Positions 1 through 39,735 of a DNA stretch of 39,735 bases are shown here, piece after piece. Under the pieces are notes generated by a model. It searched no databases. It was not told the DNA's origin and saw only the letters and a list, made by a program, of their open reading frames with translations. Source of the DNA: Escherichia phage AV103. Made by a program: the position numbers and the translations under genes. The stretch's first letter is position 1; each line of letters begins with the position of its first letter. The stretch lies in the sequence record OR352934.1; one strand, given 5' to 3'.

Positions 1-1761
1 TCACCACTCAATGAAAGACGTACCGTAACCCTCATCGTCCTCAGAGTATACATCAACTCCTCCTACAGACATCTCAATGATGTGCGCGGCAGACACTGTA
101 GGACGCATCATGTGCTCCTCAAGGAAGTCAGCAAGCACTTCACCTTCGACCTTAATGGAATCCAACTGCATGGACTCACGGAGATACTCAATGCCTAACG
201 CAAGGGCATCCAATCGGTCATCGTGTGCCAGAGCGCCTTTATCACGGGTGATACGGGTCATCTGGTAGAACAGTGAATACTTAATGTCATGCTTACCGTC
301 TACGTCACGAGCGGACTGATAGTCGGCCCTAATGACCTCATCACGAATGACAAGGCGATGAGTCTGCATGACTGGCTCAAGGGTATCACAAATACGCACC
401 TCCTTCATACCGCGAGCACGAATCTCTTCCATTGCACAGTTGTGGTGTTTAAGAAGGATAGGGCTGAATACCTTACCGAACATACCATCACCGAAGTTAC
501 TCTCATAGACAACCGTCTGGACTCCCCATTGCTTCGCTTTCTTAGCGAGCAACTCAAGGGTCTTATCGGAGTAGCCATCACGGAAACCTCCAGCTTCCAT
601 AAGGTAGATATAACCGTTCAGGGTGTACAGTACAACATAACCTGTTTCGTCCTTACCGCGACCACTAGGGTCAATGACCAGAATCTTCTGTTGATACTGT
701 CCTGAGTTGTTGGAACAATCATGGTACGTATGAAGGTCATCACCTTTAAGACCAACGTTAGGAAGGTCCTCAATGATGTTCTGACGGTTCGGAAGCCACT
801 GGTAATGCATTGGGGCCTTCTCTAAGTCTAAGGCCGCTACGATAGCGTCACGGAGCCTCAGAGGGTACTTCTCGGCATCACTCAGGTTCGGGTTAAGCAT
901 GAACTGTAGTGTGAAGCCAGCCTTACCGTATTCCAACTCACGCTCACGAAGGTCATCACGGTCAAAGCGCACAGGGTCTGTAGGAGTCCCAGCTAGTGCC
1001 TCAGGGTTCTCATCGTACTCAGCACGCAGCATAGGAGCAAGTCGCTGTGCGTAATAGAGGTTCTCTTCACGAGTCCTTGGGTACAGAGCAGGCCAGATGA
1101 TAGTGGTGTACCCACGGTTATCTTCCAGTTCCTTATAGAGAGTCATCTCAGTTTGAGGTGTACCAAGGTAGATAACACGAGAAGTGGGCAATGGCTTAAG
1201 TAACGCAGCGAACTCCTGAACGAGAGTCCACAGCTTCTCACGGGCACCCATAGTCGCACTGTTAGACGGAATCTCAACGTCATCCGCAATGATAATGTCA
1301 GCACGGCTACCAGTTAACTGACCAGTGATACCTACTGATTTAACACTAGGAGAGTGGTCAGGTTTAGCTGGACCGACATCAAAGCTGATTACAGAATCAC
1401 GCTGTCCGGGTCTTGGCTTTAACTCAGCTAGGAACGGTAGAAGGTCAATGATGTTCTTAATGAAGATGGAGTTAGCGTCTGCACGTTCCTTAGAGGCTGA
1501 TACGATAAGTATCTTCAACTGAGGGTCTCTCCATAAGGACCACACAACGAACGCACATGTGATGAACGACTTACCGATACCACGGAAAGCCTGTAGGATA
1601 AACTTCTTGTTTTCTCCATTCGCCAGCACCTTAGCCATGTCAATCTGACACTTAGTGGGCACCGGAAGGTTTAACGCCTTCCATAAGACGAACAGGAACG
1701 CCACGAAGTCTCCTTTCAGTTGCGCCACTACGAGCGCATTACGATTGGCTTGAGTAGACAC
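1..1761 (-). CDS. 19: Terminase large subunit (DNA maturation protein B), 586 aa
   Basis: Full-length [22 protein letters not shown]...; length identical to T7 gp19; follows genes 18/18.5 as in T7. Confidence 0.95.
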
Positions 1762-1770
1762 GTTGCCTCC

Positions 1771-2214
1771 TTATTTGATTTCCTGTTTACGTTGCAGTTC
1801 ACGAATAGTATCCTGTAACGCACGAATCCATGCGTCACCCCTCTGGGTCACTGCGAGAATACGCTTAGCATCTCGGTCGTCAAGTTCGGCTCGACCATCA
1901 GGCTCGAACCCACACTGACCATAGGAGGCTCCGGTAGTTTTGACTCTGACGCGCAACCGCTTATTGTCGCTACGCAAATCAGAAATAATCCTATCAGTGC
2001 TACCTTCCAGCGCGGCAAGGTCTTCTTGATACTTAGCCGATATTTCATTGATTGCTCTTTGAGTGCTCGCCGTAGCCTCAACTCTCTTAACGTACTCATT
2101 GTGTACCTCCTGTTTCCATTTAGCGTCCATTGAGTCTGACCCTAGATGCCATCCTAATCCGAATAGCATCCCAGCGAGAACCCAAGGGACTAGTTTACGT
2201 AAAAATTCTAGCAT
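1771..2214 (-). CDS. 18.5: Rz-like i-spanin, 147 aa
   Basis: N-terminal hydrophobic segment (LVPWVLAGMLFGLGW), coiled-coil-like remainder, position after terminase small subunit; contains embedded Rz1-like ORF. Confidence 0.85.
   Translation of the reverse strand: MLEFLRKLVPWVLAGMLFGLGWHLGSDSMDAKWKQEVHNEYVKRVEATASTQRAINEISAKYQEDLAALEGSTDRIISDLRSDNKRLRVRVKTTGASYGQCGFEPDGRAELDDRDAKRILAVTQRGDAWIRALQDTIRELQRKQEIK
1848..2099 (-). CDS. 18.7: Rz1-like o-spanin lipoprotein, 83 aa, embedded in +1 frame of 18.5
   Basis: 83-aa ORF wholly inside 18.5 in another frame; signal peptide and lipobox-like ISGC; proline-rich mature part; same length as T7 gp18.7. Confidence 0.8.
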   Translation of the reverse strand: MSTLRELRLRRALKEQSMKYRLSIKKTLPRWKVALIGLFLICVATISGCASESKLPEPPMVSVGSSLMVEPNLTTEMLSVFSQ

Positions 2215-2267
2215 AATGCCTCCCGTTAACTTTCAGATTTCTCATAGGAGCATCTCGTATAGACAAT

Positions 2268-2313
2268 GACATCCATAAAGACCACTATATGTAGTGGCCT
2301 TGAGTATATCACT
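2268..2313 (-). promoter_or_regulatory. RNase III processing hairpin (R18.5-like)
   Basis: ATCCATAAAGACCACTATATGTAGTGGCCTTGAG inverted repeat, member of the recurring ATAAAGGCCAC...GACCTTGAG family. Confidence 0.5.
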
Positions 2314-2578
2314 GTAAAGTGTAAATATCGTCATCCGTAAGACCGTTATCACCAACTTTCTCTTTGTACTCTTCAAGAGCACCAGCAAGGCCACCCAAGA
2401 TGTGAACATCCGGCTGCAACTTACCAATCTGGAACTTGTGACGGTCTAACAGTTTGTTAATGGCGTTATAGAGTTGTGGGGAACGACGCTCAGGGTCTGA
2501 AAGGTCCGCAAGCATACGCTGAGCCATCGCAGTGTCCAGCATCTCTAAGAATGTAATAAGGCTCTTATCCTTTTCCAT
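2309..2578 (-). CDS. 18: Terminase small subunit (DNA maturation protein A), 89 aa
   Basis: 89-aa ORF MEKDKSLITFLEMLDTAMAQRM..., same length and position as T7 gp18. Confidence 0.9.
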   Translation of the reverse strand: MEKDKSLITFLEMLDTAMAQRMLADLSDPERRSPQLYNAINKLLDRHKFQIGKLQPDVHILGGLAGALEEYKEKVGDNGLTDDDIYTLQ

Positions 2579-2581
2579 ATA

Positions 2582-2785
2582 TCACTCCTTATTGGCTCTC
2601 TTCCAGTCAATTACTTTATCGACTACCTTAGCACCAATCTGAACTACTGTGTAGGCGATAGCGGCAACGTAGAACCACTCATTAAGACTCAGCCCGAAGA
2701 AAAGCCTCGCAGCGCCATCAGCCACACCTGTGCCAACAATAGGTGCAGCTTTGACTAACTCATTATTAAAATCCAAAGACAACAT
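2582..2785 (-). CDS. 17.5: Holin, 67 aa
   Basis: 67-aa ORF with one hydrophobic TM segment (AAPIVGTGVADGAARLFFGL) and charged C-terminus; position between tail fibre and gene 18. Confidence 0.85.
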   Translation of the reverse strand: MLSLDFNNELVKAAPIVGTGVADGAARLFFGLSLNEWFYVAAIAYTVVQIGAKVVDKVIDWKRANKE

Positions 2786-3225
2786 GTGTCCTCCTTATAA
2801 GAGTCCTTCCGTGGACTACACGTCTTTCCTTGATATGATTATTCCAGACCCTTCAACTCAGCCATGAGTTTCAGTAAGTCCTGCTCAATGTCCTTCTTAG
2901 TTCGCTTTTTGGTTTCCTCTGGTGCGTGGAATTTCTTACCGTCCCATGTACACCCTCTCCAGTTACCAGAGAACTCGAAGGAATCAGTCACAATAATGGT
3001 TCCTCCTTCTACTGGTACGTACATACCAGACACAGGCCCGTCGGTAGCCCACATAACGTCGCCGTTAGGTCCAATTCCAACCACCCATGTTTCTTGGCGC
3101 TCATCTAGTTCTTCCATCAAGGTGTACCAATCAACGTTATTGTGGTCACGAATCTCATAGATTGGTTTTCCAAAATAAAACCCTTCGGTCCACTTCCAGT
3201 TAGTAAATACTCTCATTGTCCCTCC

Positions 3226-4887
3226 TTATTGTGACGCAATGATTCTTTTTGTGCCATTATGGAAACCAAGCCATACTGGTCTTAAAAAGATACCAGCAAC
3301 ACCCCCATTACTAACGGTTGTACCTGTTTGAACATGTCCAGATGGCGCTATAATGTCGTGATAACCTCCACCGTATCGGTTCCACACTTGAGGACCTAGA
3401 TAGACATCCCCTATGAAATATCTTCGTATCCAATCATCTAGGTATCCGGAATCATACGCAATACCCCAAACTCTACCATTAGGGTCAAAAGAGCCATTCC
3501 GTACAACCACACGTCCACCATCGGCCCAAATCTCCCCAGGGACGTGGAAGTCTCCATTGGTATTGAACGACCAAAGTTTATCACCTGCCCCTTCGTCTTT
3601 CATATGTATGTGGAATGACGGATGCGCTCCATTCAGCAATGTACCGATAGACCAGCATCCTGCCCACCGTCCAGATTGGTAAGTTCGTTGCTTTATTATT
3701 GGGTGATATGAGCTTGTAGATTGTACACGAATCTGTTGGAAGAAAGGAGCTTTAGTGTTGTACTGGTCAGCGAAAGCGTGAGCTATGCGATCATCAGCAT
3801 CTGACTCTAACACACCGCCAGCTATTGTTAACTGATTAAGTCTAATCTGGTGACGATGTTGCTCAGTCTTGTCCGCTGCATACTCTATGAACCCTATACC
3901 GTCCGGTCGGTCAATAGCGAGGTCAGACTTAAGGAAGTCGCCTTCTTCCCAAAGACCCATACGGAACCTAAATGCGTGGTTAGTTTGGAGTCCGTATACG
4001 GGACCCCCAACCCAATAGCCCCCTCCTCTCCAGAATACAGTATCACCCTGAACGCTATCTACAGCACCAGCAAAAGCATTCATGTTGCCAAGTTTGTCTG
4101 CTTCCTGCTTCGCTCGGTCTGCTTGCTGTTTTGAAGAAGCCGCAGAATCCGCTGAGGCCGTAGCTGAGTTCCCAGCGTTTACCTCAGATTGGCGTGCAGC
4201 GGTAGCGGAGTTACCAGCAGACGTAGCGTATTGACCAGCGGTGTTCTTGAACTGTTCAGCCTCATTACGGAACCCATAAGCCTCATCACGCCACTGCTTC
4301 GTGTTAGCAGCATTAGTGCCAGACTCGGTCTTAAAGCCATCCGCTTGATTTCTGAAAGTCTCAGCCTCATTACGGAACTGCAGGGCCTCGTTACGCGCCT
4401 GCCATGAGCTTTGGTTCATGGTCTTAAGTTGACCAAGCGGAACAGCGTCACGGTCATCAACGGCGTTCGCTAGGTTCACGATACGACGACCACGGGCATC
4501 CAAGTGACCATCATTGTTGACACCAATAGTATCCGCAGTTAAGTCACGGGCTTCTTCCGCTACATGCATAGTCTGAATCTGAGCCACGTTAAGGTCGTAA
4601 GCACGCAGGATTGAACCATCCGTAAAGTCAACAAGACGGTCAGTCGTGGAGGTTACTCGGCGTAGCTCAATAGTAGTGTAACCATCCGCAGGTCCCCAAG
4701 ATTTGGTTAGCGAGATAGTAGTGCGCGTAGCAAAGCGATAATCTGTATTAAGTGTGAGTACCTTACGGTCAACACCAATGAGAGTTACCACTACGAACTT
4801 ACGGGCTAGATATTCAAACGGGATGTTAAAATCACGATTTGAACCATCTAACGGGTAAGTCAAAACGGTCTTAATTACGTTAGCCAT
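3226..4887 (-). CDS. 17: Tail fibre protein, 553 aa
   Basis: 553-aa ORF MANVIKTVLTYPLDGSNRDFNIPFEYLARKFVVVTLIGVDRKVL...; length equals T7 gp17; preceded by a T7-type promoter. Confidence 0.95.
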   Translation of the reverse strand: MANVIKTVLTYPLDGSNRDFNIPFEYLARKFVVVTLIGVDRKVLTLNTDYRFATRTTISLTKSWGPADGYTTIELRRVTSTTDRLVDFTDGSILRAYDLNVAQIQTMHVAEEARDLTADTIGVNNDGHLDARGRRIVNLANAVDDRDAVPLGQLKTMNQSSWQARNEALQFRNEAETFRNQADGFKTESGTNAANTKQWRDEAYGFRNEAEQFKNTAGQYATSAGNSATAARQSEVNAGNSATASADSAASSKQQADRAKQEADKLGNMNAFAGAVDSVQGDTVFWRGGGYWVGGPVYGLQTNHAFRFRMGLWEEGDFLKSDLAIDRPDGIGFIEYAADKTEQHRHQIRLNQLTIAGGVLESDADDRIAHAFADQYNTKAPFFQQIRVQSTSSYHPIIKQRTYQSGRWAGCWSIGTLLNGAHPSFHIHMKDEGAGDKLWSFNTNGDFHVPGEIWADGGRVVVRNGSFDPNGRVWGIAYDSGYLDDWIRRYFIGDVYLGPQVWNRYGGGYHDIIAPSGHVQTGTTVSNGGVAGIFLRPVWLGFHNGTKRIIASQ

Positions 4888-4939
4888 TTGACCTCCTTAA
4901 AGTAAATCTAAGAGACTACAGGGAGAAGATTCTTTCGCC

Positions 4940-4962
4940 TCTCCCTATAGTGAGTCGTATTA
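4940..4962 (-). promoter_or_regulatory. T7 RNAP promoter (phi17)
   Basis: Reverse complement reads TAATACGACTCACTATAGGGAGA immediately upstream of gene 17. Confidence 0.9.
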
Positions 4963-7900
4963 TTTCCTACGTTCCCTCAAGTTAACACCGTTCGCCTCAT
5001 AAATCTTCAACACAAGCTGTTGAGTAAGAGGGTCGTTAGGCACTAACTCTTTGGTAGAGTTCATCAAGCCAGTCATGAAGTCCTGCTCGGTTGCTTTGTT
5101 AGGTGAGTTAACCACACCAGCAGCATTCATTAAGGTAGCCCCTACGTTAGCCACAAAGCCAGCAGAAGGCATCTGTTCCAGCAGGTTTGAACCCATAGCT
5201 CCCATTACCTCTCTAGAGGTGTACGGTTTGTTTTTGTCGCGTTCCTTCGTGGTATCCTTAGGTAGAATCGTAGAGCGAGCCATCTTGGAGGACTCGAACC
5301 CTAAGGCACCACCAACTAGGTCAACCATAGCCAAAGGAGCACCCAAGTGAGAACTACGAGACAACGCAGCGTGGGCAATCATGGTTGGGTCCAGAGCACG
5401 CTCCAAGTACTCCTTACGTTTCTCCTCAGGCAGAGCGTATGCTTTGACGTGTACAGTCATAGCGTAGAAACCACCAGCGAGACCCATAGAGTTGATAATG
5501 CTCAGCGCAGCATCAATAGCTCGGTTGTTCTTGTATCCATCATAGAAGGTTCGCAGGAACTTAGAGTTAAGGGATTTGATAGTGAAAGTCTTAAACTGCA
5601 TTACCATCTTACCTAACGCTCCGAACGCATGGGAATCCTGTAAGGACACCTTATGCGGACGCAGCATTGCCTCATCAGCTACCTTGTCAGCCAGTCGCCA
5701 TAAGTCCATAGCCCTTGGGTCCATAGAGAACGCTTGCTTGTCCTTAATGGTAAACTTCCCGTCCTCACCTCGTACCATATGTTCCTTGATGAGAGACTTG
5801 ATGCCAGCCATCTGCTCAGGAGTTACTGAGGCACCACGAAGGAATCCTTCTTTCTCCCAGCGGGTAGTCCTACCTGCTAGGGTTGCACTAATAACGTCCC
5901 CAAGCATACCTTGACGCGCAGCATCCAGAAGGTAGTTAGTGGTTCCGTTCAGTAGCTTAGTCCACGGAGAGCGAGCAGCCAGTTCCTGTGTGGAGTACTT
6001 CAAGGTCCCTACGATGTTCGCCACAGCAGGTCCGGTATCAGTTGCTTCCCTTAGGCGCTGCACAATGTCAGCACGTTTAGGTCGAATCAACTGGTCCACC
6101 TCCTTCCCGAACAGAGACGCATGGAGTTCCTTGAGTTCCTTAGCGGAAACTGGTTTAGACTTGTAGAGGGTATCACGCAGAATTGGGATACCGTGGCCTA
6201 GAGCACGAACGTTGCCCGTGACAATCATCCCAGCAATCTCCGTAAGGTTCTGAGCGCCCATATAGGCGTTCTTAGCGAAGAACCCTAGGTCATTGATGGA
6301 ACGCAGTGCGGTTTCCCACACAGTGTCCTGATTGCGTCGAGCACGACCAGTGAGAATCTTAACGGTATCCATGAGAGCATGGACCTCGCCAGTCTTCTTA
6401 CCGTCTCCCTCAACTTTCGCTTTGAGAGCCAAAATCTCATCCTTAAGTTCCTTAGTGGTTTTACCAGTAGACCCCATGATGGCGATGTCACCGTTGATAC
6501 GGCGGTCATACGCTGGCATGATGCGGAACATATCGAAGTCCCTTAGGTCGTTCACTGAGAATTGCTGTCCGTCTGGCATAGTGATGGATAGGTCCGAATC
6601 AAACAAGTTACGCGCCTCAAGGAATGAGTTGTTCTCGATACCTACTAAGCCCTCAATGTTCTCTTCGATTATGGAACTATTGGTGAACTGGTCTGAATGG
6701 GAGATACCGTAAGCCTTATCCATAGCGTACTTCTCTACCATCTCTGGCGTTACTTCATTCACCCCGTGTACTTCCTTAAGCATCTCATCAACTCTAGCCT
6801 TGACCTCAGGTCTGGAGACGTAGCTGTTCATCCACGAACGAGCAATACCTTCCTGTAAACCTTCGGCACCGTAGCGTTGAATCATCAGTGCTTTAGCATG
6901 ACGGTCGTAAACGTGGGGAACGTAAGTCCCTTTGTGGCGACTCTCAGGGAAGATACTCACAGCCTTCGTATTACCGAAGATTGCTGGGTTTTCCATGAGT
7001 TCACGCTTGGTGTCAAAGTGACGCTTAATGATGTCCATAACGATTCTCTCAGACGGAGTGAGTGCCTTCTGTAGTTCTGGGCGCTCAATAGCCAGTGCCG
7101 CCCTACGATAGATAGTGTAGCGAGCTTCTTCACGTGACATCTTAGCGCCTCCAGTAGAGAACTCAGGGTCTTTCATCGCGTCAGACATCGCTTTGTACAA
7201 GTCATTATAGGTACGCTGGTCAGTGCCATGAAGTCTCTCATGGATGTCAGAAGCCGTTGCACCAAACTTACCTGAGGCACCGGACTGCATACCAGTCGGA
7301 GAGCGAACGAGGTCAATAGCCACTCTACGGATGTCAGCATCGTCAGACCCCAAGGTCTTCAAGCCAATCTCGGTGAACCCAGCAAGTTTGATTCCTCGTG
7401 CGGCCTTCTCAGGGTCAACCTCTGAGAACTCTTTGAGAGTCTTAGGGTTGATTGGGTTGCTTGCACTTAGGACGGAGCCATCATGTAACACCACGGCACC
7501 TCTCTCTGTTGGTAATTCCTCATAAGGGACACCATTATGTTCACCTTCAAACTTCATGTTCTCAGTGTTCATCCGAGAGAGGTCCGTAGAGTTGGCGTTA
7601 CGTGCTGTCTCACGGGCTTCCAATCGCATCATAGGACCGATGAACTCATTGTCGAACTCAGCTTCTGGTTTACTACGTTTCAGGCCAGCAGCTACAGCGT
7701 CACTGATTGCAGACATACCAGCACCAAACACAAAGCCACCTAAGGCCGCACCAGCATAGTCTGCATCACCACCAGCTACGGAGGTACGGAGACCTTCGGA
7801 TGCAACGTTCAGCGCAGCACTTTCTGCACCAACTACGAGAGCCTTATTGATTAACTTAAAGCCCTTACCAGTTACACCGACCATAGGAACATAGCTAAGT

Positions 7901-8916
7901 GGGTCCACACCAGCGCCAATAACGCCAGCACTCAGTTTGGCACCTAGACCAGCTTCGGCAGCGCGGGAGTCAGCCTCAAAGTTCTCGTTAGCCAGCTTTA
8001 TGAGGTCGTCAAGATTCTCAGGGGAACCACCAGTTACCACGTTGATGTACGCAGGGTTCTTAACCTCTTTCCTAATCTTCTCTAACTCTTCTGGAGTCCA
8101 GATGTGAGAGTTCCAGCGAGTCGGCGTAATGGTGTCTTTAAACACATCAAAACCATTGTCGAGACGACCAGCACGGAAAGCCATCCCAGCTACTGAGTTT
8201 GAGAGTTCAGCTTCGGCAGCATTTTTGAATCCGAAGAAGGTTGAACGATTATTGTACTCGTCAAGTGTTTCTCCGTGGGTCTCCCAAAAGTCCTTGGCGA
8301 ATGGTTTCGCCGGAGCTTCCTGTTCGATACCCTTAACGTCAAAACTTGTGGACTCAGGAAGTTCCTGTGTTACTTTCTGACTGTGACCGATTCCAGCCAA
8401 TCCTACCTCAGCCGGAATGCCTTTACCCTTTGGGGTGATACCTCCAAAAGTTTCCAACTGCCCAGCCATAGGTGACTTAGCAACATCCAGAAGGTTACGC
8501 AGGTAATTACGCCCTTCCTCAGAGATGGACGCGAAGTCTCCCTTGGAGTACGCCTCAAGTTGTGGATTACCCAAGTGTCCCTCGCCTTGGTTGTACGCAA
8601 GGGCAGCTTTGAGTTCGTCCCCATCAAATTTACGCACCAGTTCAGCAAGGTGCTTAGCGGCAGCATTAATAGCTAACTCAGGGTTCAGTCGGTCATCATC
8701 TGGACCATCGGTAACTCGCAACCCCATAGCCTTAGCTGTAGCCTTGGTGAATTGCATCATCCCTAGCGGTCCAGTATTAGATTTAGCTGTAGGTATAAAT
8801 CGTGATTCCGTCCAAGCGACTTTACGTAAAAGGTCATAAGAGACCCCTGTGGCATCAGCCGCCTTCTGGAACAGACCATCATACTCACTTGGTACGTTCT
8901 TATCGTACTTATCCAT
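4960..8916 (-). CDS. 16: Internal virion protein D with N-terminal lytic transglycosylase domain, 1318 aa
   Basis: 1318-aa ORF; N-terminus AWTESRFIPTAKSNTGPLGMMQF is an SLT-type motif; length equals T7 gp16. Confidence 0.95.
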   Translation of the reverse strand: MDKYDKNVPSEYDGLFQKAADATGVSYDLLRKVAWTESRFIPTAKSNTGPLGMMQFTKATAKAMGLRVTDGPDDDRLNPELAINAAAKHLAELVRKFDGDELKAALAYNQGEGHLGNPQLEAYSKGDFASISEEGRNYLRNLLDVAKSPMAGQLETFGGITPKGKGIPAEVGLAGIGHSQKVTQELPESTSFDVKGIEQEAPAKPFAKDFWETHGETLDEYNNRSTFFGFKNAAEAELSNSVAGMAFRAGRLDNGFDVFKDTITPTRWNSHIWTPEELEKIRKEVKNPAYINVVTGGSPENLDDLIKLANENFEADSRAAEAGLGAKLSAGVIGAGVDPLSYVPMVGVTGKGFKLINKALVVGAESAALNVASEGLRTSVAGGDADYAGAALGGFVFGAGMSAISDAVAAGLKRSKPEAEFDNEFIGPMMRLEARETARNANSTDLSRMNTENMKFEGEHNGVPYEELPTERGAVVLHDGSVLSASNPINPKTLKEFSEVDPEKAARGIKLAGFTEIGLKTLGSDDADIRRVAIDLVRSPTGMQSGASGKFGATASDIHERLHGTDQRTYNDLYKAMSDAMKDPEFSTGGAKMSREEARYTIYRRAALAIERPELQKALTPSERIVMDIIKRHFDTKRELMENPAIFGNTKAVSIFPESRHKGTYVPHVYDRHAKALMIQRYGAEGLQEGIARSWMNSYVSRPEVKARVDEMLKEVHGVNEVTPEMVEKYAMDKAYGISHSDQFTNSSIIEENIEGLVGIENNSFLEARNLFDSDLSITMPDGQQFSVNDLRDFDMFRIMPAYDRRINGDIAIMGSTGKTTKELKDEILALKAKVEGDGKKTGEVHALMDTVKILTGRARRNQDTVWETALRSINDLGFFAKNAYMGAQNLTEIAGMIVTGNVRALGHGIPILRDTLYKSKPVSAKELKELHASLFGKEVDQLIRPKRADIVQRLREATDTGPAVANIVGTLKYSTQELAARSPWTKLLNGTTNYLLDAARQGMLGDVISATLAGRTTRWEKEGFLRGASVTPEQMAGIKSLIKEHMVRGEDGKFTIKDKQAFSMDPRAMDLWRLADKVADEAMLRPHKVSLQDSHAFGALGKMVMQFKTFTIKSLNSKFLRTFYDGYKNNRAIDAALSIINSMGLAGGFYAMTVHVKAYALPEEKRKEYLERALDPTMIAHAALSRSSHLGAPLAMVDLVGGALGFESSKMARSTILPKDTTKERDKNKPYTSREVMGAMGSNLLEQMPSAGFVANVGATLMNAAGVVNSPNKATEQDFMTGLMNSTKELVPNDPLTQQLVLKIYEANGVNLRERRK

Positions 8917-8942
8917 TTAGGGCCTCCTTATGTAGCCTTTAG

Positions 8943-11186
8943 TTACTCCTTACGTCCATAGATGAACTTAGGAGTCTGTTTACGTTTCTCTCGGACTCGC
9001 TTAGCAGCAGCTTCACGGGCCTTCTTAGCAGTAGCGATAGGTGCTCGCTTGTTAACATCAGCCAGAGCCTTCTCGCGAGCCTTCTCTTCGAGTTTCTTCT
9101 GGTTCTCACTCCAGACCTTCGAGAGTAACTCTTTATCATAACGGACGCGGACTTGACCAGTGGTGTCCATAAGGTAAATGGAGTCACCTTGAGAATACAT
9201 GGTCAGTTGCTTGTTGGTTATCCAAGGGTTGCTCGCAATGATTCCCTTACGTGCTTCCTCCAGAATATCACGACCTTGCTCCCATGATTTCGGGTCAGAG
9301 TTGACTTGCATCATGTTCTTCGGAATTACACCAACGGTATCACCATCAACATCATCACCAGTGAACGTGTAGGTAGATTCCTTAAGGAACTTGGTCATCT
9401 GCTCCATAGCCATACTTTCGTTCCCTGAGCGATATTTAACTGAGTCATAAATCTTACGCGCAGACTCACGTAGTGACGCTGGCATACGGGCAATCTCAGG
9501 GGACGTAGAGCTATTCAGTGCAGACTCGAATGCTATCATCCTCGAAGCGTTTTGCTCTTTGGAACGCTTGGCAGTCAGTCGGTCAGCGTCAAGAATAACC
9601 TGAGGGTCAATACCCTGCTTGTCCATCATGTCCATCGTCAGGAATAGCTCAGCTTGGTCTGGATATAGCGCAGCAATCAACTGAGGGTCGGCATTACGGA
9701 TTCTACGTAGAGCATCCAGAGCTGGGGTTCGTTCTGGCAACTTACCGTTAATCACAGCGGCAGACCACTCTTGACTAGCATCAGTCACCATAGTCCCGAT
9801 TGCTGTACGGAATGCCCCGTCCTTAGAGTCCGCTTGAAGGTATTTCAGTTTCATCATGTCCTTGGCGCTATCTGGGATGTCCATGCGGTCAATCTCAGCG
9901 AGCTTCTTATTGGCGTAGTTGACCATATCGCTATGCTTGAACTCACCAGTGTTCTCGTTGACTGGCATATCCTTAAAGTCCGTTGAGACCCACTCACCGT
10001 TGATTCGCTTCTGGAACTGCTTGTCGATTACATCAAGTTTGTTCATAGACTTCATGGAATCATCCAGAGCCTTGGCCTGAGCTTTCGTCCATGCGTTCAT
10101 CTGGTTCTGAACTTGCTCCTGTGCCGAGATTAGCCACTCACGTTGTGGTGTCATCTGCTCATCAGGTTGAACCTTATCGAGTTCAGCCTTGATACCTTGA
10201 AGCATCTCCCACGCAGTGCGAGGGTCCTCTTGGTTCAGCGCAGAGTTAATCTTCAAGCGGTACTGCTCGTTCAGCTTAGCGTCATTCTCAAACTGAGAAC
10301 GTTGCGCTGTCACCATGAGAGCATTCCACTGCTCTTCACCCATCAACTCTCGGTAAGTCGTAGTGGCTCCGTTAAGTGTTACCTTCTTGTCGCCTACTCG
10401 CATCAGGAAGTCAGCACCACCAGCACGGCTAGAAGCGTCACTGAATGCTTGACTTATAAGCTGTGTGGCTTGAGCGTCAGACGGGATTGCTCCAGTAACC
10501 AGACCGTTGTCGATGTACTTCTCAAAGAAGTCCGCAGAGTCTTGGCGGCGAAGCATATCGGGGTCTTGAAGGACACTGTTGAGTTCCACTCGGCTGTTCA
10601 TGATGGCACCCTTCTGAGCTTGCTGGCTCAAGAAGTTATCATGTGCGCCATACAGCGAGATGTTACGCTCGGTGATGTCCCCGTTGAAACCACGCTGATA
10701 ATCAACGTCATCAGGGTCAATACCAAACTGCTCAGCGTATGTCTTAGCGCCCTCTTGAAGACGACTGTGACGATACTCTTCCATTTCTTCACGAGTGCGG
10801 AAGACACCCTCTTTGATCTTCTGCATAACGTCATCGTCAACAAGGTACGCTGCATTACGACCAGTCTTGACTCGCAGTGCTTCCATAGCGTATGGGTCAT
10901 CCTGATACAGAAGGGTCCCATTGTTGAGAGCTTCTCGACGTTGCTCAGGGGTCAGCTTACGGATAATCTCGTTGGAGCGTTCGTCAGCTAGGTCTCGTGC
11001 TCTCTGTTCCTTAGCGGTATACATATCAGCACCAGCCTGAGCGAACCGACCAATGGTGTCCAATAGGCTTGACCTTGGTTGTCCAGCTTGAGTGGTTGCT
11101 GCACGATAGCCCATACCGCCAGCACCACCACGTAACCGAGAGAGTCCCGGTTGTGCCGCTTGAAGGGCAGATTCAATTTTACTCAT
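8943..11186 (-). CDS. 15: Internal virion (core) protein C, 747 aa
   Basis: 747-aa ORF, same length and position as T7 gp15. Confidence 0.9.
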   Translation of the reverse strand: MSKIESALQAAQPGLSRLRGGAGGMGYRAATTQAGQPRSSLLDTIGRFAQAGADMYTAKEQRARDLADERSNEIIRKLTPEQRREALNNGTLLYQDDPYAMEALRVKTGRNAAYLVDDDVMQKIKEGVFRTREEMEEYRHSRLQEGAKTYAEQFGIDPDDVDYQRGFNGDITERNISLYGAHDNFLSQQAQKGAIMNSRVELNSVLQDPDMLRRQDSADFFEKYIDNGLVTGAIPSDAQATQLISQAFSDASSRAGGADFLMRVGDKKVTLNGATTTYRELMGEEQWNALMVTAQRSQFENDAKLNEQYRLKINSALNQEDPRTAWEMLQGIKAELDKVQPDEQMTPQREWLISAQEQVQNQMNAWTKAQAKALDDSMKSMNKLDVIDKQFQKRINGEWVSTDFKDMPVNENTGEFKHSDMVNYANKKLAEIDRMDIPDSAKDMMKLKYLQADSKDGAFRTAIGTMVTDASQEWSAAVINGKLPERTPALDALRRIRNADPQLIAALYPDQAELFLTMDMMDKQGIDPQVILDADRLTAKRSKEQNASRMIAFESALNSSTSPEIARMPASLRESARKIYDSVKYRSGNESMAMEQMTKFLKESTYTFTGDDVDGDTVGVIPKNMMQVNSDPKSWEQGRDILEEARKGIIASNPWITNKQLTMYSQGDSIYLMDTTGQVRVRYDKELLSKVWSENQKKLEEKAREKALADVNKRAPIATAKKAREAAAKRVREKRKQTPKFIYGRKE

Positions 11187-11192
11187 AGTTCA

Positions 11193-11783
11193 TTACCTCC
11201 CCGTCTTGGTTCCTTTAGCGGCAACTATAGGTGCCTTAGTTGTGGACTTAGAGTCGAACGCACCGGATGCATAAGCACTCGCAGCGGAAGACCCCATGAT
11301 AGCCAGTGGGTCCAGAACCATCTGTAGCTTACTCTTCTGCTTCTGTTCGCCCTTATAGATTTCTCTAATCTGGCTTGCAGCACCTTGAGTACCGCCAAGT
11401 TGCTGTGCGAAGATTGCTTGGTAGTCACGACGATAGTTCTCAGTTACCATATTGGCTTCCCGAATGAACTGTCCATCTGTGACTCGCTTAATGCGGTCCA
11501 TTGAGGAACCTTCAAGCATACTCTCTCCGATAGCCGCTCGGATAGACCCCATAGCTTGGACCTTCTGCATGTTCTGAGCGGTCAACTCAGAGGACGCTTC
11601 CTCAAGTTTACTTCGAGCTTGTAGCGATAGGTCAGCATTCTGGATGTTCGTCTGCTTCATAAGTTCAAAGGCTTGACGACGACCAGCAGCGGTCTGAGCG
11701 GCAATCATTTTGGCCTGAGTGTGCTGACCACTGATAGCCTGAGCGCCAGCTATAGCGATAGGAATTGCGGCTGCCCAACACAT
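11193..11783 (-). CDS. 14: Internal virion (core) protein B, 196 aa
   Basis: Start taken at internal ATG (MCWAAAIPIAIAG...) preceded by AGGAGG; gives 196 aa as in T7 gp14; the longer 221-aa ORF overlaps gene 13. Confidence 0.85.
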   Translation of the reverse strand: MCWAAAIPIAIAGAQAISGQHTQAKMIAAQTAAGRRQAFELMKQTNIQNADLSLQARSKLEEASSELTAQNMQKVQAMGSIRAAIGESMLEGSSMDRIKRVTDGQFIREANMVTENYRRDYQAIFAQQLGGTQGAASQIREIYKGEQKQKSKLQMVLDPLAIMGSSAASAYASGAFDSKSTTKAPIVAAKGTKTGR

Positions 11784-11787
11784 ATGG

Positions 11788-12204
11788 TTATCCTCCTTTC
11801 GTGATTGTAAATAACTGAAATTGACCATCCTGTGTGTACTCTTCATGGAATACCGCACCGATAGTCTTGAGGAAACGAATGTGGGACGTATTGCCTACCC
11901 ATACGTAATTCCAAAGAGTATCATACTTCTCAAGCATCTTATCGCGATACTCCATGATTAACTTACGGAACTCTCGCTTAGCTTTTCCACTAAGTCGCCA
12001 CACTTGGTCGCTCGTAACGAACCAGCACTGGTCCCCACAGTTACCACCGATAGCTAGAGGGAACCCATGTAGGCTCAACGTGACACACTCGGAAGCATCA
12101 GGGAAACTCGGCTCAATACCCGCAGCCTTAGCTTCAAGAATGTCATGGTGAGCCGGAGTGAATACCTCAAAGTCTGTACTTTTAGTAGGTCTTATAATCA
12201 TCAT
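11788..12204 (-). CDS. 13: Internal virion protein A (gene 13-like), 138 aa
   Basis: 138-aa ORF directly downstream of a T7-type promoter; length equals T7 gp13. Confidence 0.85.
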   Translation of the reverse strand: MMIIRPTKSTDFEVFTPAHHDILEAKAAGIEPSFPDASECVTLSLHGFPLAIGGNCGDQCWFVTSDQVWRLSGKAKREFRKLIMEYRDKMLEKYDTLWNYVWVGNTSHIRFLKTIGAVFHEEYTQDGQFQLFTITKGG

Positions 12205-12231
12205 AAGAAAACCCTCCCGTAGTCGTATTGT

Positions 12232-12254
12232 TCTCCCTATAGTGAGTCGTATTA
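12232..12254 (-). promoter_or_regulatory. T7 RNAP promoter (phi13)
   Basis: Reverse complement TAATACGACTCACTATAGGGAGA upstream of gene 13. Confidence 0.9.
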
Positions 12255-12284
12255 ATTTCGAGCCACCACAGGGAGAACATTTAA

Positions 12285-14675
12285 TTAAATACCGGAACTT
12301 CTCCGTAAGTAGTTACCTTCCCAGCCACACCCAATGATGTTCAGCGGGGTAGTCTCGTCAGACAAGATGGACACGGTATTGAACTTGGCGTTACCAACCA
12401 CAGGGAATCGGTATTGTCCTGTCCCTAAGTTCAATCTCCCAGCCCTCAGAGCGTTAGAGCCTAAGCGGGCACCAGCCATTGTGTACTTCCAGTTGGACGA
12501 TTGGTTCTCAACATAAATGTCGAACGTACCAGACTCCTCATAGTTAACCCACGCTCGGCGTAACTGCAAGCGACCAATGTCTTCCGTTGAGGTTGACCCA
12601 TCGTCGGCAGTCTGCTTGATGAGGAACTTAGAGAACTCATAGACGAAGTTAATGTTGAACCCAATGTACACCGTTCGTCCCTCTAAGTTACCTCTGAGTC
12701 TCAGCCAAGGGTCACTATGCCACCCCGCAGCAGGCTGCTCAAACACTGTTATCTTACCATCAGGTTCTAGTACAGTGATTTTGCCTCTCCCGAAGTTAGC
12801 ACCATAAATGGTTGGAAGATGAATAGAGGTAGTGAATGAGTCATCGTTGTATGTTCCTCTAGGAATCGTGTAGCGAACCTTCATATCCATAAAGGCACGA
12901 TATGGTTCACCTTGTAAGTCAATGGCATTCTTAGTAAAAGCTATTTTAGCTAGGAACGTATTGAACTCATTGCGAAGAATCACATACATAGTTGAGTTGA
13001 TACTCTGACACGCCAGAACCTGTACGTTTTCCCCAAAGTCCCAATGAGACCACGACTGTTGTCTCAACTCTTCGTTCAGGTACAGGAATTTGTAGATGAA
13101 GATTTTACTTGGGTCCCCATGAGATAGTACAGAACAGAAGTTTTCCGTACCACTACCGCAGATACTGAACACACCGTTAGGGATATAGTTAGGAACGTGT
13201 GCTGTAATGTCCTCAGCGTTCTTAACGGAACTTACGTCCTGCACAGCGTAGTACCTGTGGATGGACGTGAAGCTGGACCTTGGACTAGCAAAGTAGACAT
13301 TACGCCCAATGCCATACGGTCTCGCTCGGTCCTGTACGTCAAACTGAGTCGTTAGGTTCAACTCAACCGACTTAGACGTGAGAGTGCCAGAAGCTGTCAG
13401 GACGAATTGTGCCTCATCGGACCAGATTAGTAACTCTTCTGAGAACGGGACGGCGTACTTAAGGATTGCTATCCTGTTTGTACTAACAGCTACGTCTATA
13501 GGGTCATCGTCACTTAGGTTAGCGACTGACGCTGGGAAGAAGTTAAAATATTTTGCAGTACGGCTCAATATAATGTTCTCTCCGCTAAGGAATCCTAAAC
13601 GGTTACGGAAGAAGAAGACATCGTTAATCGTAGAGCCTACGAATGAAGGATACGGGTTAGTATCAGCATCACCGCACACCCTAGGGTTCCATGAGATGGT
13701 CTTGAACTCAAAGTTGCCGTCAGAGGCCCTGACTAGAGCGTGAGGCATCGTATCGTGCGTGTAGTGCAGCTTGGTGTTCCACCCAACAACTTCCTTCCAT
13801 ACCTTACGACTGGTATCATACTGAACGTAATACTGGTCAGCGGACTTTGAGGAATCTCCCACAATCTTAACCATATAGCCGTCTGGGGCGTTTGGTGGTA
13901 ACTTAGAGAACGACTGAGCGTAGTGGGTGACAGGACTAATTAGCTGGTCTGCATAACCATCCTCTGTCGATATGTTCCACACCTCACCACTGGCAGGTGC
14001 TATCACATGGATGAAACCTTGACCAACATTGAATGTCCACCCGTAGGGTCCTAGGTTGTTCCTGAGTTGATTAGCCAACTCGTTAGCCAGCCATTGAGCA
14101 TCAGTATTGTTGACGTGTTCTGGAGCGGACCCGTTAGGGATTGTGTACGATGCATATACTGCACCATTAATCAGCACCTTCAACGTTCTTCCATACTGAC
14201 CGCCTCGCACGTTAATCAGTGCGTCACCTTTATCCCGAAAGTTACCACCAGTTGAAATTTCGGTGGACTCGGTTACTGTGACGTTTCTGTTAACGACAAA
14301 CGTGTAGTCGGCAACTGTCACCATCCGAAGGTCGTTCCTTGGGTTAGCTGTCTGTACATATGCTGCCCCTGTAGGGAAACGCACTTGTTTCTCGTTACCA
14401 GCAAGGTCAAACACACGGATGGTACTTCCGGTAAACACTGCGTAGTACCGCTCATACTCGTCACGGTTTATCAAGTGAATTAAAGGCGCTTGTCCTAAGT
14501 CTCCACTTCCTCCGAGTGTCTTAAGGAAAACCAGAGGTGGACGCTTTTGGAGGCCCTCGGTCTCCGAAGACCAACCGTTAACTTGGCGTGACCCTTGGTC
14601 TGGATAACGAAGGATGTCAGGCTGTTGGCTGATACCACCCTTCAAGTTCTTGATTGATTGGCTAATGAGTGCCAT
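12285..14675 (-). CDS. 12: Tail tubular protein B, 796 aa
   Basis: 796-aa ORF MALISQSIKNLKGGISQQPD...; size and position match T7 gp12. Confidence 0.95.
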   Translation of the reverse strand: MALISQSIKNLKGGISQQPDILRYPDQGSRQVNGWSSETEGLQKRPPLVFLKTLGGSGDLGQAPLIHLINRDEYERYYAVFTGSTIRVFDLAGNEKQVRFPTGAAYVQTANPRNDLRMVTVADYTFVVNRNVTVTESTEISTGGNFRDKGDALINVRGGQYGRTLKVLINGAVYASYTIPNGSAPEHVNNTDAQWLANELANQLRNNLGPYGWTFNVGQGFIHVIAPASGEVWNISTEDGYADQLISPVTHYAQSFSKLPPNAPDGYMVKIVGDSSKSADQYYVQYDTSRKVWKEVVGWNTKLHYTHDTMPHALVRASDGNFEFKTISWNPRVCGDADTNPYPSFVGSTINDVFFFRNRLGFLSGENIILSRTAKYFNFFPASVANLSDDDPIDVAVSTNRIAILKYAVPFSEELLIWSDEAQFVLTASGTLTSKSVELNLTTQFDVQDRARPYGIGRNVYFASPRSSFTSIHRYYAVQDVSSVKNAEDITAHVPNYIPNGVFSICGSGTENFCSVLSHGDPSKIFIYKFLYLNEELRQQSWSHWDFGENVQVLACQSINSTMYVILRNEFNTFLAKIAFTKNAIDLQGEPYRAFMDMKVRYTIPRGTYNDDSFTTSIHLPTIYGANFGRGKITVLEPDGKITVFEQPAAGWHSDPWLRLRGNLEGRTVYIGFNINFVYEFSKFLIKQTADDGSTSTEDIGRLQLRRAWVNYEESGTFDIYVENQSSNWKYTMAGARLGSNALRAGRLNLGTGQYRFPVVGNAKFNTVSILSDETTPLNIIGCGWEGNYLRRSSGI

Positions 14676-14695
14676 TAGAGCCTCCTTATTGATGA

Positions 14696-15286
14696 TTAGC
14701 GAGTCAGTAGACCAGAAGTGAACGCATCGCCATCCAGCATATTGTACCCACCGTAGTCCACTTCGTACTCCATACAGAGACGTCTAGCTTCATCTTCCTC
14801 TTCTTGAAGTACACCCTCTACCTCTGGTGCCCCAAAGAATCGGTTGTTGAACTGACGGGAAGCCTTGGTTACTATCCAGTAGCGGAAGCACTCAGGCATC
14901 TCATCGTAGTCTCGAAGACGTATAATGTTCACAGTAATGCCAGAGTCAAAGCGGTCTGTTTGATTCGTTCGGTCATACACATAGCCACCTCGGTTGACGT
15001 AGATGGATTGACCGGAAGTAGACATTAAGGATAAATAGTCATCGCTGTATACAATCAGGTTGGAGTAAACATCAGGTAAGAGCGTTACACCTTCCTCAAT
15101 GTTGAACGTCCAGCCACGAGACTGAATCTGTCGGTTAATCTTATTGAGAATACGTCGAGCGTTCGCCACGTCTGCGTTAGCATCACCTTCCAGCGTCGAT
15201 ACCGGAGGTTCCCCGATAGATGCCAGAATGTCGTTCACAGCGGATAACTCAGCGGCAGTCTCAACGTTCATATCGTAAGAGCGCAT
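14696..15286 (-). CDS. 11: Tail tubular protein A, 196 aa
   Basis: 196-aa [32 protein letters not shown]...; SD GAAAGGAGGAACTAT-ATG just downstream of the terminator. Confidence 0.95.
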
Positions 15287-15304
15287 ATAGTTCCTCCTCC
15301 TTTC

Positions 15305-15350
15305 AGCAAAAAACCCCTCAAGACCCGTTTAGAGGCCCCAAGGGGTTATG
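15305..15350 (-). terminator. T7 late terminator Tphi
   Basis: Reverse complement CTAGCATAACCCCTTGGGGCCTCTAAACGGGTCTTGAGGGGTTTTTTG: GC-rich hairpin plus U-tract between capsid gene and gene 11. Confidence 0.95.
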
Positions 15351-15354
15351 CTAG

Positions 15355-16544
15355 TTATTGCTCAGCGGTGGCGGCAGCCAACTCAGCTTCCTTTCGGGCT
15401 TTGTTAGCAGCGCGGGTGCGTGCGGCCTTCTGTGCTGGCGTTAAGGTTTCTTCTGTTGAAGTAACACTCTCCTCTTCGGGACTAGCAGCGACCGTTGAGG
15501 CCACTCCCAGCATTACTTCCCCTTGAAAACCACTGCACCAGCAGCTTCTGGGCGCAGACCACCGTGGCCCATTGCATACTTAGCAATAATCTGGTCTGCT
15601 TGGAAGTTAGCACGGCGAGCGCGCTCCAGAGCCAAGTCACGCAGTTTAACAGTACCTACCGCAGAGCGGTGCATGAACAGGCCGATAACGTTGTCCTTAG
15701 CAACCTTGTCGTTACCACTCTTAGTGGCAGGGAAGGCGTGCTTCTGACCAGTAGTATCATCACGAGAGGTGCCAGCACCACCAGCGGTGAGGTGAGGAAC
15801 TTCTACAACCTCAAAGCCCATAACGTTGCGGATAGAACCCTTCTCAGGGTCAATCAGAGCAGCGTAGTTTGCTGCGTTCGGCATAAGTGCTGCCAGAATC
15901 GCAGAGTAGCTATCTGGGTCGCAGTAGAACACACGGTCAGCAGCCGGAACATAGTTCTTAGTCAGAGCCGCACGAGCCTTGGTCAGAGCCGCAATAATCT
16001 CCTTACCCAGCGCAACTTGGTCGGTAAGTGCCGCCTTGTCCTGAGTGGTCTCAATTACGGTAGCAGTGCCCAGACCTGCAATGTTCTCATCAGAGGCGCT
16101 CGCCAAGTTACACAGGCCAGCAATCTCAGCCAGAACCGCACCATCAGCAGCCATAGCCAGAGATTCACCCAACTGAGAGGTATACTCAGAGCGAACGTCA
16201 TAGTGGTTCATCGCGTCCTCAATATCGTAAATCAGAACGTCAGCCGTCAGTAGGCCATCAATGGTGATGGTCTTCTCGGTGTGTTTGATGTCTTTACGTT
16301 TATCATCGAGGTTCTCACCAGGAGACAAGTAAGCTGCCTGAGTGCGACCCAGTACAGGGAACTGAGCGGATTTACCGCTGGAGATGGAACGGACCATGTG
16401 GCGAGAAGTGGTCACAGAGGTACGAGCGAATGCAGTCAGAACTTCACCACCAAATACCTTCAAGAACAACGCCAGTTTATCAGAAGCGCTTGCACCTTTA
16501 CCTTGGTTAGTACCCAGTTGCTGTCCACCAGTCATAGTAGTCAT
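15355..16544 (-). CDS. 10B: Minor capsid protein 10B, made by -1 frameshift near the 3' end of 10A
   Basis: Sense strand has GGTTTTC close to the 10A stop; the -1 frame stays open for about 53 codons (...TLTPAQKAARTRAANKARKEAELAAATAEQ*), stopping at 15355-15357 just before Tphi. Confidence 0.6.
15513..16544 (-). CDS. 10A: Major capsid protein 10A, 343 aa
   Basis: 343-aa ORF MTTMTGGQQLGTNQGKG...; preceded by phi10 leader and SD AAGGAGA. Confidence 0.95.
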   Translation of the reverse strand: MTTMTGGQQLGTNQGKGASASDKLALFLKVFGGEVLTAFARTSVTTSRHMVRSISSGKSAQFPVLGRTQAAYLSPGENLDDKRKDIKHTEKTITIDGLLTADVLIYDIEDAMNHYDVRSEYTSQLGESLAMAADGAVLAEIAGLCNLASASDENIAGLGTATVIETTQDKAALTDQVALGKEIIAALTKARAALTKNYVPAADRVFYCDPDSYSAILAALMPNAANYAALIDPEKGSIRNVMGFEVVEVPHLTAGGAGTSRDDTTGQKHAFPATKSGNDKVAKDNVIGLFMHRSAVGTVKLRDLALERARRANFQADQIIAKYAMGHGGLRPEAAGAVVFKGK

Positions 16545-16602
16545 ATGTATGTCTCCTTCTTAAAGTTAAACAAGAATGATTTCTAGAGGGAAACCGTTGT
16601 GG

Positions 16603-16625
16603 TCTCCCTATAGTGAGTCGTATTA
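16603..16625 (-). promoter_or_regulatory. T7 RNAP promoter (phi10) with GGGAGACCACAACGGTTTCCC leader hairpin
   Basis: Reverse complement TAATACGACTCACTATAGGGAGACCACAACGGTTTCCCTCTAGAAAT...AAGGAGA...ATG. Confidence 0.95.
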
Positions 16626-16638
16626 ATTTAAGAGTCTA

Positions 16639-17562
16639 TCAGAAGTTCGAGTCGATTACTTTCTGTTCGACTTGACGACGATAATTGGCATCTGTGCGAT
16701 ACCGAGGGTCGCTCATAGCTTTAATCATCTCGCTACGGTCCGCAAAGCCTTCACGCTTGGTCGCCTGAGGTTTAGCCGGAATAGCACGATTAGTCACGCT
16801 ACGAGTTGGCTTACGACCGAACGCCTTAGCGCGAGACTCACCAGCCAAGTTGATGATAGCCTTAACGGTCGCTAAGTCACGATTGGTCAACGCATTGTCC
16901 AGTGACTGTGCAGCCTCAGGGTTGTGCGTCTCAAGGTGATTGTACAGTGCGTCAAAACGCTCACGACCGCCAGCGTACTCAATGACACTGTTTACGTACC
17001 GCTCCACCAGAGCCTCTTGACCACGAATGTATGAGTCAATGAAAGCCTTCGTGTAGCCAATTTCAGCCAGCTTAGCGTAGGACTCAGCGGACAACTCTTC
17101 GTTCTCCTCGTACTCACGCTGGATGGCCTCTATGGTCTCAACACTCATGCCACGCTCGGCAGCAATGTTAATCATCTCTTGGAAGCCCTCTTCGTGCTCG
17201 CCAAGTTGCTCAGAGGCGGCTACCAGTTCTTCTGGAGTCTCACCCAGCGGGGTAAACTCCTCGGAACCTTCGGTGTCATCAGCGCCTTCTTCACCAGTGT
17301 CCACATCGGTCGGCTCAGAGCCATCCCCAATGCGAACCTGAATGCGGCCTTCGTCATCCTCTTGACCGAATGGGTCAGAGTTGTCGTACAGGTCACGTTC
17401 TGTTTCCACTTCGTCGGACGCTAACTCGATTGCATCATCGCCATCACGGGCAGCAACATCAAGAGCCAGCATGTTCTGCTCATGTTCCTCAACGGAACCA
17501 CCAGACATCACAGCGGAGTTCACGCCAAAAGATGCATATACGTCTGCATTAGATTCAGCCAT
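16639..17562 (-). CDS. 9: Capsid assembly (scaffolding) protein, 307 aa
   Basis: 307-aa highly acidic ORF between portal and capsid genes; same length as T7 gp9. Confidence 0.95.
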   Translation of the reverse strand: MAESNADVYASFGVNSAVMSGGSVEEHEQNMLALDVAARDGDDAIELASDEVETERDLYDNSDPFGQEDDEGRIQVRIGDGSEPTDVDTGEEGADDTEGSEEFTPLGETPEELVAASEQLGEHEEGFQEMINIAAERGMSVETIEAIQREYEENEELSAESYAKLAEIGYTKAFIDSYIRGQEALVERYVNSVIEYAGGRERFDALYNHLETHNPEAAQSLDNALTNRDLATVKAIINLAGESRAKAFGRKPTRSVTNRAIPAKPQATKREGFADRSEMIKAMSDPRYRTDANYRRQVEQKVIDSNF

Positions 17563-17638
17563 TATTATTGTCTCCTTAAAGTTGAACTACAGGGAGACGC
17601 AGCGAAGGTCCGCAGTACGGATTGCCTCGAAGTCTTAC

Positions 17639-17661
17639 TCTCCCTATAGTGAGTCGTATTA
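17639..17661 (-). promoter_or_regulatory. T7 RNAP promoter (phi9)
   Basis: Reverse complement TAATACGACTCACTATAGGGAGA overlapping the 3' end of gene 8. Confidence 0.9.
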
Positions 17662-19269
17662 AATACCCGGCTGTAGACCTACGGACTCAGCGGCAGCAGT
17701 CATAGCCTCAGGTGAAGCTGTGGCCTGCGCAGCCATACCTTGACCAAGCGCAGCAGCACCACTATCCATACCCATTTGCATAGACTGTTGAGCCATCCTC
17801 TGTTGCTTCTGTTCTTCGGTAAGAAGGATACCAGAAGTGTCAATACCGATGGCGTTAGCAATGCGCAACTTAATCATAGCAAGGTTGATGTCAGGGTCAT
17901 CACGCATAGGAGCTAGAGCAGCCCACGCAGTGACACAACGCTCCAGCTTATCGAGGTCTTGACCACGACCGATTGCTTCCAGACCTGTACTAATGGTTGG
18001 CTCTACGGCTTCCTTAGGTAACTCAGGAATCTGTTGCGTGGCTTGTAGTTGCTTCAAGAGCACTCGTACCAGAGGCAATTGTAATTCTTGAGAAAGGATT
18101 GAGTAGACACCACCTAAAGTATCTTCAAGTTCAGAAGCGACATACCGAATCTCTTCGGCGGTAACACGTTCACCTGTGCGCTGAACCGCAGAGTTCAACA
18201 TAAAGGCAAACGAAAGTCGAGCCTCAATAGCGTCACTGACAGCCTTGGCTACAGTAAAGTCTGCTTGCTTCTCCAGTTGGAGGAACGAGATGTCTTCTGG
18301 ACGACCAGTAACGAAGTCACCAGTCTGAGCTTTGGTCAGTCGGCGTGGCTGGGTGATACCAGCAGGATTCACTAAGCCGATAACCTTAGAGCTAATCATG
18401 GACATCTTGACGATAGCCTCTTGGAGATTCTCAAGGGACCGTAAGTCACCTAAGTATTCCTCAATGTACGAACGACCGTAGGATTCACCGTCCAGACGAA
18501 CCATTCGAATCGGGATGTATGGGCAAGCATCTTTAGGATACGCCCCATCGGAGCCTTGTATCTCCATACCTTCAACCTCTTCGTAGCGGAGATATTCGTC
18601 TGACTCTTCGTCCAAGTAGATGTGAGTATACACATCAATGGTCTCATCAGGTTTCTTCTCACCGCCTTGACCTTCTACAGCCTTACGGATGTCCTCAGGG
18701 AGAGCACCAAAAGCTATCTGGTCACGAGTCACCATTTGCAGAACGTTGCCGAATGCGTCTCGTTGGACCACATAAGAAGACAATCGGTACAGCTTCATGG
18801 GATTATAGTTTGACCCTTCCGGTTCAGGTAGGTACAGCAGGACATTACCAGCTACGACTAACTGTTTGAGAGCCTCAAAGAGAGTCACTCGGTAACTGTT
18901 AGACTCAATGTAGTTCATGATGATACGCTCTACCATCGAGAGACCCTCATCGACCTTAGCGAGTCCATCGGGGTCATTCAGTAACTGTTTTGCTTCATAC
19001 TCAGAGATGGTCAGCTTCATCCACGTTTGCATCGGGAAGAGAGCCAGCATGAGCTTAGAGGCCAAGTTATTGAGACCGCGAGCACCCACAGCTTGCCACG
19101 GAGTTGTGTAGTCTGTGGATGAGTTATCGGAGTCCTTAGGGAAGAGGGACGGAATGGTATACTGAGCGCAGTTTTGGGCACGAGTCTCATAAGGAGCGCG
19201 GTCGTTCTTTAATCGCTCATAGACCGACTTTGCACCTTCCTCGGCTAGACCTGTACGCTTCTCAGCCAT
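17659..19269 (-). CDS. 8: Portal (head-to-tail connector) protein, 536 aa
   Basis: 536-aa ORF MAEKRTGLAEEGAKSVYERLKNDRAPYETRAQN...; length equals T7 gp8. Confidence 0.95.
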   Translation of the reverse strand: MAEKRTGLAEEGAKSVYERLKNDRAPYETRAQNCAQYTIPSLFPKDSDNSSTDYTTPWQAVGARGLNNLASKLMLALFPMQTWMKLTISEYEAKQLLNDPDGLAKVDEGLSMVERIIMNYIESNSYRVTLFEALKQLVVAGNVLLYLPEPEGSNYNPMKLYRLSSYVVQRDAFGNVLQMVTRDQIAFGALPEDIRKAVEGQGGEKKPDETIDVYTHIYLDEESDEYLRYEEVEGMEIQGSDGAYPKDACPYIPIRMVRLDGESYGRSYIEEYLGDLRSLENLQEAIVKMSMISSKVIGLVNPAGITQPRRLTKAQTGDFVTGRPEDISFLQLEKQADFTVAKAVSDAIEARLSFAFMLNSAVQRTGERVTAEEIRYVASELEDTLGGVYSILSQELQLPLVRVLLKQLQATQQIPELPKEAVEPTISTGLEAIGRGQDLDKLERCVTAWAALAPMRDDPDINLAMIKLRIANAIGIDTSGILLTEEQKQQRMAQQSMQMGMDSGAAALGQGMAAQATASPEAMTAAAESVGLQPGI

Positions 19270-19283
19270 GTGTCACCTCCTGT

Positions 19284-19604
19284 TTAAATGTTGATGCCGC
19301 CACCGGAGCTACGGGCTACACTCAAGGACTTCTTACCGCCAGAACGAGCTTTCCTGCGTCCGCTTTCGGTCTGTGCTTCGTCCTCAGTGGAAACCTCTTT
19401 CTCAGGTACGTCAACAATTTGTGCAGCAGGGGTCGCAGCAGCCGTTGGCTGTGGTACTTCCACCACCTGTGCTTCACCAGCACCACCTGCCAGCGCACCA
19501 GCAACCTGTTTAATAGGACGAGTCACTTCCTTGGTAACTTTCTTCACAGCTTTCTCAACGGGCTTAGTGATTTTCTTCACTACCTTCTTAACTTTCTTAC
19601 CCAT
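19284..19604 (-). CDS. 7.3: Gene 7.3-like virion/host-range protein, 106 aa
   Basis: Lysine-rich N-terminus MGKKVKKVVKKITKPVEKAVKKV and C-terminus KSLSVARSSGGGINI, as I recall for T7 gp7.3. Confidence 0.85.
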   Translation of the reverse strand: MGKKVKKVVKKITKPVEKAVKKVTKEVTRPIKQVAGALAGGAGEAQVVEVPQPTAAATPAAQIVDVPEKEVSTEDEAQTESGRRKARSGGKKSLSVARSSGGGINI

Positions 19605-19607
19605 AAC

Positions 19608-20009
19608 TTATACCTCCTTAAAGTATACACGCATTGTCTCGCCTTCATGTTTACAGCGGGACACCCAATCGCAATCGTGGAGTTCTGCAAGGTACTTAAA
19701 GCGTTTCGCGAGGAATCGCTGTAAGCCCTTAGAGTCTGCCTCAGGATTAATAACAACTGACGTAACGTCCAGAATGTCTCCCTTGTGGTGAATGTCACAG
19801 CTTACGCACCACGCGAAGTACGCTACATGTTTTCCGGTAGAGTCCAGAATGTACTCTTCACGGCAACCAGACATGTCCATAACTTCGTCAACGTAGAGGC
19901 TGTAGCCCACAAAGTGTCCTTCGAATCCCTTAGGCAACCCAAGGTGTTCCACAGTCCACCGAATTGCACGGAAGCGACTCTTGGCCTCCACACATGTGAA
20001 CTCAGGCAT
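19608..20009 (-). CDS. 7: Gene 7 host-range protein, 133 aa
   Basis: 133-aa ORF between 6.7 and 7.3; same length as T7 gp7. Confidence 0.85.
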   Translation of the reverse strand: MPEFTCVEAKSRFRAIRWTVEHLGLPKGFEGHFVGYSLYVDEVMDMSGCREEYILDSTGKHVAYFAWCVSCDIHHKGDILDVTSVVINPEADSKGLQRFLAKRFKYLAELHDCDWVSRCKHEGETMRVYFKEV

Positions 20010-20275
20010 TACTTCTTACCTCCGAATGCGGACTTACGGATTGAAGATTTCATACGAGCTGAACCAGTACCACTGGCTTTAGACTTCGCTACGGAATCAT
20101 CGCGTTCGACCTTGAGGTCTTTGCGTCCAGACACTTCGGTGCCTTCGGTATCCGTCTCATCAGAAGACCCACCGAACTCTACGCTTGACACTTCTTTGGT
20201 CAGAGGCGCTGGCTCAACGGCTCGAATCTGATTGGTATCCATCTTCGGAACTTTAACTTTCGGTGAGAAACACAT
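20009..20275 (-). CDS. 6.7: Gene 6.7 virion protein, 88 aa
   Basis: Start at internal ATG (MCFSPKVKVPKMDTNQIRAVEPAPL...) with SD GGGAGGA; 88 aa as T7 gp6.7. Confidence 0.8.
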   Translation of the reverse strand: MCFSPKVKVPKMDTNQIRAVEPAPLTKEVSSVEFGGSSDETDTEGTEVSGRKDLKVERDDSVAKSKASGTGSARMKSSIRKSAFGGKK

Positions 20276-20279
20276 AAGG

Positions 20280-20534
20280 TCAATCCTCCCCATCATCTCT
20301 TAGTTGTTCCTTGCGTAACTCAATCTCATCAATGACGTTAGAGGCATACTGTAGGCCCTGAATGAAACCCAAGATGTGGGCTTCACTACAACCATTAGCA
20401 CGCATAAGTCCTATATGACCAGACGCTTCGAGATACGCATAGTTGAATCGAACCTGTAGATACTCAGCGGTTGCACGAGGCACATCTGGAATATCGTTAG
20501 GGTTCTTAAGTAATTGGTTAATAGGTGTTAACAT
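20280..20534 (-). CDS. 6.5: Gene 6.5 protein, 84 aa
   Basis: 84-aa ORF immediately downstream of phi6.5. Confidence 0.8.
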
Positions 20535-20570
20535 GATAAAGATTCCTCTTAGAGTTAAATCTTAAAGTAA

Positions 20571-20645
20571 TAATCATAAAGGCCCCTATCTCCCTATAGT
20601 GAGTCGTATTAATTTAGGGACCTTGAGTTTATCACTTAGTGTCGT
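20571..20645 (-). promoter_or_regulatory. RNase III site (R6.5-like) enclosing the phi6.5 promoter
   Basis: ATCATAAAGGCCCC...GGGACCTTGAG inverted repeat flanks the promoter sequence. Confidence 0.5.
20589..20611 (-). promoter_or_regulatory. T7 RNAP promoter (phi6.5)
   Basis: Reverse complement TAATACGACTCACTATAGGGAGA. Confidence 0.9.
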
Positions 20646-20745
20646 GTAACGACTTGATTACTAGGGCTAAGTCCCAAAGGCCCAACGAAATGATGCACGT
20701 TCCGAGAGCACAAATAATAATGCCAAGCCACTCTATGGTCTCCAC
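20632..20745 (-). CDS. 6.3: Gene 6.3-like small hydrophobic protein, 37 aa, GTG start
   Basis: GTG at 20745 preceded by AAGGAGA with 7-nt spacer; translates (M)ETIEWLGIIICALGTCIISLGLWDLALVIKSLHDTK; overlaps the gene 6 stop as T7 6.3 does. Confidence 0.5.
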   Translation of the reverse strand: METIEWLGIIICALGTCIISLGLWDLALVIKSLHDTK

Positions 20746-21635
20746 AGGTAAATCTCCTTGTCAATAAAGTTGTACTCGTTGAACCGAAGGATGCGAGCCA
20801 TCTGGCCCTGCTTGATAATATCCTCTTCGGTCATACCAGCCTTAGCACCAATGGACTTAATGCAGTCCCAAAGCGTCTCATGAGGCTCAGGGGCGCGTTT
20901 AACCCATTTAGTAACCTCTTGGCCTTTGTTCTTACCAGACTTAAGCACAGACGTTTTAGGCTCGACTATGAACGGGTTATTCAAGAAGTCCTCGGCGGTA
21001 TCACCCCATCCGGCAATCCCTGAGTAACCATCGGTGATGTCACCTTTGATTGTCTGGAAGAGGTGCCACCAGTCAGCGGACTCCTCTGTCTGAGTAATGA
21101 TGTTACCAGTGGTACACCACAGGAAATCACAGTTAGGGATGGTCTTAAAGTCCTTATCGCACGAGATGATTACCGCCTTACGAGCACCGAAGGCAGACGG
21201 ATTGGAAGCAATAACTCCCATAACGTCATCACCCTCAAGCATCGGCTCGCGGATGCAATAGAACTCTTCGCGCTCAAAGAGAGCATCAAGGAACTCAAAG
21301 TAACCTACAGGTTTCTTAGTGGCCTTACGGTTAGCCTTGTAGTTCGGGTCAACCAGTTCTTTACGCCAGTTAACACTATCGGTGAACGCAAGGACAATCG
21401 GAGCACCTACCCAAGCCTTCTTACGGGTCTCGTAGGACTTAATGGAATCCTCAAGAATCTGACGGGCCTTAGCGTGGTCACAACAGCGATGCCAAATCTC
21501 TTCCTCCCATGAGGCATCAAACTCAGCAGCACTCATCGCTTGGAAGACCAGCCAGTCACCATCCATCACAAGGATGCCCTTGTCGTCACAGCCTTCACGT
21601 AACTCGTAGAATTGTTTCAGGTCAAGAAGCGCCAT
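20733..21635 (-). CDS. 6: 5'-3' exonuclease, 300 aa
   Basis: 300-aa ORF, same length and position as T7 gp6. Confidence 0.95.
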   Translation of the reverse strand: MALLDLKQFYELREGCDDKGILVMDGDWLVFQAMSAAEFDASWEEEIWHRCCDHAKARQILEDSIKSYETRKKAWVGAPIVLAFTDSVNWRKELVDPNYKANRKATKKPVGYFEFLDALFEREEFYCIREPMLEGDDVMGVIASNPSAFGARKAVIISCDKDFKTIPNCDFLWCTTGNIITQTEESADWWHLFQTIKGDITDGYSGIAGWGDTAEDFLNNPFIVEPKTSVLKSGKNKGQEVTKWVKRAPEPHETLWDCIKSIGAKAGMTEEDIIKQGQMARILRFNEYNFIDKEIYLWRP

Positions 21636-21780
21636 TAAGTTTCTCCTCTAGCTCAGCCACGTATTCGTCAGCTTCCATTAGTTGATTCTTAAGGCTATCG
21701 TTCTCACGTTCCAGAGAGTCGATGTAGCCCTGCATATCGTTCCATACATCGCGCGGAATAGTCACAAGGTCGCTAGACAT
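21622..21780 (-). CDS. 5.9: Gene 5.9 RecBCD inhibitor, 52 aa
   Basis: Internal ATG gives MSSDLVTIPRDVWNDMQGYIDSLERENDSLKNQLMEADEYVAELEEKLNGAS; start overlaps the 5.7 stop (TAATG). Confidence 0.8.
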   Translation of the reverse strand: MSSDLVTIPRDVWNDMQGYIDSLERENDSLKNQLMEADEYVAELEEKLNGAS

Positions 21781-21989
21781 TATACACACCCTCCCATTCG
21801 TTTCAGAAAGCGAGTACCAGAAGCAGTAATTTCCCAAGCGCCACCGTTACGTCCACTTGTGGTCAGGCACGAGATGTGACCACGGGAAGCGGCCTCCGCT
21901 ACGAGGCTCGCATTGTTACGTACATAGTTGGACTGGAAAGTCTTAGGGCAACTTTTGATTGCTTGCAGCACTTTCAAGTAGTCAGACAT
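21780..21989 (-). CDS. 5.7: Gene 5.7 protein, 69 aa
   Basis: 69-aa ORF, same length and position as T7 gp5.7. Confidence 0.85.
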   Translation of the reverse strand: MSDYLKVLQAIKSCPKTFQSNYVRNNASLVAEAASRGHISCLTTSGRNGGAWEITASGTRFLKRMGGCV

Positions 21990-22288
21990 CAGAACACCTC
22001 CCGTACAGTTGCAGGAGAGAGTTTGAAGTAGTCCTTATCGGCATACTCTTCGTGCATGTCCTTGATTGCCTCACGAAATGATGTACGCACTACGAACGCC
22101 ATCAAACCTTCCATACCGTTGGTCAGGAACTGGACAATCATTTCCTTCTGTTTACCATCTGGGACAATCGCACCTGAGCCGACCTGCTTACATAGATGCA
22201 GCATGTCTTTCTCTAAGATTGCCTGAACGTCAGACGGCATCTTTGCGGTAACATCAAAGGACACTTTAAATTTCTTAGTGATAGCCAT
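21989..22288 (-). CDS. 5.5: Gene 5.5 protein (H-NS-binding in T7), 99 aa
   Basis: Start at ATG 22288 (MAITKKFKVSFDVTAKM...) with SD GGAGAAATTATT; the in-frame upstream part of the 157-aa ORF overlaps polymerase exon 2. Confidence 0.85.
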   Translation of the reverse strand: MAITKKFKVSFDVTAKMPSDVQAILEKDMLHLCKQVGSGAIVPDGKQKEMIVQFLTNGMEGLMAFVVRTSFREAIKDMHEEYADKDYFKLSPATVREVF

Positions 22289-22307
22289 AATAATTTCTCC
22301 TATAGTA

Positions 22308-22463
22308 TCAGTGACATACGGCCCAGTTAGGACCCATCTTACCTTCGGTATCCAGAAGACACCGGAAGTTCCAGTGGTCTCCAACCCAGCGCATTGCTTC
22401 TTGTGCGGTCTCAATGACCACCTTAGCAATCTCTTCGGTACGGCAACCCACTTGAATCTCATC
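22308..22463 (-). CDS. 5: DNA polymerase exon 2 (C-terminal 51 aa)
   Basis: Frame translates DEIQVGCRTEEIAKVVIETAQEAMRWVGDHWNFRCLLDTEGKMGPNWAVCH*, the conserved polymerase C-terminus; continues exon 1 after the intron. Confidence 0.85.
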   Translation of the reverse strand, partial: DEIQVGCRTEEIAKVVIETAQEAMRWVGDHWNFRCLLDTEGKMGPNWAVCH

Positions 22464-23063
22464 CTTTCTGTATTCTCCTATTACTAGGAGTGTCGGACTA
22501 TATCATCAGCCTTTGAGTTGACTGTCTGGCGCTTCGGGTAACGAGGGAATCTCACCCTCGGCCCTACTCCTTTCGGATAGTCTCTACGCCTTCCACTCTC
22601 TAATCCACTTACAAGCGGCAGAGAACGTTACACCAAACTTCTCACCTAAGTGTGTCCCTGTACATCCAGTCTCAAACCAGTATTCCTTCGCGGACTCTTT
22701 ACGGTCAGCGTAGCGTTCCATGTTTGTCTTGACTGTATGCTCAGAACCTTCTAGTAACTGGAGGTGCTCTACGTTACAGCACGCCCTGTTCCTACACTTG
22801 TGGTCTACTTCATACCCTTCTGGTATATCCCCGTAGTGTTCCTTCCAGACTGTCCTGTGATACATTTCTAGTACACCGTTCGTCTTCTTTCGGAAATAAC
22901 CATCAGCATTAAGTTTGTGTGACGTAGGGATGATACAACCACTCTCTGTGGTCGCAAGGATTAACTTCTTGCCTCTCATATATCCTCCCTATGGCTTGGC
23001 TCGGTATTGCCCAGAAGGGTTTCACCGAGTTCACCAGATTTAATGTGCACAATGAGATAGTTT
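22464..23063 (-). mobile_element. Intervening sequence in the DNA polymerase gene, probable group I intron carrying an HNH endonuclease ORF (600 bp)
   Basis: Polymerase frame stops 7 codons after ...FAYMAWVH and resumes 600 nt downstream; exon 1 ends in U, intron ends in G; internal ORF has its own SD; about 200 nt of non-coding flank. Confidence 0.8.
22584..22979 (-). CDS. Intron-encoded HNH homing endonuclease, 131 aa
   Basis: HNH motif EVDHKCRNRACCNVEHLQL; SD GGGAGGATAT-ATG; lies wholly inside the interruption of gene 5. Confidence 0.85.
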   Translation of the reverse strand: MRGKKLILATTESGCIIPTSHKLNADGYFRKKTNGVLEMYHRTVWKEHYGDIPEGYEVDHKCRNRACCNVEHLQLLEGSEHTVKTNMERYADRKESAKEYWFETGCTGTHLGEKFGVTFSAACKWIREWKA

Positions 23064-25022
23064 ATGCACCCATGCCATGTACGCAAAGTCCCCATCCCAG
23101 CCATGCTTCAAGCCTTTCTCTACGAGCATCTCTTCGGTCTTGATAATCCACAGTTTGCAGATGAGAGCACCCGCAGATTGCAGTAGTGTATTCAAGGCAG
23201 CGTGAGGACTACGAACGTGTACCTTACGACCATCCAGACCTTTAATCCAGCGGCGTTTCCACTTGACTTGTTGCTCACCAGCTACCCATTGAGAGGACTC
23301 GACAAGTGTCTGTTGGATAGACTCACGGAGTGCTGCAATCGCTGGTGTGTTCTCAAGGAATTTCTTCTTGAGTTCCTTACCGCGTTCTTTACCAGCACCT
23401 ACAATCTGTCCAATCTTCTCATCACCAGCGCCATAAAGGAACCCATAGATGAACGTCTTGGCGTTATCACGGGTAGGCAGTTCGGCAGCTAGTTGGTTCT
23501 TAGTGTGGATGTCACCATGAAGAATCTCTCTAGCGTACTCACCGTTATCAAAGCGAGCCATGAAGTGGGCCAAACAGCGCAACTCAAGGCCGGATGCGTC
23601 GATACCTGCCTGAACCCAAGGCTTACCAGTTATCCCATCCAAATGGTGCTCAGCGCCAAAAGCAGCGCGACACTGCTCTCCATAAGGAGAACGTACACCC
23701 GGAATTTGTGCAAGGTTGGGGAACGCATGGGTCGCACGACCCGTAACTGCTCCATTAGGGTTAACAGAACCATGAATCTTACCATCCTCAGCAACGTAAC
23801 GAAGCCATGCCTTGTCTCCCTCAGCGGACTGTCCGATTCGCTTCTGAATCATCAAGTACTCTTTAATGAGGTCGATAGCGGCTTGCTTCTCAGGGTCATC
23901 TACACGCACTCCTTCGAGTACCTCATCGTCCACCACAGGAGCACCATTATCGGTGTACTTGGTCGGGACCCATCCAGCCTCTTGGAGTTTCTTCTGAATG
24001 TGGTCACGAGACGAAGGGTTAAACACAACGTGCTCAACTGGAGTATAAGGAGCACCAGCAACATACTCGCGGGTGTCCAGTTCGCAAGGCTCACGGCCTT
24101 CTCGCTGTGCCTTGTTCTTAGGCTTCTTAAAGATACCACCTACTTTAGGTATCTTAATGCGAGGGTATTTAGGCAGTGGCTTACCTGTCCGTGGATGGCA
24201 GAACATTTCGGTGCCACCTTTAGGCTGATACCACGAGCCGAACGTTTCGGTCAATTTACGGAGCAACTCAGAGCGTCTAGCAGCTAACTCTACGTACAAC
24301 TCTTCGATTGCTTTCGTGTCAAACGGGAACCCATTGCGCTCTTGCTTAGCGAGTAGCCATGCAGCACGATGCTCAATGTCAACGGCCTCAAGGGATTCTG
24401 ACCAGAACGTAGTGTATCCTACGTCCGTAAAGTCAATCTCAGGAGGGAAGTAATGTTTGTCAGAGAGTAGCTTCTCAAGGAGAGTTTTAGTGACCACAAC
24501 GTCCTGAACGTTATAGGCCATCATCTCTTCGTTGAAGTTCCACCACTCCATCCCGTCAACGTATTCTTCACCCTGCTCTTCAAGCATACGCTTAAAGTCG
24601 TCCTTGTATTCACCTTTCATCTCGCCTAAGCGATAGCCCCACGCCTCCAGAGCGTGAGACCCAAAGCGTTTCCCAGGCAACTTACCGGAACGCAGAAGAC
24701 CCATATCGGTGTCCTTGAGGTTAGAGTGAATCAAGCGTGACAGCACAAGTGTGTCAATACAGTTCTCACGAGGAATGTGGAACTCTCGGTTCAACTGCAA
24801 CTTAGCCAGCTTGGTTAACGCAGGGATGTCAAATTTAGTGAAGTTATGTCCTACGATGAGTCCTCCCTTTGCTACCTCAGCTTCTAATGCGTCAAGGTAT
24901 TTATTAAAGTCCACAGGGCGATACTTGTTGTATTCTCCAGTACTGTAGTCATAGATAACCGCGCAATGGAATTTAGTAGTGGTCTCAAGTAGACCGTTTG
25001 ATTCGATGTCTGAGACAATCAT
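23064..25022 (-). CDS. 5: DNA polymerase exon 1 (N-terminal 653 aa)
   Basis: [27 protein letters not shown]... 3'-5' exo and pol motifs; exon 1 + exon 2 = 704 aa, the T7 gp5 length. Confidence 0.9.
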
Positions 25023-25459
25023 TAGAGTTCTCCTTTAAGATACCTTATGGCATTCTCCAACCTATCTGTAGAATCGAAGAATTTACCTAAACCAATATTG
25101 CAGTGCCAGCATAATAGCCCACGAACTTTCAGAGTTAAATGGTCGTGGTCAATACAGGCTACCTTATGTCTCTCGGATGAGTGTGCCATTATAGCGTCTC
25201 CACATATCTTACACCTCCCTCCTTGCGAGTTCCATAATTCCTCATACTGCTCTACTGTCAGGCCATACTTCTTGATTTGAGATTTACGAGAACTCCACCT
25301 ATGGGCCTCTCGCTTCTCAGCATCATGCTTATGGTATCTCGCATTGTTATCTTTACGGACGCACTCTTTACACCAAGTTCTAAGACCGTCCTTCATGCGG
25401 GAAGCCTTACCGAACTCGGAGAGCGGCTTTCCGTTCCCACATTTAGAACAAATCTTCAT
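25022..25459 (-). CDS. HNH / endonuclease VII-family protein with N-terminal CxxC zinc finger, 145 aa (putative free-standing homing endonuclease)
   Basis: MKICSKCGNGKP...WCKEC... then CKICG...CIDHDHLTLKVRGLLCWHCNIGLG, resembling T4 endonuclease VII; SD GGAGGTGG; stop overlaps polymerase ATG. Confidence 0.75.
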   Translation of the reverse strand: MKICSKCGNGKPLSEFGKASRMKDGLRTWCKECVRKDNNARYHKHDAEKREAHRWSSRKSQIKKYGLTVEQYEELWNSQGGRCKICGDAIMAHSSERHKVACIDHDHLTLKVRGLLCWHCNIGLGKFFDSTDRLENAIRYLKGEL

Positions 25460-25462
25460 GCC

Positions 25463-25485
25463 ACCTCCTATAGTGAGTCGAATAG
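25463..25485 (-). promoter_or_regulatory. T7 RNAP promoter (phi4.7-like)
   Basis: Reverse complement CTATTCGACTCACTATAGGAGG directly upstream of the 145-aa HNH ORF. Confidence 0.7.
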
Positions 25486-25488
25486 TAT

Positions 25489-25525
25489 TCATGAAGGCCA
25501 CCACTTGGGCGACCTTGAGGATACC
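25489..25525 (-). promoter_or_regulatory. RNase III hairpin (R4.7-like)
   Basis: AAGGCCACCACTTGGGCGACCTTGAG inverted repeat between gene 4.5 and the phi4.7-like promoter. Confidence 0.45.
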
Positions 25526-25529
25526 ACTC

Positions 25530-25799
25530 TTAGCTTTCAATCTTGTCGAGGATAGCCATAGCTTCATTGATGCGACCAGCCTCATGAATTGCTGTCACGG
25601 CAGCTTTGGTAAGCGCATTGACCAGACGCAGTGCTTGCTCATCTGTCAACGTCATACGCTGAGTGTGATTCTTAGAGGACTTAGAGTCCTTCCATCGGTA
25701 AACCATAGTCGCCTTACCGTTGCGAACGTTGATGTGGACTCGACGGTTCCACTGGTCAGCGGTATCGGATAGACGGATAGTTTCAGCTACGTTTGACAT
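25530..25799 (-). CDS. 4.5: Gene 4.5 protein, 89 aa
   Basis: Internal ATG with SD GGAGAAACCATT gives MSNVAETIRLSDTADQWNRRVHINV..., 89 aa. Confidence 0.8.
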   Translation of the reverse strand: MSNVAETIRLSDTADQWNRRVHINVRNGKATMVYRWKDSKSSKNHTQRMTLTDEQALRLVNALTKAAVTAIHEAGRINEAMAILDKIES

Positions 25800-25818
25800 A
25801 ATGGTTTCTCCTGTTTGA

Positions 25819-26031
25819 TTACTCAAAGAATTTGGAAAGCTGTTGAGCTTGGTTTGCTACACGGGCAGCTTCGGTAACTTTGGCGGATGCACTATCAGCC
25901 AGTTCGTTGGAGCGAATCGCCAGAGCGCGTGACTGTGTGGCCTCTTTACGGGCCTCATCGTTCAGACGTTTTGCTTCCACGTTGTACATACGAACCAGCA
26001 GTTGGCCTAATTTCTTAATCAGTTTGAACAT
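25819..26031 (-). CDS. 4.3: Gene 4.3 protein, 70 aa
   Basis: 70-aa ORF downstream of phi4.3; same length as T7 gp4.3. Confidence 0.8.
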   Translation of the reverse strand: MFKLIKKLGQLLVRMYNVEAKRLNDEARKEATQSRALAIRSNELADSASAKVTEAARVANQAQQLSKFFE

Positions 26032-26042
26032 GGGTGTCTCCT

Positions 26043-27792
<1,750 letters not shown>

Positions 27793-27824
27793 TCAACAAT
27801 GAGAACAAAGGGAAACCGTTGTGG

Positions 27825-27847
27825 TCTCCCTTTAGTGAGTTCAATTA
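27825..27847 (-). promoter_or_regulatory. T7 RNAP promoter (phi3.8) with GGGAGACCACAACGGTTTCCC leader
   Basis: Reverse complement AATTAATTGAACTCACTAAAGGGAGACCACAACGGTTTCCC, directly upstream of gene 4 here. Confidence 0.85.
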
Positions 27848-27848
27848 A

Positions 27849-28304
27849 TTATCCACGGTCAGAAGTTACAAGTTCATTCTTCTCCCACCAACGCTTAAGG
27901 TCGAACGACGGGCAAGCCTTAGGGGCCACGTCATGATGCGCCCGAAGCACAGCGCCTTCGTACTTAGCCAGCAGTGTGACAAGCAGTGAGCGGAGGGATT
28001 GCATTTGGGCTGGCGTAAAGTTAGCGTCAAACTTACCTTTATCGTCGATACCACCTACAAGGCATACACCAATAGAGTTGTGATTGTAGTCCTTAGCGTG
28101 AGAGCCTACAGCCATCTCATCGCGGCCTTCCTCTACAGTACCATCGCGCTTGATGATAAAGTGATACCCGACATCAAGCCAACCTTGCTCTTTATGCCAC
28201 TGACGAATCTCACGGACACCTACATTCTGACTTGGCTTGGTAGCCGAGCAGTGAACAAAGATTGCGTCAGTAGATTCACGTTGTTTAAACTGTACACGAG
28301 CCAT
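27849..28304 (-). CDS. 3.5: Lysozyme (N-acetylmuramoyl-L-alanine amidase; RNAP inhibitor), 151 aa
   Basis: 151-aa ORF MARVQFKQRESTDAIFVHCSATKPSQNVGVREIRQWHKEQGWLDVGYHFIIKRDGTVEEGRDE...; amidase_2 fold motifs. Confidence 0.95.
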   Translation of the reverse strand: MARVQFKQRESTDAIFVHCSATKPSQNVGVREIRQWHKEQGWLDVGYHFIIKRDGTVEEGRDEMAVGSHAKDYNHNSIGVCLVGGIDDKGKFDANFTPAQMQSLRSLLVTLLAKYEGAVLRAHHDVAPKACPSFDLKRWWEKNELVTSDRG

Positions 28305-28759
28305 TATTTCTTTCCTCCCTTCGATTGTTTCAGCTTGTCAAATGGCACCTCCTTTTTGGGTTCTTTGAGCCATTCTACAGGAATTAATTTGTCAGCAAAC
28401 AGAATACCGTGCTTCTCACACCACTCGCCATAACTGGTCGGAGACCCTTTATACAGCTTGGTGCGTGAGCTTGAGAACACCAGTCGGATGTCCAGTTCGG
28501 GGAACTGTTCGCGAACCAATAAGTGTTTCTTTCGGTCGTCACTCTCCCATAAACCTTTGGTTTCAATAAAGATTCCGTTAGGCAGCAGGAAGTCTGGAGT
28601 ATACACATGGTTGCTCGCAGGGACAACGTAAGGGATTTTCCATAGTTCATAGTCGAACTGAATGCCCTTACCCTCTAGCTGCTTAGAGACCTTATCTTCT
28701 AGGCCGGAACGGAATGTCCCGACCTTTCGGATACCACGCGCAGCGTATGCGCCAGCCAC
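28304..28759 (-). CDS. 3: Endonuclease I (Holliday junction resolvase), 151 aa
   Basis: MAGAYAARGIRKVGTFRSGLEDKVSKQLEGKGIQFDYE...PDFLLPNGIFIETKGLWESDDRKKH, the T7 endo I family. Confidence 0.95.
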   Translation of the reverse strand: MAGAYAARGIRKVGTFRSGLEDKVSKQLEGKGIQFDYELWKIPYVVPASNHVYTPDFLLPNGIFIETKGLWESDDRKKHLLVREQFPELDIRLVFSSSRTKLYKGSPTSYGEWCEKHGILFADKLIPVEWLKEPKKEVPFDKLKQSKGGKK

Positions 28760-29458
28760 TTAGAAATCTCCGTCTTCGTCTACTTCATCGGACTCTTCGT
28801 CGTCTTCGTCCCAGCTTTCTTCGTCGCGTGGTTTGCTCGCTTTGGCAGAACCAGAGGCAACATAGCCGTTCTCTTCAACTTCGTCAGCCCAATCATCTTC
28901 ACCGCCACCAAAGGTAGCCAGTTCGACCAGCATTACGGATTCCAGTTGCAGCTTAACGCTCGCTCCTACAGCGGTGTTCCACTTGTACGGAACCAGAGAG
29001 TATTTGACTTTCAGCTTAGAGCCACCGCCGATAATCGGAACGTCTTCCATCTTCTTACCTTTGGAGTCAACCACAACCAGATTGATGTGTTTGGTTTCTT
29101 TAGTCTTCTTGTCCTGATAGGAAGCGTATGCCTTAAACTTAAAGGTAGTCGTGCCGTCACCGTTATCGAAGAACGGCATGTCACCTTCATACGGTTTCAG
29201 CGGTTTCTTACCGCGAGCTACAGCAGGCGGGTTCGCTTCGTATTCCTCAACGGCAGCAGCATAAGCCTCTTCGTGACACTTCACGATTTCATCGACCATA
29301 CGCTGGCAGCGCGGGTCTTTGTTGGGAATAGTCAGGTCAACTTTATAGACACCGCGAGGGTTCCCGAAGCCACGCTCTTCGTTGCCGTAGTCCGGCTTGG
29401 AGAGGTAAGCGTAAGGTTCAGCAGTACCCAGCGCAGAGGTGAAAATCTTCTTAGCCAT
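28760..29458 (-). CDS. 2.5: Single-stranded DNA-binding protein, 232 aa, acidic C-terminal tail
   Basis: 232-aa ORF ending DEDDEESDEVDEDGDF; length equals T7 gp2.5. Confidence 0.95.
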   Translation of the reverse strand: MAKKIFTSALGTAEPYAYLSKPDYGNEERGFGNPRGVYKVDLTIPNKDPRCQRMVDEIVKCHEEAYAAAVEEYEANPPAVARGKKPLKPYEGDMPFFDNGDGTTTFKFKAYASYQDKKTKETKHINLVVVDSKGKKMEDVPIIGGGSKLKVKYSLVPYKWNTAVGASVKLQLESVMLVELATFGGGEDDWADEVEENGYVASGSAKASKPRDEESWDEDDEESDEVDEDGDF

Positions 29459-29507
29459 AATGTTAATCTCCTTTAGGTTTCGTTTGGTTTCTCAAAGGGA
29501 GTCTTCC

Positions 29508-29527
29508 CTCCCTAATAGTGAGTCGTA

Positions 29528-29530
<3 letters not shown>
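29508..29530 (-). promoter_or_regulatory. T7 RNAP promoter (phi2.5)
   Basis: Reverse complement TAATACGACTCACTATTAGGGAGG. Confidence 0.85.
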
Positions 29531-29843
<313 letters not shown>

Positions 29844-29923
29844 ATTCAACCTCTATAGCCCAATACATTAAGCGAAGTAACGCGCCTACTCCAGCGCAAA
29901 TTAATCCGAAGTACAGAACATCG

Positions 29924-30151
29924 TTAAGCATAGCGGTTCACCATAACACAGTCATCAGAATACTCATACTCCTCTACCTTAATAATCAGACTAGGTGTCT
30001 TCTTATAAGCAAACGGTAGGAGGTCACTATCACAATACTCACTGTGTCCTAGCGAGAACATCAACATACCAATGCGCAGCGCCTTGTATGCACGATAAAA
30101 CCTGTGCGCTCTACGCTTCACCGATGCAGCTTGAAGTTCTTCACGCGTCAT
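29924..30151 (-). CDS. Hypothetical small protein, about 75 aa
   Basis: ORF with start overlapping the 3' end of gene 1.7; weak SD; no recognisable motif. Confidence 0.35.
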   Translation of the reverse strand: MTREELQAASVKRRAHRFYRAYKALRIGMLMFSLGHSEYCDSDLLPFAYKKTPSLIIKVEEYEYSDDCVMVNRYA

Positions 30152-30680
30152 AACACTTATCCTTATGTTTCTCGTACAGTTCACCGTAGAACCCAGCTTT
30201 CGCCATGTCTTTCTCTAAGTAAGCCAGTTCGGACTTCTTACCAGCACGTAGGCGGTACTTAAGGATGTTCCCTAAGCAGTACCCTTTGAACTGCTCGCGA
30301 GTCATTGAACGGGCAATCACTTCGATAGCCTCAATGTCGTCGAACAGCATGTAATGGGAAGGCTTAGTGACACCTTCGATTGACTCAGCGGAAGGCTGGT
30401 CGTCTGTAGGAGTTACCTCTGGTTTATCCAGTTTAGGTTTACGCGGGTCCATCGCTCGGATTTCACTTAAGGTAATGTTCTCATCGTTTGTTACAGGGCA
30501 CTCACCACAAGGTACTCCAGCGCAGAACAGGCCGCAGCCAGATGTGTCACCAGTACGACCCTCGTTATTGTCTATCAACTTAATGATAATCTCTTGTTCA
30601 TGTTCGGTCATATTGTTAGCTCCTTTATTACAGGTGTGTGGATAACGGTCGTCTTTCTCTAAGCAAGCTATGCATCCCAT
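30141..30680 (-). CDS. 1.7: Gene 1.7-like protein (nucleotide kinase in T7), 179 aa
   Basis: Cys-rich N-terminus GCIACLEKDDRYPHTCNKG...CGLFCAGVPCGEC and conserved C-terminus KGYCLGNILKYRLRAGKKSELAYLEKD. Confidence 0.8.
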   Translation of the reverse strand: MGCIACLEKDDRYPHTCNKGANNMTEHEQEIIIKLIDNNEGRTGDTSGCGLFCAGVPCGECPVTNDENITLSEIRAMDPRKPKLDKPEVTPTDDQPSAESIEGVTKPSHYMLFDDIEAIEVIARSMTREQFKGYCLGNILKYRLRAGKKSELAYLEKDMAKAGFYGELYEKHKDKCYDA

Positions 30681-30940
30681 CAGAACACCTCCTTGATTCG
30701 TTTGAGTAACAGACGGACGAACGGGAAGCGGGTCACTGCCACACTAAGAACCGGACGTTTCTTGTCCATTGCTTTCTCAAAGTCACCACGGGTGATAATG
30801 ATGTGGACGCTTGGTGCCAAAGGAACTGTGTTACCAATAAGAGGTAACTTAGCTCGGTGCTCGCTCGCACATACGATTGAACGGTCAGCACGGCGAATCG
30901 TGAAATTCTCAAGACTTTTGTTGTAATGAAGTCGAAACAT
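30680..30940 (-). CDS. 1.6: Gene 1.6-like protein, 86 aa
   Basis: 86-aa ORF downstream of phi1.6; stop overlaps gene 1.7 start. Confidence 0.7.
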
Positions 30941-30945
30941 ATAGT

Positions 30946-30968
30946 GTCTCCTTTAGTGAGTCGTATTA
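30946..30968 (-). promoter_or_regulatory. T7 RNAP promoter (phi1.6)
   Basis: Reverse complement TAATACGACTCACTAAAGGAGAC. Confidence 0.85.
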
Positions 30969-31055
30969 AGCGTGACCATCTGGCATATCATCATCGCTAC
31001 AGTGGAGCGCAAGGCATCCTATGATGACAATGAGTGATGGTATTAAGTACATCAT
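30966..31055 (-). CDS. 1.5: Gene 1.5-like small protein, 29 aa
   Basis: MMYLIPSLIVIIGCLALHCSDDDMPDGHA between phi1.5 and phi1.6; hydrophobic; 29 aa as T7 gp1.5. Confidence 0.5.
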   Translation of the reverse strand: MMYLIPSLIVIIGCLALHCSDDDMPDGHA

Positions 31056-31062
31056 GATGTGT

Positions 31063-31085
31063 ACCTCCTTTAGTGAGTCGTATTA
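31063..31085 (-). promoter_or_regulatory. T7 RNAP promoter (phi1.5)
   Basis: Reverse complement GTTAATACGACTCACTAAAGGAGG. Confidence 0.85.
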
Positions 31086-31238
31086 ACAGTTAACGATGCT
31101 CCACACGCATATACATGCTGAGATGAGTAAGCACCCACCGATAAACACAAACGCTACCGGAGGATGTACAACAAGAAGATATGTGAACATGAGGATAACT
31201 GCCCAAGCCGCAAGGAATTTACAGACCTTCTTAAACAT
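31083..31238 (-). CDS. 1.4: Gene 1.4-like membrane protein, 51 aa
   Basis: Internal ATG with SD AGGAGA gives MFKKVCKFLAAWAVILMFTYLLVVHPPVAFVFIGGCLLISACICVWSIVNC. Confidence 0.7.
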   Translation of the reverse strand: MFKKVCKFLAAWAVILMFTYLLVVHPPVAFVFIGGCLLISACICVWSIVNC

Positions 31239-31250
31239 ATAGTGTCTCCT

Positions 31251-31284
31251 TATAAACGCAGAAAGGCCCACCCTAAGGTGAGCC
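31251..31284 (-). terminator. Early (host RNAP) terminator TE
   Basis: Reverse complement GGCTCACCTTAGGGTGGGCCTTTCTGCGTTTATA: hairpin plus U-rich tract just after the ligase gene. Confidence 0.8.
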
Positions 31285-31291
31285 AGTGTGA

Positions 31292-32308
31292 TTACATTTT
31301 CTCTTGAGGGTTGTCCTCGGTTCCACGGAACATTACGAACGATGGGTGGCGCAATGAGCCATCGGGTGTTTCCTCCATGTACGCAATCTGACAAGCGTGC
31401 CCGTTGTAGTAGGTTTCACCTTCAATGTTAACTGTGTTGGTAAATTCATCCATTAAGGTGCGAGAGATGTTTGTGGCATTAACTACACGACCACTCTCAA
31501 GAAGCACCTCAAATCCGATTACTTTACCTTCATTCGCTAAACCTTCGGTTCCCCATACAAGACCCTGAATGATACCGTCAGCCTCGTTCTCTGGCTTAAG
31601 TTTCCACCAGCCGGACTTCTTACCGCGCTTATAGATGCACATAGGGTCTTTCACAATGAGACCCTCATGCCCTTCTTCACGCTTCTTCTCATACAGTTGC
31701 TGTAGTTCAACCATGTCGTAAACCTCGTAAGACTCAGCCGCTTGCCATTCGATTTCAGGGAAGTATTCCTGTAGCAGAGGCAGCATGTTCTTAACGTGTT
31801 CCTGCATGAGCAACGTCATGACATCACAGTCTTCTCCAGACTCCACGATGTGAAGCGGGAGGATAGCGTACAGTCGGACACTCAGACGTTTGGTGTCCAA
31901 CTCGAACTCAACCTTGGACCCCTTGAGTGGTGGCACACCGCCAACGTCGAACTCAAAGTTCTTATTGTTGAGCCATTTGGTGCGCAGTAGGCCAGACCCG
32001 GTGTTAAAGTCTACGCCTTTGACCATGAGTTCCCCATCGAGCATAAAGCCATCTTTGTAGAAACAACGGTCATCGCTCAGCAGACGCTTCCAGCGAACAT
32101 CAAACCCGTTTAAGTGCTCCAGCGCCGGAATCGTTTTAGACACACGAGAGAGCCAGCAGCAGTTAGCAGTATTGTCTACGCAGATGTTACCACGCACACC
32201 ATCGTACTTAATGTCAGCAATAAGATACCCAGCGTTATCCAGAGCTTTCTTAATGGCAGACTCCACGAAAGACACGGCTTTGAATGGGTTGGTCTTAATG
32301 TTCATCAT
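31292..32308 (-). CDS. 1.3: ATP-dependent DNA ligase, 338 aa
   Basis: Adenylation motif KYDGVRG near the N-terminus; C-terminal ...DGSLRHPSFVMFRGTEDNPQEKM. Confidence 0.95.
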   Translation of the reverse strand: MMNIKTNPFKAVSFVESAIKKALDNAGYLIADIKYDGVRGNICVDNTANCCWLSRVSKTIPALEHLNGFDVRWKRLLSDDRCFYKDGFMLDGELMVKGVDFNTGSGLLRTKWLNNKNFEFDVGGVPPLKGSKVEFELDTKRLSVRLYAILPLHIVESGEDCDVMTLLMQEHVKNMLPLLQEYFPEIEWQAAESYEVYDMVELQQLYEKKREEGHEGLIVKDPMCIYKRGKKSGWWKLKPENEADGIIQGLVWGTEGLANEGKVIGFEVLLESGRVVNATNISRTLMDEFTNTVNIEGETYYNGHACQIAYMEETPDGSLRHPSFVMFRGTEDNPQEKM

Positions 32309-32327
32309 AGTGTTATCTCCTATTGGT

Positions 32328-32366
32328 TAAATGACTAAGGCCACTCAATGAGCGACCTTAAGCATT
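32328..32366 (-). promoter_or_regulatory. RNase III hairpin (R1.3-like)
   Basis: AAGGCCACTCAATGAGCGACCTTAAG inverted repeat. Confidence 0.5.
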
Positions 32367-32388
32367 GTCCCTATACTGAGTCGTATTA
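32366..32388 (-). promoter_or_regulatory. T7 RNAP promoter (phi1.3)
   Basis: Reverse complement TAATACGACTCAGTATAGGGACA. Confidence 0.85.
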
Positions 32389-32658
32389 CTTCCAGTGCTT
32401 CAAATCACTATGCACCTTGCGTAACCACTCGGTCTGTGCGTTGCAGCGCACATCTTCGTCATCGTGCTCGAACTTATTAGATGTTAACTCTACGCCATTC
32501 CGCAAGACCACTCGAAGAGTCTCTCCAGCTACCCATCGGCGCTGTGCATAGTCCTCACGTCGATAAGTCTCAGCGACCACATCAACATCATGGTCTTCTT
32601 TGAGGCGCTTGATAACATCCTTGTACGCTGCCAGATTGCCACTATACAGACGTCCCAT
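32386..32658 (-). CDS. 1.2: Gene 1.2 protein (host dGTPase inhibitor in T7), 90 aa
   Basis: Internal start MGRLYSGNLAA... as recalled for T7 gp1.2; ATG follows the gene 1.1 stop. Confidence 0.8.
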   Translation of the reverse strand: MGRLYSGNLAAYKDVIKRLKEDHDVDVVAETYRREDYAQRRWVAGETLRVVLRNGVELTSNKFEHDDEDVRCNAQTEWLRKVHSDLKHWK

Positions 32659-32659
32659 C

Positions 32660-32791
32660 TTACTGACCCTCCCAGCAGCGTTTATGCGCACGGGTTCGTA
32701 ATGGCTTATTAAACTTACGACCTTTAGTTACCTCGAAGCTGTCATGAGCGTTACGGTTAGAACGTTTGGCCATCTTTTCGAAGTTACGCAT
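32660..32791 (-). CDS. 1.1: Gene 1.1 basic small protein, 43 aa
   Basis: ATG with SD GAGAGGA; MRNFEKMAKRSNRNAHDSFEVTKGRKFNKPLRTRAHKRCWEGQ. Confidence 0.65.
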   Translation of the reverse strand: MRNFEKMAKRSNRNAHDSFEVTKGRKFNKPLRTRAHKRCWEGQ

Positions 32792-32870
32792 ACTTAAAGT
32801 CCTCTCTTAGTAATTCTTTAATTTAAATCTTTAATTAACACTTAAGGGTCTTAAAGTTAAACCTTAAGGT
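32792..32870 (-). other. AT-rich region downstream of phi1.1B (candidate primary replication origin)
   Basis: About 80 bp strongly AT-rich between phi1.1A/B and gene 1.1, the position of the T7 primary origin. Confidence 0.5.
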
Positions 32871-32892
32871 TCCCCTATAGTGAGTCGTATTA
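32870..32892 (-). promoter_or_regulatory. T7 RNAP promoter (phi1.1B)
   Basis: Reverse complement TTAATACGACTCACTATAGGGGAAC. Confidence 0.85.
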
Positions 32893-32904
32893 ACCGGAAG
32901 AAGG

Positions 32905-32948
32905 TCAATCATAAAGGCCACTCTTGCGAATGACCTTGAGTTTGTCCC
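32905..32948 (-). promoter_or_regulatory. RNase III hairpin (R1.1-like)
   Basis: AATCATAAAGGCCACTCTTGCGAATGACCTTGAG between the two phi1.1 promoters. Confidence 0.55.
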
Positions 32949-32968
32949 CTCTATAGTGAGTCGTATTG
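32946..32968 (-). promoter_or_regulatory. T7 RNAP promoter (phi1.1A)
   Basis: Reverse complement CAATACGACTCACTATAGAGGGGAC just after the gene 1 stop. Confidence 0.85.
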
Positions 32969-32976
32969 ATTTGACG

Positions 32977-35628
32977 TTACGCGAACGCGAAGTCTGACTT
33001 AAGGATGTCTTGGAGATTCAAGTTACCTTTAGCCGGAAGTGCTGGCATTTTGTCCAATTGAGACTCATGCAACTGGTCAGCGAACTGGTCGTAGAAGTCA
33101 GCCAGTACATCACAAGACTCATAGGTGTCAACCATAGTTTCGCGCACAGCTTTGAACAGGTTGGCAGCGTCAGCAGGAATGGTCCCGAAGGAGTCGTGAA
33201 TCAATGCAAACGATTCGATTCCGTACTTCTCATGTGCCCACACTACAGTCTTACGCAGATGACTACCATCTTGGCTATGTACAAAGTTAGGAGCTATGCC
33301 GGACTCCTGCTTGTGCGCATCAATCTCGCTATCCTTGTTTGTGTTAATGGTTGGCTGTAGACGGAACTGACCGAGGAAAATCAGGTTCAAGCGAGTCTGA
33401 ATTGGCTTCTTGTATTCCTGCCACACAGGGAAGCCATCAGGAGTTACCCAGTGTACAGCGCAACGCTTGCGTAGAATCTCTCCAGTCTTCTTATCTTTGA
33501 CCTCAGCAGCCAGCAGCTTAGCAGCGGATTTAAGCCAGTTCATTGCTTCAACCGCAGCCACCACCGTGACACTCACAGCTTCCCAAATCAGTTTAGCCAT
33601 ATAACCAGCAGCCTGATTAGGTTGAGTGAACATCAGACCTTTACCGGAATCAATAGCTGGCTGAATGGTATCTTCCAGCACTTGTTGACGGAAGCCGAAC
33701 TCTTTGGACCCGTAAGCCAGCGTCATGACTGAACGCTTAGTCACGCTGCGAGTAACACCGTAAGCCAGCCATTGACCAGCCAGCGCCTTAGTGCCCAGTT
33801 TGACTTTCTCAGAGATTTCACCAGTGTTCTCATCGGTCACGGTAACTACTTCGTTGTCGGTCCCGTTGATTATGTCTTCTTGCAGAATCGCATTGACTTT
33901 CTTAGCAACAATCCCATAGATGTCCTGAACGGTTTCACTAGGCAGCAGGTTAACCGCACGACCACCTACCTCATCGCGGAGCATCGCAGAGAAGTGCTGA
34001 ATGCCGGAGCAAGACCCATCGAACGCCAGTGGAAGAGAGCAGTTGTAGCTAAGACCATGGTGCTGTACCCCAGCGTACTCAAAGCAGAACGCAAGGAAGC
34101 AGAACGGAGAATCTTGCTCAGCCCACCAAGTGTTCTCCAGTGGAGACTTAGCGCAAGCCATGATGTTATCGTGGTTGTCCTCAATGAACTTGATGCGCTC
34201 AGGGAACGGAACCTTATCGACACCCGCACAGTTTGCACCGTGGATTTTCAACCAGTAGTAACCTTCCTTGCCGATTGGTTTACCTTTAGCCAGCGTCAGC
34301 AGTCCTTTGGTCATATCGTTACCTTGCGGGTTGAACATTGACACAGCGTAAACACGACCGCGCCAGTCCATGTTGTAAGGGAACCAGATGGCCTTATGGT
34401 TAGCGAACTTATTGGCTTGCTCAAGCATGAACTCTAAGCTGATACGGCGAGACTTGCGAGCCTTATCCTTGCGGTACACAGCAGCAGCAGCACGTTTCCA
34501 TGCGGTGAGAGCCTCAGGATTCGTGTCGATGTCTTCCGGTTTCATCGGGAGTTCTTCACGTTCAATCGCTGGGATGTCCTCGACAGGGCAGTGCTTCCAC
34601 TTGGTGATTACGTTGGCGACCGCTAGGACTTTCTTGTTGATTTTCCATGCGGTGTTTTGCGCAATGTTAATCGCCTTGTACACCTCAGGCATGTAAACGT
34701 CTTCGTAGCGCATCAGTGCTTTCTTGCTGTGAGTACGTACCAGTGCCAGAGGACGGCGACCGTTAGCCCAATATCCACCACCAGTAATACCAGTCCACGG
34801 CTTAGGAGGAACTACGCAAGGCTGGAACATCGGAGAGATACCAGCCAGTGCACCAGCACGAGTAGCGATAGCCTCAGCGTATTCCGGTGTGAGTTCGATA
34901 GTCTCAGAGTCTTGCCCGACTACGCCAGCGTTTTGACGATGTAAGCTAACCATTCCGGTTGACTCAATGAGCATCTCAATGCAGCGCACACCTACGTGAA
35001 TGGAGTCTTCCTTGTGCCACGAAGACCACGCCTCGCCACCCAGTAGACCCTTAGAGAGCATGTCAGCTTCGACAACCTGCATGAATGCTTTCTTGTAGAC
35101 GTGCCCTACGCGCTTGTTAAGCTGTTCCTCAACGTTTTTCTTGAAGTGCTTAGCTTCAAGGTCACGGATTCGACCAAAGCGCGCCTCGTCCTCAATAGCT
35201 CGACCAATTGCACTTGCTACAGCCTGAACGGTTGTATTGTCTGCGCTAGTGAGGCAAGCCAGAGTTGTCTTAATGGTGATGTACGCTATCGCTTCCGGCT
35301 TGATTTCTTGCAGGAACTGGAAGGCTGTCGGGCGTTTGCCGCGCTTAGCTTTCACTTCCTCAAACCAATCGTTGATGCGTGCAATCATCTTAGGGAGCAG
35401 GGTAGTAATGAGAGGCTTGGCGGCAGCGTTATCCGCAACCTCACCAGCTTTAAGTTGACGCTCAAACATCTTGCGGAAGCGTGCTTCACCCATCTCGTAA
35501 GACTCATGCTCAAGGGCCAACTGCTCGCGAGCTAAACGCTCACCGTAATGGTCAGCCAGAGTGTTGAACGGGATAGCAGCCAGTTCGATATCAGAGAAGT
35601 CGTTCTTAGCGATGTTAATCGTGTTCAT
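32977..35628 (-). CDS. 1: T7-type single-subunit DNA-directed RNA polymerase, 883 aa
   Basis: 883-aa ORF MNTINIAKNDFSDIELAAIPFNTLADHYGERLAREQLALEHESYEMGEARFRKMFERQLKAGEVADNAA...; matches the promoter specificity of all 17 promoters. Confidence 0.97.
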   Translation of the reverse strand: MNTINIAKNDFSDIELAAIPFNTLADHYGERLAREQLALEHESYEMGEARFRKMFERQLKAGEVADNAAAKPLITTLLPKMIARINDWFEEVKAKRGKRPTAFQFLQEIKPEAIAYITIKTTLACLTSADNTTVQAVASAIGRAIEDEARFGRIRDLEAKHFKKNVEEQLNKRVGHVYKKAFMQVVEADMLSKGLLGGEAWSSWHKEDSIHVGVRCIEMLIESTGMVSLHRQNAGVVGQDSETIELTPEYAEAIATRAGALAGISPMFQPCVVPPKPWTGITGGGYWANGRRPLALVRTHSKKALMRYEDVYMPEVYKAINIAQNTAWKINKKVLAVANVITKWKHCPVEDIPAIEREELPMKPEDIDTNPEALTAWKRAAAAVYRKDKARKSRRISLEFMLEQANKFANHKAIWFPYNMDWRGRVYAVSMFNPQGNDMTKGLLTLAKGKPIGKEGYYWLKIHGANCAGVDKVPFPERIKFIEDNHDNIMACAKSPLENTWWAEQDSPFCFLAFCFEYAGVQHHGLSYNCSLPLAFDGSCSGIQHFSAMLRDEVGGRAVNLLPSETVQDIYGIVAKKVNAILQEDIINGTDNEVVTVTDENTGEISEKVKLGTKALAGQWLAYGVTRSVTKRSVMTLAYGSKEFGFRQQVLEDTIQPAIDSGKGLMFTQPNQAAGYMAKLIWEAVSVTVVAAVEAMNWLKSAAKLLAAEVKDKKTGEILRKRCAVHWVTPDGFPVWQEYKKPIQTRLNLIFLGQFRLQPTINTNKDSEIDAHKQESGIAPNFVHSQDGSHLRKTVVWAHEKYGIESFALIHDSFGTIPADAANLFKAVRETMVDTYESCDVLADFYDQFADQLHESQLDKMPALPAKGNLNLQDILKSDFAFA

Positions 35629-35639
35629 TTAGTGCCTCT

Positions 35640-35700
35640 TCCGGTTAGTAAATCGTATCTATTCAGGCCACCCTCAGTCAGATGACCTGTAAGATAAGAC
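35640..35700 (-). promoter_or_regulatory. Possible RNase III site (R1-like) in the 0.7 to gene 1 spacer
   Basis: Imperfect inverted repeat CAGGTCATCTGACTGAGGGTGGCCTG; weak. Confidence 0.3.
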
Positions 35701-35702
35701 TA

Positions 35703-36782
35703 TCAGCCCATTAATCTTGCGTCAAGTTGCTTGTCGATGTTGAGCGGAAGACCGTTAGCGATAGCCGTGCGGTCAGCTTGGACCCAGTGCGCCGCTACTC
35801 GTTCCTCAAGCGCCTTAAAGTCCTTAGCGAGCATGTTGACCCAGAGCATAGCGTTATCGGTCCTTCCTAGTACATCTACAGCTCTCTCATGGTTACGTCG
35901 TTCTTGACGTTCAGCCATTCGCCACGCAGCAACCATTCGCTTGTGCTTCGCTTGGTGTGCTTTACGTGCCTTACGGTTATGGCGCTTTACTTTGCGTGCC
36001 TCCAATCGACCCACATGACGTGCTTTTCGTTCCTTAGCGCGGTCGATTTCTTTCTGTCGTGCGACTTCCTCGACTTCCTTGATGAGTTCCTCTGGGTCAA
36101 TACTGAATGCGCCACCGTCTTTCTTCTGCGAGAATGACACGGGGTCGGTAATGAATGGTGTATCATCGTCGCTGAACATGATGTTCCCGCTGTGCATGTC
36201 GAACGAAGCGATGCCCTCAAAGAACTTGCGGATTAGCTTGCAAGTTTCGACGAACTCGCCATCCCATCCAGTCAACCCATCATGCTCATCTGATTTGTAG
36301 TCAATGATGTCACTTGCAATCTCAGCGTATTTATAATGCTCATCGTTATCGTAACGGTCGCAATCGTTCAGTGCATCAAGTACCACCGTATAGCATCCAG
36401 CGTGACGCTGTACATCGTAGACGTTAGGGATACCAGCGCGACCTTGATACATGCGGCAGAATGCGGTATACGCAGCGCCTGAGTCCTCTTTCTTAAAGCC
36501 CACCTTAATCACCCTGTTAGGCAGCAGCGGGTGGCTATAAGCAGCCGAGAAGTGACCATTACCGAGCATCTTAAACCCCGCGTCAGTCGTGAGACACTTC
36601 AAGGTAGTCCACCAGTCTTGAAACTCAAGTGCCTGATTCAGTTCGGTTAGCTCTCCATCGCGTGTTTCGCTGTTGACCATCTCGACCAGTAAGTCGATAA
36701 GCATCCCTTGACGCTTGTCAAGTTCACAGATTGGAAGTGCTTTGATTGCGTCGATAGCGTTCATGATGTCGATAGCGTTCAC
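35703..36782 (-). CDS. 0.7: Serine/threonine protein kinase / host shut-off protein, about 359 aa
   Basis: Kinase-like N-terminal half and basic C-terminal half; start inferred at GTG 36782 with SD GGAG; alternative ATG at 36764. Confidence 0.85.
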
Positions 36783-36801
36783 TTTGTGTATTCTCCAAAA
36801 G

Positions 36802-36939
36802 TTAGATGTTGTTGAGCTTGCGGTTGATTCGCAGTTCACGCTTAAGGCGTTCGATTCGCTGTTTCATTGCGAACCCATCAGGTGTGCATACAGTTGCCCC
36901 GTTGGGCGTGTGTATAGGCATAACGTAGTGTTTCAGCAT
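36802..36939 (-). CDS. Gene 0.6-like small protein, 45 aa
   Basis: [45 protein letters not shown]; ATG overlaps the preceding ORF stop (ATGCTGA). Confidence 0.5.
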
Positions 36940-37061
36940 TTGCGCATTGCTCCCGTGACGGTGCAAGCCACCAAGTAAGCGCCTACAGCTACACCCAAAG
37001 ACTTCCCAAAGGATGCGCCTACAGCTAGACCTAGAGCGGTGAGTAGTCCGATAGTAAGCAT
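36933..37061 (-). CDS. Gene 0.5-like small hydrophobic membrane protein, about 42 aa
   Basis: [42 protein letters not shown] with SD GGAG; downstream of an RNase III hairpin. Confidence 0.45.
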   Translation of the reverse strand: MLTIGLLTALGLAVGASFGKSLGVAVGAYLVACTVTGAMRKC

Positions 37062-37087
37062 ATGCATTACTCCAATTCAAGTAAAGT

Positions 37088-37135
37088 GATAATCATAAAG
37101 GCCACTCGCTAGGAGCGACCTTGAGCCTATCACTT
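37088..37135 (-). promoter_or_regulatory. RNase III hairpin (R0.5-like)
   Basis: AATCATAAAGGCCACTCGCTAGGAGCGACCTTGAG. Confidence 0.55.
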
Positions 37136-37267
37136 GCTACCGTACATCGCTTTGCGTGCTCGATATGTCTGTGCTAATTGTGCCATGCAGTACCCGAAAG
37201 AAGCACCATAAGCCATCGCTACGCGGTACGTCTGCATCATCTCTTTTGTTAGACCATATTTGACCAT
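37130..37267 (-). CDS. Gene 0.4-like small protein, 45 aa
   Basis: MVKYGLTKEMMQTYRVAMAYGASFGYCMAQLAQTYRARKAMYGSK; ATG 2 nt after the ocr stop with SD GGAGGA. Confidence 0.5.
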   Translation of the reverse strand: MVKYGLTKEMMQTYRVAMAYGASFGYCMAQLAQTYRARKAMYGSK

Positions 37268-37269
37268 GA

Positions 37270-37647
37270 TTATAAATCCTCCTCCCCCTCTTCGCAGTCT
37301 CCCTCTTCCTCTTCCTCTGCGACTTCCTCAAGGTACTCGTTCAGCAAGTCCTCAGCAACTTCCCAGAGGTCAATCGTGAGTTGCTCATAGATGCGAGCTT
37401 GCAGGATGCGAATTGTGTCCGTGGTGTCTGGCATCAGACCGGCATCCTCGAACGCACGATAGATACCGTCGCTTGCCATTACGCTAAAGACCTCAGAGTA
37501 GTGACGCGGAACTACACTATCGGCAGCCTCATGAACAGCATACGATAGATAATCAGGGTCACGGATAGCATCATGATGGATGATTTCTTTCAGTATTGCA
37601 TAAGCGCGGTCGAAAACGTTGCTGTAAGTCATGTTAGACATAGCCAT
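37270..37647 (-). CDS. 0.3: Ocr, DNA-mimic inhibitor of type I restriction-modification, 125 aa
   Basis: [16 protein letters not shown]...[40 protein letters not shown] plus polyacidic tail. Confidence 0.9.
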
Positions 37648-37679
37648 CTTGTGTTACCTCATGGTGTTATTAATCAATG

Positions 37680-37726
37680 CTAATCATAAAGGCCACGCAT
37701 CGTGCATGACCTTGAGTTTAACACTT
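37680..37726 (-). promoter_or_regulatory. RNase III hairpin upstream of ocr
   Basis: ATCATAAAGGCCACGCATCGTGCATGACCTTGAG; near-duplicate of the hairpin upstream of the SAMase gene. Confidence 0.55.
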
Positions 37727-38183
37727 ATTGCACTTGCCAGCGGCGACCGAACTCATCAATCGTGAAGCAGCCTTGCAGCGGTGCGCCTTTAGGCACTTCT
37801 TGGAAACTACCTTGCAGACGTTCGGCCTTATACCCATCGATACCTTTAGCGTACACCAGACCAGCCGTGTGAGTCTGTGATTTGTATACCAGTACGCAGT
37901 CTTGCTCCCACTCATTGCAAGCTAAGCGAGCGACCTGTAAGACCTGTTCTTTGTCCTTGCAGCGTACACGAACCGTCTTTTCCTCAGTCGGTGCACTTGC
38001 GATTGCCTCACGATAGCATCCGGTCAAATCGGTTGACTCAACGGAGCCATAAAGACCCGGTGCGGCACGTAAGGTGCTAACCATGTGGCGGTGTCTGCTC
38101 ATATTCACCTCATCGTCGAGGTTGGAACGGAAAGCTGACACCAGTACATAGAAGACGTTAGCAGGCTCTTTAGTGAAAATCAT
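37725..38183 (-). CDS. S-adenosyl-L-methionine hydrolase/lyase (T3-type SAMase), 152 aa
   Basis: 152-aa ORF MIFTKEPANVFYVLVSAFRSNLDDEVNMSRHRHMVSTLRAAPGLYGS... as I recall for the T3 SAMase; SD GAGGT. Confidence 0.8.
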   Translation of the reverse strand: MIFTKEPANVFYVLVSAFRSNLDDEVNMSRHRHMVSTLRAAPGLYGSVESTDLTGCYREAIASAPTEEKTVRVRCKDKEQVLQVARLACNEWEQDCVLVYKSQTHTAGLVYAKGIDGYKAERLQGSFQEVPKGAPLQGCFTIDEFGRRWQVQ

Positions 38184-38214
38184 TTGGTGTTACCTCATGT
38201 TGGTTCGTTAAGTG

Positions 38215-38262
38215 AATATCATAAAGGCCACGCTTTAAGTGCGACCTTGAGTTATTCGCTTA
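38215..38262 (-). promoter_or_regulatory. RNase III hairpin (R0.3-like) upstream of the first early gene
   Basis: ATCATAAAGGCCACGCTTTAAGTGCGACCTTGAG. Confidence 0.55.
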
Positions 38263-38369
38263 TACGGCACACTCAAGAGCTATTTACCAGATTGTTAAAG
38301 AGCGTCTTTGGTCAGGTTTCGTTAGACCGCATCACCTTTCAGTGTGGTGACTCACTGTTCCGTCATTTC

Positions 38370-38405
38370 GTGGTACATCGTACCGTGTTTACTTCATGTT
38401 GTCAA
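38370..38405 (-). promoter_or_regulatory. Host sigma70 early promoter A3
   Basis: Sense strand TTGACA (38400-38405 rc) - 17 bp - TACGAT (38377-38382 rc). Confidence 0.85.
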
Positions 38406-38479
38406 CCGTTTTGTTTCACCTTATGTGCCGTGGTGCGCTTAAGTCACCTAGAAGACACCGTGCATCCGGTTGACGCTAC

Positions 38480-38516
38480 GTTGTGTATCTTACTGCATGT
38501 TACTTCATGTTGTCAA
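38480..38516 (-). promoter_or_regulatory. Host sigma70 early promoter A2
   Basis: Sense strand AAACAGGCATTGACAACATGAAGTAACATGCAGTAAGAT: TTGACA - 18 bp - TAAGAT. Confidence 0.85.
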
Positions 38517-38609
38517 TGCCTGTTTTTCGTATGACTTATCAGGCTGTCTACTTATCCGGTTGACCCCGGTATCTCAGGGAGTGGCTTTAAGGCCGTTGTC
38601 CCGTTGACG

Positions 38610-38644
38610 AGATGAATAGTAACCCTTAAGACTCTTTAAGTCAA
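38610..38644 (-). promoter_or_regulatory. Host sigma70 early promoter A1
   Basis: Sense strand AAAAAGAGTATTGACTTAAAGAGTCTTAAGGGTTACTAT: TTGACT - 17 bp - TACTAT. Confidence 0.8.
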
Positions 38645-38694
38645 TACTCTTTTTTTAAATTCTTTAATTTCTCTTTTAAGGTATCTTTAAGTAG

Positions 38695-38717
38695 TCTCCT
38701 TATAGTGAGTCGTATTA
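38695..38717 (-). promoter_or_regulatory. T7 RNAP promoter (phiOL, left-end replication promoter)
   Basis: Reverse complement TAATACGACTCACTATAAGGAGAC between the repeat array and A1. Confidence 0.8.
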
Positions 38718-38930
38718 AAGACGATGGATGAAGATTATCTCTTTATAGGTAACAACAAGGCGTCTATAGGATAGGCTTTAGGATGGTCTTTAGGCTGGTC
38801 TTTAGAAGATACTTTAAGATGGGGATTGACTCATGGTGTCTTTAGGTGTAGTCTTTAGGTTGTAGACGGTAGGAATGACTTTAGGAGGTGACTTTAGGAG
38901 GATACTTTAGGAGGCTGTAACAGATAGGGA
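38718..38930. repeat. Left-end array of degenerate CCTAAAG-type heptamer repeats
   Basis: Plus strand shows about 10 copies of CTTTAGG / CTTTAAG / CTTTAGA at irregular 10-25 bp spacing. Confidence 0.75.
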
Positions 38931-39090
38931 CACAGAGAGACACTCAAGGTAACACTCAAAGGTAAACCATCGGGTCATCCCAACCTTAAGTAACCCTCAA
39001 GGTCAACCTTCGGTTGACTTTAGGTGATTGGCTGGGCTTTAGGGACCCCCCCCCCCCTATGGGGGAACTTTGGGTCCGTACACTGTGAGA
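38931..39090. repeat. Direct terminal repeat (single collapsed copy); physical genome end at about 39090
   Basis: Reverse complement begins TCTCACAGTGTACGGACCCAAAGTTCCCCCATAGGGG...CCTAAAGCCCAGCCAATCACCTAAAGTCAACC, matching the T7 left terminus; 160-bp extent assumed by analogy. Confidence 0.6.
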
Positions 39091-39270
39091 TAGTCACTCA
39101 GATTTTTATGGTATATTTTAAAGGACCCTCTAGGAACTCCCTAGGACCTCTCTAAGACCCTCTTTAGGTGACACTGATAGGATGGCCTATCTTTAGGTAT
39201 AGACCTTAGGATAGACCATTAGAGGCTCTTTATGGGTATACCTTAGGACTTGACTCTATAGGGATGAAGT
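39091..39270. repeat. Right-end array of CCTAAAG / CCTAGG-type short repeats
   Basis: CTTTAGG, CCTTAGG and CCTAGG motifs recur between gene 19.5 and the terminal repeat junction. Confidence 0.6.
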
Positions 39271-39329
39271 GGTGTGATGCAATCATACCGCTGAATCCCT
39301 CGGTGAGCCATCAGTCGGTCAGGAAGACC

Positions 39330-39479
39330 CTAATCGCTACAAGTGAGTATAGAGCAAACGGTAGACTCCAGTGAACCGAGGTCTCCAGTAAGCGATGCGT
39401 ACCCAAGGGCAGCACAAAGTACCATAAGAAAGCGGTAGGTGACTCTATGCCGCAATAGGTTCAACAATAAGCGGAACAT
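39330..39479 (-). CDS. 19.5: Gene 19.5 small protein, 49 aa
   Basis: SD GGGAGGAGACTA-ATG; MFRLLLNLLRHRVTYRFLMVLCAALGYASLTGDLGSLESTVCSILTCSD. Confidence 0.7.
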   Translation of the reverse strand: MFRLLLNLLRHRVTYRFLMVLCAALGYASLTGDLGSLESTVCSILTCSD

Positions 39480-39633
39480 TAGTCTCCTCCCTTTATGTTG
39501 GTCTTTAAGTTAAGGTGATATTAATACAATATAATCACCATTCTTAGAGGTCACTTTAGGTACACTACTATGCATACTTTATGCACTCTATAAGTATTCA
39601 TTCAGTATCTATATAGTAACCTTTCGTCCCTCC

Positions 39634-39656
39634 TCTCCCTATAGTGAGTCGTATTG
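39634..39656 (-). promoter_or_regulatory. T7 RNAP promoter (phiOR, right-end promoter)
   Basis: Reverse complement CAATACGACTCACTATAGGGAGAGGA between gene 19 and gene 19.5. Confidence 0.85.
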
Positions 39657-39735
39657 ATTTCTCTTTATATTCAATAACTTAAAAATCGACCTTCCGTGGT
39701 CTCTAATGAATCCCTATGCAATCCTAGTGCATAAA

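Follow-up and report, generated by a model that had tools for sequence, protein, structure and literature searches.

The genome record of Escherichia phage AV103 (OR352934.1), which we analysed over its full length of 39,735 nucleotides (the window), holds a T7-like left terminus in its interior, and this raises the question of how the record relates to the DNA that is packaged in the virion. The window is very probably the complete genome, written as a rotated, reverse-complemented, unit-length circle in which the terminal repeat appears once; the virion DNA would be linear with a length of approximately 39,900 bp. AV103 has a Teseptimavirus genome, the 39,735 bp of the window comparing with 39,777 bp for T7 minus one repeat, and its overall nucleotide identity is approximately 93% to T7, N30 and 13a. 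Using a 25-kb query, the best database identities were approximately 93-95% over 90-96% of the query (N30, UFV01, SYGE1, 13a, T7), and AV103 itself is probably absent from the August 2025 phage collection that was searched. The threshold for species demarcation is 95% identity, and by these comparisons AV103 may fall below it.

The T7 RNA polymerase promoter occurs in 13 copies, every one on the minus strand, which identifies the window as the reverse complement of the phage sense. When this reverse complement is rotated to start at 39090, it is collinear with T7 from 1 to 39937, the gaps being confined to the tail-fibre C-terminus and to genes that are variable or accessory, and both T7 repeats fall on one block. 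The proposal of an earlier note on this DNA, that the record is a complete, permuted genome with a collapsed terminal repeat, is thus borne out, as is its statement that a single repeat copy is present: a second copy is absent from the window, and a comparison of the first with the last 300 nt found no 12-mer in common. The two ends of the window also join seamlessly. T7 36297-39777 aligns as one HSP across the join between 39735 and 1 with no gap; the join itself (...TTGAGTGGTGA/TTTATGCA...) is in register with T7 39130/39131 and matches T7 39101-39130/39131-39160 with no indel. Beyond the join, T7 36401-39130 aligns to the window from 2728 down to 1, and within it gene 19 (T7 37370-39130) finishes at base 1. 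The 586-aa gp19 shares 573 of its 586 residues with T7 gp19 (574 of 587 alignment columns including the stop).

We then located the ends of the virion DNA relative to those of T7. The reverse complement of 39076-39090 is, as the earlier note had recognized, the exact T7 left-end 15-mer TCTCACAGTGTACGG, which occurs once in the window; the expectation for chance exact 15-mer matches is 2 x 39735 / 4^15, or approximately 7e-5, and allowing up to two mismatches to TCTCACAGTGTACGG, shuffled sequences gave a mean of 0.19. The 15-mer belongs to a long homology in which T7 1-927 aligns to the window from 39090 down to 38181. The sequence beyond 39090 (39091-39735) had been described as right-end sequence, and indeed T7 39131-39937 aligns to the window from 39735 down to 38926, with gene 19.5 and phiOR in this part. 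Exact repeats are present at both record ends in T7 (160 nt), NC-A (158 nt) and 13a (170 nt). In all three the repeat starts with TCTCACAGTGTACGG and ends with GTCCCT, the right copy is preceded by AAATCTGAGTGACTA and the left copy is followed by ATCTGTTACAG. The window has all four boundary sequences, and on this basis the repeat was placed at 38926-39090. The interval proposed before, 38931-39090, has the correct outer edge, but its inner edge is off by 5 nt because the 160 nt of T7 had been counted back, whereas the window has a run of 12 G residues (G12) instead of G5 as well as two 1-nt deletions. Likewise, of the physical ends formerly put at 39090/39091, the left one holds by homology with T7 and the right one moves to 38926/38925. 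The virion DNA would accordingly start at 39090, proceed downward through 1/39735 and end at 38926, presumably with the repeat at both ends as in T7, NC-A and 13a, giving a predicted length of 39,735 + 165 = 39,900 bp. The repeat is 86.8% identical to that of T7 and only approximately 87% identical to any repeat in the database, and its exact length, 165 versus about 158 nt, is uncertain, given that the G12 run is unique to AV103.

Features of the AV103 window around the predicted virion ends, in phage-sense order
Feature	Coordinates	Strand	Remarks
Gene 18, terminase small subunit	2309..2578	-	88/89 residues as in T7 gp18 (89/90 columns including stop)
Gene 19, terminase large subunit (terL)	1..1761	-	Stop codon at window 1-3
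Spacer (79 nt) directly downstream of gene 19 stop	39657..39735	-	81.5% identical to T7; 39735 joins base 1
phiOR-type T7 RNA polymerase promoter CAATACGACTCACTATAGGGAGA	39634..39656	-	Homologous to T7 phiOR at 39229
Gene 19.5 (49 aa)	39330..39479	-	ORF; 46/49 residues as in T7 gp19.5
Right-end unique non-coding flank, 239 nt	39091..39329	-	Adjoins repeat; 98.7% identical to T7 39539-39777
Direct terminal repeat, single copy, 165 nt	38926..39090	-	T7 1-160 and 39778-39937 both map here
Left-end 15-mer TCTCACAGTGTACGG	39076-39090	-	Exact match, unique in window
C12 homopolymer (G12 in phage sense)	39046-39057	+	Longest run in window; next longest 7
Hairpin GTCAACC-GAA-GGTTGAC inside repeat	39002..39018	-	Loop is the complement of T7's TTC
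Right terminus ...GTGTCCCT	38926-38945	-	Conserved, then ATCTGTT
ATCTGTT, class II T7 RNA polymerase pause/termination signal, CJ	38919..38925	-	Directly abuts repeat
Left-end CCTAAAG-type heptamer array, between repeat and phiOL	38718..38918	-	78% identical to T7 161-387
phiOL-type promoter TAATACGACTCACTATAAGGAGA	38695..38717	-	Homologous to T7 phiOL at 405

In phage sense, 38700-39735 runs from phiOR and gene 19.5 through the right-end flank and a single repeat to the CJ pause site, followed by the left heptamer array and by phiOL, and at the level of sequence this region as written matches the concatemer junction that forms when T7 DNA replicates. The right-end flank is the best-conserved non-coding segment of the region and contains CCTAAAG-type heptamers; the 34 nt next to the repeat (39091-39124) are identical in all seven relatives that span the block, among eight that were aligned. 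Its conservation exceeds that of the repeat interior and of the left array, which would fit selection on recognition and cut-site sequences, and the flank is likely to provide the context for packaging recognition and cutting. We take pacB to lie in this flank. The heptamer CCTAAAG is present in 18 copies in the window versus 4.4 expected genome-wide, with 12 of the 18 located within 38776-39197. On the opposite side of the repeat, ATCTGTT has one copy on the phage-sense strand of the whole window, situated at the repeat edge. The site is kept in T7, NC-A, 13a, N30, Bas103, KKE5P and ESh1, and the record of Yersinia phage Y labels this position CJ. Class II pause/termination signals of T7 RNA polymerase have ATCTGTT as their core, and the T7 concatemer junction contains one such signal (bioRxiv 10.1101/2021.01.11.426313; bioRxiv 10.64898/2026.02.12.705533). 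An inverted-repeat scan of 38880-39140 returned the GTCAACC hairpin alone and none spanning either cut site. The loop of this hairpin is GAA in N30 and NC-A, as in AV103, and TTC in T7 and ESh1, a difference that has the appearance of an inverted palindrome centre.

On the model of T7 and T3, replication of AV103 would give rise to head-to-tail concatemers with one repeat per junction, at which the gp18/gp19 terminase would recognize the pac signal while T7-type RNA polymerase would pause at ATCTGTT. Cuts would then be made at both edges of the repeat, and the repeat would be duplicated by synthesis to leave two copies per packaged genome. In the T7 system, Pac consists of PacB, to which gp18 binds, and PacC, which gp19 cuts, DNA translocation being the task of gp19 on the prohead (PMC9860248); synthesis at staggered nicks restores the repeat and gives each virion two copies (PMC5557969). 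Plasmids with a T7 origin and the concatemer junction get packaged, according to the citation of Chung and Hinkle 1990 in PMC13236587. In terminal-repeat phages, of which T7 is the standard example, assemblers merge both repeats and choose an arbitrary first base, and for the collapsed T7 repeat an approximately two-fold read coverage is expected together with pile-ups of read starts at its edges (PMC5557969). In the same way, an assembler would have overlapped the two virion ends of AV103 through the repeat and output one copy, over which a doubling of coverage would be predicted, and the record would have been opened at the terL gene boundary after this collapse.

The single repeat copy and the position of the ends could also have been explained in other ways. 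The T7 concatemer junction has exactly one repeat between right and left unique sequences, as does the window, so the source of the single copy might be concatemeric, replicative DNA that was read directly, or a long read that crossed a junction. Phage genomes are, however, normally sequenced from purified virions and collapse by the assembler is a documented routine (PMC5557969), and we therefore regard this origin as improbable; sequence alone cannot tell it apart from collapse, and which of the two applies makes no difference to the biology. There is an even slimmer chance that AV103 has fixed ends that are shifted relative to T7, with different repeat boundaries. The length of the repeat does vary in relatives (158, 160 and 170 nt for exact repeats, 146-170 nt between anchors in records with an internal junction), but all of this variation is internal, and the boundary sequences are the same in the window and in every relative with two exact copies. 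Finally, AV103 might use headful packaging, which would leave circularly permuted ends and no fixed termini, the match to the T7 end being a relic. The sole point for this explanation is a record without terminal duplication. The terminase subunits are 98% (gp19) and 99% (gp18) identical to those of T7; conservation is exact to the base at the two edges of the repeat, in the 34-nt flank and at the CJ pause site; and the 98.7% identity to T7 of the 239-nt right flank points to purifying selection on the junction signals. Headful packaging was rejected on account of the near-identical terminase and the conserved junction edges, and we assign it a negligible probability. A T7-type genome with fixed ends, deposited with its repeat collapsed, hence remains by far the preferred reading.

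The length of the repeat is a separate matter and depends on the G12 run, which lies 33-44 nt from the left end and extends one arm of a conserved CCCCCATAGGGGG palindrome. At this site the run is G4-G5 in the eight aligned relatives, and the AV103 query exceeds the aligned stretch by 6-8 nt in the best 12 of 190 phage records that matched. It is quite conceivable, if somewhat short of an even chance, that AV103 has T7-like termini with a shorter true repeat (approximately 158-160 nt) and that G12 is a sequencing or assembly error: the run sets AV103 apart from the eight aligned relatives and is also lacking in those best 12 of the 190 records, it is the sole homopolymer longer than 7 in the genome, and it lies close to the end, in a region of double coverage, where assemblies are at their least dependable. 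Several points speak against an error: outside the run the repeat gives a clean alignment, slippage is biologically plausible in the arm of a G/C palindrome, and platform errors usually alter homopolymers by 1-2 bases and not by 7. We consider it an evenly balanced proposition that G12 is genuine, in which case a slippage-prone homopolymer would have expanded the CCCCCATAGGGGG arm within a repeat of 165 nt. If true, a T7-like phage would possibly have, in the region where its ends are processed, a cis element of variable length.

The window starts exactly at the stop codon of gene 19, in agreement with the earlier note, since bases 1-3 (TCA) are the complement of TGA and T7 gene 19 ends at 39130. 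The same note had called the opening point arbitrary, which we reject, as the break coincides to the base with the gene 19 (terL) boundary. According to a published convention, phage records begin at the terminase gene (PMC5923482). The opening at terL fits this convention and indicates a deliberate or scripted rotation; a script that rotates to the lowest coordinate of the gene and ignores its strand would yield exactly this layout.

Comparison with known systems places this layout among familiar ones. T7 (NC_001604) has the same order of gene 19 stop, phiOR, gene 19.5, repeat, CJ, heptamers and phiOL, and the distance from the gene 19 stop to the repeat is 645 nt in AV103 and 647 nt in T7. 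The repeats differ (165 versus 160 nt) by the G12 run, the flipped hairpin loop and small indels. The record of 13a (EU734174), in which a terminal repeat and a 'concatemeric junction' are annotated, has the same repeat edges, flank and ATCTGTT as AV103. In contrast to the single 165-nt copy of AV103, its 170-nt repeat is found at both record ends, and it has an extra gene 19.4 after gene 19; gene 5 of both phages has a putative group I intron that carries an HNH gene and is 98% identical between them. In the phage collection, the repeat was matched at 283 places in 166 records, which implies that roughly a third of the records are single-copy. T7 itself has also been deposited as 39,778-bp single-repeat records, one of them (OZ035731) rotated with the repeat at 3255-3414; GU071091, LR745710 and LC730325 are likewise single-repeat or rotated records of T7. 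The closest relatives at the junction are Bas103, KKE5P, ESh1, C2, Bas104 and ESh3, in all of which the junction is internal to the record, with Bas103 deposited as circular, and the record of Yersinia phage Y states 'TR present only at 3' end'. The other single-repeat or rotated records (the four of T7, Bas103, KKE5P, ESh1 and Y) have other opening points, and the combination of the terL stop and the reverse strand is found only in AV103.

We also searched for further sequences of AV103. An exact-pattern scan with a 38-nt stretch of its repeat gave no match in IMG/VR, JGI metagenome contigs or GTDB genome contigs. A scan of IMG/VR with CCCCCATAGGGGGGGGG returned 13 contigs, which were dismissed as unrelated because none has the T7 end sequence. 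Exact-product look-ups of gp19 (with M start) and gp19.5 retrieved no encoding contig, and these scans and look-ups thus yielded no independent assembly of AV103 with which to compare the rotation or real contig ends.

A rotated, single-repeat record is an already known property of T7-like genomes and their assemblies, and we regard it as an ordinary outcome of assembly and of record-keeping, with no new biology. It does mean that the record falls one repeat short of the predicted virion DNA (39,735 versus about 39,900 bp) and that, through the reverse complement and the opening in the late region, gene 19 and its downstream elements lie at opposite ends of the file. Re-linearizing at 39090 and adding a second repeat would restore standard T7 coordinates, which matter when genomes are annotated by comparison, rebooted or synthesized and when packaging-signal plasmids are designed.

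Several other features of the genome were observed along the alignment with T7. Gene 5 (DNA polymerase) carries a 600-bp insertion at 22463-23064 relative to T7 16311/16312. No match was obtained anywhere in the window at Rfam gathering thresholds; below them, Intron_gpI gave a full-length match at 22474-23073 on the minus strand (36.1 bits against a gathering score of 50, E = 2e-7). The insertion contains an HNH-type ORF of 131 aa (22584-22979, minus strand) and is 98% identical in 13a, Bas103, Bas104 and others. It resembles an intron of group I, with a homing endonuclease, reported for the DNA polymerase genes that T7-like phages carry. In the early region, an ORF of 152 aa with no nucleotide match in T7 (37725-38183, minus strand) has the early-promoter region on one side and the gene 0.3 homologue on the other. 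A 45-nt repeat (ATAATCATAAAGGCCAC…GACCTTGAG) is present in three copies, at 37081, 37672 and 38207, flanking early genes; these copies may be processing sites of the RNase III type. In the late region, 2833-4055 is the counterpart of T7 35456-36296, which comprises the C-terminal part of the tail fibre gene 17 and sequence downstream, but has no nucleotide match to T7. This divergence suggests that the receptor-binding domain differs from that of T7, and the host range possibly too.
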